64,000 nucleotides of DNA from Dehalococcoidia bacterium (lineage in GTDB: Bacteria > Chloroflexota > Dehalococcoidia > Bin125), in the NCBI GenBank assembly GCA_965242565.1, contig OZ251457.1:2904653-2968652 (forward strand), given 5' to 3'. Under the pieces are notes generated by a model, which did not search any database, was not told the DNA's origin, and saw only the letters and a list, made by a program, of their open reading frames with translations. Within the stretch, counting starts at the first letter, position 1. Each line of letters begins with the position of its first letter. The position numbers and the translations under genes were made by a program. Of the stretch, positions 1 through 64,000 are shown piece after piece.

Positions 1-1093
1 AAACGACCGCAAATCCAACGATACCGACGCCCAAACCGCCGCCCGCGACTGGCACGCCGCTCTCGCCGAGCGACGCTGGGTCGCCCCCCACTGGCCCGCC
101 GAATACGGCGGCGGCGGACTCGGCCCCATGGAGCAGTTCATCCTCAACCACGAACTCGCCGAATCCGGCGCACCCGGCGTCGGCGGCTCCGGCGTCCAGA
201 TGCTCGGTCCCACCCTGATCATGCACGGCTCCGACGAGCAGAAAGCCCAATACCTGCCGCCCATCCTCAACGCCGAAGTCACCTGGGCCCAGGGCTACTC
301 CGAACCCGGTTCCGGCTCCGATCTCGCCTCACTCACCACCCGCGCCGTCCGCGACGGCGACGAATTCATCCTCAACGGACAGAAAATCTGGACCTCCGCC
401 GCCCACACTGCCGACGCCATGTTCGCACTCGTCCGCACCGACCCCGACGCCCCCAAACACCGCGGCATCTCCTTCGTCATGATCGACGACATCCACACCC
501 CCGGCATCACCGTCCGACCACTCATCAACGTCAACGGCGACCACTACTTCAACGAAGTCTTCTTCGAAGACGTCCGCATCCCCGCCCGCAACCTCGTCGG
601 CGAACTCAACCGCGGCTGGTACGTCGGCATGACCCTGCTCGATTTCGAGCGCTCCAACATCGCCGGCGCAGTCGCCGCCCGCCGCCAACTCCGCCAACTC
701 ATCGACCACATCCGCGAAAACGCCCAGGGCGCCGCCGAGCGCGTCCGCGGCCCGCTCCGCAACGAAATCGCCGAGCGCTGGATCGAAACCGAAACCCTCT
801 TCCAGTTTTCCTTCCGCATCATCTCCATGCAGACCGCCGGCCTCGTCCCCAACTACGAAGCCTCCACCGCCAAACTCTTCGCCAGCGAACTCAACCAGCG
901 CCTCGCCCTCACCGCTACCCGCGTCTTCGGCCTGCACGCCAACCACTGGGCCCCAACCGCCCAACTCGGCCCGCCCGCCTCCACCTTCACCCGCAACTAC
1001 ATCGCCATGGTCCCCGCCACCATCCGCGGCGGCACCAGCGAAGTTCAGCGCAACGTCATCGCCACCCGCGGCCTCGGCCTCCCGCGAGGATAA
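1..1093 (+). CDS. acyl-CoA dehydrogenase, 5'-partial (reading frame open to the window start; upstream translation ...DWHAALAERRWVAPHWPAEYGGGGLGPMEQ continues the domain)
   Basis: ORF-track protein carries acyl-CoA dehydrogenase middle and C-terminal hallmarks (QGYSEPGSGSD, GQKIWTSAAH, C-terminal IRGGTSEVQRNVIATRGLGLPRG). Clear paralogue of the gene at 31865..33058, which shares the C-terminal ATRGLGLPRG. Confidence 0.85.
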   Translation, partial: NDRKSNDTDAQTAARDWHAALAERRWVAPHWPAEYGGGGLGPMEQFILNHELAESGAPGVGGSGVQMLGPTLIMHGSDEQKAQYLPPILNAEVTWAQGYSEPGSGSDLASLTTRAVRDGDEFILNGQKIWTSAAHTADAMFALVRTDPDAPKHRGISFVMIDDIHTPGITVRPLINVNGDHYFNEVFFEDVRIPARNLVGELNRGWYVGMTLLDFERSNIAGAVAARRQLRQLIDHIRENAQGAAERVRGPLRNEIAERWIETETLFQFSFRIISMQTAGLVPNYEASTAKLFASELNQRLALTATRVFGLHANHWAPTAQLGPPASTFTRNYIAMVPATIRGGTSEVQRNVIATRGLGLPRG

Positions 1094-1095
1094 TC

Positions 1096-4000
1096 ATGAC
1101 CGAACGAGAACCCAATCTGCCGCCGACTCCCCCGGCGCAAGGCGACCAGGAGTTGCGCGACCGCGTCATCGCCGCGGCGATCGACCGCTGGGTGCGCGAC
1201 CTGACAGATCTGGGCGGGCGCAACAGCCTCATTTATCCCCCGCAGATCCGCGACGCCGCTCTCAACCTCACCCCATCCGCCGGTGCGGACGCCGACGCCG
1301 TCCAGCGAATCCTCAGCGGACAGCGCGTTGCGCTCTCCGAGTGCTTCCAGGCCAAACGACTTGCCGACGCTGCGCGCCGCGGTCGCACAATCGCGCGCCG
1401 CGCCGGCTGGCAAGCGGAAGAGACGGGCCTCCAGACGCTCTATCTCGGTCTGGGCGTCGTTTCGTGGAATGTCGAAGACGGCCCGCGCCCCGCCGCGCCG
1501 CTTCTACTCGCAGCCGTAGAGCTCACGCCGCGCGGACGCCTCAGCGAGGACTTCCGCATCGAGATCGTCGGTGACTGGCAGATCAATCTCGTCCTGATTC
1601 AGCTTCTCAAGAACGGCTTCGGCGTTGATCTCTCCGAGGGCGAATTCGAAGACATCCTGAAGGAGTTCGAGTCGCCCGCGCAGATCGATGATTTGTTTCA
1701 GGCCATCGCTGCTGTTCTGGATCGCGCGTGCGTCTCCATCCCCGGTTTTCGCATCGAAAAGACGGCGCTGCTGAGTAACTTTTCGTACGCGAAGCTTCCG
1801 ATGGTCCGCGATCTCGAGGAGTCCGCAGACTCTATCCGCAAACATCTGCTCGTTTCGGCGCTTGCCGGGGTCCCCGGCGCCCGGGAGCGGCTGCGCGACA
1901 GCGTCTTACCGGATGGCCGCGCTGATTTCGCCGCCGAGCTCCCGCCGCAAGATGAGTTCCTCGTCCTCGATGCGGATGCTTCCCAGTCCGCAGCGATCAA
2001 CGCCGCGCTCGCCGGACGCAACCTCGTCATCATCGGGCCGCCGGGCACCGGCAAGTCACAGACTATCGCCAACCTGATCGCCGCGCTTGTCGCGAATGAA
2101 AAGTCCATCCTGTTCGTCGCCGAGAAGCGTGCCGCCATCGAAACCGTGGCGGCGCGCCTCAAAAGCGTCGGCTTGGGTGATTTGCTCCTCGACGTCCACG
2201 GCGGCGTCCGCGACCATCGCCGTACGCTTGAGCAAATCGCGCAGGCGCTCGAAACGGCGCGCAGCGGGACTGTCGCTAACGATCCGTCGGACATTGGCCG
2301 CAGATTAATCCACAGCCGTAAGCGGCTCGCTGCCGCTGTGGAGGTGCTGCACCGGCCCGTAGAACCCTGGGGCCTTTCGGCATACGACGTCCAGGGCGAG
2401 TTGCTGGCGGTGGACGATCGCGATCGCCTGGACCGACGTCTCCGTGTGGAGTCGCTGAAACGCCTGGTCGGCGAAACGCTCGAATCCGTTCGGATAGACC
2501 TGCGCGCCTACGTCAATCTCCATCGACGTTTTGTCGATCCACAGAGTCCATGGTACGGCGCTTTTCGACGCGGGACGCTCGGGGTGCCTGCGCAAAGCGC
2601 GCAGGCCGTCGAAGAAATAGGCCAGCTCACCACCGTTACCCTGCCTCGCCTCCGGCGAGAGCTTGTCTCCCTGTCTGCAAAACTTGGCCTCGACCCGCCC
2701 GCGCGACTTGATGAAGTCGCCGGCTTAATCGATCGTGCCCGCCGGATCGTCGAGGCCTCCCGCACACTCAACGACGCCGCATCGCATTGGCGCAGCCAGT
2801 TTCAGACGGAAGCGGACCTCGCCGAATTACGCGATGCCCTCCAGCCGGTCCGCGGCGGCCCGGTCGCCAGGTTCGCCGCCGCTCTGTTGAGCAGTCGTTA
2901 CCGACAAGCGCGTGCGTCGGTTCGCGCAGCGCTGGTGCGTCAGACCGATGACGCCCGCGAAACGCTCCGCCTCCTCGATTGGCTGATCGACGCTCGATTC
3001 GCGCTCAACGACGCGGCGACGCCGAACCTGGCTCCGGAGTACGTTAATCCGCACAGGCTCGCCGAGATCGACCCCGAACCTGCCGCCAATGCGCTTCAGA
3101 CGGTTGAGCACTCTCTCAGCATCGTCGCCGATGTGGTCATGACCAAAGGATCCATGGCGAGCGACTTGGACCAGATCGAATCGATGCTCCGCGCCCTTGA
3201 CGCCGATCGCGACAGCATGCGCAATCTCATTCGTCTGCCCGAGCTTCACGACAGACTTGCCGAAGCCGGTCTCGGTGCGTTCACAGGTGTCGAGGCCGAT
3301 GTCGAACGCGATCCCGATTGGGACGGCGATGCGGCGGTTCGAGCTTTCGAGTACGCCAGGCTGCAAGGTATTCAGCAGTATCTGCTGGATCAATCCCCCG
3401 AGATCGCCGCCTTCGACGCCGCCAGTCACAACGCCGCGCTGAGCGAGTTCAACGAAGCGGACCGCGCACACGTCAGGACCAACCGGGATCGCATCCTTCG
3501 GCAGTGGGCGGAGAGAGTGATCGACGCGCGTGAACGTTTCCAGGCGGAAGGAGCTGAGCTGCTCTTCGAATCAAAGCGGAAACGTCGTCACATCCCGCTG
3601 CGGCAACTTTTCCACCGGGTTCCCAACATACTGACCCGGCTGAAGCCTTGTTGGGCGATGTCGCCGCTCGTCGTCTCCCAACTGCTGCCCAACGACGGAC
3701 CGCTATTCGATGTCGTCATTTTCGACGAGGCCTCGCAGGTGCGCCCGGCCGACGCTATCCCCGCGCTGCTGCGCGGCCGACAGGCCGTGATCGCAGGCGA
3801 TCCCAAGCAGCTGCCGCCGAACACCTTCTTCCTGTTCACCGCGTCCGATTCGGAAGACGAAAACGACGCTGCGGCGAGCGGACCGCCCACGGTCGATCTC
3901 GAGTCCATCCTCGATGCGGTCGCGGCGCTGCTGCCCGCTCCGTACGGCAGCCGGATGCTCAGCTGGCACTACCGCTCCCGCGACGAGCGGCTGATCGCGT

Positions 4001-5259
4001 TCTCCAATCGCCATGTCTACGGCCGACAGCTGACGACGTTCCCCGGCGCGCTGCGCGACGACTGCATTACGCACGTCGAGATTCCACGGTCGCCCGATTC
4101 CGTGTACCGCAACGCCTCGAACCCGGCTGAGGTTCGCAAAGTCGTCCAGCTCATTCTCGATCACGCCGAGCAGCGGCCGCACGAGTCGCTCGGCGTCATC
4201 GCGCTCGGTCTCCCCCACGCGAGTCAGATTGAAGAGATGCTGCGTCGTGCTCGACGCACTCGGCGCGACCTTGACGAATTCTTCAGCGAGGGAGGACATG
4301 AACCGTTTTTCGTCAAGAACCTGGAGCGCGTTCAGGGCGACGAGCGGGACGCGATCATCTTCACGGTCGGCTACGGGCGCGATCGTGACGGGCGGGTCCC
4401 CAACCGCTTCGGGCCGGTTGCCGGAGCCGGCGGCTACCGACGACTGAATGTCGCCATTACACGGGCAAAGCGTCGTATGACGGTAGTGTCGGCGTTCAGC
4501 GCCGACGATATCGATCCTGATCGCTTTCACAGCGAAGGCGTGCGCATGCTCGGGGAGTACATCGCCTACGCGGCCAGTGGAGGCCGGAACCTGAGTTTCG
4601 TCGACGCGGATACACAGCTGCTCAATCCGTTCGAAGCCGATGTAGAGCGCCGACTCGCCGCGGCCGGCATTCCGCTCAAGGCGCAATACGGCGCATCGGG
4701 CTATCGAATCGACTTTGCGGCGTTCCACCCGCAGCGCTCGAATCAGCCTGTCCTCGCCATTGAGGCCGACGGCGCTACCTACCATTCCGGTAAGAGCACT
4801 CGAGATCGCGATCGCCTCCGCCAGGATCACCTCGAGCGGCTCGGCTGGCGCTTCTACCGCATCTGGTCCACCGAGTGGTTCCGCAACCCGGAGCGGGAAG
4901 TTGAGCGATGCGTGGCAGCCTGGCGCGACGCCGTCGAGTCCTTGGAGAGCGGTGCAGAGCCCACATCGGTCGAACGCGCCGCCGAGCCGCTTGCCGCCGC
5001 TGCGCGACAGACACCGCAGCGCAGTCTCAGACCCAACATCGGTCCACCACGCGCGACCATCTCCGAGTACAGCGAAGCCGAACTTGCGGACCTTGTCCGC
5101 TGGATTCGGTCCGACGAAAAACTCCGCACGATGCAGGAACTGATTCAGGACACCATCAAGGAGTTGGGTTACCGTAAACGCAGCGGCGGAATCGAGGCCG
5201 CCGTCCGACGCGCGATCGCTGTCGCGAATCGGACAGGAGCCGACCATGACGACCAGTAA
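1096..5259 (+). CDS. large SF1 helicase-nuclease, 1387 aa. Domains: DUF4011-like N-terminus; Upf1/DNA2-like AAA_11-AAA_12 helicase (Walker A IIGPPGTGKSQT, motif II DVVIFDEASQ); Vsr/DUF559-like REase domain; C-terminal DUF3320-like tail. Resembles the 'Hhe' single-gene defence architecture
   Basis: Motifs read directly from the ORF translation. ATG sits 2 nt after the upstream stop. Domain-family names come from recall of Pfam architectures, not from a search. Confidence 0.8.
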   Translation: MTEREPNLPPTPPAQGDQELRDRVIAAAIDRWVRDLTDLGGRNSLIYPPQIRDAALNLTPSAGADADAVQRILSGQRVALSECFQAKRLADAARRGRTIARRAGWQAEETGLQTLYLGLGVVSWNVEDGPRPAAPLLLAAVELTPRGRLSEDFRIEIVGDWQINLVLIQLLKNGFGVDLSEGEFEDILKEFESPAQIDDLFQAIAAVLDRACVSIPGFRIEKTALLSNFSYAKLPMVRDLEESADSIRKHLLVSALAGVPGARERLRDSVLPDGRADFAAELPPQDEFLVLDADASQSAAINAALAGRNLVIIGPPGTGKSQTIANLIAALVANEKSILFVAEKRAAIETVAARLKSVGLGDLLLDVHGGVRDHRRTLEQIAQALETARSGTVANDPSDIGRRLIHSRKRLAAAVEVLHRPVEPWGLSAYDVQGELLAVDDRDRLDRRLRVESLKRLVGETLESVRIDLRAYVNLHRRFVDPQSPWYGAFRRGTLGVPAQSAQAVEEIGQLTTVTLPRLRRELVSLSAKLGLDPPARLDEVAGLIDRARRIVEASRTLNDAASHWRSQFQTEADLAELRDALQPVRGGPVARFAAALLSSRYRQARASVRAALVRQTDDARETLRLLDWLIDARFALNDAATPNLAPEYVNPHRLAEIDPEPAANALQTVEHSLSIVADVVMTKGSMASDLDQIESMLRALDADRDSMRNLIRLPELHDRLAEAGLGAFTGVEADVERDPDWDGDAAVRAFEYARLQGIQQYLLDQSPEIAAFDAASHNAALSEFNEADRAHVRTNRDRILRQWAERVIDARERFQAEGAELLFESKRKRRHIPLRQLFHRVPNILTRLKPCWAMSPLVVSQLLPNDGPLFDVVIFDEASQVRPADAIPALLRGRQAVIAGDPKQLPPNTFFLFTASDSEDENDAAASGPPTVDLESILDAVAALLPAPYGSRMLSWHYRSRDERLIAFSNRHVYGRQLTTFPGALRDDCITHVEIPRSPDSVYRNASNPAEVRKVVQLILDHAEQRPHESLGVIALGLPHASQIEEMLRRARRTRRDLDEFFSEGGHEPFFVKNLERVQGDERDAIIFTVGYGRDRDGRVPNRFGPVAGAGGYRRLNVAITRAKRRMTVVSAFSADDIDPDRFHSEGVRMLGEYIAYAASGGRNLSFVDADTQLLNPFEADVERRLAAAGIPLKAQYGASGYRIDFAAFHPQRSNQPVLAIEADGATYHSGKSTRDRDRLRQDHLERLGWRFYRIWSTEWFRNPEREVERCVAAWRDAVESLESGAEPTSVERAAEPLAAAARQTPQRSLRPNIGPPRATISEYSEAELADLVRWIRSDEKLRTMQELIQDTIKELGYRKRSGGIEAAVRRAIAVANRTGADHDDQ

Positions 5260-5300
5260 CCGAACTGACGCACTCCCCGGTCTCCCGCGAGGCTGACGCC

Positions 5301-8300
5301 ATGGCCCGCCGAACGCCCGCCAACGACCCCGACGCCGTCCGCCGCGCCCTGCGCAGCTGGACCAACCAGCTGATCGACACCGGCGGACGCAACCGTCTGC
5401 TCTACTTCAAACACCTCAAGCGCGGCACCCTCGACCTCGGCCCCGACTCCGGCGCAGACTCCGCCGTCGCCGTCGCCCTCCGGCGCGGGCGCAGCATCAA
5501 ACTCTCCGACTGCTTCCCCGACGACAGCGGCGCCGCCGCCTCCCAGCGCGCTCGCTGGATCCTCCGCAAAGCCCGCGAGCACGAAGAAGAACAGGGCATC
5601 CGCACCCTCTACCTCGGCTGGCGCTTCGCAACCTGGCAGCAGTCCGGCCCCGGCCCCGCTACCCCCAACGCCCCGCTCCTGCTCGCCGCCGCCGAACTCA
5701 CCCCCCAGGGCCGCATGGGCGACGACTTCACGCTCAGCATCGCCGACGACTGGGAGGTCAACCCCAGTATGGCCCAGCTGCTCAAGCGCGAATTCGGCGC
5801 GGAACTCGACGAAGCCGCTCTCGAAGACCTGCTTCAGGCCGACCCGCTCGACGACGCGGCCATCCTCAATCAGCTCCGCCGCGCCTACGACACCATCCCC
5901 GGCTTCAACATCCACGACGGCCTCGTTCTCGGCACCTTTTCCTACGCCAAGCTCCCCATGGTCCGCGACCTTGAAGCCGCCGAAGCCGCCGTCGCCCAGC
6001 ATCCGCTCGTCGCCGCCATCGCCGGCGATCCCCAGGCCCAGGAGCAGCTGCGCGACACTCAGCGCAACGGCGCGCGCGGCCAATCCGTCCCCGGCGGCGA
6101 CGACCTCCCCCCGCGCGACGAGTTCCTCGTGCTCGACGCCGACGGCACCCAAAGCGAAGTGATCAACGCCGCCGTCGCCGGCGCAAACCTCGTCGTCGTC
6201 GGACCGCCCGGCACCGGCAAAAGCCAAACCATCGCCAACCTGCTCGCCACTCTCACCGCCCACGGGCGCTCAACCCTCTTCGTCGCCGAAAAGCGCGCCG
6301 CCATCGACGCCGTCGTCAAACGCCTCAACAGCGTCGGCCTCGGCGACCTCGTGCTCGACCTCCACGAAGGTATGCGCAGCCGTCGCCAAACCGCCGAACA
6401 ACTCGCCGCCGCCCTCGAAACCGCCCACACCGCCCGCGCCCCCAACGTCGAAACCCTCCAGCGCACCCTCAATCAAAGCCGCAAGAGGTTGAGCGACGCA
6501 GAACGCGAACTGCACCAGCCGCACGAACCCTGGGGCCTGTCGATCTATCAGCTCCAGTCCCGCATTCTCGGGATGGGTGATTCGAAGGACATCGGACTGC
6601 GAACAAGCGGTCGCGCCCTCAACGCGCTTCATGGCGAAGCCCTTGAAGCAGCAAAAGATGAGCTCGCCGAGTACATCAATCTCAACGGCGCAGTTCTGGA
6701 TGCGTCCCCCGATGCCCCCTGGGGCGCAGCCCATCGCGCCTCAACGCTGTCGACAAGTGAGCGGGCAGCCGAAGCAGTCCGGCTGCTGGATGACCTGAGC
6801 GGTCGGCTGCTGCCGGAAGTCGAACACGAGCTGGCGGAGATGGCCCAACATCTGGGCATCGACCCGCCCGCGACAGAGTCGATGACGCAAGCGCTGCTTG
6901 AGGCGCTCGCGCGCTTCGAGCCGCTGCACGGGCGGTTTGCCCCCGCAGCGTTCCAAGCCGGCGATGTGGAGAGCCTGCTCTCAGCGCTTGAGCCCGCCGA
7001 GCGCGGTCCTCTTGCCGAACTCAGCGAGACCGACCTGACGCCGTGGGGAGTGACGGTCGAAGAACTCGATCTACGCATTCAGGCGCTTGGCCCTGCTCCT
7101 GAGACCAGCCTCCGCTTACGCGGCGATCGCCTCAAGCGGCTCCGCGGCGACATGCTGGCGCAAGCGATGGCCGATCTGGAGGAGTACATCGATCGTGGCG
7201 GCGCGGAGCTTGACGTATCCGATGCTGCTCCGTGGAGCGCCGCTCACCGAACGTCATCTCTAAGGTCGGAAGCCGCAATCGATGAGGCCGGGCGCCTCCT
7301 TGATCGGCTCAGCGGCGAATTGCTGCCGGCGCTGGAGCGTGAAATCGCCCCGATCGCACAGCAGTTGGGCATCGCTCCGCCCGCGACAGTGCCGATGACG
7401 CGAGCGTTGCTTGAGGCGCTCACGCGCTTTGGGCCGTTGCACGGACGGTTCACGCCCGCAGTGTTCCAGGCCGACGATGTGGAGAGCCTGCTCTCAGCGC
7501 TTGACCCCGCCGAGCGCGGTCCTCTTGCCGGACTGAGCGCGACCGATTCAACGCCGTGGGGCGTAACGGTCGATGAGCTTGACTCACGCATTCAGGTACT
7601 AGGCCAGGCTCCCGAGACTAATTTGCGCTTGCGTGGCGACGCACTCAAGCGGCTCGGCGGCGACTTGCTGGCGCCGATCATGGCTGATCTTGAGGAGTAC
7701 GTCGATCGCGGCGGCGCGGAGCTTGAGGCATCCGATGCTGCTCCGTGGAGCGCCGCTCACCGAGCGTCAACCCTAAGGTCGGAAGCCGCAACCGATGAGG
7801 CAAATCGTCTCCTTGATCGGCTCAGCGGCGAATTACTGCCGGCGCTAGAGCGAGAAAATACGTCAATCGCACAGCATCTGGGCATCGCCCCGCCGCCTAC
7901 GCCAGAGACGATGCGAATACTGTTCGAGGCTCTGGATCGCTTTGCGCCATTGCAGGCGCGCTTTACGCCTGCCGTGTTCGCAGCAGACAACCTGGATAAC
8001 GTTGTCGCGCAACTCGAAGTCGCGAGCCAAGGCCCTCTTGCCGGCGTTGGCGGCGACCAGCGCACTCCTTGGGGCGTGACAGCTGGCGAACTCGATCTGC
8101 GCATCCAGGCCTTGGGTGATGCTCCGCTGTGCGACTTGCGGCTGCGGGGGGACACGCTGAGTGCGCTGGCTGGCGACTCGTTGCAGCGTATGATTGGGCA
8201 CCTCGCCGAGTACATGAATCGCGGCGGTGCCGATCTTGATGCGTCCTTTGGTGCGTGGAGCCCTGTGCATCAGGCGGCGGCCATCGACTCGAACGAACGG

Positions 8301-11300
8301 GTCGCGACTGCAGCTGACTTGCTCGATGAACTGTCGTCAAAGCTGCTGCCTGGCGTCGAACACGAACTGCGCGGAATCGCCGAACGACTGAGCATCGATG
8401 TACCCGCCACGATCGATGAAGCCCACGCGGCGCTTGCGGCAATTCGGCAAATGCAGGGACAACGGGAATGGTTCGCATCAGCAGTGTTCGACGCGAACGT
8501 CGAAACACTGCTCAGCGATCTGGAGGCCAGCCAGGGAGGTGCATTTGGACAGATCATGGCCCGGCTGTTCAATGCGCGATATCGCAGGGCCGTGCGAGAC
8601 TCACGCGAGTTGCTGCTCGATGAACAATCTTCACCAGGGGAGGCGTACGCTCGCTTGGTCGCGTTCTCCAAGGCGTGCGAAGCGTGGCGTGGCATAGCGC
8701 CGGACGATCCGACCGCCGCCGTCTGGGAGATCGACATTGCGCCGTGCGAGGCTGCCCTGGATCTGTTCTCGGACACGCTCGCGACGTTCCACAACGTAGT
8801 CGGGTTTGGCGACGCTGGCCTCGACTGGGCTGCGCAGCGCGAATGGCTCGACGCGCTGGAGCGCGAACGCGCAGTCTTGCTCCAGCTGCCGCACTTGGGG
8901 TCGCTGCGGAACCTGCTCGAGGACGCATCTGTCGCAGAATTCGCCCGGGAAGCTGAGCGACGAGGGTGGAGTGGGAACGAAGCAGCGCAAGCGCTGGATG
9001 AAGCTTGGACCCACTCCGCCCTTGCCGAGCTGACGGAGAGCGAACCGACTTGGCGTGCGCCGTACCGCGCGGCGCGCGCGAACGCGGACGAATGGCTCGT
9101 CCACCCTGACATGCCAACCGCGTGGGTACATCGGTGGCTGCGCGAGTTCACGGATGCTCGCGACCTGTGGCAACGAGCAACTGCCGCGTCTCCGATACCT
9201 GCGGTCTGGACGATCGCTCCTGACGAGGGCGCTGATGCGCTGGAGCGATTCTCCGAGGCGCTCACTGCATTCTGTGCGCTCGCGGCGCTGGATGATGTCG
9301 ATCTCGACTGGCCAACACAACGAGCACAGCTGAATACACTCCAGAGCCATCGTGCGGTCCTGTTCCAGCTTCAACGCTTGGCTTTCCTGCGCGAGCGTCT
9401 CCAGGACACGGCGGTCCTGGGCTTCGCGCGTGAAGCGCAACGACGTGGTTGGACCGGTGGTAATGCGGCGCAGGCTCTCAGCGATGCTTGGACCCGCTCG
9501 GTGCTTGACGAGGTGCAAGAAAGCGAGCCGACATCACACGCGCCATACCGGGCAGCGCGTGCGCGTGTCGACGAATTGCTGGCTCATGCAGCCATGCCAA
9601 CCGCGTGGGCAACTCAATGGCTGCGCGAGTTCGTGGATGCTCGCGACCTGTGGCAACGAGCCACCACCGCGTCTCCGACACCGGCAGCTTGGACGATTGC
9701 GCCTGACCAAGCCGCCAATGCGCTGGAGCGATTCTCGGAAACGCTCGCTGCGCTTTGTGCGCTCGCCGCGCTGGATGACGCTCACCTCGACTGGTCAGCA
9801 CAGCGAATGCGATTGGAGGCGCTCCAGAACCACCGCGCGGTACTGTCCCAACTCCCACGCTTGGCCTCCCTACGCGAGCGCCTGCAGGACGCCGCGATCC
9901 TGGACTTCGCGCGCGAAGCGCAACAACACGGCTGGACTGGCGATCGCGCCGCGCGGGCCCTCAACGACGCCTGGACTCGCTCGGTGCTTGACGAGGTGCA
10001 AGAAAGCGAGCCGACATCACACGCGCCGTACCGGACAGCGCGTGCGCGGGTCGACGAACTGTTGACTCATACGGCCATGCCGACCGCGTGGGTGGTTCAA
10101 TGGCTGCGCGAGTTCGTCGAAGCTCAGCGCATCTGGCAGCGCGCCGTGGCGTCCACTCCCACCGCTGCCGTCTGGACTGCCTCGCCCGCAAACTGCGCCA
10201 CTGCGCTGGCGCAGTTTGCGGAAGCGGCTGACGCCTTCTCTAATCTCGCGGCGCTCGATGATGCCGCTCTCGATTGGGCGGCGCGGCGGGCGCAGATCGA
10301 CTCGCTGCAACGCGACCGTACAGTCGCGCATCGTCTCCCCCGGTTGCACGACCTGCGGGCAAGCCTGAAACGTCGTGGCATGACGCGACTCGTGGCGGCG
10401 GTCCATCGACGCGGACTCGACGGGCGCGGCGCGGTAGAGGCGTTTGAGGACGCTTGGGCTCGTTCCGTGCTGAATGCGGTGAGCGCGGATGCGCCGATCT
10501 TCGCCTCGTTCAACGCTGACGGGCATAACAAGGCCGTCGCGGAATTCTGCGACGCCGACCGCGAGCACATCGCTCAAAGCCCCCGGCGCGTCGTCCGCGC
10601 CTGGGCCGAAGCCGCCGTCGCCGCACGCGACGAACATCCCGAACAGTCCCAACTGATCATGCGCGAGGCCAACCGCAAGCGGCGCCACCTGCCCACCCGC
10701 GACCTCTTCCAGCAGGCGCCCGACGTGCTTACCGCGCTCAAACCCTGCTGGGTCATGAGCCCGCTCGTCGTCGCCCAGCTGCTTCCGCTCGACGGCGATC
10801 CTCCTTTCGACGTTGTCGTCTTCGACGAAGCCAGCCAAATCCCGCCCGCCGACGCCGTTTCCTCCCTGCTGCGCGGACGCCAGGCCATCGTCGCCGGCGA
10901 CCCCAAACAGCTACCGCCCACCTCCTTCTTCACCAGCAGCACCGACCCTGACGACGACGACGACCTAGTCCCCCTGCTCACCCAGGATGTCGAATCAATC
11001 CTCGACGCCATGAGCACCCTGCTGCCCATGCCCTGGGGCTCCCGCACCCTCGGCTGGCACTACCGCAGCAAGGACGAGCGCCTGATCGCATTTTCCAACC
11101 ACCATGTCTACGACCGCCGCCTCACCACCTTCCCCGGCGCGTTGCCCGACGACTGCCTCGAACATGTCGAAGTTCCCTTCGAGCCGGACGCCTCCTGGGT
11201 CAGCGGCTCCTACTCCCCCGAGGTACAGCGCGTCGTCGAGCTGATCCTGCGGCACGCCGCCGAGCGCCCCGACGAGACGCTCGGCGTGATCGCCCTCGGC

Positions 11301-12320
11301 GCGGCCCACGCCAACCGCATCGCCGAAACCCTGCGCCTCGCCCGACGCGACCGCCCCGAACTCGACGACTTCTTCAGCGAAGCCAACGCCGAACCGTTCT
11401 TCGTCAAAAACCTCGAGCGCGTGCAGGGCGACGAGCGCGACGCCATCATCCTCACCGTCGGCTACGGGCGCACCGAGCACGGCCGCATGCGCTACAACTT
11501 CGGCCCCATCAACCAGGAGGGCGGCTTCCGACGCCTCAATGTCGCCGTCACCCGCGCCAAGCGCCGTATGACCGTCGTCAGCTGCTTTTCCCACAAACAC
11601 ATGGACCCCGGTCGGCTCAACAACGAGGGCGTGCGGATGCTGCGCGACTACATCGAATACGCCGCCGGCGGCGGCCGCAAACTCGGCGCCGGCGCGATCG
11701 ACGCCCCGCCGCTCAACTCGTTCGAGATCGATATCAAAAACCGCCTCGAACGGCGCGGCCTCAAGCTCCAGCCGCAGTACGGCGTCTCCGGCTACCGCAT
11801 CGACTTCGCCGCAATGCACCCCGATGAACCGGGACGCCCCATCCTCGCCATCGAAGCCGACGGCGCGCAATACCACTCCGCCCAGGCCGCGCGCGACCGC
11901 GACCGTCTCCGCCAGGAAAACCTCGAGCGACTCGGCTGGCGCTTCCACCGCATCTGGTCCACCGAGTGGTTCCGCAACCCCGAGCTCGAAGCCGACCGTG
12001 CTCTGGACGCCTACCAAGAAGCGCTCGCCGACGACCGCAAAGCCCCCTCATCCGCGCCGCCGGAAGAACCCCCTGCTGAGCCGCCGGAAGAACCGCCTCC
12101 CCCACCGTCGCGCGACCCGCGACCACCGGTGCAGCCCGGCCAAAAGATCGACGACTACAGCCCCCGCCAGCTGACCAGCATCATCGAGTGGATCGAATCC
12201 GACGGCCGCCTCCGCACCGAAGACGAACTGCTCGCCGAAGCAATGCAAGAACTCGGCTTCAAACGCCGCGGAACCAAAATCGTTGCCGCCCTCACCGAGG
12301 CCATCCGCCGCGCCCGCTGA
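5301..12320 (+). CDS. giant paralogue (2339 aa) of the upstream helicase-nuclease, with the same N-terminal, Walker A (VVVGPPGTGKSQT), motif II (DVVVFDEASQ), REase and DUF3320-like regions. About 1000 extra residues lie between the Walker A and Walker B motifs as tandem repeats
   Basis: Collinear similarity with 1096..5259 at both ends. Starts 41 bp after the upstream stop, on the same strand. Confidence 0.8.
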   Translation: MARRTPANDPDAVRRALRSWTNQLIDTGGRNRLLYFKHLKRGTLDLGPDSGADSAVAVALRRGRSIKLSDCFPDDSGAAASQRARWILRKAREHEEEQGIRTLYLGWRFATWQQSGPGPATPNAPLLLAAAELTPQGRMGDDFTLSIADDWEVNPSMAQLLKREFGAELDEAALEDLLQADPLDDAAILNQLRRAYDTIPGFNIHDGLVLGTFSYAKLPMVRDLEAAEAAVAQHPLVAAIAGDPQAQEQLRDTQRNGARGQSVPGGDDLPPRDEFLVLDADGTQSEVINAAVAGANLVVVGPPGTGKSQTIANLLATLTAHGRSTLFVAEKRAAIDAVVKRLNSVGLGDLVLDLHEGMRSRRQTAEQLAAALETAHTARAPNVETLQRTLNQSRKRLSDAERELHQPHEPWGLSIYQLQSRILGMGDSKDIGLRTSGRALNALHGEALEAAKDELAEYINLNGAVLDASPDAPWGAAHRASTLSTSERAAEAVRLLDDLSGRLLPEVEHELAEMAQHLGIDPPATESMTQALLEALARFEPLHGRFAPAAFQAGDVESLLSALEPAERGPLAELSETDLTPWGVTVEELDLRIQALGPAPETSLRLRGDRLKRLRGDMLAQAMADLEEYIDRGGAELDVSDAAPWSAAHRTSSLRSEAAIDEAGRLLDRLSGELLPALEREIAPIAQQLGIAPPATVPMTRALLEALTRFGPLHGRFTPAVFQADDVESLLSALDPAERGPLAGLSATDSTPWGVTVDELDSRIQVLGQAPETNLRLRGDALKRLGGDLLAPIMADLEEYVDRGGAELEASDAAPWSAAHRASTLRSEAATDEANRLLDRLSGELLPALERENTSIAQHLGIAPPPTPETMRILFEALDRFAPLQARFTPAVFAADNLDNVVAQLEVASQGPLAGVGGDQRTPWGVTAGELDLRIQALGDAPLCDLRLRGDTLSALAGDSLQRMIGHLAEYMNRGGADLDASFGAWSPVHQAAAIDSNERVATAADLLDELSSKLLPGVEHELRGIAERLSIDVPATIDEAHAALAAIRQMQGQREWFASAVFDANVETLLSDLEASQGGAFGQIMARLFNARYRRAVRDSRELLLDEQSSPGEAYARLVAFSKACEAWRGIAPDDPTAAVWEIDIAPCEAALDLFSDTLATFHNVVGFGDAGLDWAAQREWLDALERERAVLLQLPHLGSLRNLLEDASVAEFAREAERRGWSGNEAAQALDEAWTHSALAELTESEPTWRAPYRAARANADEWLVHPDMPTAWVHRWLREFTDARDLWQRATAASPIPAVWTIAPDEGADALERFSEALTAFCALAALDDVDLDWPTQRAQLNTLQSHRAVLFQLQRLAFLRERLQDTAVLGFAREAQRRGWTGGNAAQALSDAWTRSVLDEVQESEPTSHAPYRAARARVDELLAHAAMPTAWATQWLREFVDARDLWQRATTASPTPAAWTIAPDQAANALERFSETLAALCALAALDDAHLDWSAQRMRLEALQNHRAVLSQLPRLASLRERLQDAAILDFAREAQQHGWTGDRAARALNDAWTRSVLDEVQESEPTSHAPYRTARARVDELLTHTAMPTAWVVQWLREFVEAQRIWQRAVASTPTAAVWTASPANCATALAQFAEAADAFSNLAALDDAALDWAARRAQIDSLQRDRTVAHRLPRLHDLRASLKRRGMTRLVAAVHRRGLDGRGAVEAFEDAWARSVLNAVSADAPIFASFNADGHNKAVAEFCDADREHIAQSPRRVVRAWAEAAVAARDEHPEQSQLIMREANRKRRHLPTRDLFQQAPDVLTALKPCWVMSPLVVAQLLPLDGDPPFDVVVFDEASQIPPADAVSSLLRGRQAIVAGDPKQLPPTSFFTSSTDPDDDDDLVPLLTQDVESILDAMSTLLPMPWGSRTLGWHYRSKDERLIAFSNHHVYDRRLTTFPGALPDDCLEHVEVPFEPDASWVSGSYSPEVQRVVELILRHAAERPDETLGVIALGAAHANRIAETLRLARRDRPELDDFFSEANAEPFFVKNLERVQGDERDAIILTVGYGRTEHGRMRYNFGPINQEGGFRRLNVAVTRAKRRMTVVSCFSHKHMDPGRLNNEGVRMLRDYIEYAAGGGRKLGAGAIDAPPLNSFEIDIKNRLERRGLKLQPQYGVSGYRIDFAAMHPDEPGRPILAIEADGAQYHSAQAARDRDRLRQENLERLGWRFHRIWSTEWFRNPELEADRALDAYQEALADDRKAPSSAPPEEPPAEPPEEPPPPPSRDPRPPVQPGQKIDDYSPRQLTSIIEWIESDGRLRTEDELLAEAMQELGFKRRGTKIVAALTEAIRRAR
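6670..8700. repeat. intragenic tandem repeat family A: 4 units of ~510 nt (~170 aa). Unit boundaries fall at about 6670, 7177, 7691 and 8205. The 4th unit is diverged
   Basis: Near-identical nucleotide stretches are visible, e.g. ...gaggagtacatcgatcgtggcggcgcggagcttga... recurs with ~510-nt period. Protein blocks DLEEYIDRGGAELD...APWSAAHR...LGIAPPAT...PLHGRFTPAVFQ are repeated. Confidence 0.8.
8700..10560. repeat. intragenic tandem repeat family B: ~4 units of ~480 nt (~160 aa)
   Basis: Protein blocks FAREAQRRGWTGxxAAQAL(S/N)DAWTRSVLDEVQESEPTSHAPYRxARARVDELLxHxAMPTAWxxQWLREFV recur with ~160-aa period. The corresponding nucleotide stretches are nearly identical. Confidence 0.75.
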
Positions 12321-12365
12321 GCTCGCCCCATCCGGCCGAGCAGCACGCGACCGGACGCTGCACCC

Positions 12366-12914
12366 TTAACAGTCGGCGATGCCGAGCGCATAATGTATCG
12401 CCCACCTCTCCGGCTCCTCCGCATTCGCCGCCCTACGGACGATCTCAACGAGCTCTGCGTATACGCGCATGTCGTCGTCGTTTTCGACAAATCGAGGGTC
12501 AGCCGGCCGAGTGGTTCGCGACACGAACGTTACGTACTGTCCGTTGATCACTCGCAATTCGTAATCCTCAACCCGCGACCCGTTCTGCTCGATGAGCGCC
12601 GCGAGCTCCTTTGGCAGCTCGGAATCAGCCGTGAGTCCGTGATCGATGATTGAGTCGAAATATGTTTCTTCATATCCCGACTCACTATCCTGTATGCACA
12701 CATCCTCATCTGGTATCCCCAGGTACTCCCCGCGGTCGTTCGTGTAGTCAGCCAACGCAAGGCCAAGCTGGCGCCCCGACCCACCCCCAATAGGCCACGG
12801 ATCGGGCGTTGGCGGCAGCGACGGGCTGGACGAAGGCCCCAATTGCCAAACGAGCACGGCAATGATCGCCGCCGCAACCGCCACGCCAACGCCGGCGAGA
12901 GTGAACGTCCTCAT
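12366..12914 (-). CDS. hypothetical membrane-anchored/secreted protein. Start taken at MRTFTLAGVGVAVAAAIIAVLV, an N-terminal TM helix or signal anchor
   Basis: ORF with a hydrophobic N-terminus. Gene body is clearly lower in GC than its surroundings. I recognise no domain. Confidence 0.45.
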   Translation of the reverse strand: MRTFTLAGVGVAVAAAIIAVLVWQLGPSSSPSLPPTPDPWPIGGGSGRQLGLALADYTNDRGEYLGIPDEDVCIQDSESGYEETYFDSIIDHGLTADSELPKELAALIEQNGSRVEDYELRVINGQYVTFVSRTTRPADPRFVENDDDMRVYAELVEIVRRAANAEEPERWAIHYALGIADC

Positions 12915-13242
12915 GGCCGTCTCGCTTCCCGATCCGCCGCTCCTCCGCCGCCGGGTGGGACCGCAGCGCGTCAAGGCGCATTATCGCACTGCGCACGCCA
13001 GGCTACCGCGCGCGTCGCACCCGGCCCCGCCGCGCTCGACTTGATCGGAGCCTGCCCTGACCTGAACAGAGGCGCTCAAGCCTGACGTCGTTCGCAGGCC
13101 GAAGCGACGATGAGGCCGCTGTCGCGGCGAACCGCGGCTGCCGGTGCGCAGCCCACATCGCCTGTGCGCATTTGCCGCTTGATAGTTGGCTTACCCCAAC
13201 ATACGCTCAGATCGTTGCCAAATACGCACGACAGGGCCGTGA

Positions 13243-14340
13243 ATGCCACGCTCGATCACCCTCCTCTGCGACATCGACGACGACCTGCGCGCCCGGATCG
13301 AGCAGGCGCAGCGCGCCGCCAACGCCGCCCAGGCCGCCGTCCCCGACGGCTACGAGCGCTTCCTGCGGCGGCGCGGCGGATACCTCAGCGGGCGCGCCTC
13401 CACCGTGATCGAGGGCAACCCGCTCGACGAGCGCGCCTCGCAGCTCGCAGCCTTTGACGGCGAGGGCGACTCGCCGGCTCACATCGACCTGCGCAACTCG
13501 ATCGAAGCCTGCGCGCTCGCGCTCGACTGGGCGCAGGACCTCTCTTTCCACCTCGACCAGGGCGCAATTCGCGCTTTCAATTCCGTGCTCCTGCGCGGCC
13601 TGCCCGGGCGCGCCGCCGACAACCGCGGCCGCTACCGCCTCGGCGGCAGCCTGGTTATGAACACCGCGACCCGCAGCATCGTCTACACCACCCCGCCGCC
13701 CGCCTGGCTGCCCGAACTGATGGACTCGCTGGAAGCGCGCATCGCCGAGTGGCAGCGCGACGACCCGCCCGCCGTCGTCGCCGCCAAAGCCCACTTCAGC
13801 CTCGTCTCCGTGCATCCCTTCGAGGACGGCAACGGCCGCACGGCGCGGCTGCTCGCCGACCTCATCCTGCACCGCGCGGGCCTCACCGCGGACGGAATGG
13901 CCGCGCTGAGCGGCGCCATCCTCAGCCGCCGCGCCGAGTACTACGAAACCCTCGCCGCCGTGCAGGGCGCGGAGTTCCAGTGCGTCGTCGACGTTGCGCC
14001 CTTTGTCCACTTCCACACCTCCGCGCTGCGCGACGCAATCGAAACGCTGCGCAGCTACGTGGACGCGCTGAACCGCCGCCGCCAGACGCTCCAGGCGCTC
14101 CAGGCGCTGCAAGCCGCCGACGCGCTCTCCGAGCGCCGCATCCTCGGCCTCCTTGCAATGCTTCAATTCAGCCCGCTCTCCGCTTCCACCTGGGGCGAGC
14201 TCGCCGAGTGCTCGCCGCAGACCGCCCGAACCGACCTCGCCGCACTGACCGCCGACGGCTTCGTCGAACGCATCGGGCGCGGCAAGGCGACCCGCTACGA
14301 CCTCTCGGCGTACACCCGCGACCTGCTCGGCGCGGCCTAA
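13243..14340 (+). CDS. Fic family protein (Fic/DOC fold)
   Basis: Canonical Fic active-site motif HPFEDGNGRTAR is present in the translation. The C-terminal region is consistent with a winged-helix tail. Confidence 0.85.
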   Translation: MPRSITLLCDIDDDLRARIEQAQRAANAAQAAVPDGYERFLRRRGGYLSGRASTVIEGNPLDERASQLAAFDGEGDSPAHIDLRNSIEACALALDWAQDLSFHLDQGAIRAFNSVLLRGLPGRAADNRGRYRLGGSLVMNTATRSIVYTTPPPAWLPELMDSLEARIAEWQRDDPPAVVAAKAHFSLVSVHPFEDGNGRTARLLADLILHRAGLTADGMAALSGAILSRRAEYYETLAAVQGAEFQCVVDVAPFVHFHTSALRDAIETLRSYVDALNRRRQTLQALQALQAADALSERRILGLLAMLQFSPLSASTWGELAECSPQTARTDLAALTADGFVERIGRGKATRYDLSAYTRDLLGAA

Positions 14341-14390
14341 ACCGCCCTCTACCCTGTGCCCGACCATCACTCCCGCCGAAGGAGGCGCAC

Positions 14391-17003
14391 GTGTCCGACA
14401 ACGAATCCGAACCCACCGAGGCGCTGCTCGACGGCGTCCGGGTGATCGAAATCGGCGAGGAAAACGTCGCCTACTCCGGACGCCTCTTCGCCGGCCTCGG
14501 CGCCGACGTGATCAAAATCGAGCCGCCCGAAGGCTGCCCGACCCGCGCCATCGGCCCGTTCTACGAGGATCAGCCCGGCCCCGAACGCTCGCTCTTCTGG
14601 TGGCACTACGGACTGGGCAAGCGCTCAGTCGCGCTCGATCTCGCATCAAGCGGCGACCTGCGCGATTTCGAGCGCCTGCTCGGCAGCGCCGACATCCTGC
14701 TCGATGGCACCCCGAACGGCATGTGGGAAGGAATCGGCCTGCCGCTCGAAACCATCCGCGATCGCTTCGGTTCGCTGATCGTCGCGCGCATGACCCCGTT
14801 CGGCGACGACGGCCCCTGGGCCGATTACAAGGCCTCCGACCTCGTCCACCTCGCGCTGGGCGGACCGATGATGAATTGCGGCTACGATCCGCAGCCCGAC
14901 GGTACCTACGACCTGCCGCCGATCGCTCCGCAGATGTGGCACGCCTACCACATCGCCGGCGAGCAACTCTGCATGAACGCGATCGCCGCATTAATAGATC
15001 GCCGCCGCTCCGGCCGCGCCCAACTACTCACCTGCGCCGTTCACGACGCCGTCTCCAAAAACACCGAACTGGACCTGATGTCCTGGGTCTACCGCGCCGC
15101 CACGTTCTACCGCCAAACCTGCCGTCACGCAGCCGAACAGATCACGCTTGTACCGTCAATCGGCCCGACCAAAGACGGCCGCTGGGTGATGGCGCTCGGA
15201 CGCGCCCGCTCCACACAACTGATCGACTTCCTCAAACAGTACGACATGGTCGCCGACCTCGAGCAGGATCCGCCGGAGAGCGGCGGCGCGAACCGCCGCC
15301 CGCGCGGCGAAGCAGCCGCGCACCTCGGCGAGGTCGTTCAGCGGCTCGTCCGCAAGTTCCGCTTCGGCGACGTTCCCTGGCGCGAGGCGCAGGAGCACGG
15401 CCAACTCTGGGCGCCTCTGCGCAAGCCTCACGAAAACGCCGAAGACCCGCACTGGTGGGAGCGCGGCAGCTTCGCCCGCGTCGCCCACCCCGAGCACGAC
15501 GCCGAATTCGTCTACACCACCAGCAAATGGGTATCGAGCGAAACTGCCTGGCGCGTCGGTCCTCGCGCCCCGCTGCTTGGCGAACATACCGAAGCAGTGC
15601 TCGCCGACCTGCCCGACGCGCCATTGCCAAACGACATGACCGCATCTCCGCCGTCGCACGCGACGAGCGACGGCGCGCTCTCGCGCTGGGGAACCCCATT
15701 CCCGCTCGACGGCGTGCGCATCCTCGATTTCACTTGGTGGCTGGCCTCCGGCGGCGCGCCTCGCTACCTCTCCGCGCTCGGCGCGGAAGATATCAAGGTC
15801 GAGTGGCACCAAAACCTCGATCTCCGCGTCGGTATGGCCCAGTACGGCGTCGGCGGACACGAAGCGCGCGCCGCCGCAACCGCGCCGCTGCCCGCCGACA
15901 TCAGCACCATCAACCGCTCCGGCCAGTTCAACGACTTCCACGCCGGCCATCGCGGTCTCTCGCTCAACCTGCGCCGTCCGGAAGGGCTGGAAATCGCCAA
16001 GCGCCTCGTCGCCGTCTCCGACATCGTCGCCGAAGGTTTCTCCCCCGGTGTGATGGAGCGCTGGGGGCTCGGTTACGACGTGATGCGCGAGATCAAGCCA
16101 GACATCATCTACCTCTCCCAATCCGGCATGGGTCAGGTCGGCGTCTACGGGCGCTACCGCACCGTCGGCCCGATCGCCGCGTCAATGGCCGGTATCTCGG
16201 AAATGTCCGGATTGCCCGAACCCTACGCGCCCGCCGGTTGGGGCTACTCCTATCTCGACTGGTTCGGCGCGTACAACCTCGCCACCGCGATGATGGCCGC
16301 TCTCTGGTACCGCGAGCGCACCGGCAAAGGCCAGTGGATCGACTCCTCGCAAGTCGACGCCGGCATCTACCTCAACGGTACCGCCGTGCTCGACTGGTCC
16401 GCCAACGGCCGCGTCTGGCGCCGCTACGGCAACCGCTCGCCCTACAAGCCCGCCGCGCCGCACGGCGCGTACCGCTGCCGCGCCGACGATCAGTCCGCCG
16501 ACCGCTGGATCGCCATCGCCTGCTTCACCGACGCGGAGTGGCAAGCACTGCGCAAGGTTATGGGCAGCCCCGACTGGACATCGCAGCCTCAGTTTGCCTC
16601 ACTCGCCGACCGCCTCGCTCACCAGGACCAGCTCGACGCGCACCTCGAAGCGTGGACCCAAACGCAAGAACGCTGGGACCTGATGGAACGCCTACAGGCC
16701 GCCGGCGTCCCCGCCGGCGTCTGCCAGGATGCCCAGGACCGCTACGAGCGCGACACCCAACTCCAACACCTGCGCTGGCTCACCGAGGTCGAGCACAGCG
16801 AAATGGGCGCCTGGCCCGTTCGCGAAGTCCCCGTCAAATGGGACCAAACCCCGCCCTTCATGGGCGGCCAAATCGACAGGGGCGCCCCCTGCTACGGCGA
16901 AGACAACCACTACGTCCTCGGCGAGCTGCTCGGCCTCAGCTCCAGCGAAATCGCCCGTCTCGCCTCAGACGGCATCATCGCCGAAGGCCTGACGAGCGTC
17001 TAA
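14391..17003 (+). CDS. tandem-fused family III CoA-transferase (two CaiB/BaiF-like domains in one ~870-aa chain)
   Basis: GTG at 14391 is preceded by the RBS gaaggagg and lies in frame with the long ORF. The N-terminal domain motif GVRVIEIG...SGRLFAGLGADVIKIEPPEG is typical of CaiB/BaiF. A second CaiB-like domain starts at LDGVRILDFTWWLASGGAPRYLSALGAEDIKVE. The Arg-rich extension 13749..14390 in the ORF track is rejected as an artefact. Confidence 0.8.
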   Translation: MSDNESEPTEALLDGVRVIEIGEENVAYSGRLFAGLGADVIKIEPPEGCPTRAIGPFYEDQPGPERSLFWWHYGLGKRSVALDLASSGDLRDFERLLGSADILLDGTPNGMWEGIGLPLETIRDRFGSLIVARMTPFGDDGPWADYKASDLVHLALGGPMMNCGYDPQPDGTYDLPPIAPQMWHAYHIAGEQLCMNAIAALIDRRRSGRAQLLTCAVHDAVSKNTELDLMSWVYRAATFYRQTCRHAAEQITLVPSIGPTKDGRWVMALGRARSTQLIDFLKQYDMVADLEQDPPESGGANRRPRGEAAAHLGEVVQRLVRKFRFGDVPWREAQEHGQLWAPLRKPHENAEDPHWWERGSFARVAHPEHDAEFVYTTSKWVSSETAWRVGPRAPLLGEHTEAVLADLPDAPLPNDMTASPPSHATSDGALSRWGTPFPLDGVRILDFTWWLASGGAPRYLSALGAEDIKVEWHQNLDLRVGMAQYGVGGHEARAAATAPLPADISTINRSGQFNDFHAGHRGLSLNLRRPEGLEIAKRLVAVSDIVAEGFSPGVMERWGLGYDVMREIKPDIIYLSQSGMGQVGVYGRYRTVGPIAASMAGISEMSGLPEPYAPAGWGYSYLDWFGAYNLATAMMAALWYRERTGKGQWIDSSQVDAGIYLNGTAVLDWSANGRVWRRYGNRSPYKPAAPHGAYRCRADDQSADRWIAIACFTDAEWQALRKVMGSPDWTSQPQFASLADRLAHQDQLDAHLEAWTQTQERWDLMERLQAAGVPAGVCQDAQDRYERDTQLQHLRWLTEVEHSEMGAWPVREVPVKWDQTPPFMGGQIDRGAPCYGEDNHYVLGELLGLSSSEIARLASDGIIAEGLTSV

Positions 17004-17019
17004 ATGAGAGCGGGCCTGC

Positions 17020-18864
17020 GTGAAGGTGCTAAACTGGGTACTTGGAGGACATCGCAGCGTGGTGAACGCATCGTGGCTTGTCAGGCAAGCAGTCAAATGG
17101 GCGACGATGCTTGTTCGGGCATCGAGGCGCGCCTGGCGTGCCACATGCAGGCTGTGGGCCAGATCGAAAGGCTGGCTCGTCCCGCTTCTGAGCTCGCTGG
17201 TGTTCACATTGGTTGTGTTCGGTTCGCTGTACTGCATTCTTCGAACGGTTGAAGAGTCCGTAGGCAGCGCGGACGCGGGCAATCTCGGGGCCATCCTCGG
17301 GGCGCAAGCCGCGATGACGGCCATCTTCCTCGCGGCGATGATCTTTATCGTGGAAGCGGTCCACCGACGCGAGGACCTCGATGATCCGCTCTACGAGTTG
17401 TTCTTGCGGAAGTCATGGGCGCGGTGGGTCTTCTGCGCCGCCGTCTGGCTTTTCGTCGGCACAGCGGGCGTGTATCTCGTCGGGTCGGTGACTCAGTGGT
17501 CGGCGAGTGTCGGTGGGAGTCGCGGCGACATCTTAGGTTTGGCGTCGCTCGTGACCGCTGCGTTGATCGTCTTGGCGTTCCTGCTCAGAGCGCTCCACAT
17601 CCTTCGTCCGACGACCTACCGAGAGGGCAAGCGAGAGGTGACCGTTGCCCAAGCGCGTGCAGCGGTGCGAGCCCGTGGGCAAGGTTCGGATTTGCAGCGA
17701 CTGCTGGCTCGGATCGGTCGCACGACGTTCGGCAAGTTCACCGAAACCGAAGACCAAGCTAACCGCGTGGTCGAACGCGTAGTTGACGATGCCCATAGGG
17801 CCATTGCCAACGCACGCCTGACGGATGTGCTCGACGCGATCGCGACGCTAGAGAGCGTGGCAGCAGCAGTCGCCGGCGAGATGGAGGTTGTTACGGAGAA
17901 GACGCCGGATGCGTTGCCTGATCAGCGCTCCGATTGGCCGACGTACGGCCCGATGAATGCCGGAGTGCATCGGCTGATCCACGCAGCGTACTCTCAAGGT
18001 AATCCTGACGTCACCACTTCTGCGTCCGAAGCGATACGAAATCGGCTCGCGCCGAGCGTGGAGGGAGGCAGCGAGCTGTTCGTGGCCGTCATCCTAAACG
18101 TGATGCACGACGAGCAGGACATGCCGGACAGGCGCGTCTACCGAAGAGGATCACACCACAACGTGCTCGAGCTCTACGGGATCTTCTCCGATGCTCTGCG
18201 TGCAGCACTGTCCACGACTGACGTTGGTGTAGATGCCGCGCGAAAGGATCGCATCGCGCAGAACGTGATTGCCGGAATTCATACATACGGAGTCAGGGCC
18301 CTGCTGCGTGCCGACCGGCGCGGTTTCGAAGATGTTGCGCAAGTGTTGTTCAGGCAAGTCGAAGTATGGCTCGGAGGGCCTACCACTGGCGCCGTGGATA
18401 ACGACGATACTCACGCGTTGCTGCGTCGAGTTGGGTTGGCGATGGTCGGGCTTGCCTTGGCCAAAGGTGTAAACACCGTTGTGCAAGCTGCGCAGGACCG
18501 ACCGGTTCCTAAGCCCTCGGACTTGTACGACGCTCTTCGCGAAGACGCGCTTGCGAAGTACGGCGTTGTTTCAGAACTCTCAATTGAGTGGTTCCGCGCA
18601 ACTGGACATACCCTGCGCGACGACGAGGACATCGCTTTCATCGAAGAGCGGTCTCTCGACTTCGTGCGACTAGGATACATGTGGTTGATCGTCGCGACGG
18701 AACACGATGACAGTGAGCACTGGGCGTCACACCGAACGCTGATTCGCCAAGAACTGTCGGAAGTCTGGCTCCGCCGTCGGTGGTCCCTGCTACGTGCATT
18801 CGCCGAACCGCGATCCGATGAGTACGCGGCGATCGAGCGGTGGTGCGACCGGGTATTCTCATAG
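17020..18864 (+). CDS. hypothetical integral membrane protein: ~4 N-terminal TM helices followed by a large soluble domain
   Basis: Long ORF with hydrophobic segments (LVPLLSSLVFTLVVFGSLYCIL, AAMTAIFLAAMIFIV, VFCAAVWLFVGTAGVYLV, LASLVTAALIVLAFLL). GC is lower than neighbours. Start codon is uncertain. Confidence 0.5.
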   Translation: MKVLNWVLGGHRSVVNASWLVRQAVKWATMLVRASRRAWRATCRLWARSKGWLVPLLSSLVFTLVVFGSLYCILRTVEESVGSADAGNLGAILGAQAAMTAIFLAAMIFIVEAVHRREDLDDPLYELFLRKSWARWVFCAAVWLFVGTAGVYLVGSVTQWSASVGGSRGDILGLASLVTAALIVLAFLLRALHILRPTTYREGKREVTVAQARAAVRARGQGSDLQRLLARIGRTTFGKFTETEDQANRVVERVVDDAHRAIANARLTDVLDAIATLESVAAAVAGEMEVVTEKTPDALPDQRSDWPTYGPMNAGVHRLIHAAYSQGNPDVTTSASEAIRNRLAPSVEGGSELFVAVILNVMHDEQDMPDRRVYRRGSHHNVLELYGIFSDALRAALSTTDVGVDAARKDRIAQNVIAGIHTYGVRALLRADRRGFEDVAQVLFRQVEVWLGGPTTGAVDNDDTHALLRRVGLAMVGLALAKGVNTVVQAAQDRPVPKPSDLYDALREDALAKYGVVSELSIEWFRATGHTLRDDEDIAFIEERSLDFVRLGYMWLIVATEHDDSEHWASHRTLIRQELSEVWLRRRWSLLRAFAEPRSDEYAAIERWCDRVFS

Positions 18865-18907
18865 AGAACGCACCCTAGTATCGCACCACGACATCCGCGA
18901 TCGCTCG

Positions 18908-20071
18908 CTACAGCGCCGCGTAGAGCGCGTCGATCAACCCGTTCACACGCGGGTCGCCGCTCAGGTTGTTCTGCATCTGGTTCATCGTGTAGCCGAAGCC
19001 GATACCCGCATCCAGATCCGCGTAGCCCAGCGAGCCGCCCGCGCCCGGATGCCCGAACGCGCGCGGATTCGGCCCCAGCGGCATGAAATCCGCCGTCAGC
19101 ATCCAGCCCAGACCGAAGCGCGTCGCCAGTTGCAAACAGGCGTCGGGGCCGTGCGACTGCTCGACGATCGCATTCTCGATCGTCGCCGGCTCCAGCACGT
19201 GAATCCCGTCGATTGCCCCGCCGTTCGCCGCGCCGCCGTAGACTCGCGCCAGCGCGCGCGCCGTCGCGTGCCCGTTGGCCGCCGGAATTTCCGCGCCACG
19301 CCAGCCGCGGCTCGCTGTGATGTTCTCCTCGTCCGGCCCCGCGATCGGCGGATTGGAAAACGCCGCCGCCCCTACTGTGTCCGGCCCGCCGAACATCTCG
19401 ATCAGATCAGGCACGTTGGGATCCGGCGGCGCATCGAGCAGCGTCGAAATCCGCCCGTCGAACTCCGGCCCCGTGCCGATGTGCGCGTCCAGGCCCAGCG
19501 GCGCGGCGAACTCCTCGCGCCAGTACGTGCCCAGCGAGCGCCCGTCGATCCGCCGCACCACCTCGCCCACCAGCCAGCCGTAGGTCAGTGCGTGATAGCC
19601 GTGCTGCTCGCCCGGCGTCCACCACGGCTCCTGCTCCGCCAGCGCCTCGCACATTGTGCCCCAGTCGAACAGGTCCTCCATCGTCAGCGGACGCCGCACC
19701 GCGGCCATCCCGGCCTGATGGTTGAGCAGCATCCGCACCGGGATGTCCTCTTTGCCCGCTGCCGCGAACTCCGGCCAGTACTGCGCCACCGGCGCGTCCA
19801 CATCGAGCAGCCCCTGCTCCACCAGCCGATGCGCGCAGAACGCCGCCAGCCCCTTGGTCGTCGAGAACACGTTGACCAGCGTGTTGCGATCCCACGCCCG
19901 CTCCCGCTCCGGCGAATACCAGCCGCCCCACAGGTCCACCACCGGCTCGCCGTTGAGGTACACGGCGACGGCCGCGCCCACATCGCCGTGTTCGCCGAAG
20001 TTGCGCGCAAACGCCTCGCGCACCCCTTCAAACTGCGGCTCGGTCCAGCCAGCGATCGGTGCGTCTGTCAT
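18908..20071 (-). CDS. serine hydrolase, beta-lactamase/esterase (class C-like) family
   Basis: The SxxK motif FSTTKGLAAF lies near the N-terminus. Overall length and composition fit EstB/AmpC-like hydrolases. Confidence 0.8.
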   Translation of the reverse strand: MTDAPIAGWTEPQFEGVREAFARNFGEHGDVGAAVAVYLNGEPVVDLWGGWYSPERERAWDRNTLVNVFSTTKGLAAFCAHRLVEQGLLDVDAPVAQYWPEFAAAGKEDIPVRMLLNHQAGMAAVRRPLTMEDLFDWGTMCEALAEQEPWWTPGEQHGYHALTYGWLVGEVVRRIDGRSLGTYWREEFAAPLGLDAHIGTGPEFDGRISTLLDAPPDPNVPDLIEMFGGPDTVGAAAFSNPPIAGPDEENITASRGWRGAEIPAANGHATARALARVYGGAANGGAIDGIHVLEPATIENAIVEQSHGPDACLQLATRFGLGWMLTADFMPLGPNPRAFGHPGAGGSLGYADLDAGIGFGYTMNQMQNNLSGDPRVNGLIDALYAAL

Positions 20072-20137
20072 GGTCTTCCGCCTCTCATCCGACGCTTGTT
20101 TGCCACAGTCTAAGGCGAGCGACGTGAGGGCGTGCGT

Positions 20138-20881
20138 CTAGAGAAGGCGTGCCGCTTGTAGGGTGGGCGCCTGTAGGAGCGCGTCTTCAATGGCGCTCGC
20201 CAGCTCGTCGGCGGTTTTGACGCAGATCGTCAGCTCGTGGCGCCGCAGCCGGGCGACTGCCGGGCTGTCGGTGTCGGAGTGATCGCGGCGCAGCACCAGG
20301 ACGAGCGGCTGGGGCTGCTTGCGCCCGTCGCGGCTGGTGCGCAGCGCCTCGCGCGCCGCGGCGATCGTGCCGCCCGACTCGCGCGGCTCCACGACAACGA
20401 TCACCGCCGAGAGCGCGCAGATCAGCGCATTGCGGGCCATTGCGCGGTGGACGGACCAGCCTGCGCCCGGCGGGAACTGCGACACGACGGTCAATTTGTT
20501 GTCGAGCTCGGTGTCAAAGCCTCGGTACTCTTCTCGCAGTCGGAATCGCTCGATTCCTTCGGCGAGCACCGCGATGGTTGAGCCTCCCGCCGACAGGGCG
20601 GCGACATGGCCGGCCGTGTCCACGCCGCGGGCGTAGCCGCTGATCAGCGGCATGTCGAGATTTGCCGCCGTCGCTCCCGCCGCCTGCGCCATCGCAATCC
20701 CTTGCTCCGACGCATCGCGCGAGCCGCACAAGCCGACGCCGGCTGTTCGCAGCAGCTCCGCCCTGCCATGCAGATCGAGCGATGCTGCGCCCGTGCCGGA
20801 TTCGCCGAAGACGCGAAGCCACTCCGGCAGCTCGTCCGCGGTGAGATCGAACCTTTCGACATCGTGAATGGTCACGGTCAC
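20138..20881 (-). CDS. DprA/Smf-like Rossmann (SLOG superfamily) protein
   Basis: Translation shows the DprA-type motif series GSRDASEQG...SGYARGVDTAGHVAALSAGGSTIAVLAEGIE...NALICALSAVIVVVEPRESGGT. The start is called at the GTG whose GTGA overlaps the stop of the upstream PRTase gene (4-nt start/stop coupling). The ORF-track start at 20926 would instead give a 49-nt overlap. Confidence 0.75.
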   Translation of the reverse strand: MTVTIHDVERFDLTADELPEWLRVFGESGTGAASLDLHGRAELLRTAGVGLCGSRDASEQGIAMAQAAGATAANLDMPLISGYARGVDTAGHVAALSAGGSTIAVLAEGIERFRLREEYRGFDTELDNKLTVVSQFPPGAGWSVHRAMARNALICALSAVIVVVEPRESGGTIAAAREALRTSRDGRKQPQPLVLVLRRDHSDTDSPAVARLRRHELTICVKTADELASAIEDALLQAPTLQAARLL

Positions 20882-21732
20882 GCCTCCATCGGCCAGTTGT
20901 CGGTGCTGGCCGTGAGGCCGTGGCAACCCCTGGCCGCTTTCGTCGCCGTCAGCGACAGAACTTCTCGAGCTCCGGCGGAGCGCAGGGCCAGCGTCATCGC
21001 CCCAACCGTGGCGCCCGACTCGTAGATGTCGTCAATGACCAGGACGCTCTTGCCCGCCGCATCGCCGATCACATCATAGTGCCGCGCGAGGCTTTCAGCG
21101 GATGCCTTTTCCTTCTCCGCCAGACCCTTTTGAGGCACCGTGTTCGATGACCGGATCGTCGCGATCGTTTTAGAGGTGAGCGACGACAGGTGCTCTGCGA
21201 TCATCGCTGGAAGGTCATATGCCTTGTCCGGATTGGTCGACGGTGCGGGAACGATCAGATCGGCATCGCAATAGAGCGGCATCACCGTGATCCACTGGAG
21301 CATCTCGTCGGCGAGCCGTTTTGCGGCCTGCTGATCGCCGCAGTTCCGTTCCCGGTCGTAGGATTTCGCTCGGCGTACCAGCTTGCCGATATCGGAGCGC
21401 ACCCAGCCGCTCGTCTCCTCATCCTTCGCATCATGGATGCGCAGCGCATGCGACGCATCGGCGGAATCGTTGATGGTCACGCTCGTCTCGAGCAGATACA
21501 GAACGGTCTCGGCCTGGGCGTGCAGGCTGTTCGCGCTGTTCGCGCCGCAACGGGCCTCGCCCTGAATGCAGCCGTTCGGGAGCGTCGCGATCTCCCAGTC
21601 CGGCAAGAGCCGCTGCACGATGGGGCCAAAGTCGACGGCCGGCCTGGCGTTTCGAGGCGACGCAACCAGGAAACGCCGGCCGGAACCAACGGCTGCGAAG
21701 GACACGCGCTCCAGGCGACCGCAGACAGGCAT
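20878..21732 (-). CDS. phosphoribosyltransferase-domain protein (ComF/type I PRTase-like)
   Basis: PRPP-binding motif VLVIDDIYESGATV lies near the C-terminus. Start is called at the internal ATG (MPVCGRLERV...); the ORF-track 5' extension is unsupported. The gene is directly coupled to the downstream DprA-like gene. Confidence 0.7.
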   Translation of the reverse strand: MPVCGRLERVSFAAVGSGRRFLVASPRNARPAVDFGPIVQRLLPDWEIATLPNGCIQGEARCGANSANSLHAQAETVLYLLETSVTINDSADASHALRIHDAKDEETSGWVRSDIGKLVRRAKSYDRERNCGDQQAAKRLADEMLQWITVMPLYCDADLIVPAPSTNPDKAYDLPAMIAEHLSSLTSKTIATIRSSNTVPQKGLAEKEKASAESLARHYDVIGDAAGKSVLVIDDIYESGATVGAMTLALRSAGAREVLSLTATKAARGCHGLTASTDNWPMEA

Positions 21733-21986
21733 GGCATGCTCTCCTTCCACCGCTCCGCTGTCGGCCCGCATGATAGTACACAAGTTCGGTTGCTGTACAG
21801 CCGTCGCCGCTCGCCAGCGCCTCTCTCCCAACTCGTCATAAACGTCGGTGCAGCCCGCGCGGGAGCGACGGCCATCCTGTCGCGTGCTCGTGCGGTTAGC
21901 CTTGGGGCATCGCACAGGCGCAGTTGACACGCAGTTGGCATGCAGTTGACAAGGGCGTGCTGCGCACGACTGGAGAGGAGTTCGAG

Positions 21987-22934
21987 ATGCAAGAGGTTCC
22001 GAGCGAAGCGCAGGTCATCGACTGGATGGACGAACTCTCCAACTGGGGCCGCTGGGGCGACGACGACCAGCTCGGCACGCTCAACCTCGTCACCCCCGAG
22101 GTGCGCCGCGCCGCCGCCGCGCTCGTCTCCGAGGGCGTGCCCGTCTCCTGCGCCTGGGATATCGAGAACACCCACCAGCCCGACCACGCCATGGGCACCC
22201 CGCAGCGCTTCATGGTCGCCACCGGCGAGAGCGCCGCCGCCCAGGCCGAACGCGGCGCGCGCATGGGCGGCTGCCTCGAATTCTTCGGCCTCGTCTACCA
22301 CGGCTACGCCATCACCCACCTCGACGGCCTCTGCCACATCTTCTGGGACGGCAAGATGTACAACGGCCGCCCCGCGCACCTGGTCAACGCCGCCGGCGGC
22401 GCGACCAACCTGCCGATCACCGAACTGCGCGACGGCGTCGTCACCCGCGGCGTCATGCTCGACATCGCCGCGCTCAAGGGCGTCGACTGGCTGGAGCCGG
22501 GCGAAGGCGTCTTCCCCGAAGACCTGGAGGCCGCCGAGCAGCGCCAGGGCGTGCGCGTGCAATCCGGCGACGCCGTGCTGCTGCGCACCGGCTACGGACG
22601 CCGCAAGCGCGAGGTGGGCCGCGAGCCGCTGCTCGAAACCGGCTTCCCCGGCTGGCATGTCGCCTGCGCGCCCTGGCTGCGCGAGCGCGGCGTCTCCGTA
22701 ATCGGCGCCGACACCGCGACCGACGTCAACCCCTCCGGCTACAACGAGCTGCGCATCCCGCTCCACGCCGTCGGCATCGTCGCCATGGGCCTCTGGCTGA
22801 TCGACAACATGCAGCTCGAGGACCTGGCCGCCGCCTGCAACCGCTACAACCGCCACGAATTCCAGTTCGTGCTTAGCCCGCTCCGCATCATCGGCGGCAC
22901 CGGCAGCCCCGCCAACCCCCTCGCCATCTTCTGA
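21987..22934 (+). CDS. putative cyclase / kynurenine-formamidase-like family protein
   Basis: ATG at 21987 is preceded by ggagaggag. The translation resembles cyclase-family proteins. Confidence 0.7.
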   Translation: MQEVPSEAQVIDWMDELSNWGRWGDDDQLGTLNLVTPEVRRAAAALVSEGVPVSCAWDIENTHQPDHAMGTPQRFMVATGESAAAQAERGARMGGCLEFFGLVYHGYAITHLDGLCHIFWDGKMYNGRPAHLVNAAGGATNLPITELRDGVVTRGVMLDIAALKGVDWLEPGEGVFPEDLEAAEQRQGVRVQSGDAVLLRTGYGRRKREVGREPLLETGFPGWHVACAPWLRERGVSVIGADTATDVNPSGYNELRIPLHAVGIVAMGLWLIDNMQLEDLAAACNRYNRHEFQFVLSPLRIIGGTGSPANPLAIF

Positions 22935-22937
22935 GCC

Positions 22938-23106
22938 TCCCACTCCGTCATACCCGCCCCTACTCCTCCGTCATACCCGCGCTTGCCGCGGGTATCTCGA
23001 CGCCAACGCGCCAAACGCAACGCAACACTTCCCGTCATTCCCGCCCACAAATTCCGTCATTCCAGCGCACGCTGAGCCTGCCCCCGGCTCGAACGGGGGA
23101 ATCCAT
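22938..23106. repeat. member of a dispersed intergenic palindromic repeat family (CCGTCAYWCCCGC sub-repeats around a hairpin ACCCGCG-CTTGC-CGCGGGT)
   Basis: The motif block ccgtcatacccgcgcttgccgcgggtatctcg plus ccgtcattcccgc copies recurs at 24995, 29801, 33926, 44370 and 47580. Confidence 0.8.
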
Positions 23107-23521
23107 ACGGCGGTCGTTGGCCCAACAAAGTACCGAGCTGCCCCGCGAACGGGCGTCGGCGAGCCGCTCGGACCCTCGGCACTGCGAACAGGCTTGGGTT
23201 TGGGTTCCCGCTTTCGCGGGAACGACGGAGGGGTCAACCACCACAATCGCGGCCAAGCGCAGTGTGGCGGCCTGCGACGCGCAGCTGCGCTCGTAGGCGG
23301 CATTGTAACTCGCGGCCAGCTCCGCGAGCTCCTGCATTGCGGTTAACAGCCGCATCCGCGCCCACTCACTCCGGTGGGCCGAGACCTGGGTCGTGCTCAG
23401 CGGGTGCTCTCGGGCCGTTTCGGAGTTGAGAGAGCTTCCGCGGGATACGGAGGTGTGGTCTTTGTGCTGTGACGTTTCTCCTGCGCGGGCACTACAACGA
23501 GCAGGGCCGGTCCGGTCGGTG

Positions 23522-24853
23522 CTAGGGGGTAGGGGCTTCCGTTTGACCCTCGTGATTGCGTCCCCAGCACGCAATTTCCCCGTTGTGCGTAACCCCGCAG
23601 GTGTGATGGTCTCCAGCGCTAACAGCTGTCCACCGACCATCCGGAACCTCGGTTTGCCCATAGTCGTTGGCTCCCCAACACACGATCTCGCCAGTAGTGC
23701 GTAGACCGCACTTGTGGGCAGGGCCCAAACCTACACCAGCACTGACAGTAGTGAAGCTCCCAGCAGGAGTGCCGGTTTGCAAGATGTCCGCAGCCACCCA
23801 GCACACGAGCTCACCAGTGCCACGCACTGCACAATCGCCGCCGCCGGTACCGATCGCGGTGAAGGTCCCTATCCGCGTCCTGTTGCCTGCCCGTCCCCAA
23901 CACTCGATCTCTCCCGTTGTGCGCAGGCCGCAGGTGTCCGCCCACCCTGCACTGATTGCGGTGAAACTGCCCACTGGCGTGTCGACTTGTCCGAAGTCGG
24001 CATTGGCTCCTGCCCATCCGCCTCCCCAACACTCAATTCCGCCTGTCGCATGCAGACCGCAGGTGTGTGTATAGCCGCTCGTGACGGCCGTGAAAACACT
24101 CCCTGCTGGCGGGTTACTTTGCCCGAAGATATTGCCGCCCCAGCACACGATCCTGCCCGTATCGCGCACTCCGCAGGTGTGGAGTTGACTGGCACTGACG
24201 GCAGTGAAGATCCCGGTGGGGGCATTTGCTTGGCCCCAGTCAACGGTGAGCTCGTCTTCGATCGTGGTGTCCGTATTAGCACCCCAGCACGTGACCTCGC
24301 CTGTTCTGCGAAGGCCACAAGTGTGCCAGCGCCCAGCACTGACCGCTATGAAGCGCTGAGGCTGCGCTACGATCGTGATCTCCGTGCTGCGCAACCAGCG
24401 GCCTACGCGGGCGCCAACTGGGAAGTAGCGCGACGGCGGGGCGATGCGCTCGCCATCTGTCGGCGTGAATGCGAATTCGATCCGGCCGTCGTCCCTCAGT
24501 CGCGCGTTGATCCGGCCAATCTCCACGCCGTCTACCTCTACCGGGCTGCTGTTCAGCCAACGGTCTACCTCTGCGTCGGCGGGGAAGTAGCGGGCGCGCG
24601 GCAAGACTCGCTCTCCGCCGGCGGGCTGCCAGCCGAACTCCGTTCGGCCGTCGTCGAGTCGCTGCGCGACGATGCGGCCTGTCTGCTCGTCGTCGCTCTG
24701 CGCGTGCGCGATCCCTGCCGCCCAAGCCGCCGTCAATGCCAGCAGCGCCGCCAATCCCAGCAGCAGCGCTTTAGTTGAGGGTTTTACCCCCCCCCCCCCC
24801 GAGATCCGTCCAAACGCGCAGACGCATGACCAGTTTCCCCTCCTGCCGGCCAC
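23522..24853 (-). CDS. secreted RCC1-repeat (beta-propeller) protein with two N-terminal ~50-aa modules
   Basis: Repeated HTCG(L/V)...GxxxCWG blocks (~8 copies). A signal-peptide-like KPSTKALLLGLAALLALTAAWAAGIAHA is present. The annotated start is GTG at 24853; see the homopolymer finding. Confidence 0.8.
   Translation of the reverse strand: MAGRRGNWSCVCAFGRISGGGGVKPSTKALLLGLAALLALTAAWAAGIAHAQSDDEQTGRIVAQRLDDGRTEFGWQPAGGERVLPRARYFPADAEVDRWLNSSPVEVDGVEIGRINARLRDDGRIEFAFTPTDGERIAPPSRYFPVGARVGRWLRSTEITIVAQPQRFIAVSAGRWHTCGLRRTGEVTCWGANTDTTIEDELTVDWGQANAPTGIFTAVSASQLHTCGVRDTGRIVCWGGNIFGQSNPPAGSVFTAVTSGYTHTCGLHATGGIECWGGGWAGANADFGQVDTPVGSFTAISAGWADTCGLRTTGEIECWGRAGNRTRIGTFTAIGTGGGDCAVRGTGELVCWVAADILQTGTPAGSFTTVSAGVGLGPAHKCGLRTTGEIVCWGANDYGQTEVPDGRWTAVSAGDHHTCGVTHNGEIACWGRNHEGQTEAPTP
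24787..24800. repeat. C14 (G14 on the coding strand) homopolymeric tract inside the 5' end of the RCC1 gene
   Basis: Plus strand reads ttttaCCCCCCCCCCCCCCgagat. On the coding strand it encodes SGGGGV immediately before the signal peptide. Confidence 0.9.
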
Positions 24854-24994
24854 TCGGTCCGGCGCATGAGCGACAGGCTACGCACGCCCGAACCGTTCGG
24901 TCAAACGACTGGAGGATGTGCGCTGCCACGCCGGCTGAAGCGACGGGAGAGTGGTTGGCGCGGGATGGGGTACGGCGTTGGGTGCTGCTCGCGT

Positions 24995-25107
24995 CGAGAT
25001 ACCCGCGGCAAGCGCGGGTATGACGGAGAGGGGGGCGGACATGACGGAGAGAAGGGGTGGGGGTGGCGGAGAGGCAGGGGGCGGGAATGGCGGGGTGCGA
25101 GCGCGCT
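24995..25107. repeat. dispersed palindromic repeat family member (reverse orientation)
   Basis: Contains gagatacccgcggcaagcgcgggtatgacgg plus the gggaatgg/gacggag sub-repeats. It ends in gcgcgctctag, as does the copy at 29801. Confidence 0.75.
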
Positions 25108-26148
25108 CTAGGCATTTGGCGTCAGATGCACCTTCACCGACAGGCTGCTCTTGTCCAGCGCCGTATCGAACGCCTCGTTCACGGCGTCCAGGCCGAAGCG
25201 GTGCGTGATTAGCGAGCGAGCCTCCTCGCGGCAGCCCGTCAGCATCTCCAGCGCCTTCTGATAGTCGGGTACCCGCCCGCCCGGCGCGGCGTAGGTCACC
25301 GCGCCGACCATCGTGATCTCCCGCCCCAACAGCGTCAGCGGATTCAGCCCCGCGTTGTCGATCGCGAACACGCCCAGAATCACCACCCGCCCCAGCCGCC
25401 GCACTGCGTCGACCGAGGTGCGAATCGTGTCCGCGTGGCCGCCCACGCACTCCGCGACCACATCGATCGCGTCGTCCGCGGCCAGCTCCGCCAGCCGCTG
25501 CTTGCCCGCCTCGTCGTCGCCGATGATCTCCGCGGCGCCCAGCCGCCGCGCCGCCTCCTGCTGATGCGGATAGCGCGCCAGCATGAGCACCCGCGCGCCG
25601 TAGGCCTGCGCCGCCAGCTGCGCCGTCAGCCCGATGCTGCCTCCGCCGATCACCAGCACCGTCTCCCCGTCGCCGAGGTTGATCTCCTCGAAACCATGCA
25701 CCGAGCAGGCCAGCGGCTCCGCGATCGCGGCCAGCTCGCCGTCCACGCCCGGCGGCGCGGCAAACACCGCCTCGCGCGGCGCGAACACCTGCTGCGCCAT
25801 CCCGCCGTCCACCGCGATCCCGATCAGCCCGCCCGCCACTTGACACTGGTTGTAGCGCCCCGCGACGCAATGCCCGCAGTTGCCGCAGCGCAGCAGCGGC
25901 TCCACGCCCACCACATCGCCCTCGCTCAGCCCCGCAACGCCCGCGCCGACCGCCGCGACCACGCCGCCGATCTCGTGCCCCGGTGTGCGCGACGCCTGCG
26001 GCGGGAAATCGCCGCGGTACCAGTGCAGGTCCGAGCCGCAGATGCCGGCGTTCACCACCTCCACCAGCACCTCGCCCTCGCCGGGCGCGCGATCTCCCTC
26101 GTCCAGCACGCTCAGCGTTCGGTCCGCATTCCAGGCCGCTCGACGCAT
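25108..26148 (-). CDS. zinc-dependent alcohol dehydrogenase (MDR family)
   Basis: GHEIGGVV and structural-zinc CGNCGHC motifs, followed by the Rossmann VLVIGGGSIGL. Confidence 0.85.
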   Translation of the reverse strand: MRRAAWNADRTLSVLDEGDRAPGEGEVLVEVVNAGICGSDLHWYRGDFPPQASRTPGHEIGGVVAAVGAGVAGLSEGDVVGVEPLLRCGNCGHCVAGRYNQCQVAGGLIGIAVDGGMAQQVFAPREAVFAAPPGVDGELAAIAEPLACSVHGFEEINLGDGETVLVIGGGSIGLTAQLAAQAYGARVLMLARYPHQQEAARRLGAAEIIGDDEAGKQRLAELAADDAIDVVAECVGGHADTIRTSVDAVRRLGRVVILGVFAIDNAGLNPLTLLGREITMVGAVTYAAPGGRVPDYQKALEMLTGCREEARSLITHRFGLDAVNEAFDTALDKSSLSVKVHLTPNA

Positions 26149-26230
26149 CGCTCACCCTCCCTCGCTCAGACTGGCGCGGCGCAAGGCTAGCACCTGCGCC
26201 GCCCGCCTGACTCACTTGTAGTCTGGCTGC

Positions 26231-27157
26231 ATGCTCGCCGCCTCGCGTCCGATCCTGCTCGCCGCGCCGCTCGTCGCGCTGCTGCTGATCATCGTGCTCT
26301 TCTTCGGCATCCCCGACGATCCCGACGCGCGCAAAGTCGCCGCGCGCATGAGCGACACCCACATCGTCCATCTGATCGGCGACGCCGAGCGCCCGGCGGT
26401 GCTCGCGCTGCCCCCGACCTTCGACGCCGAGCGCCCCTATCTGTTACTGATTGGCCTGCACGCATACGACAGCAACGCTTGGGACTACGACCAGTACCTG
26501 CGGCTCTCCGCGCTGACCGGCAGCGAACACCTGGCACTGCTGCTCCCCCACGGCCTGGAGGACGCCGACGGTTCGCGCTTCTGGAACGCGACGCCTTGGT
26601 GCTGCGCGCCGGAGGGCGGCGGCGTAGACGACACGGCGTACATCGCGTCGCTGCTTGAGGATGCCGCCGAGCTCATGCGGATCGAGCAGGTCGTCGCCGT
26701 CGGCTATTCCAACGGCGGCTTCATGGCCCACCGGCTCGCCTGCGACGGCTTGGACGGGCTGACCGCCGTCGTCAGTCTGGCGGGCTCGTCGTTCGCCGAT
26801 GAGGAGCGCTGCGCCGACGCCGCGCCCATCTCCGTCCTCCAGATCCACGGCGACGCCGACGATGAAGTGCTCTACGCCGGCGAGCTGGGGGTCGGCTACC
26901 CGGGCGCGCTCGCCGTCGCCCACCGCTGGGCGCGCCGCGCCGGATGCGACATCGGGCCGCCCGCCAACGTGCCCCGGCTGGACCTTGACCCCGGCATCGA
27001 CGGCGCGGAGACCGCCGTCCAGCGCTGGTCCGACGGCTGCGCGGACGATGTGGTCGTCGAGTTGTGGACCATCCACGGCGGCGGCCACGAACCGGACATC
27101 GAAGAGACGCTCGCAGCTCAAATCGTGGCTTGGCTGCGCGAGGTGTCGCCGCGCTGA
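26231..27157 (+). CDS. secreted alpha/beta hydrolase, PHB-depolymerase/esterase (LpqC-like) family, single domain
   Basis: N-terminal TM/signal segment. Nucleophile elbow GYSNGGFM and conserved RFWNATPWCC. Confidence 0.75.
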   Translation: MLAASRPILLAAPLVALLLIIVLFFGIPDDPDARKVAARMSDTHIVHLIGDAERPAVLALPPTFDAERPYLLLIGLHAYDSNAWDYDQYLRLSALTGSEHLALLLPHGLEDADGSRFWNATPWCCAPEGGGVDDTAYIASLLEDAAELMRIEQVVAVGYSNGGFMAHRLACDGLDGLTAVVSLAGSSFADEERCADAAPISVLQIHGDADDEVLYAGELGVGYPGALAVAHRWARRAGCDIGPPANVPRLDLDPGIDGAETAVQRWSDGCADDVVVELWTIHGGGHEPDIEETLAAQIVAWLREVSPR

Positions 27158-27182
27158 GCGGCGGCGCGTGTACGCTCAGTCC

Positions 27183-29141
27183 ATGCGCGCGCTGCTGTTC
27201 GTCCCTTTCCTGGTCGCGGCCTTGCTGCTCGCCCTTGCCTGCGGCGGCGACGATCAGCAGCAGCAGGAGACCGTCTCGCCTCCGCCGCCCCCGCAGCAGC
27301 AGGTAGAGCAACAGCAGACGGAGCAGCCGCAGGCCGCGCAGACCGAGAGCGCCGCCGCGCAACAGGCCGATCAGACGGTCGCTGCGCAGGATCAAACGCA
27401 GGATCAGGCGCAGGCCAACACGCAGGCCAAAGCGCAGGCCAAAGCGCAAGAAGGGGCGCAGGACCAGAAGAAGCCCGCCGCAGACGTCAAGAAGCTGACC
27501 ATCGGCGGCGAGCGCCCCGCAGCGCTGTTGCTGCCCGCGAACTACGACGACAGCGAGCCGCTCCCGCTGGTGCTGATGCTGCACGGCTACGGCGGCAGCG
27601 CAGCCGAGAACGACGCCTGGCTGGGGGCGTCGCAACTCGTCGCCGAGGGCGGCTTCGGACTCATTCTGCCCGACGGCACGCTCGATCAGGATGGCAACCG
27701 CTTTTGGAATGCGACCGATGCCTGCTGCAACTTCTACGGTTCCGAGGTCGATGACGCCGCCTACCTCGCGGCGCTGGTCGCGGAGGCGCAGACCTACGGC
27801 GGCGCAGGTCTGGTCGCCGCCGTGGGCGTCTCCAACGGCGGCTTTATGGCCTACCGGCTGGCCTGCGAGGGGCTGCCCGGCCTGATCGCTGTGGTCAGCG
27901 TGATGGGCTCCTCCTTCAACGATCCGGCCGATTGCGCCGCGCCCGCGCCGGTCTCCGTGTTGCAGATTCACGGCGACGCGGACGCGATCGTGCGCTACGA
28001 CGGCGGCCTGGCCGACGGCGAAGGCCGCCAATTCGCCGATACGCCCGGCGCGAGCGAAGTGACGCGGCGCTGGGCGGAGCGCGCCGGCTGCGACCTCGAC
28101 GCGCGCGAAGACCTCAAGCCGATCGAGATCGACTACAGCGCAGACGGCGCGGAAACGACGGTGCAGCGCATCCGACAGGGCTGCGCCGACGGCATCACTG
28201 TCGAGCTGTGGACGATGCAGGGCGTCGGCCACTTCCCCGCCTTCCAGCCGCACGCCATCGGCGCCGTCCTCTTCACCTGGCTCGGGGCGGCTGCGAGCGC
28301 GACCGCGGGCGAACAGCCGTCCGCGGCCGCAAGCGGCCTACAGACCTTCATCATCGGCGGCGACCGCCCCGCCGCGTTCCTGCTGCCCGAAACCCGTCTG
28401 CTCGGACCGCTGCCGTTGGTCGTCCTGCTGCACGGTTTCGGTATGAACGCCCCGCAGATTGACGGTTACTTCGGCCTCTCCCAACTCGCCGAAGACGGTC
28501 TGATCGCCCTGATCCTGCCCGACGGCACGCAGAACCCCGACGGCGATCGTTTCTGGAACGCCACCCCCGAATGCTGCAAATTCGAGGGCCAGGATGTCGA
28601 CGATGTCGGCTATCTCAACGGCCTCGTCGCCGAAGCCCGCCAATACGCCTCGTTCGACCGCCTCTACCTCGTCGGCTACTCCAACGGCGGCTTCATGTCC
28701 TACCGCATGGCCTGCGAAAACATGCCCGGCCTCACCGCGCTGGTCAGCGTCGCCGGCTCCTCCTACATTGACCCCGCCGACTGTCCGAATCCCACCCCCG
28801 TCTCGGTACTGCAAATTCACGGCACCGCCGACGTACTGGTGCCCTACGACGACGATCCGCGCGGCGTGCCCGGCGCAGAGACGCTCACCCGCCGCTGGGC
28901 GGAGCGCGCCGGCTGCGATCTCGCCGCCGCCGAAACGCTCGACCCCATCGAACTCGATCACAGCGTTTCCGACACCGAAACGACGGTCCGCCGCCTCCGC
29001 GAAGGCTGCGCCGACGGCGTTACCGTCGAACTGTGGACGCTGCATGGCATCGGCCACGGCCCGGCCTTTTCGCCATCCGTCATCGCCGGCCGGATCATCG
29101 GCTGGCTGCTCATTGAGTCGCGCGCCGAAGCCGCGTCATGA
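27183..29141 (+). CDS. lipoprotein with two tandem PHB-depolymerase/esterase-like domains, joined to the N-terminus by a Q/A-rich linker
   Basis: ATG at 27183, in frame. Lipobox-like LALACGG. Two nucleophile elbows (GVSNGGFMAY and GYSNGGFMSY) and two RFWNAT(D/P)xCC motifs. Confidence 0.75.
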   Translation: MRALLFVPFLVAALLLALACGGDDQQQQETVSPPPPPQQQVEQQQTEQPQAAQTESAAAQQADQTVAAQDQTQDQAQANTQAKAQAKAQEGAQDQKKPAADVKKLTIGGERPAALLLPANYDDSEPLPLVLMLHGYGGSAAENDAWLGASQLVAEGGFGLILPDGTLDQDGNRFWNATDACCNFYGSEVDDAAYLAALVAEAQTYGGAGLVAAVGVSNGGFMAYRLACEGLPGLIAVVSVMGSSFNDPADCAAPAPVSVLQIHGDADAIVRYDGGLADGEGRQFADTPGASEVTRRWAERAGCDLDAREDLKPIEIDYSADGAETTVQRIRQGCADGITVELWTMQGVGHFPAFQPHAIGAVLFTWLGAAASATAGEQPSAAASGLQTFIIGGDRPAAFLLPETRLLGPLPLVVLLHGFGMNAPQIDGYFGLSQLAEDGLIALILPDGTQNPDGDRFWNATPECCKFEGQDVDDVGYLNGLVAEARQYASFDRLYLVGYSNGGFMSYRMACENMPGLTALVSVAGSSYIDPADCPNPTPVSVLQIHGTADVLVPYDDDPRGVPGAETLTRRWAERAGCDLAAAETLDPIELDHSVSDTETTVRRLREGCADGVTVELWTLHGIGHGPAFSPSVIAGRIIGWLLIESRAEAAS

Positions 29142-29626
29142 CCGACGAACCCGGCGCGGAACATCTGCTGGCAATGCTCGAGATCGCCCGCCACGATCGC
29201 ATAGCGATTGCCGTTGCGCCAGGCATTGCACCCGGCCGAGCCGCCGACCTCGCTGAAACAATCACCGCCCGCCTCAATCAGGCGGGCGTCCCCCCAAGCT
29301 GCCGCGCCTGGATCGTCGCCCAGCCCGCCCAGGCCGACTCCCCCAACGCCGACGTACAGACCGCCGCCGTACTCGCCGCGCTCTCCGACGCCATCGGCGC
29401 GTCTCCGCTCACCATCCACAACCCGCGCGACGTCGACGACCTCATCTTCCGCCGCCGCCCGCCTAACCAGAAGCGCGGCGGCGTTTACCTCAACGCCCAA
29501 TGGATGCAGGCCGCCATCCGCATCGCCTGCGGCCCGCCCGACGAGCTCGCCGCCGGCCTCTCCGCCTGGTTCAACGACCCGGCTTCGCTCGTCCCAGAGG
29601 ACCTATCGGCGACGCTCGTCCTCTAG
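29138..29626 (+). CDS. hypothetical protein
   Basis: ORF with coding-like composition and an ATGA overlap with the upstream gene. No domain recognised. Confidence 0.4.
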   Translation: MTDEPGAEHLLAMLEIARHDRIAIAVAPGIAPGRAADLAETITARLNQAGVPPSCRAWIVAQPAQADSPNADVQTAAVLAALSDAIGASPLTIHNPRDVDDLIFRRRPPNQKRGGVYLNAQWMQAAIRIACGPPDELAAGLSAWFNDPASLVPEDLSATLVL

Positions 29627-29800
29627 AGTGTGTTCACACAAGCCCGCCTGCTGCCAGTGGTACACACCCAAGTTCCGTCGCCCCCGACTTGATCGGGGGC
29701 CCAAACCCAACTCTGTTCACGGCACGAGGGGGCGGTTTGCCTGCCAATGTCCGTTCACAGGTCATCCCGATACGTCGCGCCGCCGACAGCCCGTCGTAGG

Positions 29801-29892
29801 CGGTTCCCCCGTTCGGGCTGGGGGCCGATTCCCGCTCGGGGGCGGGAATGACGGAGAGATGGGCGCGGGAGTGGCGGGAGGTGTGAACGCGC
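29801..29892. repeat. dispersed palindromic repeat family member
   Basis: Reads gttcgggctgggggccgattcccgctcgggggcgggaatgacggagag...gcgctctag. Confidence 0.7.
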
Positions 29893-29893
29893 T

Positions 29894-30032
29894 CTAGCCC
29901 CGCGGCAGGCCCAGGCCCCGCGTCGCGATGATGTTCCGCTGGATCTCGCTCGTGCCGCCCTCGATCGTGTTCGCGATCGAGCGCAGGAAGCTGTAGGCGT
30001 AGCGGCCCCGCTTCGGCGCGTGCGGGTCCCGC
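29894..30032 (-). pseudogene. 3' remnant of an acyl-CoA dehydrogenase gene: a duplicate of the last ~45 codons of the gene at 31865..33058
   Basis: About 103 bp are identical to 31900..32003 (gcgatgatgttccgctggatctcgctcgtgccgccctcgatcgtgttcgcgatcgagcgcaggaagctgtaggcgtagcggccccgcttcggcgcgtgcgg). The fragment would encode ...GRYAYSFLRSIANTIEGGTSEIQRNIIATRGLGLPRG*. No upstream coding continuation exists. Confidence 0.7.
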
Positions 30033-30045
30033 CCTGCCGACGCCC

Positions 30046-31836
30046 CTATTCCTCAATCGGGCGCAGCACCATGTACTTCTCCAGCCATTCGACGATCTCG
30101 GGCGTGAGGTAGCGCTCCATGTTCGGGACTGCCGGATCTGGCACGCCCGCATGATTGAGAATGTAAAACGAGCAGAGCTCGGCGCTCAGCTCTCTGGGAC
30201 TGATGGAGTAGATGTTGCGGAAGATGCTGCCCCTTGGCAACACCCAGCTCCAGCCATTCGAGTGCCGCCGGAAGCCGACGAGCTTGATGAACTCCTGCGC
30301 CGCATCGGGCATGTGCTCGATCGCACGCGCGTAGATCCAACCTCTTTCCACCCACCCCAAAGACGGATGGTCAAACACGACCGGCCGGCCGGGCCTGTCT
30401 TGCTGAACGTCATAGTAGTTTTGCTGCCCATGGCACAGTTCGTGCGCGTCGAGGCTGGGACTTAGCAAGTGTTCCCCGCGCTGCTGGTAGACTCGATGTG
30501 CCGGTGATCCTTCCTCGGCATTGTGAGTGATGACAGGAAGTACTTGTAGGAGCAGGCCGCTGTCGCCGGTCGAATGGTATAGACCCCCCCCAAAGCCGCG
30601 GCCTCCGGGGACTATCTGTCTGACGATGCACAGGTGAGGCAGTACAGGAAGCAGCTGAGTTACCGCATGCTGCACATCCGGATGGTATGTCTGGGCGCAT
30701 GGCGCGTCGTCATCGAATATCCGGAATTCTGGGTTGAAGCGACGTCGATCTCGTGTTTCCGCCCAGGACAGGCACTGCCGGCCGGCGTCGATTGTTCCTG
30801 TGAGCTGGTCGTAGGTGCAAATGTTGATGCAGTCCGCCCAGAGTGTGCCGGCCGGAACAAACTCCGCGTAGTCGTCGGCGAACTGCTGAATCAGCACGGC
30901 TCCCACATTGTATTGGTTGTAAGCGCGCCAGCCGTCATCATGGAGGATGATCGTGTTCGCCATACAGCCCATGGTGGCCAGTCGTGCTTTCAGGTGATAG
31001 AGCGAGCCGCCGCCGTATTGGACCGGGAAGAGTCGGTCGTATTCGTCGGGGATCTCGGCGATGACCTGAGTTGGTTGGAGTGCGGCCCCGATCGTCGGGT
31101 CGGTTGCGGTCGGGTCGTTGAGAACCTCTCGCAGGTCAACGCAGTCGGCCCAAAGCGCGCCGGCGGGCGCGGAGCGTGCGTAGGTCTCGACGAATTGCCG
31201 ATTCTGAGCCGCCGGAACGCTAAATCGACTGTACGCGCTCCGCCGGTCATCGTTTACCACGATGATGTCGGCGATGCAGCCCGCGATGGCCAGGCGGAGA
31301 TACAGGTCGTACAGAGAGCCGCCGGTCCACCGGAATGGAAAGAACTGGTCGTGCTCGCCCGGAATGTCGGCGATGATGGGGCGGTTCTCCGGCTCGAGTC
31401 CATGGCTGGCGGGCGGCGGGTCGCCAAGCCGGCTGGTCAGGTCCGCGCAGTTTACCCAGAGTGGTCCCGACGGCACGAAACTCCCGTAGGTTTCGATGAA
31501 CGGTGAGTTTATCGCAGCGGGAACGTCGAAGTGGTTGTAGCCGTGCCACCGGCCGCCGTCGTAGAGCCAGATCGTGTTGGCGATGCAGCCGCGCACGGCG
31601 AGCTGCGCGCGGAGCTGCCGGAGAGAGCCGCCGCTCCATTGAACCGCAAAGAAATGCCCGTAGTCGTCGGGAATGGCGGCGACAAGCTCGATCGGTTGTC
31701 CCGATCTGTTGTGTGCTTCGTCGCCGGACTCTGCCTGTTCGCCGTCGTCCGCGGCCGCTGAACCAACGCCGATCAACAGCGCCGCCAGCAAGGACGCGGC
31801 CAGGATCAGCGCACGAGTCACACTCTGCACACACAT
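30046..31836 (-). CDS. secreted protein with three tandem ~95-aa repeats and a C-terminal HExxH (HELCH) putative zinc-peptidase-like domain
   Basis: Signal peptide LILAASLLAALLIGVGSAAA. Three copies of IPDxY..F(F/P)..(W/Y)xGGSL..L...LA..GC(I/M)ANTI.L.D.GRW..YN.F.VPAA.N..F.ETY...VP.G.LW..C.DL. A C-terminal HELCHGQQNYYD is also present. Confidence 0.65.
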   Translation of the reverse strand: MCVQSVTRALILAASLLAALLIGVGSAAADDGEQAESGDEAHNRSGQPIELVAAIPDDYGHFFAVQWSGGSLRQLRAQLAVRGCIANTIWLYDGGRWHGYNHFDVPAAINSPFIETYGSFVPSGPLWVNCADLTSRLGDPPPASHGLEPENRPIIADIPGEHDQFFPFRWTGGSLYDLYLRLAIAGCIADIIVVNDDRRSAYSRFSVPAAQNRQFVETYARSAPAGALWADCVDLREVLNDPTATDPTIGAALQPTQVIAEIPDEYDRLFPVQYGGGSLYHLKARLATMGCMANTIILHDDGWRAYNQYNVGAVLIQQFADDYAEFVPAGTLWADCINICTYDQLTGTIDAGRQCLSWAETRDRRRFNPEFRIFDDDAPCAQTYHPDVQHAVTQLLPVLPHLCIVRQIVPGGRGFGGGLYHSTGDSGLLLQVLPVITHNAEEGSPAHRVYQQRGEHLLSPSLDAHELCHGQQNYYDVQQDRPGRPVVFDHPSLGWVERGWIYARAIEHMPDAAQEFIKLVGFRRHSNGWSWVLPRGSIFRNIYSISPRELSAELCSFYILNHAGVPDPAVPNMERYLTPEIVEWLEKYMVLRPIEE

Positions 31837-31864
31837 CTCCTGTCGTCGCGCTACAGGCGAGGCG

Positions 31865-33058
31865 TCAGCCGCGCGGCAGCCCCAGCCCTCGCGTTGCGAT
31901 GATGTTCCGCTGGATCTCGCTCGTGCCGCCCTCGATCGTGTTCGCGATCGAGCGCAGGAAGCTGTAGGCGTAGCGGCCCCGCTTCGGCGCGTGCGGATCC
32001 CCGCCCTGCAGCTGGCCGTAGAGACCCAGCACCTTCATCGCCGTGCCCTGAATCCGCTGGTTCAGCTCCATCGCGTAGAGCTTCGCCATCGACGCCTCGT
32101 GATTCGGGATCATCCCCTGGCTCTGCATGCTCACGATCCGGTAGGAGATCATCATCGCCGTCTGCGCCTCGATGTAGCGATCCGCCAGCGCGTTGCGCGT
32201 CTCCTCGTTGTCGCCCAGCGACGACATCCCGCTGCCCCGGTACTGCTTCGCCACGTCGATGATCGCCTCCACCCCCTGCCGCATCCCCACCGCCGAGCCG
32301 ATGCTGCTCCGCTCGAAATCGAGCGTCGTCACCGCGCCGTACCAGCCGCGGTTCACCTCGCCCAGAATGTGTCGGCTGGGAATCCGCACATCCTCGAAGA
32401 AGACCTCGTTGAACTCGTGCGTGTTGGTCATGTTCACCAGCGGCCGCACTTCCACGCCCGGCGAGTGCATGTCCAGCATGAAGTAGGTGATCCCCTTGTG
32501 CTTGGGCGCGTCGGGGTCCGTCCGCGCCAGCAGGATCATCCAGTCCGCCCGGTGTGCGCCCGAGGTCCAGATCTTCTGCCCGTTCACCACCCAGTCGTCG
32601 CCGTCCTTCACCGCCCGCGTCTGGAGCGACGCCAGGTCCGAGCCGCTGCCCGGCTCCGAGTAGCCCTGGCACCAGATCGCCTCGCCGCTCAGGATCGGCG
32701 GCAGATGCTCCGCCTGCTGCTGCTCCGTGCCGATCGTGATGATCGTCGGCCCCGCCATCCCGATCGCGATCCCGCCCGGGCGCGGCGCGCGCGCCTCCGC
32801 CATCTCCTCGTTGAAGATGAACTGCTGCATCACGCTCAGTCCTGCGCCGCCGTATTGCTCCGGCCAGGCCGGCGCGATCCAGCCCCGCTGCGCCAGCTCG
32901 CCCTCCCAGGCCCGCATCGAGGGCGTGCGGTCGAACATCGCCGCACTCCGCGACTCCTCGCGCATCCGCTGCCGGCGCGGCTCAAACTCGCTGCCGATGA
33001 ACTCCCGCACCGTCGTGCGGAACGCCGCTTCCTCGCCCGTGTCCCTGAAGTCGACCAT
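31865..33058 (-). CDS. acyl-CoA dehydrogenase
   Basis: Start taken at MVDFRDTGEEAAFR (cat at 33056..33058). Full ACAD domain series with QGYSEPGSGSD and GQKIWTSGAH. Paralogue of the partial gene at 1..1093. Confidence 0.85.
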   Translation of the reverse strand: MVDFRDTGEEAAFRTTVREFIGSEFEPRRQRMREESRSAAMFDRTPSMRAWEGELAQRGWIAPAWPEQYGGAGLSVMQQFIFNEEMAEARAPRPGGIAIGMAGPTIITIGTEQQQAEHLPPILSGEAIWCQGYSEPGSGSDLASLQTRAVKDGDDWVVNGQKIWTSGAHRADWMILLARTDPDAPKHKGITYFMLDMHSPGVEVRPLVNMTNTHEFNEVFFEDVRIPSRHILGEVNRGWYGAVTTLDFERSSIGSAVGMRQGVEAIIDVAKQYRGSGMSSLGDNEETRNALADRYIEAQTAMMISYRIVSMQSQGMIPNHEASMAKLYAMELNQRIQGTAMKVLGLYGQLQGGDPHAPKRGRYAYSFLRSIANTIEGGTSEIQRNIIATRGLGLPRG

Positions 33059-33187
33059 CGTTCCAGCCTTCCCCGTCGACGCCCGCCGTCGGGCGCCCAA
33101 TGACCGCAGCCTATCGCATCGGTACCATTGCCTCACAGCCCCTCTACGGTCCCAGCGCGGACGCAGCGCGAAGGAGCAGGGAGCAGA

Positions 33188-33925
33188 ATGGTGCGCCGAT
33201 CACTGGTCGAAGACGACGCCCGCCGGCTGCTCGGCGGCGCGCCCGTGCTGATCGTCACCACCCAGTGGCGCGCCGTCTCCAACGCCGCCCCCATCGCCTG
33301 GGCGATGCCCGTCAGCATCAACCCCCCGCTGCTCGCCATCGCCGTCCACCCCTCCCGCCGCAGCCACGACATGATCAAGTACGGCGAAGAATTCGTCGTC
33401 AACATCCCCTCCCGCGTGCTGCTCAACCACACCCAGTGGCTCGGCATGGTCAGCAACTCCGTCGGCGACAAGCTCGAGGCCTCCCGCATCCCCTCCTTCC
33501 GCGCCCGCGAGGTCGACGCCCCCCTGCTCGAAGGCTGCGTCGGCTGGATCGAATGCACCCTGCACGACTGGTACACGATGGGCGACCACACCCTCTTCAT
33601 CGGCAAGGTCGTCTCCGCCCAGGCCGACACCGACGCCTTCGACTTCAACACCGGCATGTGGACGCTCGACGACGACGAATACAAGCCCCTCATGTACCTC
33701 GGCGGCCGCAGCTACGCCGTGCTCAACGACGCCTTCGACGCCACCGTCGAGCAGCGCAGCGTCGAGCAGATGCAGGAGGAGGGCCTCGGCCAGGAGCTCG
33801 AAGCAGCCGAAGAAGAGCGCCGCATCAAGCGCGAAGAAGAAGCCGAGCGCCGCGAAGCTGAAGAACGCCGCGGCGAGCACGAACCCGACACCTCCAGCCT
33901 CCCCCGCCAGCTCCCCGACGCCTGA
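33188..33925 (+). CDS. flavin reductase-like (FMN-binding split-barrel) protein with a charged E/R/K-rich C-terminal tail
   Basis: Start at MVRRSLVEDDARRLLGGAPVLIVTT. Similarity to the flavin reductase / HpaC family is recalled, not searched. Confidence 0.65.
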   Translation: MVRRSLVEDDARRLLGGAPVLIVTTQWRAVSNAAPIAWAMPVSINPPLLAIAVHPSRRSHDMIKYGEEFVVNIPSRVLLNHTQWLGMVSNSVGDKLEASRIPSFRAREVDAPLLEGCVGWIECTLHDWYTMGDHTLFIGKVVSAQADTDAFDFNTGMWTLDDDEYKPLMYLGGRSYAVLNDAFDATVEQRSVEQMQEEGLGQELEAAEEERRIKREEEAERREAEERRGEHEPDTSSLPRQLPDA

Positions 33926-34060
33926 CCGCTTCCCACCCGCCCCCACCGCCATCCCCGGCTCTCCATCACTGCCACACCCGCGCCCACCCACCACCGTCAT
34001 CCCCGCGCTTGCCGTGGAGCCTGCCCCCGGCCCGAACGGGGTATCTCGCCGTGAGCAGCG
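33926..34060. repeat. dispersed palindromic repeat family member
   Basis: Contains ccgtcatccccgcgcttgccgtgg and cccggcccgaacggggtatctcgccgtg. Confidence 0.7.
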
Positions 34061-34099
34061 CCGAAGTCGCAATCCCCTAAGCTGGCGCAGGAGGCCCCA

Positions 34100-36160
34100 A
34101 TGCTCGCTCGCCTCGGACTGACAGCTCTCATCGTGGCCACCGCCGCGCTCGCGCTGCTGCTGGTGAATGCCGGTACCGGGCGAGCCGAAATAATCGACGA
34201 GGGCGTCATCTCGATCGTCGCACGCTTGGCTCCCGACGATCGCATTGAGTTCGCCACGGTCATCTTTCCCGAGGAACGGGTTCTCCCCGAGCGGCGCTTC
34301 GTCGACGCCTCTGTCCGGCACGGCCGTTGGTTGCAGAGCTCGTTGATCGACTTTCGATGGGGACGCTCCGGGCGGATCGTCGCGCGGCGCCTGGCCGACG
34401 GCCGATTCACCGCGGGGTTGCGCTTGACTGGCTCTGAGGAAGTGCTCGTGCCCTACGGTTACGGCGGACGTTTCCACATGGATAACTTGGCTGGCGAGTG
34501 GCGGATCGTTGGCGTGATCGTCAGTTCCGCTATGCAGCATGCCTTTGTCGTGCGGCGTGGCGATGCAGCGATCAGCGCCGGCTACGACCACTCTTGCGCC
34601 GTCCTTGCCGACCGCGCGATCCAGTGTTGGGGCTCCAACGAGTTCGGTCAGAGCGCCGCGCCCGACGGCCAGTTTTTCTACGTCAGCGCGGGCCGCCGGC
34701 ACACCTGCGCGCTCAACATGACGCAAGAGGTTCTTTGCTGGGGATCCAACGAAGGGGGGCGCAGCGATCCGCCGGCGGGACGCTTCAACTCAATCAGCGT
34801 TGGCTATGACCACGCCTGCGGAGTGGCCTTTGGCGGCGGCCCTGTTCACTGCTGGGGCCGCAATGTCTACGGGCAGACCGACGCCCCAGCCGGGCGATTC
34901 ACCGCCGTATCCGCCGGGCATCGCCACACCTGCGCAATTGATGAAGCCAGCGCGCTGCACTGCTGGGGCGACAACCGCTGGGGCCAGTCCGACCCACCCT
35001 CCGGACGCTTCGCCGCCGTCAGCGTCGGCAACTCTCACTCCTGCGCGCTCAGCATCGATGGCATCCTCGACTGCTGGGGCTACACCGACGAGGCCCACCC
35101 CATCGAAGACCTCGACGGCAACCGCTACGAATTCCTCAGCGCCGGCGGCTGGCATGTCTGTGGCATCGCCCAGGGCGGACGCATGGATTGCGTCGGCTGG
35201 AACGGCTACGGGCACGCCGTCTCCCCGCCCGGCCGCTACGCGCTCGTCAGCGGCGCCGAAGAGCACACCTGCGCCGTCACCCTTAAAGGTGCGGTGACCT
35301 GCTGGGGACGCAACGGCTTCGGCCAGACCGACTCGCCCGGCGGCGCGTTCGCCTCGCTTGCCTCCGGCTACGACCACACCTGCGCTATTGACGAAAGCGG
35401 CGCGCTGTCCTGCTGGGGCGCCAACGGCGACGGCCAGATCGAAGCGCCCGATGGCGAATACATCGCTGTCGCCCCCGGCGACTGGCACACCTGCGCCGTC
35501 CGCGCCTCAGGCGAAATCGCCTGCTGGGGCTTCGACGGCTACGGCCAGATCGCCGACGCGCCCGCCGGCGGCGGTTACACCGACATCGTCGCCGGGCGTT
35601 CCTCCGCCTGCGCCCTGCACCAATCCGGCCGCGTCGACTGCTGGGGACGCAACGACCACGGCCAGGCCGAGCCACCCGACGCGCAGTTCACCGCAATCAG
35701 CGCGTCCTCCCTGCACGTTTGCGGCGTCGCAGCCGACGCGCAAATCCACTGCTGGGGCCGCAACCTCGAAGACCAGTCCGACGCCCCGCCCGGCCGCTAC
35801 ACCGCCGTCGCCGCTGCCGACTTCCACACCTGCGCCCTGCGCGAATCCGGCGAGATCGCCTGCTGGGGCCAACCAGACGACGACCGCACCAGTGCCCCCA
35901 CCGGGCGCTACACCGCCATCGGCGCCGGCCTCGCCCACACCTGCGCCGTGAGCGAATCCGGCCAACTCTCCTGCTGGGGCATCAACTTCTGGGCCCAGGC
36001 GGATCCGCCCGAGGGCGAGTACGCCGCAGTGGTAGCCGGCAACTCCCACAGCTGCGCCCTGCGCGCCAACGGCGAAATCACCTGCTGGGGCATCACCGTC
36101 TACGGCCAAACCGATGTGCCGGAGCGTTGGCGGGACGACGGGTCGATTAGCTGGGAGTGA
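34100..36160 (+). CDS. secreted RCC1-repeat (beta-propeller) protein
   Basis: N-terminal signal/TM segment LTALIVATAALALLLVNA. More than ten HTC(A/G)...CWG repeat blocks. The N-terminal duplicated module resembles that of the 23522..24853 protein. Confidence 0.8.
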   Translation: MLARLGLTALIVATAALALLLVNAGTGRAEIIDEGVISIVARLAPDDRIEFATVIFPEERVLPERRFVDASVRHGRWLQSSLIDFRWGRSGRIVARRLADGRFTAGLRLTGSEEVLVPYGYGGRFHMDNLAGEWRIVGVIVSSAMQHAFVVRRGDAAISAGYDHSCAVLADRAIQCWGSNEFGQSAAPDGQFFYVSAGRRHTCALNMTQEVLCWGSNEGGRSDPPAGRFNSISVGYDHACGVAFGGGPVHCWGRNVYGQTDAPAGRFTAVSAGHRHTCAIDEASALHCWGDNRWGQSDPPSGRFAAVSVGNSHSCALSIDGILDCWGYTDEAHPIEDLDGNRYEFLSAGGWHVCGIAQGGRMDCVGWNGYGHAVSPPGRYALVSGAEEHTCAVTLKGAVTCWGRNGFGQTDSPGGAFASLASGYDHTCAIDESGALSCWGANGDGQIEAPDGEYIAVAPGDWHTCAVRASGEIACWGFDGYGQIADAPAGGGYTDIVAGRSSACALHQSGRVDCWGRNDHGQAEPPDAQFTAISASSLHVCGVAADAQIHCWGRNLEDQSDAPPGRYTAVAAADFHTCALRESGEIACWGQPDDDRTSAPTGRYTAIGAGLAHTCAVSESGQLSCWGINFWAQADPPEGEYAAVVAGNSHSCALRANGEITCWGITVYGQTDVPERWRDDGSISWE

Positions 36161-36215
36161 CGACTTCTGACCCCTGAAGCGCTGGCGCCGCCTCGGTGTG
36201 GTAGGTGCGAGTGGG

Positions 36216-38675
36216 TCACTCCGCGTGGACTCCGTTTGCCCTGCCCTCGGACCCTTCCGGCATCGCGCCCGATGCCGGGATTTCCCAACCGACAAGGAGC
36301 ATGCGGTGCCAGCGCAGTACCGAACCGTCGCGCACCTCAAATGCCAGATAGGTTGCGTTTGAGGAACCTTCGAGCGGCTGGGGGCAGATCGCTGTGAACG
36401 AGTTCGCAGACAACGAACTGCGCGACGGAGACTCCAAATCGCGCGCCGTATATGGCGGTAGACCGCCGAGCGCACTCCAGAGCACTTCGACTTCCTCCCC
36501 GGGCGTGCAATTGGACGCTGCGGTTGCCGCGGAGGCGAGGAATGTATTCGGAAATGGAGGATCTTCGGTGATGGTGAGAAGCACCGGAACAGCGGCCGAG
36601 CGCCGAGGATCGCCGCTATCGGCTGCTAGAACCCAGACGGTCTGCTGCCCTGCCTCTGGCTGACACGTTACCCAAGCCGCGCCTTTGCGCGGCAGCAGGC
36701 CGTCGACTCCTTGCACTGCAACGAGATAAGGCGCTGTCGCGTCTTCTTGGATGCCCCAGGCGATCATCGCTCGCCCTCCCGGTTTGCAGAAACCCGACGG
36801 TTGTGGCACTGCCCACAGGTCGAGGCGCTCTTCGCCGCCGAATGCAGAAAGCACAGCAAAAGAAACATCTCCGCTGGCCTCTTGAGGCGGATCACTGTTG
36901 TCCTGGGCGCTGAGGTGGATGGTCCTGTCCCCAACCTCGTCGTCGCCGCACTCTACTGGGAACAGGCGATCCTCTGCCTCCATGCGTCCGTAACTCCGCG
37001 GCCCGTGGAGCCCTCCCATCCAGTGCCATCCGTCGCCGTAGAGGTTGGTGCCATCAGCAGTCACAGTATTTGGCGCCCAGAAACCGCCGCTGATGCTCAG
37101 GCGCAAGTTGACCGCACCGCCTGCCATAGTGCCGAGCAGCCTGCCGTCGTACAAGTCCATCGTGTTGTGAACGACTGGCGAACCAGCAACACAGCTTGGA
37201 GGATCTGCGTAGCCCGCGATTGTCAAAGGCGCGAGCTGATCGCGATGCTCCGGCGGCAGTTCAGGAGGACGCCCGATGGAAGCAAGGAGCGCGTCGATTT
37301 GGGCGTGAATTGGATGTGACGGCGGCAGGTCCTCTGTGCAGTCGGACTCGTATACCTTCGCACAGTCGAGGCCGCCGGTGCGACGCCAGCCCTCAGTGCC
37401 GGTTTCGATCCCGATCGAGACAAATGCTCCCGCCACACCTTCCCTGAGGCTGAAGTGCTGTTGATCTTCGCAGTGCCCGCTGCCATCGCAGGCGATACCT
37501 CCCAGTCCCTCATCCCGCACAGCCGCAGTGGGTGGAATGGTAATCAGAAGACCTGCTGAGTCGTAGAGGTAGAGGCGATAGGTCTCGCCGTTCGTAAGTT
37601 GGCGGGCTGCGTGTGCGTCTGCGATGGAGTAGATGTACGCCATGTCCGACGCGACATTGCCCTCAGCGTCGATTACTGTGCCATGGACGATTTGCAGGCC
37701 TGAGTCCGCGTATCGGCCTGTCAGCTCGCCGCATTGCACGTCGACACTACCGTTTGTGGCCTCGAACTCGCGACCGTTGATGATAACGCGATACGGCCCT
37801 GAAGCGCCCGATATCAACCATGCCACCGGAACGTCGCGAGTGGCAGCGCCACCCTGAGGCTCTGGATCTGTAGGTTGATCGCAGATCGCCGGCGCAACCA
37901 GTTTGAGTGTCAACTTTGGATCGTCGGTGTTGGCGATTCCGGGCGGCAAGGCGGCCAGTTCGGGCAGGCGACCAACGGACGCGACCAAGTCGTCAAGCGC
38001 GGCGTTGTATAGTGTCGCAATGCTGTGCGGGAGATGTTTGGCGACCTGCCGTCGCGCCTCGCGGCCGTCTGCCCGAGAGAACCAGATCACCGTTCCACCA
38101 CTGATGGCTTGGTCTGTCCAAGATCCGGTGTGCAAGACAGTCGCTACGTTATCGGGCCCGGTAGGGCTGGAGAGGTGCCGTCGCCGGTCGCCCAGGTACA
38201 GCTCTGGATCGTCGGGCATCGTCATGAGGACGCCGTAAACGCGATATGTGCGCCCTCTAGTCAAGCGTTGGTCGCGACGATTGTGAAATCGCTCAGCTGT
38301 CACAACGCGCACAGCGTACACAGGCTTGATTGCCGTCGCAGTACGCCCTTGCGCGTCAATCACACGCGCTTGAATCGTCATTACGCCAGAATCGACTTCA
38401 TCGCCCCACCAGACGCCGCAGAGCAGATCGGCTACCCCTTCGGCCTCGTCCGAGAGCGTGTTGCCGACAGCGACGCGGTAAGGCGGAGTTCCGCCAGTGA
38501 CTTCCCACGCCACATCAAGCGTCGGCATCACTTCACCGTCGTCGAAATCAGCCTCGCACATCATGGGCGCGGTGAGCTCGATGCGAAGCGGCGCCGCCGC
38601 GCTCGCGGTGGCCCAGCCCACCACCGCCGCCAAACCGAGGACGCACAGCAGAGCAGCGATCACCGCGCGCTTCAT
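36216..38675 (-). CDS. large secreted protein with He_PIG-type putative Ig-like domains
   Basis: Signal peptide MKRAVIAALLCVLGLAAVVGWATASAAA. Recurring GG(T/S)xPY motifs (TGGTPPYRV, SGASGPYRV, LGGLPPYTA). Lower GC than neighbours. Confidence 0.6.
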   Translation of the reverse strand: MKRAVIAALLCVLGLAAVVGWATASAAAPLRIELTAPMMCEADFDDGEVMPTLDVAWEVTGGTPPYRVAVGNTLSDEAEGVADLLCGVWWGDEVDSGVMTIQARVIDAQGRTATAIKPVYAVRVVTAERFHNRRDQRLTRGRTYRVYGVLMTMPDDPELYLGDRRRHLSSPTGPDNVATVLHTGSWTDQAISGGTVIWFSRADGREARRQVAKHLPHSIATLYNAALDDLVASVGRLPELAALPPGIANTDDPKLTLKLVAPAICDQPTDPEPQGGAATRDVPVAWLISGASGPYRVIINGREFEATNGSVDVQCGELTGRYADSGLQIVHGTVIDAEGNVASDMAYIYSIADAHAARQLTNGETYRLYLYDSAGLLITIPPTAAVRDEGLGGIACDGSGHCEDQQHFSLREGVAGAFVSIGIETGTEGWRRTGGLDCAKVYESDCTEDLPPSHPIHAQIDALLASIGRPPELPPEHRDQLAPLTIAGYADPPSCVAGSPVVHNTMDLYDGRLLGTMAGGAVNLRLSISGGFWAPNTVTADGTNLYGDGWHWMGGLHGPRSYGRMEAEDRLFPVECGDDEVGDRTIHLSAQDNSDPPQEASGDVSFAVLSAFGGEERLDLWAVPQPSGFCKPGGRAMIAWGIQEDATAPYLVAVQGVDGLLPRKGAAWVTCQPEAGQQTVWVLAADSGDPRRSAAVPVLLTITEDPPFPNTFLASAATAASNCTPGEEVEVLWSALGGLPPYTARDLESPSRSSLSANSFTAICPQPLEGSSNATYLAFEVRDGSVLRWHRMLLVGWEIPASGAMPEGSEGRANGVHAE

Positions 38676-38711
38676 TCCGCACCTCCCCGCCTTTCTGCGA
38701 TGACCGGCAGT

Positions 38712-39785
38712 CTACTGATTGAGCGCCGGCGCCACCCGCTCCATTAGCAGCCGCATCGAGCGCAGCACCTGCTCGTGCGGAATCATCCCCCCCGCGTTGC
38801 ACCACGTCAGAAAATGCCCCACCCCGTAGCGCTCCCGCAGCGACGCCAGCTTCGCCGCCACCTCCTCCGCGCTCCCGATCGCGCACACCTCCTCCACCAA
38901 CTCCTCGTAGCTCATCGACCGGTTGCGCTCCAACAGCGGCGGCAGATCGTTCGGATCGCCGCCCCGCGCCACGATGCTTCGCAGCCCCGTCGCCGTCACC
39001 ACGCCCATGTAGCTCATCAGGCTCGCCCGCGCCTCCTCGCGCGCCTGCTCGCCCGTCTCCGCCACATGCACCGGCAGCAGCAGCCCCGCGTCCGTCGCCG
39101 GCGGACGCGCCCCCTCGCCCGCCGTCCGCGCCCGCCAGTACTCCGCGTAGCGCCGGTCCAGATCTTCCAGGAACGCCGTGATCGGCGAGGCGAACACCCG
39201 CCAGCCCTCGCGCGCCGCCCGCTCGAACGACTCGTCGCTGTTCGCCGCCATCCGCAGCGGCGGATGCGGACGCTGCAACGGCTTGGGCACCACCTGCACA
39301 TCCGCGTAATCGAAAAAGCGCCCGTGGAAGTTGACCGGCTCGTCCGACCACGCCTGCGCAATCACTGCGAGCGCCTCGTCGAAGCGCTCCGCCCGCTCCC
39401 GCACCGGCACCCCGAAGCCCGCGAAATGCTCCGCAATCGAGCCGCGCCCCACCCCGTACTCCAGCCGCCCGCCGGAGATGATGTCCAGCGTCGCCGCATC
39501 CTCCGCCGCCCGAATCGGCTCGACCAGCGGCAGCAGCGCCACCCCCGTGCCCAGCCGAATGCGCGAAGTCCGCGCCGCCGCCGCCGCCATCGCCACCATC
39601 GGCGAGGGCAGCACCGAAAACTCCCGCACAAAGTGCATCTCCGCCAGCCACGCCGCGTCGAACCCCAACCGGTCCGCCTCCACAATCTGCGCGATCGTGT
39701 CGCGGTAGCGCGAGGCCGCATCCTGCCCCTCCGCCTGAGGCAGCTGAAAGAACAGCCCAAACTCCAGCGCCCCTGCGTCGCTCAT
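38712..39785 (-). CDS. LLM-class flavin-dependent oxidoreductase (luciferase-like monooxygenase family)
   Basis: The TIM-barrel LLM sequence pattern (FGLFFQLP..., ...GRLEYGVGRGS...) is recognised from recall. Confidence 0.75.
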   Translation of the reverse strand: MSDAGALEFGLFFQLPQAEGQDAASRYRDTIAQIVEADRLGFDAAWLAEMHFVREFSVLPSPMVAMAAAAARTSRIRLGTGVALLPLVEPIRAAEDAATLDIISGGRLEYGVGRGSIAEHFAGFGVPVRERAERFDEALAVIAQAWSDEPVNFHGRFFDYADVQVVPKPLQRPHPPLRMAANSDESFERAAREGWRVFASPITAFLEDLDRRYAEYWRARTAGEGARPPATDAGLLLPVHVAETGEQAREEARASLMSYMGVVTATGLRSIVARGGDPNDLPPLLERNRSMSYEELVEEVCAIGSAEEVAAKLASLRERYGVGHFLTWCNAGGMIPHEQVLRSMRLLMERVAPALNQ

Positions 39786-39892
39786 GGCCGCATCCCTCCC
39801 GCCCCCGCAGGCTACCCGACAGCCGCCGCCCGGCGCAGGGGTAGAATGGCGGGACGCGGCGCGGCAAGGCTGCGGGACGGGTTCTGAGGGCG

Positions 39893-42800
39893 ATGGCCAT
39901 CAACCACCAGGCGATCAGCGAGGACAACACGGGCCGATACGGGACCGACATCGCGGACTACGGCCCGGTGCTGCTCACGAATCCCTACGCTAAGCGAACT
40001 CACTTCGTCTTTGAGCTGATGCAGAACACGGAAGACGCCCTCCGCCGCTGCGCGAACCCCAAGTCGCGCGCCGTGAGGTTCGAGATCGGCGAATCCTCGC
40101 TGGTCGTGCGGCATTTTGGCGAGCCGTTCACAGAGGACGATGTGCGGAGCATCTGCGCGCTCGCCAAGAGCACCAAAAAGACGACGGACATCGGCCGCTT
40201 CGGCATCGGCTTCAAATCCGTCTATGCCTGGACCAACCGCCCCGAGATCCACTCCGGCGGCGAGCACTTCGCCATCGAGAACTATGTTCACCCGACACCG
40301 ACAGCCGAGATCGTCAGCGAACCTGACGAGACGGTGATCGTCATCCCCTTCAAGGACAAGATGGCCGGCTCCCGCGGTGAGATCGTCAAAGCCTTGCTAA
40401 GCGACAGCGGCAGCGCCCTGCTGTTTCTCCGCGAGATCGAGGAGATCGAGTGGGGCACCGACGGCGAGTCATCGGGCCACTATCTGCGCGAGCGAAAGCC
40501 GCTCGACAACGATGTGCATGTCGTGACAATCGTCGGCAAGGACGGCTCGGCGGAAACGGAGTCATCGTGGCTCGTGTTTTCCGAGCCGGTGGAGCACGAC
40601 GGAACGCGCGTAGGGCATGTGGAGATCGCGTTCAACCATGTCGCCGCGTCCGGCGACGATCCGGCCCGCATCAAGCCGGTGCCCTCGTCGCCCTTGAGCG
40701 CCTACTTCCCTACCGCGCTGGAAACCCATTTGGGCTTCCTCATGCAAGGCCCCTACCGCACAACGCCCGCCAGGAACTACGTGCTGCCCAATGACGAGTG
40801 GAACATTGACCTCGTGACGCAGACCGCAGCGCTGCTCAAGCGGACGCTGCCGTGGCTGCGCGACCACGGCTATCTCACCCCAGCCGGGCTCGAGTGCCTG
40901 CCGTTCGACCCGATCAGGTTCGACGACGCGAACATGTTCGCGCCATTGTTCAATGCGACGAAGGAAGCTCTCACGTCGGAGCCGTTGCTGCCGGCAGCCC
41001 TGCCTACCCATATCTCCGCGCGAGAAAGCGTGCTTGGTGGAACTACCACCCTGCGCGAGTTGTTCAGCGCCGAGCAGGTCACCGAGCTGCTGGGGTCGAC
41101 GGAAAGACTCGCATGGCTCGACGCACAGATCACGCGAGCTCGGACTCCGAACCTGCACAACTATCTTCATGGCGTACTTGACGTGCATGAGGTTGATGGC
41201 GTCGGCACGATCGTGCGGAGGCTGGACCGATCATTTCTGGAGCAGCAAACGGACGAGTGGATGCGTGCGCTGTACACGGCGCTCAAGGACCAAACGACGA
41301 TGCAGAGGCAGGAGTGGTTCGCCGCAATTCCGGTCGTTCGCTTGGAGGACGGGACCCATGTCCGGGCGCACGCAGGAGAAGCACCCGCAGCATACCTGCC
41401 CACATCGGCGGAAACAGGCTATCCCACAGTGCGGCGGGCAGTTTGCGACACGGATGACGCTCGCGGGTTCTTGGAGGAGATCGGCCTCCGCGAGCCCGAT
41501 CCAATCGACGACGTGATCGACAATGTCTTGCCAGCCTATGCGGACGGAACGGCGCCCGTCGATGACGAAGGACGATACGCTAATGACCTCCAGCGCCTCG
41601 TGGCTGCTTATCAGGCAGGGTCGACAAATCGGCGGCAGGACCTGGCGAGAAAATTGCGTCGCACGCCGTTCGTGAAGGCTACTGACGCTGAGACTGGTGG
41701 GGTCGCATACGTCAGGCCGACAACGGCGTATGCCCCAACCAGGGAGTTGCGAGCACTGTTCAACGGTGTTCTCGGCGTGTCGTTTCTCGATCCTTCGATG
41801 CGGTATTTCGACGATGCCGACGTCAAGGCAATGCTCGAAGCGTGCGGCGTATCGGCGAGGCTGCGAGCCAGGCGCGTCGTCTACGATAACAATACGCCGC
41901 CTGATCAATGGAAGAAGCTGGCGAACGACGTGCAACTACCGTACTCGACTCGAGAACGTCGAGTAGAAGATCGGGACCTTCGGGGGCTTTCAGCACTGCT
42001 TAAGACGCTCCCGAATCTCAACCAAGAGCGTCAAAACGAAATTGCACCAACGCTATGGGCATGCCTCGGCGATCTCGCCGCACACACCAACAACGCATCA
42101 TTCGACGGTATAGACCGCTACTTCTACCGTACAGCACAAGTCAAGCGGTTCCCTGCACAGTTCATCAGGGCATTGAATGCCGAGCATTGGGTGCCGACTG
42201 ATGACGGCCGACTGGCAAAGCCTGAAGAGGTCGTGTTCGAGTCGCTCGGATGGGTACCCAATCCATTCCTGGAAGAGCGGATTCAGTTCAAGGAGATCGC
42301 TGCACCTCCGATCGTTACACTGGCCGAACAGGCCGATGTCGATGTGGGGGCGCTCGCGTTGCTCAAGGAACATGGGGTTACCCAGGACGACCTGAAAGAG
42401 ATGCTGGACCGAAGGCGAGATGTCGAGCGAGAAGCTCAGACGGAGCCGGAGCGTCAGACGCCCGCTCGCACTGGCGGCTCACGCAGGGAATTCCGTTCCT
42501 ACGTGGCTGCTGAGCGCACGCGCGAGATCGCCGACGGGAGCGTCGAACAGGAGAGGCGGCTGCAGCTCGAGGAGCTTGCCATCCAGCACATTGAGGCTCA
42601 CGAGTCGGAGTGGACTCGAACGGAGCAGAACAACCCCGGCTTTGACCTCTACCAAACCAACGCCGACGGGGGGACCGTGAAGTGGTGCGAGGTCAAGTCG
42701 CTCAGCGGCGCGTGGGGAGATCGTCCCGTCACGATGTCGCACACACAGTTCGAGCTCGCACAAGACAAGGGCGACGCCTATTGGCTCTACGTCGTGGAGC

Positions 42801-42916
42801 ATGCGGGCGACCCGGAACGGATCCGGCTCCTGCGCATCCAGGACCCCGCCGGGCAGGCGCGAACGTTCACCTTCGATCAGGGCTGGGCGGAAGTCGCGGT
42901 CGGTGAGGCCGAGTGA
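39893..42916 (+). CDS. 1007-aa fusion of an N-terminal GHKL-type (sacsin/MORC-like) ATPase with a C-terminal DUF3883-like (predicted REase-fold) domain
   Basis: The Bergerat N-box-like FVFELMQNTEDA lies at the N-terminus and the G-box-like RFGIGFKSVY follows it. The C-terminal ~100 aa (GFDLYQTNADGGTVKWCEVKSL...YWLYVVEHAG) resembles DUF3883. Lower GC than flanks. Confidence 0.7.
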   Translation: MAINHQAISEDNTGRYGTDIADYGPVLLTNPYAKRTHFVFELMQNTEDALRRCANPKSRAVRFEIGESSLVVRHFGEPFTEDDVRSICALAKSTKKTTDIGRFGIGFKSVYAWTNRPEIHSGGEHFAIENYVHPTPTAEIVSEPDETVIVIPFKDKMAGSRGEIVKALLSDSGSALLFLREIEEIEWGTDGESSGHYLRERKPLDNDVHVVTIVGKDGSAETESSWLVFSEPVEHDGTRVGHVEIAFNHVAASGDDPARIKPVPSSPLSAYFPTALETHLGFLMQGPYRTTPARNYVLPNDEWNIDLVTQTAALLKRTLPWLRDHGYLTPAGLECLPFDPIRFDDANMFAPLFNATKEALTSEPLLPAALPTHISARESVLGGTTTLRELFSAEQVTELLGSTERLAWLDAQITRARTPNLHNYLHGVLDVHEVDGVGTIVRRLDRSFLEQQTDEWMRALYTALKDQTTMQRQEWFAAIPVVRLEDGTHVRAHAGEAPAAYLPTSAETGYPTVRRAVCDTDDARGFLEEIGLREPDPIDDVIDNVLPAYADGTAPVDDEGRYANDLQRLVAAYQAGSTNRRQDLARKLRRTPFVKATDAETGGVAYVRPTTAYAPTRELRALFNGVLGVSFLDPSMRYFDDADVKAMLEACGVSARLRARRVVYDNNTPPDQWKKLANDVQLPYSTRERRVEDRDLRGLSALLKTLPNLNQERQNEIAPTLWACLGDLAAHTNNASFDGIDRYFYRTAQVKRFPAQFIRALNAEHWVPTDDGRLAKPEEVVFESLGWVPNPFLEERIQFKEIAAPPIVTLAEQADVDVGALALLKEHGVTQDDLKEMLDRRRDVEREAQTEPERQTPARTGGSRREFRSYVAAERTREIADGSVEQERRLQLEELAIQHIEAHESEWTRTEQNNPGFDLYQTNADGGTVKWCEVKSLSGAWGDRPVTMSHTQFELAQDKGDAYWLYVVEHAGDPERIRLLRIQDPAGQARTFTFDQGWAEVAVGEAE

Positions 42917-42983
42917 GGGCGGCCGCGCTGACCTATAATGAGCGCGACGGCACGGACGCGGGCACGCGGGACGGAGGGCTGCC

Positions 42984-43538
42984 ATGACCTACACGCTGAT
43001 GGACTTTGCGCAGGAGGCGCAGCGCATCGTCGATCGCGGCGACGGCGCGGAGCGCACGATCGCCGCCATCGCCGGGCCGCTCGAGCGGATCATCTCGCGC
43101 CCCGACTGCCTCACCGACCTGCCCGACCGCGACGATCCCAGCCTCGACGAGGGCTTCATGATCCACCGCTCCGACAACCTCACGATTAACGCCGTCGTCT
43201 GGGCGCCCGACAGCGGCGCGCCGATCCACAATCACAACGGCTGGGCCATGGAAGGCGTCATCTCCGGCGTCGAACTCAACCGCAACTTCGACCGCACCGA
43301 CGACGGCTCGCAGCCCTGGTTCGCCACGCTTGAAGAGCGCGACCCCACCCGCGTTGAGGCCGGCCAGACCACCTACCTGCCCGAGCCGCCCTCCGACATC
43401 CACGCCGTCGAAATCGCGCACGGCAAGACCGTCGCCATCCATGTCTACGGACTCGACCTGTTCAAGCAGTGGCGCTACCGCTTCGACCTGGAGACGGGCA
43501 AGGTGACGCCGTTCGGCATGCGCACCCGCGCCCGGTAG
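42984..43538 (+). CDS. cupin-fold protein, possibly a thiol-dioxygenase-like metal-dependent enzyme
   Basis: Small ORF containing His-rich IHNHNGWAMEG and HAVEIAHG motifs typical of cupin metal sites. Confidence 0.55.
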   Translation: MTYTLMDFAQEAQRIVDRGDGAERTIAAIAGPLERIISRPDCLTDLPDRDDPSLDEGFMIHRSDNLTINAVVWAPDSGAPIHNHNGWAMEGVISGVELNRNFDRTDDGSQPWFATLEERDPTRVEAGQTTYLPEPPSDIHAVEIAHGKTVAIHVYGLDLFKQWRYRFDLETGKVTPFGMRTRAR

Positions 43539-43589
43539 CGGACAGCAGCGGGCGCGGAACCTCAGACGACAACACGGAAGGAACGGATC

Positions 43590-44366
43590 ATGGGCAAGCT
43601 CGATGGCAAAGTGGCGCTGATCTCCGGCGGTTCGCGCGGGCAAGGCGAGTCGCAGGCGCGGCTCTTCGCGCAGGAGGGTGCCTCCGTCGCCCTCGCCGAT
43701 GTGCTCGACGCCGAGGGCCAGCTGGTCGCCGCCAGCATCAACGACACCGGCGGCGACGCCGTCTACCACCACCTCGACGTCTCCGAGCAGAGCCAGTGGG
43801 CCGAGGTCGTCGACGCCGTGGTCGAGCAGTACGGACGGCTCGACATCCTGATCAACAACGCCGGCATCGCCCGCATGAAGCTGATCGAGGACTCCTCGCT
43901 GCAGGAATACCTGGAGGTGATCCGCATCAACCAGGTCGGCGTCTGGCTCGGCATGCGCGCCGCGATCAAGGCGATGAAGGACGCCGGCGGCGGCTGCATC
44001 ATCAACACCTCGTCAACCGCGGGGTTGGAGGGCTACCCCGGCCTCTCCGCCTACGTCTCCTCCAAGTTCGCGGTGCGCGGCATGACCAAAGTCGCCGCGC
44101 TCGAGCTGGGCCGCCACAACATCCGCGTCAACTCCGTACACCCCGGCCCGATCGACACGCCGATGATCCGCGACCCGCAGCTGGCGGCGCAGGCGCAGGG
44201 CGGCGAGATCGGCATCACCGCGCCGATCCCGCGCGTCGGCGAGGCCGACGAGGTCGCCAAGATGATGCTCTTCATCGCCGCCGATGCCACCTACAGCACC
44301 GGCGCCGAATTCGTCATCGACGGCGGCATCACCGCCGGCACGGCCCTCACCGCGCCGCCCGAATAG
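43590..44366 (+). CDS. SDR-family NAD(P)-dependent oxidoreductase
   Basis: Cofactor motif GKVALISGGSRGQG, NNAG, and the catalytic S...YxxxK (YVSSK). Confidence 0.85.
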   Translation: MGKLDGKVALISGGSRGQGESQARLFAQEGASVALADVLDAEGQLVAASINDTGGDAVYHHLDVSEQSQWAEVVDAVVEQYGRLDILINNAGIARMKLIEDSSLQEYLEVIRINQVGVWLGMRAAIKAMKDAGGGCIINTSSTAGLEGYPGLSAYVSSKFAVRGMTKVAALELGRHNIRVNSVHPGPIDTPMIRDPQLAAQAQGGEIGITAPIPRVGEADEVAKMMLFIAADATYSTGAEFVIDGGITAGTALTAPPE

Positions 44367-44369
44367 CCG

Positions 44370-44470
44370 CCTAACCCCCCGTCACACCCGAGCCCCCCCC
44401 CGTCAGCCCGCGCCCGCCACCGTCATACCCGCGCTTGCCGCGGGTATCTCGCCGTGTTCAGCAACCAACG
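44370..44470. repeat. dispersed palindromic repeat family member
   Basis: Reads ccgtcacacccg...ccgtcagcccgcg...ccgtcatacccgcgcttgccgcgggtatctcgccgtg. Confidence 0.75.
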
Positions 44471-44472
44471 CC

Positions 44473-45240
44473 CTACCCGTTGACATCGCAGCCCAGAAAA
44501 ACCCGCCCGCGCCGTCGGCACGCCTCCAGCACCGAAAACGTGCCGGCCGCCGGGTCCACCACCAGGTCGCCCGGATTGGTCACCGCCTCGATCAGCGCCG
44601 CCTGTAGCTCCACCGGCTTCGGGTGGACTCCCCCCTGCTTCGGGACCCGCTCGGTCCACACATCCGGGATCGTGTGAACCTTCCAGACGCCCTTGGCCTT
44701 GCGGGGCGATTTCTGTAGGACCACAAGGTGCTCCGACTTGCGGCGCGAGCGATAGCCCATGCCGATCTTGTCCTTGTCCCACGTGATCATGTCCACGGTT
44801 TCCAGCGAGGTGCCGCTGAGCCAGTCCCGGAAGCCGGTACAGAGGTGAAATTTGTCCATCCAGAGGAAGAGGTGGCCGCTGGGGATCAGGATGCGATCCA
44901 GCTCGCCGATGAACTCCGCGATGGTGTCGTCATTCATCTGCGGCAGCCCGGCGCGACCCTGCCCTCGGTTCTCGCCCTCGTTGCCGTACGCCAGGTGATC
45001 GAGCACACCGCGGTATTGCGGGTCGAAGAACGCCGCCGCGACCGCGCTCTCCGGCAATTGCGCGAGCAAATCGCGCCCATCCATCTGCAGCCGCGTATTG
45101 GGCGCCAGCTCCGCCGGCAGCGCCAACGCCGGCTGCTCAAGCGCGCGCTCACTGGAGAAGACGGATGCGGAATTCGCCTCAGCGTCGTCGAACAGCGGAG
45201 CCGAAGCTTCGCCGAGCGCGACTGTTGAACGGCGTGCCAT
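44473..45240 (-). CDS. DNA methyltransferase (N4-cytosine or N6-adenine, beta-class: motif IV before motif I), apparently orphan
   Basis: Motif IV FFDPQYR is followed later by the SAM motif I VVDPAAGTFSV. No adjacent restriction endonuclease candidate is visible. Confidence 0.7.
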   Translation of the reverse strand: MARRSTVALGEASAPLFDDAEANSASVFSSERALEQPALALPAELAPNTRLQMDGRDLLAQLPESAVAAAFFDPQYRGVLDHLAYGNEGENRGQGRAGLPQMNDDTIAEFIGELDRILIPSGHLFLWMDKFHLCTGFRDWLSGTSLETVDMITWDKDKIGMGYRSRRKSEHLVVLQKSPRKAKGVWKVHTIPDVWTERVPKQGGVHPKPVELQAALIEAVTNPGDLVVDPAAGTFSVLEACRRRGRVFLGCDVNG

Positions 45241-45301
45241 CGGCAGATCCTCTCTGGCTGAGCCAACATATCAGAAGCGCTGACCAAACGTTCTAGACCG
45301 A

Positions 45302-45658
45302 TTATTGAGCCAGCGGCTTGGCGAATGAGAGCTCGTGCCCGTCGGGATCGAGGATGTGGAAATACCGCTCGCGCCACGGCGCATCGCGCGGGGCGAACTC
45401 CGGACACAGGCCGGCCGCCAGCGCCGAGGCGTGGAATTCATCCACGTCCTCCACATAAAAGATCGCCCGTCCCCAGAAGCCCGGCGCGCCCTCCGCCGCG
45501 ATCAGGTTCAGGTAGCTCTCGCCCGCCCGATACGACGTAAAGCCCGCCTCGGGCCCGCCGTAGATCCGCTCAAAGCCCAGCGCCTCGTAGAACGCGACGC
45601 TGCGCCCCATCTCGCTTACCGCCAGCGTGACCGCGCTCAGCGCCGTGACCCTGCTCAT
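45302..45658 (-). CDS. VOC-family (glyoxalase/bleomycin-resistance fold) protein
   Basis: Small ORF, ~118 aa, with a typical VOC sequence pattern. Confidence 0.65.
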   Translation of the reverse strand: MSRVTALSAVTLAVSEMGRSVAFYEALGFERIYGGPEAGFTSYRAGESYLNLIAAEGAPGFWGRAIFYVEDVDEFHASALAAGLCPEFAPRDAPWRERYFHILDPDGHELSFAKPLAQ

Positions 45659-45665
45659 GCTCCGC

Positions 45666-46070
45666 TCACGTCAGATCGGTGAACGGGTTGTGCGCGACCT
45701 CCCACATGTAGCCGTCGGGATCGCTGAAATAGCCCGAATAGCCGCCCCAGAACGTTGACTCGGCCGCCTTGACGATCTCCGCGCCCGCTCGCTCCGCCTC
45801 TGCCAGCGTCGCGTCCACCTCGGCCGGCGAGCCGACGTTGCGCGCCAGCGTGATCGTCTGCGTCCCGCCGCCGCTCCAGGCGACCTCCGCCTCCTCGCGC
45901 AGCTTCTCCAGCGGGTAGAGCGCCAGCCAGGTCCCCTCCAGTTCGAAGAAGACGATGTTCGCGCCGTCCTCGTAGTCATGCGTGGGCAGACCGAGACCGT
46001 CGCGGTAGAAACGCAGCGACGCCGCCAGGTCCGCAACGCCGAGCGTGATGATGCTGATCTTGGGTTTCAT
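45666..46070 (-). CDS. VOC-family (glyoxalase-like) protein
   Basis: 134-aa ORF with a typical glyoxalase-fold pattern (GYFSDPDGYMWEV). Confidence 0.65.
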   Translation of the reverse strand: MKPKISIITLGVADLAASLRFYRDGLGLPTHDYEDGANIVFFELEGTWLALYPLEKLREEAEVAWSGGGTQTITLARNVGSPAEVDATLAEAERAGAEIVKAAESTFWGGYSGYFSDPDGYMWEVAHNPFTDLT

Positions 46071-46161
46071 GACGGCTCGTTGGGGCTGGCGTCGGACACA
46101 GCGACGGGGACGGAGCGTGCGGCTCCGTCCCTGTCGATTGGGCTTGGGCTGTCGACCTGAG

Positions 46162-47454
46162 CTAGAAGGCCAGCGGCGCCGGCTCGGCCTGGCCGCCCTC
46201 CAGACCCTGCGGCCACCAGTGGTCCTCCCAGCCTTCCTCGTCCCAGATGTGCTTGAGGTTGGGCAGCACCTCGCGGGCCGTCAGCTGGATGTTCGGGATC
46301 GCCAGTTCCTTGGGGATCGAGCCGAACTGGTTGAGGATCATCAGGTGCCCCACATGGAGCGTCTTGATCACTTCCTCGAGCTGCTCGGTGACCTGCTTGG
46401 GCGTGCCGGCGACGATGTTGCCCTCGCGGATCAGGTCGGCCCAGGTGATCTCCGAGTTGGCCTTGGAGGCCAGCATCTTCTCCTGGGTCTTCTCGCCCTT
46501 GAACTTGTCGGTGTCGCCGAAGACGGGCTTGAGGCCCTGGCTGCGGGTGAAGCCCTGCTCGATGGTGCGCACCGTGCGGTAGCCGGGCGGATCCGCGTAG
46601 CGCGGGTCGATGTGGAGCATCTTGTTGTAGAAGTACTCCGCGTGCGGCCCGAACTTGTCGGCCACTTCCTGCTCGCTCTCGCCGGTGGCGACCAGCTGGA
46701 GGAAGCCGGCCTGGTAGGGGTTCAGCGGCTTCTCGCGCTGCTGCATCGTCCGCCAGAACCCGTCCACGTTCTTCTGCCCGGCCTTGTAGCCCCCGTAGGA
46801 GAGGTAGCAGTAGACGTAGTTGTGCTCCGCGCACCACTCCCACGTCTCGACCGAGCCGCCGCCGGGGATCCAGACGGGTGGGTGCGGCTGCTGGATCGGG
46901 CGCGGCCAGATGTTGATGTAGCGCAGCTGGTTGTAGCGCCCGTTGTAGGAGAACATCTCGGGCCGCGTCCAGGCCTGCGTGATCACGTCGGCGGCTTCGT
47001 AGTACTTGTCGCGCAGGTGCGACGGGTTCGCGCCGTAGCAGAAGCAGTCGTCCATCGGCGTGCCGACCGGGAAGCCGGCGACCAGCCGCCCGCCCGAGAT
47101 GCAGTCGAGCATGGCGAACTCTTCGGCCACCCGCGTCGGCGGGTTGTAGAGCGCGATCGAGTTGCCCAGCACCACGATCGCCACATCCTTGGTGCGGCGG
47201 CAGAGGTTGGCCGCCATCAGGTTGGGCGAGGGCATCAGCCCGTAGGCGTTCTGGTGGTGCTCGTTGATGCAGATGCCGTCGTAGCCCGCCTCGGCGGCGG
47301 CCTCAAGCTCGTCCAGCCCGTCGTTGTACATCTGGTGCGCCTTGGCCGGATCGAACAGATCCGAGGGCACATCCACCCAGACCGAGTTGTGCTGCTCGGC
47401 GAAGTCGGGGGGCAGGTCCCGGTAGGGCATCAGGTGAAAGAATTCGAACTTCAC
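46162..47454 (-). CDS. LLM-class flavin-dependent oxidoreductase
   Basis: 430-aa ORF resembling luciferase-like monooxygenases. Confidence 0.7.
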   Translation of the reverse strand: MKFEFFHLMPYRDLPPDFAEQHNSVWVDVPSDLFDPAKAHQMYNDGLDELEAAAEAGYDGICINEHHQNAYGLMPSPNLMAANLCRRTKDVAIVVLGNSIALYNPPTRVAEEFAMLDCISGGRLVAGFPVGTPMDDCFCYGANPSHLRDKYYEAADVITQAWTRPEMFSYNGRYNQLRYINIWPRPIQQPHPPVWIPGGGSVETWEWCAEHNYVYCYLSYGGYKAGQKNVDGFWRTMQQREKPLNPYQAGFLQLVATGESEQEVADKFGPHAEYFYNKMLHIDPRYADPPGYRTVRTIEQGFTRSQGLKPVFGDTDKFKGEKTQEKMLASKANSEITWADLIREGNIVAGTPKQVTEQLEEVIKTLHVGHLMILNQFGSIPKELAIPNIQLTAREVLPNLKHIWDEEGWEDHWWPQGLEGGQAEPAPLAF

Positions 47455-47579
47455 AGGGGTCCTCCGCTCAGTCAGAGCCGTGTGCGGCCGCCGTCAGACA
47501 GCCGGCGCGTTGCGCGCAAGCTAGCGCCTGCAACCCCAGCCTGTCAAACAGCCCCGGTGGACGCAGCTCGCGCCCACCT

Positions 47580-47880
47580 CCGCCATCCCCGTCCCGCTCC
47601 ATCACTCCTGCCTCGTTCCGTCACTCCCGCCCCGCGCCGTCACTCCCGCCCTACTCCGTCATACCCGCGCTTGCCGCGGGTATCTCGCCGCCAACGCCAG
47701 GGGCCCCATTCCTCCGTCACTCCCGCCCTACTCCGTCATACCCGCGCTTGCCGCGGGTATCTCGCCGCCAACGCCAGGGGCCCCATTCCTCCGTCATTCC
47801 CGCCCCCTCCTCCCGTCATTCCCGCCCCCGAGCGGGAATCAGCCCCATCCCACCGCAGCCCTCCCCCAACCCCCTTCCGT
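47580..47880. repeat. ~300-bp array of the dispersed repeat family: two tandem ~66-bp units (each ccctactccgtcatacccgcgcttgccgcgggtatctcgccgccaacgccaggggccccattcctccgtcactcccg) flanked by further CCGTCAYTCCCGC sub-repeats
   Basis: A direct tandem duplication is visible at 47640..47770. No unique spacers are present, so this is not a CRISPR array. Confidence 0.8.
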
Positions 47881-48427
47881 CGCCCCCGACTTGATCCAGC
47901 GATAGCCCCGTCAGCCGCAGGTAGAGCGAATCCGGGCACAGCTCCAGGTCGTCCGACCATCCGACTGCGCCGTTTTCCGTGAGCCGCACCCGCTCGAAGA
48001 GCGAGCGCTCCCGCAACGCTGTGAACATGCCCAGCTCAAACAGATGCGAAACGTCGACCTCGCCGCTCGCGCCGTCGTCGTATTCGAGCCAGATGCGGCA
48101 GCCATCGCGGGCTTCAACCCTGACCGGCTTGGGCATGAACTGCGGCGCCGGTTCGGCGGCGTCCCAGATCGCCTCCTGCTCTGCGAGCGTTCGCCCCATT
48201 AGCTGGGCGTACAGCTCTTCGGCGACCAGGCGGATGCCCTCGCTCCAGACGACATCGCCATAGCCGTCGATCCGCACATCGCGGAAGAATGCGGCGTCGC
48301 TCCATGCGGCGTACTCGGCTCGACTCGCAAGCGGCGAGAGATCCACTTCGCCGCTCATCCCGTCGTCGAACTCAAGCCAGAGACGACAGCCGTCGTGCGC
48401 TTCCACCTTGGCCGGAATCGGATGCAT
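47816..48427 (-). CDS. protein with two tandem DUF2442-like domains; the C-terminal tail runs into the repeat array
   Basis: Two similar halves (VEAHDGCRLWLEFDDGMSGEVDLSPL... and VEARDGCRIWLEYDDGASGEVDVSHL...). The position of the true stop within the repeat array is uncertain. Confidence 0.55.
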   Translation of the reverse strand: MHPIPAKVEAHDGCRLWLEFDDGMSGEVDLSPLASRAEYAAWSDAAFFRDVRIDGYGDVVWSEGIRLVAEELYAQLMGRTLAEQEAIWDAAEPAPQFMPKPVRVEARDGCRIWLEYDDGASGEVDVSHLFELGMFTALRERSLFERVRLTENGAVGWSDDLELCPDSLYLRLTGLSLDQVGGDGRGLGEGCGGMGLIPARGRE

Positions 48428-48454
48428 GCCCCCAGCCTACCCGCCGCTCCCTCG

Positions 48455-50440
48455 TCAGGCGTAGTCCGGGTGCGTCGTGTCCAGCCAGCTGTCGTCGTAG
48501 CGGTGGCTCGCGTGGGCGAACTGGTAGACATCCGGCGAGTTGTTCACGTAAGGCCACTCCACCTGCGGCGAGATCGCGTTCATCACCGAGGGCTGGCCGG
48601 TCATCCCCTCCACGCCGTGGTCGGGATGCACGCCGAGGAAGATGCGCAGCAGCTCGCTCGCCGTCTCCTTGCGCTTCTCCACATCCAGCTCGCTCTTCAT
48701 GCCGACGATCAGCTCTTCCGCCGGCGGGTAGTTGTACTGCGAGAAGTTCGAGCTGCCGCCCACCACGTGCGTGATGTTCCACTCGCCGGTCGGATCCAGA
48801 TCCTGCGGCGGGTTCGTCCAGGCCGGCGTCTGCCCCGGATGCGTGCCCTCCAGCAGCCGCTGGAGGATCACCGTGTAGGGCTGGATGTCCATCGACAGCT
48901 CAACGTCGAGCGCCTGCTCGTACATCGCCTTCACCGTCTCGGTGATGCCGGGGTAGGTCTGTTCCCAGACATCGGGCGTGATCCAGAAGAACGTGCGGCT
49001 GCCCGGCTCCACGCCCGCCGCGCTCATCAGATCGCGCGCCATCTTGATGTCCGCGTCCCGATCCACCCGGTAGCCCGGCCAGGTCGCCAGCTCGTCCTCC
49101 GGCACGGTCCAGGCCTGGTTGAACCACGGCGCCTGGGCGATCGCCGAGATTTTCGCCGAGCCGAGGTAGACCGTGTCGATCAGCGCGTACCGATCGGTCG
49201 CCACGTGGAAGGCGTAGGCCAGCCGCCGATCGGCCCAGGGGTTGCCCAGGCCGTCTTCGCCCTCCCACTCGGCGTTGAAGTTGTAGCGAATCTGGATCGT
49301 GAAGCCGAACGGCACATCGAACGACTGGTGATCCGGGAAGTCGGCCAGGATGCCTTCGACCTGGAGGCTGGAAAGCGGGAAGCCGCCGATGTCGATCCCG
49401 CGCCCCCGGTAGGCGGCGTCGACCGTCGTCGCGTCGAGCAGGTTGGTGAACTCCACCCGATCCATGTAGGGCAGCGGCCCGCCGTCGTCGCCCAGCTTCC
49501 AGTAGTTCGGGTTGACGTTGAGGTGTATCCCGATGTCGGGGTCGTAGATCTCCGGGATGTACGGGCCGGTGCCCGACGAGAGCTCGACGTTGGTCTGCTC
49601 GTCGCGCCAGCGGTTGCCGAACTCATCGATCGCCTCGGGCGACGTCATCCACGAGAACGGTCCCAGATGCACGCCCAGATACGTCGCGTCGGCCTGCGCG
49701 GTGGTGAACTTGATCGTGACGTCGTCGAGCACCTCGATCGTGTCCGTCTGCTGGTACTTGCTGGCCGAGAGGAACGAGGTGTCCTCCACGCCGTCCGCGT
49801 CGACCGAGTCGATCTGGCGCTGCGCGTTGTAGCGGATGTCCTCGGCGGTGACCGCGCGCCCGCCCTCGGTGGGGAACTGGTCCCAGAAGCGCGCGCCCTG
49901 ATCGACGCTGAAGATGTAGGTGGTGTCGTCGGGAATCTCCGGCAGCGAGGCGATGTCCGGTTCCATCACTCCCTGCTCCTTGTTGCGCCAGCGGATCAGG
50001 TAGTTCATGTAGAACCCCATCCAGAACTGGGTGGGGCCGAAGACGCCGCGGTGCGGGTCGAAGTAGTCGTGCGTCGCCGCCGGGGTGGAAAACCGCAGCG
50101 TGCCCCCGCGCACGATGTTCGAGGTTTCGGCGACGGTCTGTTCCTGCTGCTGTTGATCGTCGGCCGGAGCGTCCTGTCGGTCCGCCTGCTGCGCCTGCCG
50201 ATCGGCGGCCGCTTGCTGTTCCTGCTGCATCGCCTGCTGCTGCGCCGCGGGCTGCGCCTGCTGCTGTTGCCGCGCGCCCGTCTGGGCGGCGGCCTGTTGG
50301 TCGTCGTCGTCATCGTCGCCGCAGCCGACCAGCGCCAGCCCCGCTGCTCCCACGCCGGCCCGCCCCGAGGCGTGCAGCAGCGCGCGCCTGCTCATCCGCG
50401 ACCTGCGCATCCGCTGCCAGTAGTTCGGTCGTTCGTTCAT
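48455..50440 (-). CDS. ABC transporter substrate-binding protein, family 5 (peptide/nickel type), with an N-terminal Tat-like signal (RRALLH) and a Q/A-rich low-complexity linker
   Basis: Length and sequence pattern fit SBP_bac_5. No permease or ATPase genes are nearby in the window. Confidence 0.7.
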   Translation of the reverse strand: MNERPNYWQRMRRSRMSRRALLHASGRAGVGAAGLALVGCGDDDDDDQQAAAQTGARQQQQAQPAAQQQAMQQEQQAAADRQAQQADRQDAPADDQQQQEQTVAETSNIVRGGTLRFSTPAATHDYFDPHRGVFGPTQFWMGFYMNYLIRWRNKEQGVMEPDIASLPEIPDDTTYIFSVDQGARFWDQFPTEGGRAVTAEDIRYNAQRQIDSVDADGVEDTSFLSASKYQQTDTIEVLDDVTIKFTTAQADATYLGVHLGPFSWMTSPEAIDEFGNRWRDEQTNVELSSGTGPYIPEIYDPDIGIHLNVNPNYWKLGDDGGPLPYMDRVEFTNLLDATTVDAAYRGRGIDIGGFPLSSLQVEGILADFPDHQSFDVPFGFTIQIRYNFNAEWEGEDGLGNPWADRRLAYAFHVATDRYALIDTVYLGSAKISAIAQAPWFNQAWTVPEDELATWPGYRVDRDADIKMARDLMSAAGVEPGSRTFFWITPDVWEQTYPGITETVKAMYEQALDVELSMDIQPYTVILQRLLEGTHPGQTPAWTNPPQDLDPTGEWNITHVVGGSSNFSQYNYPPAEELIVGMKSELDVEKRKETASELLRIFLGVHPDHGVEGMTGQPSVMNAISPQVEWPYVNNSPDVYQFAHASHRYDDSWLDTTHPDYA

Positions 50441-50518
50441 GATCGTCTCCTCCGCGCCGCCGCCCGCAGCGGCATTTCACCGCGCAGCGTAATGATTTCC
50501 GAGCGGCCTCGTCGGGCG

Positions 50519-51013
50519 TCAGAGCGAATGGATGCTCAGCTCCGCATCGCCTACTGCACCGAAACGCTCGCGCAGACGCCGCGCGCGGAAGCGGAAGATC
50601 TCGTGCAGGCGCGGCACGACGAGATAGTGGGCGACGGGCGTGCTGAGCGGTTCCAGCGGCAGCGCCCAATGCACGATGTCGCTCGCCTCCACGCCGCGCT
50701 CCACCTCGCGGAAGAGGTGCTCGTGATGCCACAGCGCATAGGGGCCGAGCCGCTGCTCGTCGGCGAAGTACTCGCGCTCGCGCACCTGCGTGATCTCCGT
50801 CGCCCAGGGCACCTCCAGCCCCAGCAGAGGCGTCAGGCGGTAGGTGATCATCATCCCCGCATACGCCGCCCGTGCCGGCTCGCAGGTCAGCCGGAAGCGC
50901 ATGTCAGGCGGCGTGATCTCGACCAGATTGCGCGGATCGGAGAAGAACGACCACGCGGTGTCCAGCTCCGTCGTCAGCGTCTGGCGAGCTTCAAGGCGAA
51001 ACGGCATGCTCAC
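50519..51013 (-). CDS. SRPBCC-superfamily (polyketide cyclase/dehydrase-like) protein
   Basis: 164-aa ORF. Assignment is by recall of the fold family. It overlaps the menA start by 4 nt. Confidence 0.55.
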   Translation of the reverse strand: MSMPFRLEARQTLTTELDTAWSFFSDPRNLVEITPPDMRFRLTCEPARAAYAGMMITYRLTPLLGLEVPWATEITQVREREYFADEQRLGPYALWHHEHLFREVERGVEASDIVHWALPLEPLSTPVAHYLVVPRLHEIFRFRARRLRERFGAVGDAELSIHSL

Positions 51014-51921
51014 GCTCCTCCGATCAGCGCGCCCAGCGCCAGCAGCGCGCCCGCGATCAGGTGCAGCATCGCAGTTCGCTTCAGCACCGTGATCAGCGCC
51101 GCGCCGGTTGCGCCTCCCGCCACGGCGCGGCAGAGCGGGACCGCCAGCGGCGCGGCCGCCAGCCCCAGCGCCGTCCAGGCCGGCAGCACGCCTGTCGCCG
51201 CGAAGATCAGGATCGTTGCAAACGCCGCGCCCACCAGCAGCAGATACTCGGCGCGCGTGCCCCGCTCGCCCAGCATCACCGCCAGCGTGCGCTTGCCCGC
51301 AATCCGATCGGTCTCAATGTCGCGCAGGTTGTTGGCGACGAGTATCGCCGTCACGAGGCAGCCCACGGGAACGGAGGCCGCCGCCAACTCCCAGGTCAGC
51401 TCGCCGCTCTGCACGTAGCCGCTGCCCATCACCGCGACCACGCCGAAGAAGGCGAAGCAGATCACGTCGCCCAGCCCGTGGTACCCATACGGCCAGGGAC
51501 CGCCCGTGTAGGCCACCGCCGCGACACAGGAGGCCGCGCCCGCCGCCAGAATCGGCCAGCCCGCGGCGATCGTCAGAAAGACGCCGATCGCAATCGCGCC
51601 GCCGAAGACGGTGATCGCGCCCGCCAGCATCTCCCGCTCCGACAGCCAGCCCATCGCCACCGCGCGCGGCGGACCGAGCCGCTCCGGCGTGTCTGCGCCG
51701 CGCCGAAAGTCCGACAGATCGTTGGCGAAGTTGACGCCGATCTGGATCAGAATCGCCGCTGCCAGCACCTGGAAAAACAGCGCCGCGTCGAACGGCCCCT
51801 CGATCGTCGCCACCGCCGTCCCGACCAGCACCGGCGCCACTGCCGCCGGCAGCGTCGGCGGCCGCGCCGCCAACAGCCAAATTCGCCACAACGGCGGAGC
51901 GGGCGCGATCTGCGAGCTCAT
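51010..51921 (-). CDS. menA: 1,4-dihydroxy-2-naphthoate octaprenyltransferase (UbiA prenyltransferase family)
   Basis: Multi-TM protein with the UbiA-family Asp-rich motif NDLSDFRRGAD and a second motif DIETDRIAGKRT. Genomic context includes menB and ubiE/menG. Confidence 0.75.
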   Translation of the reverse strand: MSSQIAPAPPLWRIWLLAARPPTLPAAVAPVLVGTAVATIEGPFDAALFFQVLAAAILIQIGVNFANDLSDFRRGADTPERLGPPRAVAMGWLSEREMLAGAITVFGGAIAIGVFLTIAAGWPILAAGAASCVAAVAYTGGPWPYGYHGLGDVICFAFFGVVAVMGSGYVQSGELTWELAAASVPVGCLVTAILVANNLRDIETDRIAGKRTLAVMLGERGTRAEYLLLVGAAFATILIFAATGVLPAWTALGLAAAPLAVPLCRAVAGGATGAALITVLKRTAMLHLIAGALLALGALIGGA

Positions 51922-51947
51922 CCGATCTCCGTTGCGTGCACGCCGGC

Positions 51948-52148
51948 CTAGACCGTCTCGAATTGCAGCGACGAGAGGTCGAGCCGGTCCGAGCGCTTCG
52001 AGAGGTGCAGAATCTCAACACCGACGACTTGCCGCGCCTCGTTGAAGTCGAGCACCACGCCCGACGAGACCTCCTCCGACTCCACGATGGCGGAGTCGTC
52101 AAGGCGCAGATAGAGCGCGTCTGCTTCCCGGTCCACCCGCAGTTTCAT
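51948..52148 (-). CDS. small DUF2283-like protein
   Basis: 66-aa ORF with the pattern ADALYLRL...EVSSGVVLDFNEARQVVGVEIL. Confidence 0.45.
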   Translation of the reverse strand: MKLRVDREADALYLRLDDSAIVESEEVSSGVVLDFNEARQVVGVEILHLSKRSDRLDLSSLQFETV

Positions 52149-52194
52149 CGTTCCCCTCGCATCGCGCGATCCCCGCGTGCGCCTGCTTGCTGGC

Positions 52195-53046
52195 CTAGGG
52201 GAAGCGCTCGTAGCGGCTGAAGTCGGGCCGGCGCTTCTCCAGGAACGCGTTCTTTCCCTCCTTGGCCTCCTCGGACAGGTAGTAGAGCAGCGTCGAATCG
52301 CCCGCGAACATCTGCATTCCCGCCAGACCGTCCGTGTCCGCCACCAGCGCGCGCTTGATGAAGCGCAGCGCGGTCGGCGACATGCACAGGATCTCGCGGC
52401 AGTAGTTGACCGTCTCCTCCTCCAGACGCTCGACCGGGAAGACGGCGTTGGCCAGCCCCATCTCCCGCGCCTCCTCCGCGTCGTACTGACGGCACATGAA
52501 CCAGATCTCGCCGGCCTTTTTGTGCCCCACGATCCGCGCCAGCAGCATCGTGCCGTAGCCCGCGTCGAACGAGCCCACCTTGGGCCCCGTCTGGCCGAAG
52601 CGCGCGTTGTCGCCCGCGATCGTCATGTCGCAGACCGTCGCCAGCACGTTGCCGCCGCCGATCGCGTAGCCCGCCACCATCGCGATTACCGGCTTCGGAA
52701 TCGCCCGAATCTGCCGATGCAGATCCAGCACGTTCAGCCGCGGCACGCCGTCGTCGCCCACATACCCGCCGTCGCCGCGGATGCGCTGATCGCCGCCCGA
52801 GCAGAAGGCTTCCTTGCCCTCGCCGGTCAGGATGATTACCCCCACCGACTGATCCTCGTGTGCGGCGTGGAAGGCGTGCTGCAGCTCGAACAGCGTCTGC
52901 GGGCGAAAGGCGTTGCGCACCTCGGGGCGGGCGATCGTGATCTTGGCGATCCCCTCCGCCACGTCGTAGCGGATATCGCCGTAGTCCCCGCGCCGCTCCC
53001 AGGCGGGCAACCCGCTGCGTTCCACCGTCACCGTCGGATACGACAT
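52195..53046 (-). CDS. menB: 1,4-dihydroxy-2-naphthoyl-CoA synthase (crotonase fold)
   Basis: Strong MenB-like sequence throughout (FCSGGDQ, the GYAIGGGN oxyanion region, C-terminal tail). Confidence 0.85.
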
Positions 53047-53720
53047 CAGCTCTGCTCCTCTGCGTGCTCCGGCTCTGTGCGTTCTATGTTCAGCTCGATT
53101 CCGTCCTCAACGCCCGCGCCGCGCAGCGCCAGGCGTCGAATCTCCGCTTGCATGCGCTGGGGCTGCGTCCGAATCCGGCCGTCGGCCCACGCGCCGATCA
53201 TGCCCTGCGCCATCGCCACCCAGGCCCGCGCCGCCAACTCCGGATCGAGCGGCGCGATCCGACCCAGCGCCAGCGCGCGCTCCAGCTCGGGGCGCAGCAG
53301 CGCGGCGAACTCATCCTCGATCTGCGCCGCCTGCGCGCGAATCTCCGGCCCCGCTGCGAGCGCCTCGTTCAGCACCCGCGCCAGCGCGCGCCGGCCCGAG
53401 AGCCCCGCGAACAGCGCCGAAAGCGCCGCGTCGGCGCGCGCCAGCGGATCGTCGCCCGCCTGCTCCATCGCCGCCCGCACCCGCCGCTGCAGCAGCGCGC
53501 CCGCGCGCGACACCACCGCCGCCAACAGCGCCTGCTTCGTGGGGAAGTGGAAATACAGCCCGCCCTTCGAGGTCTCCGCCGCCCGCGCCACATCGTCCAT
53601 CCCGGCCCGCCCGAAGCCGCGCTCGGCGAACACCCGCGTCGCCGCGCGCAGCAGCAGCTCGCGCCGCTCCACGGCACGCGCCTGCTGCGGCGCTCGCGCC
53701 TCCGACTCCGCAACGACCAC
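53046..53720 (-). CDS. TetR/AcrR-family transcriptional regulator
   Basis: N-terminal HTH pattern [37 protein letters not shown]. Confidence 0.8.
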
Positions 53721-53773
53721 GACCGAACCTCCGCAAAACCGACTCCCGCGTCGGTTTCCCTATCCTATCACCC

Positions 53774-54475
53774 GTGATCTCTCCCGCCGACCAACGCGCC
53801 CGCACCATCCAATCCATGTTCGGGCGGCTCGTGCCCCAATACGACCGCATGAACCGCGTGATGACGGCCGGTCTCGACGGACGCTGGCGGCGCCTCGCCG
53901 TGCGGGCCGCCAAGCCGCGCGGCGAGGCGGTGCTCGACCTCGGCGCGGGCACCGGCGACCTCTCGCGCGAGTTCCGCCGCGCCGGCGCGGCTCGCGTCGT
54001 CGGCGCGGACTTTTCCGCGCAGATGCTCCACCGCGCCCACCGCAAATTCGGCCCACAAACCGCCGACTGGCTCCAGGCCGACGCGCTGCGGCTGCCCTTT
54101 CCCGATGCCGCGTTCGACATCGCGGCCAGCGCTTTCGTTCTGCGCAACCTGGTCGACCTGCCGCGCGCCTTTGAGGAGATGCTGCGCGTCCTGCGCCCCG
54201 GCGGGCGGCTCGTCGCGCTCGACATCACCCACCCGCCCGACGACCTGCGCGGCCGCGTTCTGCGCCTCGGCTTCGAGCGGATCGTCACGCCCGCCGCCGG
54301 TCTGCTCAGCGGCGACCGCGACGCCTACCGCTATCTTCCCAACTCGCTTGCCGGCTACCCGACGGCGGATGACTTGGCCGAAATGCTGCGCGCCGCCGGC
54401 GCAGAGCAAGTCTCATACCAACGCCTCGCCGCCGGCGCCGTCGCCCTCCACACCGCCCACAAACCCTCTCGCTGA
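53774..54475 (+). CDS. ubiE: demethylmenaquinone / ubiquinone-menaquinone biosynthesis C-methyltransferase (UbiE/MenG family)
   Basis: SAM motif VLDLGAGTGD is present, and the sequence is UbiE-like N-terminal to it. Sits in the men cluster. Confidence 0.8.
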   Translation: MISPADQRARTIQSMFGRLVPQYDRMNRVMTAGLDGRWRRLAVRAAKPRGEAVLDLGAGTGDLSREFRRAGAARVVGADFSAQMLHRAHRKFGPQTADWLQADALRLPFPDAAFDIAASAFVLRNLVDLPRAFEEMLRVLRPGGRLVALDITHPPDDLRGRVLRLGFERIVTPAAGLLSGDRDAYRYLPNSLAGYPTADDLAEMLRAAGAEQVSYQRLAAGAVALHTAHKPSR

Positions 54476-54622
54476 CGAGCGATTCCTATCGCTCTCTGGA
54501 TAACGGCTTCAGTGAGTGCTTTGAGACAGCATGAGCGAGGAGGGCAGTCAGCGACAGAAGTGAGACGATTAGCTGCAATGGCAATGTGCGTCGCCATCCG
54601 ATGGATTGACAACGAAATCTCC

Positions 54623-57226
54623 TCAGGCGAGTTCTTTGTCAGAGTACCTTCGCACGCGGTTATGCCATTCCCGCAGCGTCTGAAGCGCTTCGTCGAGCTC
54701 CCTCGGATCGGGTGAACCATAGTTGGTGGTGACGATCTTGTCATGTCGCCGTGCCCAGATCGACACCTTGCTGTAGGAGGTTTGGAGTACCCGATTGTCC
54801 TTTTCCGAAACGTGTACGAGTAGGCGGAACATTTTTGGGTGGACTGCCATATCCGTCGGAGAAACGACTTTCTCAACGACAAGCTCGCGAACAGCTCGCT
54901 CCCAGGCTTCCGACAGTCTGCCGGCCCATTCCGCAGCTCGTTGCTCATACTCTTCCCCAGTGAGGCGGCCTCGAGCATTTTTGAGCTGAGCAAGGTCTTG
55001 TTCCAGTTGCCCTAGCCGTGTTTTCGTGTCCTTGGTTGGCCACGGGTGCCCATCTGAACATGCACCGGGAGTCACGCCACCTTTACGTTCCACAGTCCGT
55101 TTCGTGATCTCAACTCCGCGTTGGCCGGCTTCTAGAGCGAGAGCGCTAACGAAGGTGTGATCGTGCGTGAAGATGATCACTTGGCGGTCGATGGCGAAAT
55201 CCGCGAGTCGTGCAGCAACGCGAGCCCTGCGGTGCTGATCGAGCGATGACACGGGATCATCCAACACGATCGCCGAGTACGACCTGTCGAGAGTCGTGTC
55301 CGTGAAGAAGCCGGCCAACCCCAACGCAGTCTGTTCGCCTTCGCTGAGCACATTGTCCATCTGGTACGAGCGCTTGGCACCGTCAAGCGCGGGCTTGTTG
55401 GTGAGCTGTCCCTTCTGGCCGCCTGTGTCTTCGAGAATGACTCGCTCCAGGAGCAGGTTGTCCGCTTCTTTCGCGAAGCAACTCTGCACCTCGGGGGTGA
55501 CATACTCACGGGTGAGTCGTGTTGCCTCGGACGTGATGGCATTCGTGCGCGTTTGCCCTTTAGCCTTCTCGAGGCGTTTGCGTTCGGCCCGGCGAGCGAC
55601 TTCGCTCCGAATTGCCGCGCGTGCGCCGGCCATGAGCCGACTGTCTTGATTCTCCTTGATCCGGGTCTCGATGCCGCGAAGCTGCCGCTCATACGCGGTC
55701 TTATCGAGCTGCGCTGCCGATGCGCGCACGCGATCGGCTTCCGCGCGGAGTCCGTTGGCTTGAGAATCGCTCGGAACGGCATCCAACGCTTCCGCCAAAT
55801 TGCCACGTTCGATCGCGCGGACAACGTTCTGAAACGCTGTGATTTGTTCGCGGGATTGGAGAGCGAGCCCCTGATCGATCCTTTGGACGTGATCGAGAGC
55901 GACGGCCACATCGGTTGGTTCGATTGCCGCGGATCGCACTTGGGTTTCGGCAGTGTTCGCATCGCTCTCGGCGGCTTGCGCCTGTCGCTCTGTGCGATCT
56001 TGTACGGCTGCCTCGAAGCGGCGCAGGCGCGCCTGGGCCTCGTCAGATAGATCTTGATGGCAGAGCACGCACTTCGAGTCTGCGCCGAGGCGCGGGAACG
56101 TATCGCCCGGATAAGCGTCCGTTTCCGAGAAGCTGCGAGCAGCTTCCCAGAGCGCGCGCCACGTTTCGGAGCCGACCCCGGTTACTGGCTGGTCGCCTGA
56201 GGATTCTTGCGCGGCGATCGTGGCAGCTGCTCGCAGCTGCTCTGCTTTCACCTTCTTTTCGGCGAGCGCGGTGATCGCGTCGCGGCTGAGGTCTTTGTCG
56301 AGAGACGTCAGGTGATTCGCGAGTACGTCGAGGGCGCTCGCAAAATCCTCCAGGCGTTCGCGTTCGCGCGCAGGGCCCGAAGCTTGCAGGGTGTGAGCTT
56401 GCCGTTCTAGCGCCTCGATCTCAGCGTCAACATCGGCGGCAACCCGACAAGCGCGTGCTATCTCGTCGTTCGTCGTCGACGGCGAAAGCTTGCCCAGAAA
56501 GCGGGCTGCTTGGCCGTCTGGTGAAACGCTTGGCAGCGTTGTTGCTCTGTTCTCGTTTTCGCCGAGCAGCCGATCGAGCTCGGCCCTGACTCCGTCGCAT
56601 GCGCGACTGAGGCCGTCGAACAAGTTGAGCTCTGCTGGTCGGTACGTGACCTCTGACTCCTTCGTCAAGAACGCTTCGCCGCAGCTCTCGTCAAAGAAGC
56701 CGATCCGGCTTGCTGCTGGCGGGACATCTGCCCACTGACACCGGATGGCCTCTTCACCATGAAGTGAAATGCCGACCTCAGCTCGAGGCGAAGAATCTGT
56801 GCTGGTCGCGAAGATGTCCGGCAGGACCGGTTCGGTGACTCGAGCCCGTGAGATCTGCTTGATCAATCGGGCATACCCGGATTTGCCACTTCCGTTGTCT
56901 CCGTAGACGACCGTCAGGCCCGTCGGCGCGAATGTGAGCGTCTCGCCAGCTGCGAGCGCGTTCACGTTGACCGTCTGGGCTATCTCGACCAAGCCAACGG
57001 CACCGCTGGTCTCGCGCCCTGCGGCAGCGGCGAGCGTGAACGTAGCTTGTGGGTCATCGTCGCCCGCAGCGAGCCGTTCAGCGATTGCTCGATGATCAGC
57101 CGCGCCGAGGGTTTCACCCTGCGCGAGTCTGCTCAGGACGCGACGCTGCCATCCCGGGCGGCCTTCAGCCCATTTGACGAGGTCCGACGCGATCGAAGAC
57201 ATGTGGGCAGAGTACCACACCGACAC
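54623..57226 (-). CDS. Rad50/RloC-like ABC-type ATPase with a ~500-aa coiled-coil insertion and a mid-coil CxxC zinc-hook-like motif, plus a C-terminal ~200-aa domain of unknown function (possible nuclease)
   Basis: Walker A GDNGSGKSG (aa ~110). The ABC signature-like LSEGEQ, Walker B/D-loop AIVLDDPVSSLD and H-loop IIFTHD are all near aa 620-680. CVLCH sits at aa 386-389, midway between Walker A and the signature motif. The 3' end of the gene is markedly lower in GC (~52%). Confidence 0.65.
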   Translation of the reverse strand: MSVWYSAHMSSIASDLVKWAEGRPGWQRRVLSRLAQGETLGAADHRAIAERLAAGDDDPQATFTLAAAAGRETSGAVGLVEIAQTVNVNALAAGETLTFAPTGLTVVYGDNGSGKSGYARLIKQISRARVTEPVLPDIFATSTDSSPRAEVGISLHGEEAIRCQWADVPPAASRIGFFDESCGEAFLTKESEVTYRPAELNLFDGLSRACDGVRAELDRLLGENENRATTLPSVSPDGQAARFLGKLSPSTTNDEIARACRVAADVDAEIEALERQAHTLQASGPARERERLEDFASALDVLANHLTSLDKDLSRDAITALAEKKVKAEQLRAAATIAAQESSGDQPVTGVGSETWRALWEAARSFSETDAYPGDTFPRLGADSKCVLCHQDLSDEAQARLRRFEAAVQDRTERQAQAAESDANTAETQVRSAAIEPTDVAVALDHVQRIDQGLALQSREQITAFQNVVRAIERGNLAEALDAVPSDSQANGLRAEADRVRASAAQLDKTAYERQLRGIETRIKENQDSRLMAGARAAIRSEVARRAERKRLEKAKGQTRTNAITSEATRLTREYVTPEVQSCFAKEADNLLLERVILEDTGGQKGQLTNKPALDGAKRSYQMDNVLSEGEQTALGLAGFFTDTTLDRSYSAIVLDDPVSSLDQHRRARVAARLADFAIDRQVIIFTHDHTFVSALALEAGQRGVEITKRTVERKGGVTPGACSDGHPWPTKDTKTRLGQLEQDLAQLKNARGRLTGEEYEQRAAEWAGRLSEAWERAVRELVVEKVVSPTDMAVHPKMFRLLVHVSEKDNRVLQTSYSKVSIWARRHDKIVTTNYGSPDPRELDEALQTLREWHNRVRRYSDKELA

Positions 57227-57311
57227 CGGATCGGATCACCCAGCCATCAACGTTTCGAGACTGGCCAAGGCGAGGAGCGATGGGAGGGAACGCTTTGGGC
57301 TGGCCCATGGG

Positions 57312-60149
57312 TTAGAGGCGCCGGTTGGAGACGACGGGTTCGGAGGCGAGCAGGCGACGCAGCGGCTCCAGGTTGGGGAGGTCGAGGATCTCAGCGAGAC
57401 CGTCGTCGAGCTTCGCTCGGGCGGGGTCGTCGGCCATTTGGGGGAGGGGCAGGAACTCGACCTCGGCCATTTCGTTGAAGAGGGCGTGGAGGGCGTCGAG
57501 CTGGTCCTGCGTGAGTTGTCGGACGTCGAGGATCGGCATTTGGGCGAGGTCGGCTTTCTTCAGCTTTACCCATGGTCCTCGAGTTGTGTTCCGCGTGGCG
57601 AGCAGGGATAGCAGTCCCAAGCTGCTGTTGAGCCAGAGCGCCAACGGTCGTTCGCGTCCCGTATCACCGACATTGACCGGCCAGAACACATTCGACAGCA
57701 CCTGCCGCTCCGTGCAGATTGCGATGGTGCGGCAAGTGTTCAACCACAGGCGCTCGCCGATCAGGAGTTTGCCCGCCTTCGGCCAGAGCAGGTCGAGCGG
57801 CTTGAGCTTTCGTCGCGGTCTGGGCGTCGTCAAGGGCGAGAGGTAGTTGTCCGGTTCGGCGAGCAGCCTGGTGCGTTTGTCGGTATCGTGGCCGTCGATC
57901 ATCTCGTAGGCGGTGACGCTTTGCGTTCGCTCGAAGCCGTCCCACACATCGCGCACATCGGGCCCGATCTGCCCGAGTTCGGTCAGGGTGGTGAGCGGTA
58001 TCGAACCGACCTCTCTCGCACCGGGCATTCGCACGCTTCCGTCGCGCAGTACTCGCGACGCGATGCGTGTCACGTCCGCTCGCGCGAACTGCACGCCCAG
58101 CCACCGCTCGCCCAGGATCTGGTCCGACGGCATCAGCAGCACTTCGCCCATGTGCCGATCATCGACCGACAGGAGCGATGTACCGTCTGCGTCGATGCGC
58201 GCCGGAGCGATCGTCTCAACGGCTTGCGCGATCTTCTGGGCGTCGATGACGCCTCGGGGATTGCGCCAGAGGCTGACGAAGCGCGTCTCGTAGTCGGGCG
58301 GGTCGCCGTTTTCGCGGCGGCGGGTGGCGATCAGCAGGGCCTCAGAGAGATCGGTGCTGTCGGAGAAGTTCCAACGTTCTGGGTCGTGGGACGCGATCAC
58401 GGTGTCAATCGTGAAATCGCGCTCGATCAGGGAGCGCGTTTGTTGCCATGAGGGGCCGGTGCAGACCGTGAGCGGCAGCACGAGGGCGAGCCGGCCTTCG
58501 CCGGGGCGCAGTTTCGGCGCGGCGGCGGCGACGAACGCGGAGCCGAGGCCGGCGGTGACAGCGCCGTTGCGGGTCTTGAGTCGGCGTTTGAGCTCGGCCT
58601 GGAGTTTGCTTCGTTCCGGCTGGGGGAGGCTGCCGAAGAGCAGGTTGCCGCCGACGGAGCGGGTGAACGGAGGGTTCATGATCACGAGGTCGAGGTCGGG
58701 CAGTCTGACGGTGACGCCTTCGGCGGCGCCCTTGAGGCCCTCGCCGCTGACGCGCCCGACGTCCTGAGGGACGATGGCGAGATCGCCGCCGCCGCCGAGC
58801 GACATTTGCACGGGGGCTTCGCGGCTGCCGAGGAATTCGAGCGAGCCGAGCCGGATGTTGTCGCTCTCAACGCCGAGCGGCATCGTGTAGAGGTTCATTT
58901 TGTCGAATTGGATGTCGGGGTTGAGCAGGGCCAGGCTGGTGGCGGCGAAGTGGATGGCGGAGAGTTGCACATCGAAGCCGATCAGCGCCTGTTCGACAAG
59001 GTGTTTGTGCAGCGAGGGGATGTCGCGTCCGCCGGCGTCGGCATGGCGGCGTTGCGTTTCGGAGGCGACGGCCATCAGCAGCGTGCCGGTGCCGCAGGCA
59101 AGGTCGGCCACGTTGAGCGAGGCGGGGAATTCGTGATCGCTCCAGTCGACATCCTTGGGCCAGCCGTCGAAGACGAGGTGGGCGAGCATCGCGGCGGCGG
59201 GTACCGAGGTGTAGTAGGCGCCACTGAATTTGGCGTCGGAGAGGAGTGTGTGGAAGAGGCGGCCGGAGAGGTCGTGGCCTTCGAGGTGGCGGGTTTTGTG
59301 GACCGCTTCAAGCAGCGGACGCAGGACGGGCTGTTGGTGTTCGGGATCGCCGTAGGCGAGCACGCGCAGGATTTCTCTGGCGACCTCGAAGACGGGCACG
59401 TAGTCGATGTCGGTGCAGATCTCCTCCCAAGCCGCTTGCAAGGGTTTGGCGCCCTCGGCGGCGACTTCCTCGACGGAGGGGATGTCGTCGCGCACGAGCG
59501 CGAGCCGGCGGTGGAACGCAAGCGCGTTGAACAGCACCAGGCAGCCGATTCGCTTGCCCGCTTCGCGTTCCTTTTCGTCGGCCGTTTCGGCGACGACTTC
59601 GGCGACGAGTCGGGCGACGCGGGCGTGGGTGTTGAGGCCGCGGACGGCCTCGGTGAGCGCGTAGCCGACTTCGAGCGTGGCGGCGTAGACGCGGTCGGTA
59701 CCCTCGATCTCGAGCGGGAGCAGGCGCAGCTGGGCGGCCAACGCCTGCACCTGGCCTTTGCGCAGGATCGGATCGTCGTAGATCTCGGCGCGGGAGCTGT
59801 GCAGGTACCACTCGAGATCGCTGAGCCAGCTGAGCACGTCGCCGACGTCGTCTTCGACTTTGAGGTAGTCGGGGTAGAGCACGCCGAGGCGAGCGATGGC
59901 GTCGGGGAAGTCGTCCACGCGCTCGGCGAGTTGGCGGTCCAGCTCGGTGCGGCTGCCCTCCCACTTGCACTCGATCAGGATCAGCTCGCCGGAGGGCAGC
60001 TCGAAGCGGAGGTCGGGTGCGTCGCCGTCGCTGCGGCGCTCGGCGCGGGCGGGGATGCCGCGCGCTCTGAGTAGCTCGCCGAGCAGCACGTTGACGGCTT
60101 CTTCGCGGACGGTTTCGCCGCTGTGGGCGCGTTTGGAATGGGATGGCAT
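57312..60149 (-). CDS. Type IIG (MmeI-like) restriction-modification enzyme: N-terminal PD-(D/E)xK nuclease motif, gamma-class N6-adenine MTase, C-terminal target-recognition region
   Basis: D46...E60-C-K62 in DLRFELPSGELILIECKWEG. MTase motif I DLACGTGTLL precedes motif IV VIMNPPFT (NPPF). Length is 945 aa. Confidence 0.7.
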   Translation of the reverse strand: MPSHSKRAHSGETVREEAVNVLLGELLRARGIPARAERRSDGDAPDLRFELPSGELILIECKWEGSRTELDRQLAERVDDFPDAIARLGVLYPDYLKVEDDVGDVLSWLSDLEWYLHSSRAEIYDDPILRKGQVQALAAQLRLLPLEIEGTDRVYAATLEVGYALTEAVRGLNTHARVARLVAEVVAETADEKEREAGKRIGCLVLFNALAFHRRLALVRDDIPSVEEVAAEGAKPLQAAWEEICTDIDYVPVFEVAREILRVLAYGDPEHQQPVLRPLLEAVHKTRHLEGHDLSGRLFHTLLSDAKFSGAYYTSVPAAAMLAHLVFDGWPKDVDWSDHEFPASLNVADLACGTGTLLMAVASETQRRHADAGGRDIPSLHKHLVEQALIGFDVQLSAIHFAATSLALLNPDIQFDKMNLYTMPLGVESDNIRLGSLEFLGSREAPVQMSLGGGGDLAIVPQDVGRVSGEGLKGAAEGVTVRLPDLDLVIMNPPFTRSVGGNLLFGSLPQPERSKLQAELKRRLKTRNGAVTAGLGSAFVAAAAPKLRPGEGRLALVLPLTVCTGPSWQQTRSLIERDFTIDTVIASHDPERWNFSDSTDLSEALLIATRRRENGDPPDYETRFVSLWRNPRGVIDAQKIAQAVETIAPARIDADGTSLLSVDDRHMGEVLLMPSDQILGERWLGVQFARADVTRIASRVLRDGSVRMPGAREVGSIPLTTLTELGQIGPDVRDVWDGFERTQSVTAYEMIDGHDTDKRTRLLAEPDNYLSPLTTPRPRRKLKPLDLLWPKAGKLLIGERLWLNTCRTIAICTERQVLSNVFWPVNVGDTGRERPLALWLNSSLGLLSLLATRNTTRGPWVKLKKADLAQMPILDVRQLTQDQLDALHALFNEMAEVEFLPLPQMADDPARAKLDDGLAEILDLPNLEPLRRLLASEPVVSNRRL

Positions 60150-60180
60150 GTGGGCGATTGTCGCATATGCGGGCGCGGCG

Positions 60181-60801
60181 TCAGCGCGACGCCGCCAGAA
60201 CTACCCCCGCCCGCCCGCTCCCTTTGACCAGTCGGCCCGCCCAGCGCGTCGACGGCGCGTCCGACGCCTCCAGCCAGCCGCAGGAGTCGATCGCAAACCC
60301 CGCCGCCGCCAGCGGCCCGCGCAGCCCTGCGTCCAATGATGTCGGCGTCGGCGGCGCGCAGCCCGGCGGGGCTGCTTCGGCATTCAGGATGAGCTCTACG
60401 TCAGCCTGATCTGCGCAGAGGTGGTCGGCGAGCGCGGCGAACGCTGCGGCGTCCTCCAGGATCAGCCGGAGCAGCGCCGCCCAGGGGAAGTGAACGGTGA
60501 GCCGCCGCGCCGCGCCCTCCAGCTCCGGCGGCGGGCGCTGGGCATCGGCGGCTGCGAAGATGGCATTCGGCGCGCCGCCGCGCTCCGGGCGGCGCGCAGC
60601 GCGTTGCGCCGCTCGCCGCAGCGCGTCGCGGTCCGTGTCCAAGCCTACCGCCAGCCAGTCGGGGTGCTCGCGCGCGAAGCGCCGCACGTGCCCGCCGTCG
60701 CCGCAGCCCAGGTCGAGCAGCAGCGCCTGGTACGGGGAGCGCAGCGCCGCCCACTCCGCCGCGTCGCAGCGCCGCCCCCCGGAGCGCGTCATCAGTTCCA
60801 C
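60181..60801 (-). CDS. small class I SAM-dependent methyltransferase. First gene of the three-gene minus-strand group, 31 bp upstream of the Type IIG gene
   Basis: Motif I LLDLGCGDGGHV. Size and FPW-containing pattern are reminiscent of small rRNA/tRNA methyltransferases, but the substrate is unknown. Confidence 0.55.
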   Translation of the reverse strand: MELMTRSGGRRCDAAEWAALRSPYQALLLDLGCGDGGHVRRFAREHPDWLAVGLDTDRDALRRAAQRAARRPERGGAPNAIFAAADAQRPPPELEGAARRLTVHFPWAALLRLILEDAAAFAALADHLCADQADVELILNAEAAPPGCAPPTPTSLDAGLRGPLAAAGFAIDSCGWLEASDAPSTRWAGRLVKGSGRAGVVLAASR

Positions 60802-60881
60802 GCCGCCAGCCTACGCGCGACGCTGCGGCGCCGGGCGATTAGACTTGGGCGGCGATTGCCGAACAGAGGAAGAGCCGCATC

Positions 60882-61994
60882 ATGCCTACGCCCGCCCGCG
60901 TCGTGTTTCTGCCCCAGGAAGACGCCCCGCTCGCCGTCGAACACGTCGAACTGCCCGACCCCGGGCCGCTTCAGGTCGTTGTGCGCCAGTTCGCCAGCGG
61001 TATCTGCCACTCGCAGCTGCACCAGATGCACAACCCGCGCCCCAGCGACCAGGTGCTCGGGCACGAGGCGACGGGCGAGGTGATCGCCGTGGGCTCCGAG
61101 GTGACCAACGTCGCCGTGGGCGACATCGTGTTCGTGACCTGGGTGCCGCGCGATCCGTCGGTCGCCGCCCGCGCGGTGGAGGAGATCAGCATCGAGCGCC
61201 CCAACGGACGCCGCGCCACCACGCGCAATGTGTTCACCTGGGCCGACCACACGATCGCCGACGAGAAGTACATCGTGAAGGTGCCGCAGGACACGCGGCG
61301 CGATGTGACCTCGATCATCGGCTGCGCGGTGCTGACCGGTTCGGGGGCGGTCTACAACACAGCGGCGGTCCGCGAGGGCGACTCGGTCGCGATCTTCGGC
61401 GTCGGCGGCGTCGGCCTCTCCGCCGTGGTCGCGGCTTCCGTGGTCAAGGCGGATCCGATCATCGCCGTCGACCTCGACAACGAGAAGCTGGAGTTCGCCA
61501 AGCGGTTCGGCGCGACGCACGGGGTGAACGCGGGCGGCGGCGATGCGATCGAGCAGGTCAAGGCGCTCACCGCGGGCGCGGAGGGCGTCACCACCAGCTT
61601 CGGCGAGCCCGTCTCCGGCGTCGACTTCGCCTTCGACTGCATCGGGCGCGAGGTCACGATGGGCCAAATTCTCCGCGCGGTGCGCCCCGGTGTGCTGGGC
61701 GACGAGGGCGGCGGCACCGCGGTGCTGGTCGGCGTGCCGCAGTCCGGTCTCCGGTTCAGCGAGGATGACATGCGGGGGCTGCTGATCAATGAGAAGCGCT
61801 ACATCGGCTCGATCGGCGGTTCGTGTCGGCCGGATCGGGATTTCCCGATGTTTCTGGCGTGGTCCGACGATGGGGCGCTGGATCTGGACGCGATGGTGAC
61901 GGAGCGCTTCACGATCGGGCAGATCAACGAGGCGACGACGGCGCTGGAGCACGGCGAGATCTTCGGCCGGGCGATCATGGAGTTTGACGACTAG
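60882..61994 (+). CDS. zinc-dependent alcohol dehydrogenase (MDR family)
   Basis: GHEATGEV, the Rossmann AIFGVGGVGLS, and ADH-like overall sequence. Confidence 0.8.
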   Translation: MPTPARVVFLPQEDAPLAVEHVELPDPGPLQVVVRQFASGICHSQLHQMHNPRPSDQVLGHEATGEVIAVGSEVTNVAVGDIVFVTWVPRDPSVAARAVEEISIERPNGRRATTRNVFTWADHTIADEKYIVKVPQDTRRDVTSIIGCAVLTGSGAVYNTAAVREGDSVAIFGVGGVGLSAVVAASVVKADPIIAVDLDNEKLEFAKRFGATHGVNAGGGDAIEQVKALTAGAEGVTTSFGEPVSGVDFAFDCIGREVTMGQILRAVRPGVLGDEGGGTAVLVGVPQSGLRFSEDDMRGLLINEKRYIGSIGGSCRPDRDFPMFLAWSDDGALDLDAMVTERFTIGQINEATTALEHGEIFGRAIMEFDD

Positions 61995-62449
61995 CCCTCA
62001 AGGCGGCTCAGCTCTGCGGCGACTTCGTCGGCGGTGACGGTGCGGGTGATCGCGCCGACGGCGTGGTTGAGGGTGATCTGTCGGATTTGCGAGTCCCGAG
62101 CGATGACGCGCTCGATTTCACGCTCGTGTTTGAGGATGAGTTGGAGTTGTTCGTCGGCGTCTCCAGAGCCGAGCTGTTCCTGGCGAAAGCGGAGTTGAAT
62201 GATCCGGAGGCCGTTTCGCATCGCGCGGAGAGCGGGCAGGCGCGCGCCGCGCTTAGCGTAGCGGTCTTTCGTGACGATCGCGTCGTAGTCGTGCGCCACT
62301 GCAAACGCCAGCACGACCGCGTCGGGCTGATTGTCGAGTCTGAGCGGCTTGGCGTGATCGGCCTGCCAGCCGCGCTCGCGCAGCGGGGCCGCCACCGCTT
62401 CAGCGATGTTCTCATCCAGCAGCAGGCGTATGGACCTGGGCAGCGTCAT
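61991..62449 (-). CDS. DUF5615-family (PIN-like) putative toxin
   Basis: N-terminal IRLLLDENI pattern. Paired with and overlapping the upstream DUF433 gene. Duplicate of 63086..63541. Confidence 0.65.
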   Translation of the reverse strand: MTLPRSIRLLLDENIAEAVAAPLRERGWQADHAKPLRLDNQPDAVVLAFAVAHDYDAIVTKDRYAKRGARLPALRAMRNGLRIIQLRFRQEQLGSGDADEQLQLILKHEREIERVIARDSQIRQITLNHAVGAITRTVTADEVAAELSRLEG

Positions 62450-63047
62450 ACAGCGCCTGTTCAAATTCGAGAATGCGGCGCGCCTGATAGACGGTCAGCC
62501 CGTATTCGTCGACCATCTGCTCGGTGTGCGACGCGGTGGGGTAGGTGTTCGCAAGCATCGCCGTGCGCAGCCGGCGGGCGCGGGCGGTCGGCTCGCCTGC
62601 GCAGTAGTTTGGGCGCATTTCCACGGCGTCGGCGAAGCGGAAGAGGCGTCCGAGGGGGCCTTCGTGGCGGCGTTCGCTCCAGAAGCGTTGGAGGTCGATC
62701 TCGGTGGGCAGCGCCGCCTCGAGCGCGCGCTGGGGGAGGGTTGCGGCCCACTGGGGGCAGGCGTCGTCGAGGCGGGCGAGCGCGTCGGGGAGGTGGGCCT
62801 CGGCGAGGCCGAGTTCGAGCAGCTTGGCGGCGGCGAGGACGCGGTGGTGGTCGTTCCAGCTGTAGTACCAGGGCGGGTCGCCGAACTCCTCGCGATCCGG
62901 GTCGTCGTTGATCACCGAGGCAGGCAGCAAACCTTCCGCGCGCCAACGCTCGAGCTGCTCGGGATCCAACCCCGAAAGCCCGGCGACGATGGCCGGCGAG
63001 ATCGCGCCTTCGTCGCGCAGCGGATCGGACTCTGCGTGACAGCTCAT
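62412..63047 (-). CDS. DUF433-domain putative antitoxin with a long N-terminal extension
   Basis: C-terminal DUF433-like HTEQMVDEYGLTVYQARRILEF. Overlaps the downstream DUF5615 gene. Near-identical nucleotide copy at 63800..64000. Confidence 0.6.
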   Translation of the reverse strand: MSCHAESDPLRDEGAISPAIVAGLSGLDPEQLERWRAEGLLPASVINDDPDREEFGDPPWYYSWNDHHRVLAAAKLLELGLAEAHLPDALARLDDACPQWAATLPQRALEAALPTEIDLQRFWSERRHEGPLGRLFRFADAVEMRPNYCAGEPTARARRLRTAMLANTYPTASHTEQMVDEYGLTVYQARRILEFEQALYDAAQVHTPAAG

Positions 63048-63085
63048 TGCATTCGTCTTTCGTCGTCGCTCTCAGCGTAGACGGC

Positions 63086-63541
63086 TCAGCCACCCGTATC
63101 ACGCGGCTCCAGGCGGTGCAGTGCAGCGGCCACCTCGTCGGAAGTGATGGTGCGGGTGATGCCGCCGACATCGTGGTTGATGATCAACAGGCGGATATCC
63201 GAGTTGGGGGTGATCGCTTGCTCAATTATGGGTAGGTGGTCGAGGATCAGCTGGAGCTGCGCCTCGGTCGATCCTGCGGCGGGCGCATTCTGTCGAAAGC
63301 GGAGTTGGATGATGCGCAAGCCGCCGTTCATGGCGCGAAGCGCCGCGAGGCGATCCTCACGTTGGCTGTAACGATCCTTGGTGATGATGGCGTCGTAGCC
63401 GCGAGCGACAGCGAACGCGAGGACGACAGGGTCAAGCGCGCTGGTCAGTTCCAAGCCATGCAGGTGGTCCACCTCGATCCCGCGTTGCCGCAGGGCCGCT
63501 TCGAGGCTGGGCGCCATGTTCTCATCCAGCAGCAGGCGCAT
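63086..63541 (-). CDS. DUF5615-family (PIN-like) putative toxin, second copy
   Basis: MRLLLDENMAPSLEAALRQRGIEVDHL...; paralogue of 61991..62449. Confidence 0.65.
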   Translation of the reverse strand: MRLLLDENMAPSLEAALRQRGIEVDHLHGLELTSALDPVVLAFAVARGYDAIITKDRYSQREDRLAALRAMNGGLRIIQLRFRQNAPAAGSTEAQLQLILDHLPIIEQAITPNSDIRLLIINHDVGGITRTITSDEVAAALHRLEPRDTGG

Positions 63542-64000
63542 CGGCTACCACCGCGGTGTACAGCGCTTGTTGGAATTCGACGGCGCGGCGCACTTGGAAC
63601 GGCGTCAGCCAGTACGTCTGCGCGATCTCATCAATGCTCATGCCGCCGACGTGATAGGCGGCCACCATGCCGGTCTCGATTCGGCGTCCGCCGACATTCG
63701 GGAGACCGCCCAGCTTGCCGCTCTCCATCTCCACCGCATCGGCGAAGCGGAAGAGGCACCCCAGCGCACCTTCGTGTCGGCGTTCGCTCCAGAAGCGGCG
63801 GAGGTCTACTTGCTCGGGCAGCACCGCCTCAAGCACGCGCTGAGGGAGCGTCACCGCCCACTGGGGGCAGGCGGCGTCGAGGCGGGCGAGCGCGTCGGGG
63901 AGGTGGGCCTCGGCGAGGCCGAGTTCGAGCAGCTTGGCGGCGGCGAGCACGCGGTGATGCTCATTCCAGCTGTAGTACCAGGGCGGGTCGCCGAACTCCT
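63522..64000 (-). CDS. DUF433-domain putative antitoxin, second copy. 5'-partial: runs off the window end
   Basis: C-terminal ...IDEIAQTYWLTPFQVRRAVEFQQALY is DUF433-like. The 5' portion (63800..64000) is nearly identical at nucleotide level to 62790..62900. Confidence 0.6.
   Translation of the reverse strand, partial: EFGDPPWYYSWNEHHRVLAAAKLLELGLAEAHLPDALARLDAACPQWAVTLPQRVLEAVLPEQVDLRRFWSERRHEGALGCLFRFADAVEMESGKLGGLPNVGGRRIETGMVAAYHVGGMSIDEIAQTYWLTPFQVRRAVEFQQALYTAVVADAPAAG

Follow-up and report, generated by a model that had tools for sequence, protein, structure and literature searches.

Does a CxxC motif in the middle of a large bacterial ABC ATPase form a zinc hook, and what kind of protein would carry it? 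Zinc hooks are established for Rad50/SbcC, and a preliminary description of the locus had proposed that the motif occupies the same position here. The gene lies in a stretch of 64,000 nucleotides from a Dehalococcoidia bacterium (contig OZ251457.1, assembly GCA_965242565.1), the whole of which is called the window. The most likely reading of the CxxC is a zinc hook of the Rad50/RloC type in the coiled-coil arm of an R-M-linked bacterial defence ATPase. The features on which this reading draws are listed below, with residues numbered from the GTG.

54623..57226, minus strand: ABC ATPase gene, AAA_13 / PADLOC PDC-S06 family, 867 aa from GTG
57002..57202, minus strand: N-terminal three-helix domain, aa 9-75 (AF2 helices 2-21, 25-35, 42-53)
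56879..56902, minus strand: Walker A GDNGSGKS, aa 109-116 (sequence motif)
55457..56635, minus strand: helical (coiled-coil-like) insert, aa 198-590 (AF2 helices, Foldseek, mfDCA)
56015..56173, minus strand: conserved putative hook module, aa 352-404, with G352, W356, W360, A363, F377-P378, C386, L388, C389, Q391, L393, R400 and F404
56051..56077, minus strand: SKCVLCHQD, aa 384-392, with C386 at 56069-56071 and C389 at 56060-56062
55163..55348, minus strand: C-terminal half of the ATPase head, with LSEGE 627-631, Walker B and D-loop AIVLDDPVSSLD 652-663 and H-loop H688
54626..55045, minus strand: C-terminal all-alpha domain, aa 728-867, putative effector (conservation, AF2), with E776 at 54899-54901 and H828 at 54743-54745

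An SMC-like ATPase of the PDC-S06 family

Gene calls of close homologues begin at M9 (MSSIASDL), an ATG at 57202. This is probably the true start, which would give an 859-aa protein in which the cysteines become C378 and C381. Walker A, signature and Walker B were found where they had been placed before (G109-S116, LSEGE 627-631 and AIVLDD 652-657). The N-terminal three-helix domain has nearly invariant residues W19, W26 and G37 and no Pfam match.

Pfam matches of the protein are AAA_13 and SMC_N, the former (PF13166) with 42.7 bits against a cut-off of 36 and its best stretch at aa 383-696 (profile 254-577 of 713). By sequence, the C-terminal half of the ATPase head matches Rad50 heads in PDB. 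Foldseek searches with the whole protein gave SMC and Rad50 heads with coiled coil as top matches in PDB and Rad50/SbcC-type proteins in the viral-structure library BFVD. The view that the protein is SMC-like and not a compact AAA protein is upheld by these matches and by the long helical insert that splits the head.

The match to PADLOC PDC-S06 is full length, with profile PDLC04891 (E=1.2e-168) aligning aa 12-860 to its positions 3-855 of 858 and profile PDLC04893 reaching E=1e-150. The alignments of AAA_13 and of the PDC-S06 profiles PDLC04886, 04894 and 04897 start at aa 382-383 and anchor on the CxxC. PDC-S06 is a single-gene phage-defence candidate with many profiles, proposed computationally through guilt by association; a literature search retrieved no experimental test, function, mechanism or hook described for it. 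The family of the ABC protein comprises more than 3,000 clusters at 50% identity from many phyla and clinical plasmids, with members on Klebsiella, Pseudomonas and Staphylococcus plasmids. PDLC04891 is also the profile matched by the plasmid homologues of Pseudomonas/Klebsiella, Staphylococcus and Rhizobium. No homologue was present in a phage genome collection.

A housekeeping SbcC/Rad50 orthologue serving DNA repair would agree with the CxxC hook and with the best PDB sequence and fold matches, which are Rad50 and SMC. However, no Mre11/SbcD-type phosphoesterase partner was found in the window or among the recurrent neighbours at 79 homologue loci, and the conserved N- and C-terminal domains are extra to Rad50. 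The arm, at only about 390 aa, is far shorter than in Rad50/SbcC, whereas the conserved module at the hook is larger. A low-GC island, plasmid carriage, R-M linkage and the full-length match to a defence-candidate profile also place the protein in defence and not in repair, and an orthologue of this kind is considered very improbable.

A central and invariant CxxC

The interval first given for the motif, 56058-56077, was essentially correct and spans S384 to C389 and part of H390. Its position midway between the halves of the head was likewise confirmed, as the midpoint of K115 and D657 is 386 and that of the AF2 helical insert (198-590) is 394; C386 and C389 lie 5-8 residues from the centre of the insert. 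When the 867-aa protein was shuffled, a CxxC occurred anywhere in 6% of the shuffles and at most 10 aa from the insert centre in 0.15%, and with such rates the motif in a single sequence is suggestive only.

It is conservation among homologues that settles the motif as real. C386 and C389 are invariant in 121 of 121 database homologues, in 80 of 80 sequences formed by the query and 79 species-representative genomes from at least 10 phyla, and in all 326 pooled homologues, a set that takes in cluster representatives (50% identity) and homologues from plasmids with 22-31% identity. These distant plasmid homologues each have one CVLCQQ, CIFCHQ or CVLCHQ, and the motif of the family is [RK]-C-V-L-C-[HQ]-Q-x-L. 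Only 10 columns of the whole protein are fully invariant; the two cysteines are among them and the rest belong mostly to the ATPase motifs, so that the cysteines are conserved at the level of the Walker B, D-loop and H-loop residues. The hook proposal had been made to depend on this very conservation. A chance occurrence without function might be suggested by the shuffles that contain a CxxC, but is already refuted by the retention of the cysteines across many phyla and down to 22% identity, and its probability is negligible.

No third or fourth conserved Cys or His was found in the arm in the homologue alignments. Only 24 of 80 sequences of the wide genome set keep C260, about 80% of homologues (100/121; 63/80) keep H305, and position 390 is either His or Gln. 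A tetrahedral zinc site would therefore have to draw two cysteines from each of two protomers.

The helical arm

Conservation in the insert is concentrated around the motif, with 11 of the 14 insert columns that are at least 95% conserved lying within aa 352-404. The AF2 model, for which database sequences served as the input alignment, has a mean pLDDT of 87 over the whole protein and places the CxxC in a non-helical loop (372-394) that lies between helices 354-371 and 395-431 and has a small beta-bridge (385/392). The insert helices are 198-226, 266-312, 315-342, 354-371, 395-431, 438-473, 490-534, 536-557 and 562-590, and the C-side exceeds the N-side by about 50-54 helical residues. This asymmetry suggests an apical helical module and not a plain hairpin.

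Coevolution was analysed by mean-field direct-coupling analysis (mfDCA) with gap imputation, as gap artefacts dominate otherwise, on about 260 effective sequences. The top pair, a strong one, is 299-512 and an antiparallel ladder appears at 308/504, in a signal that is noisy and cannot fix the topology; equally noisy ladders at 329/424, 371/459 and 365/408 hint at an apical bundle. In this model the CxxC could sit on the side of such a bundle and not at its tip. Heptad periodicity in the helices flanking the motif is not significant (p=0.15 for 354-371 and p=0.34 for 395-431) in Fourier and a/d-register tests, which are weak and cannot separate a coiled coil from an amphipathic helix.

The proposal of a CxxC at the apex of an antiparallel coiled coil is therefore sustained in part. 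The motif is central, invariant and located in a predicted loop between long helices; the apex itself is inferred from topology, the arms are asymmetric, and the coiled-coil propensity expected beside the motif gave only a weak signal in the heptad tests. The AF2 helices and the antiparallel coupling signal (299-512; 308/504) agree with a coiled coil of antiparallel helices, and the CxxC may lie at the apex of such an arm.

Likeness to the hooks of Rad50, RloC and LmuB

The solved hook of P. furiosus Rad50 (1L8D) and the ABC protein (KCVLCHQDLSDEAQARL) have the same motif register, in a comparison for which 1L8D was retrieved by its own sequence; a phmmer search of PDB with aa 340-440 gave no match. 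Rad50, SbcC and T4 gp46 (PDB 1L8D, 6ZFF) share with the ABC protein a coiled-coil insert in the ABC head with a CxxC at its centre, the local motif K-C-x-x-C-x-x-[DE]-L-[ST]-D-E and the whole-protein fold. The RloC hook, C-x-F-C-x3-[LI]-x10-F (PMC2610378 supplement), falls into the same register, with C389+4=L393 and C389+15=F404. The correspondence to Rad50 and RloC hooks that had been anticipated is thus present in the local register.

RloC is a wobble-nucleotide-excising anticodon nuclease (Davidov & Kaufmann 2008, Klaiman et al. 2012), in which hook mutations deregulate the nuclease and DNA together with ATP activates it (PMC2610378, PMC3458546). Like the ABC protein, it is a single polypeptide of about 800 aa that matches AAA_13, with an ABC head split by a helical insert bearing one central CxxC, a C-terminal all-alpha domain with a conserved Glu and His about 50 residues apart, and a gene that is sometimes found within R-M loci of type I or III and otherwise stands alone. 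It differs from the ABC protein family, which has the extra N-terminal three-helix domain and a longer loop bearing F-P before the CxxC. C-terminal similarity was not detectable via AAA_13 or PrrC profiles, RloC being compared by its published hook alignment and description, and residues 121-360 of GkaRloC, an approximate query rebuilt from the OCR text of the supplement, gave no match in the protein database.

LmuB, RloC and DndD have been grouped as CxxC-SMC-type defence proteins (PMC12663957). The PADLOC LmuB profile aligns aa 263-697 including the hook (E=3e-10, partial), and LmuB of Lamassu resembles the ABC protein as a CxxC-type, SMC-like defence sensor. Lamassu differs in that it needs a separate LmuA effector and LmuC, whereas the effector candidate of the ABC protein is fused; no LmuA or LmuC genes flank the ABC gene.

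The cysteines might be essential and yet serve something other than a hook between subunits, namely an intramolecular metal knuckle (with Q391 or acidic ligands, for example), a redox dithiol/disulfide switch, or a staple of an apical helical bundle that binds a partner or nucleic acid. The conserved stretch goes well beyond a bare CxxC and forms a 50-aa module (W356, W360, F377-P378, Q391, R400, F404), AF2 models the small beta-bridge 385/392, and the helix asymmetry together with the ladders 329/424, 371/459 and 365/408 suggests an apical bundle. Moreover, the number of CxxC motifs in LmuB relatives is 0, 1 or 2, so that the mode of dimerisation varies in the clade (PMC12663957). On the other hand, the motif register equals that of the solved Rad50 hook and of RloC, the arm offers no further conserved Cys or His as ligands, Gln is a poor zinc ligand, and a cytoplasmic disulfide switch is without precedent in this protein clade. 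Such non-hook functions are unlikely, although they are the most probable of the rival readings.

The C-terminal domain

AF2 predicts the C-terminal domain with a pLDDT of 90.7 as four long helices and one short helix. E776 and H828, 51 residues apart, are each kept in 323 of 326 homologues, and R777, S822, W824, R827 and D829 are highly conserved. Sequence searches of Pfam (with the single sequence and with 74 members) and of PDB (with a profile) returned noise only and no match. Among the top 50 Foldseek matches about 15 are HEPN structures (2hsb, 1wol, 1ufb, 7ae6 and others) mixed with generic bundles, all with E of at least 0.15 and all sub-threshold, with TM 0.35-0.5.

The canonical HEPN motif Rx4-6H, which precedes the last helix, is absent from the domain, where the sequence reads S-I-W-A-R-R-H828-D-K. 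In the window protein none of the positions 5-7 residues N-terminal to H828 is Arg; 52 of 121 relatives carry Arg at position 823. Of the RloC triad Arg-X3-Glu-X36-52-His, the Arg is replaced by Ser772 and the invariant-like R777 stands beside the Glu instead; position 772 is Arg in 79 of 326 sequences, which then read R-x3-E-x51-H. With no sequence-family match and a fold that is weakly HEPN-like, strict membership in RloC is unproven.

PrrC, the T4-activated tRNA-Lys anticodon nuclease of the type Ic prr locus, is a second point of comparison. It also joins an ABC ATPase to a C-terminal effector inside an hsdM/hsdS/hsdR operon and is alike in concept as an R-M-linked second line of defence. 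It differs in having about 400 aa and no coiled-coil or hook insert, whereas the ABC protein carries an insert of 390 aa, and the PADLOC PrrC profile (E=5e-6) aligns only aa 651-701, the region from Walker B to the H-loop.

The preliminary description had seen in the protein the RloC paradigm of a translation-disabling, DNA-damage-responsive protein. The RloC/PrrC comparison is independently favoured by R-M linkage in 20 of 79 genomes and by the nuclease-methyltransferase fusion that the gene follows in the window; its translation-disabling part is weakened by a domain with no family match, a sub-threshold HEPN-like fold and Ser772.

Genomic context

57312..60149, minus strand: upstream co-directional gene, 945 aa, nuclease-methyltransferase fusion

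In the window, the neighbours of the ABC gene are this methyltransferase (MTase) fusion and UbiE, and the GC content of the ABC gene region is below that of its flanks. In 20 of 79 genomes the ABC gene is co-directional with, and inside or adjoining, type I or type III R-M operons, many of them ordered hsdM-ABC-hsdS-hsdR with gene junctions that range between a gap of 34 bp and an overlap of 10 bp. Elsewhere it is found alone, on plasmids, or beside unrelated systems of type I or III. The gene behaves as a mobile defence module that is often inserted in R-M operons.

The 945-aa protein has an N-terminal PD-(D/E)xK-like motif (D...ECK) and a central gamma-class N6-adenine methyltransferase (NPPF), and from these motifs looks like a type IIG-like single-polypeptide R-M enzyme. 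Its MTase matches are weak (Pfam N6_Mtase, NCBIfam MAD2, PADLOC MTase_II and IIG), and it belongs to a large family of proteins of about 941 aa that are solo genes elsewhere.

The two genes might instead constitute an obligate system, in which the ABC protein would be an SMC-like motor or clamp working for a restriction enzyme. Its hook would then bridge DNA in aid of restriction, as happens in Rad50-Mre11 or Lamassu, instead of gating an intrinsic toxin. The genes are co-directional and 85 bp apart, no terminator is predicted in the gap, relatives with 75-98% ABC-protein identity keep the pair in synteny, and there are weak matches to the MADS components mad3 (ATPase) and MAD2 (MTase). These matches are, however, far below the family cut-offs (NCBIfam MAD2 22 bits against 720; PADLOC mad3 E=7.5e-12 over the ATPase part only), two relatives have a frameshifted MTase beside an intact ABC gene, and the ABC gene also occurs without this partner. 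A conserved link between the ABC gene and its MTase neighbour was rejected, as even a weak MTase homologue lies near the ABC homologue at only 1 of 79 genome loci and the MTase family occurs alone elsewhere. An obligate pair is accordingly rated as improbable.

Proposed mechanism and meaning for the family

Taken as a whole, a hook of the Rad50/SbcC/RloC type in a stand-alone ABC ATPase of 859-867 aa with a putative gated effector is the best explanation and a reasonably probable one. In this layout, an N-terminal three-helix domain is followed by an ABC head, which a helical arm of about 390 aa interrupts, and by a C-terminal four-helix domain. The arm would leave the head and return to it, its turning region being the conserved module (352-404, about 50 aa), where a short loop displays C386 and C389. 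The putative zinc site would join the arms within a dimer or link one dimer to another. By analogy with RloC, the head would sense ATP and nucleic acid, and this sensing and the hook's state would jointly gate the C-terminal domain. That this domain is a HEPN-like nuclease effector using E776, R777 and H828 may be supposed and is the weakest step. The ABC protein would probably serve as a guard or back-up, set off by the appearance of DNA ends or by a bypass of restriction.

More tentatively, and as a possibility that falls short of probable, the family may be a distinct, very large sister family of RloC, in which the conserved 50-residue hook module, and not the CxxC by itself, links an SMC-like DNA-sensing head to an undescribed, non-canonical HEPN-like effector (Glu-Arg...His-Asp), and which would serve as a portable guard for type I, III and IIG-like restriction systems.

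The hook motif itself is not new, having been proposed or supported by mutation for RloC and LmuB. The value of the finding lies in the family, as PDC-S06 is a widespread defence candidate that is uncharacterised as far as found in the literature. It gains a testable anatomy of two invariant cysteines, a conserved and putatively apical module and the putative catalytic residues E776 and H828, and the clear R-M linkage points to the way in which the ABC protein is put to use. Should the hook control the effector in the manner of RloC, the family would lend itself well to the question of how SMC-like sensors convert the status of DNA or restriction into abortive infection.

The central CxxC and its conservation

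The SKCVLCHQD motif with its two cysteines lies in a minus-strand open reading frame encoding an AAA_13-type ATPase, hereafter the ABC gene and ABC protein. Translation of the frame and conservation across homologues place its features as follows.

54623..57226, minus strand: ABC gene, 867 amino acids counted from a GTG
56051..56077, minus strand: SKCVLCHQD, amino acids 384-392
56069-56071, minus strand: C386
56060-56062, minus strand: C389
56015..56173, minus strand: conserved module around the CxxC, amino acids 352-404

As the gene calls of close homologues start at M9 (MSSIASDL, ATG at 57202), the true protein probably has 859 amino acids, in which the cysteines would be numbered 378 and 381. 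The preliminary description had located the ATPase motifs and put the CxxC midway between them. Walker A (G109-S116), the signature LSEGE (627), Walker B AIVLDD (652) and H688 were confirmed in these places, and "midway" proved accurate: residue 386 stands halfway from K115 to D657, and the predicted helical insert (198-590), or arm, has its centre at 394.

From the single sequence, the motif exceeds chance only weakly: a CxxC was present in 6% of shuffled ABC-protein sequences, and in 0.15% one lay no more than 10 residues from the centre of the insert. The deciding evidence is conservation. C386 and C389 were invariant in 121 of 121 database homologues (40-98% identity) and in 80 of 80 sequences comprising the query and 79 homologues from species-representative genomes, a set that spans Actinomycetota, Chloroflexota, Acidobacteriota, Myxococcota, Planctomycetota, Gemmatimonadota, Patescibacteria, Pseudomonadota and others. 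The same holds for all 326 sequences of a pooled set, to which 50%-identity cluster representatives and plasmid homologues were added (22-31% identity), so that loss of the cysteines, which would have spoken against a hook, was not found there. The plasmid homologues from Pseudomonas/Klebsiella, Staphylococcus and Rhizobium read CVLCQQ, CIFCHQ and CVLCHQ at the motif. Only ten columns of the ABC protein are fully invariant (W356, C386, C389, G630, D656, D657, P658, S661, H688 and G721); both cysteines are among them and are therefore under the same constraint as the catalytic residues of the ATPase.

C260 drops to 24 of 80 in the wide genome set, H305 is kept in just about 80% of homologues (100/121 and 63/80), and at position 390 histidine alternates with glutamine. 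No conserved cysteine or histidine was found elsewhere in the arm in the homologue alignments (121 and 80 sequences, and the pooled set). An intramolecular metal site with four ligands is therefore unlikely, and a zinc site built from two chains is the more economical reading.

The conserved unit is a module of about 50 residues and more than a bare CxxC. Of the highly conserved columns of the insert, most lie within 352-404, namely G352, W356, W360, A363, P378, C386, L388, C389, Q391, R400 and F404; F377-P378 is also highly conserved, and W356, like both cysteines, is fully invariant. Rad50-type hooks conserve far less around the CxxC, and the wider conservation here is a hint of an additional apical binding surface. 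Across homologues, indels in the loop preceding the CxxC (amino acids 379-381) co-vary with indels at 468-488, perhaps because the two loops adjoin at the apex, perhaps only as a reflection of subfamily phylogeny.

Predicted structure and comparison with known hooks

An AlphaFold2 (AF2) run on a 108-sequence alignment gave a model of the whole ABC protein with a mean pLDDT of 87. It comprises an N-terminal three-helix domain and a split ABC head, followed by a beta-hairpin and a C-terminal all-alpha domain (734-866). The insert is predicted to form helices at 198-226, 266-312, 315-342, 354-371, 395-431, 438-473, 490-534, 536-557 and 562-590. The CxxC lies within 372-394, the only long non-helical stretch at the insert centre (pLDDT about 82), whose loop contains a small beta-bridge at 385/392. 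With the whole model, Foldseek found coiled-coil-bearing heads of SMC and Rad50 proteins in the PDB (best E 5e-8) and, in BFVD, a set of viral predicted structures, Rad50/SbcC-type proteins of phages and giant viruses (700-850 aligned columns, best E 3e-12). In PDB sequence searches, matches were limited to Rad50 and SMC heads. The proposal of an SMC/Rad50-like ATPase with a long helical insert is thus borne out, with the helical, SMC-like nature of the insert resting on AF2 and Foldseek.

In mean-field direct-coupling analysis (effective sequence number about 260, output noisy), 299-512 emerged as a very strong pair, accompanied by an antiparallel ladder at 308/504, and the arm is therefore antiparallel as far as these noisy couplings tell. 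Further ladders in the same noisy output (365/408, 329/424 and 371/459) suggest an apical helical bundle instead of a plain hairpin. By AF2 count, about 122 residues are helical on the N-side of the arm vs about 176 on the C-side. In a crude test, heptad periodicity was significant for helices 266-312 and 438-473 only, and not for the two helices flanking the CxxC. Because of the arm asymmetry, the noisy couplings and the weak heptad signal, the claim that the cysteines occupy the extreme tip is a limited one.

The putative hook region of the ABC protein reads RLGADSKCVLCHQDLSDEAQARLR and has K-C-x-x-C-x-x-[DE]-L-[ST]-D-E in common with the solved P. furiosus Rad50 hook (1L8D, 6ZFF). The RloC hook of G. 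kaustophilus reads HKGLECAFCGNKIDVSRWELDRHF, and those of RloC relatives follow C-x-F-C-x3-[LIF]...[HY]-F, according to the alignment in the RloC paper's supplement, an OCR text to be taken with caution (PMC2610378). In the ABC protein, L393 supplies the hydrophobic residue four positions after C389, and F404 the Phe at +15. Alignment with both hook types, as had been proposed, thus found the same register. The Pfam AAA_13 match begins at amino acid 383, at the motif; three further PADLOC PDC-S06 profiles (PDLC04886, 04894, 04897) begin at 382-383, and the LmuB profile alignment covers 263-697, hook included.

The C-terminal domain

Amino acids 728-867 gave no Pfam or PDB sequence match, whether a single sequence or a set of 74 members was searched. 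In the pooled set, 323 of 326 sequences keep E776 and 323 keep H828, and the two stand 51 residues apart; R777, S822, W824, R827 and D829 are highly conserved, and the plasmid homologues retain [TW/TV]-E-[RK] ... H-D.

54896..54913, minus strand: amino acids 772-777, with the position of the RloC triad arginine (772) and E776

Position 772 is Arg in 79 of 326 relatives and Ser in three quarters. The spacing of the RloC triad Arg-X3-Glu-X36-52-His is reproduced only in the Arg772 relatives, whereas the window protein has Ser772; R777, beside the nearly invariant E776, may substitute for the triad arginine.

Modelled alone, the domain consists of four long helices and a short fifth, at a pLDDT of 90.7. 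Foldseek with this model returned nothing at E <0.1; about 15 of the 50 best hits were HEPN domains (2hsb, 1wol, 1ufb, 7ae6/7ae8, 4nqf, 3o10, 8xeh, 7bxo and 1o3u), the rest including generic four-helix bundles. The canonical HEPN Rx4-6H motif is absent from the window protein's domain. A HEPN-like nuclease effector is the most likely reading of the domain, at a confidence barely better than even.

Family assignment

The protein passed Pfam AAA_13 (42.7 bits vs a cut-off of 36) and matched the PADLOC profile PDLC04891 of the phage-defence candidate PDC-S06 end to end (E=1.2e-168); PDLC04891 was also matched by the three plasmid homologues. The PDC-S06-type family is of great size: among 1.84 billion representatives, a profile search found 3,284 clusters at E <=1e-30, and a genome scan gave 470 loci with ABC-protein homologues. 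No homologue was found in a phage genome collection. In the literature searched, PDC-S06 had passing mentions only, and functional work was not found. The zinc-hook reading of the CxxC invokes a known feature, and the family is catalogued in PADLOC yet uncharacterised.

The ABC protein belongs within a broader AAA_13/CxxC-SMC-like defence clade. By comparison it would work like RloC, but strict RloC membership is not established because its C-terminal domain has no detectable similarity and the triad arginine is absent. PrrC was ruled out by the presence of the insert, Rad50/SbcC proper by the absence of an Mre11/SbcD partner and the presence of extra domains, and Lamassu LmuB by the lack of both LmuA and LmuC.

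Genomic context and restriction linkage

57312..60149, minus strand: methylase, 945 amino acids, with a PD-(D/E)xK-like N-terminus (D...ECK), an NPPF gamma-class N6-MTase core and a long C-terminal region

The ABC gene lies 85 bp downstream of this gene and is co-directional. The methylase, whose family hits are weak, looks like a type IIG-like single-polypeptide restriction-modification (R-M) enzyme. Its family (proteins of about 941 amino acids, 60-64% identity, 2,715 hits) is without Pfam assignment and mostly annotated "hypothetical"; it looks like an undescribed type IIG-like R-M family.

The GC content of the ABC gene is 57-64% vs 68-75% in its flanks (54400..57800), consistent with horizontal acquisition. 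Housekeeping genes (menB-like, TetR, UbiE, NpmA-like and ADH) flank the pair, and synteny is kept in relatives whose ABC proteins share 75-98% identity with that of the window. In two of these relatives (L001:7022-9888 and L090:3043-5876), the methylase is frameshifted, once near amino acid 40 and once near 230, and the ABC gene is intact, reflecting either decay of the R-M partner or assembly error. Beyond close relatives the pairing is not conserved: a weak methylase homologue was near the ABC gene in just 1 of 79 genome loci, the methylase family occurs solo in other genomes, and ABC homologues are frequently solo.

In 20 of the 79 loci, the ABC gene is co-directional inside or beside R-M gene sets confirmed by Pfam (type I in 16, type III in 4), typically in the order hsdM-ABC-hsdS-hsdR, where neighbouring genes are separated by at most 34 bp or overlap by up to 10 bp. 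This matches the "restriction-linked orf" behaviour of prrC and rloC and sustains the genomic side of the suggested RloC paradigm; the original survey reported R-M linkage for 8 of 72 rloC genes (PMC2610378).

The PDC-S06 profile family also occurs on many clinical plasmids (285 plasmid records, all with the CxxC). The plasmid homologues of P. aeruginosa/Klebsiella (L085) and S. aureus/S. epidermidis (L086) adjoin resistance genes (such as tmexCD and cadAC) and recombinases. Deployment is mobile as well as R-M-linked.

Other genes of the window are listed below.

44473..45240, minus strand: stand-alone N6_N4_Mtase (PF01555) DNA methyltransferase, 255 amino acids
51948..52148, minus strand: DUF2283 protein, 66 amino acids, between UbiA and menB-like genes
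61991..62464, minus strand: DUF5615/PIN_10-like protein, 157 amino acids
62412..63047, minus strand: 211-amino-acid frame without Pfam hit, next to the preceding gene; DUF433 is matched faintly by the copy in a relative

The last two, lying immediately outside the island, probably form a toxin-antitoxin-like pair. The DUF2283 gene may be a small toxin-antitoxin-like module; in one relative (L090), a DUF4258 gene stands beside the DUF2283 gene.

Proposed mechanism

By analogy with what is known of Rad50 (Hopfner 2002, as summarised in PMC3458546), RloC (PMC2610378 and PMC3458546) and LmuB (PMC12663957), two protomers would share a zinc ion via four cysteines. The C-terminal effector would be gated by engagement of the hook together with ATP turnover at the head that depends on DNA, and the module could act as a back-up upon restriction failure or when foreign DNA ends appear. 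The useful yield is a set of concrete residues and genomic contexts with which this very widespread candidate for defence can be probed.
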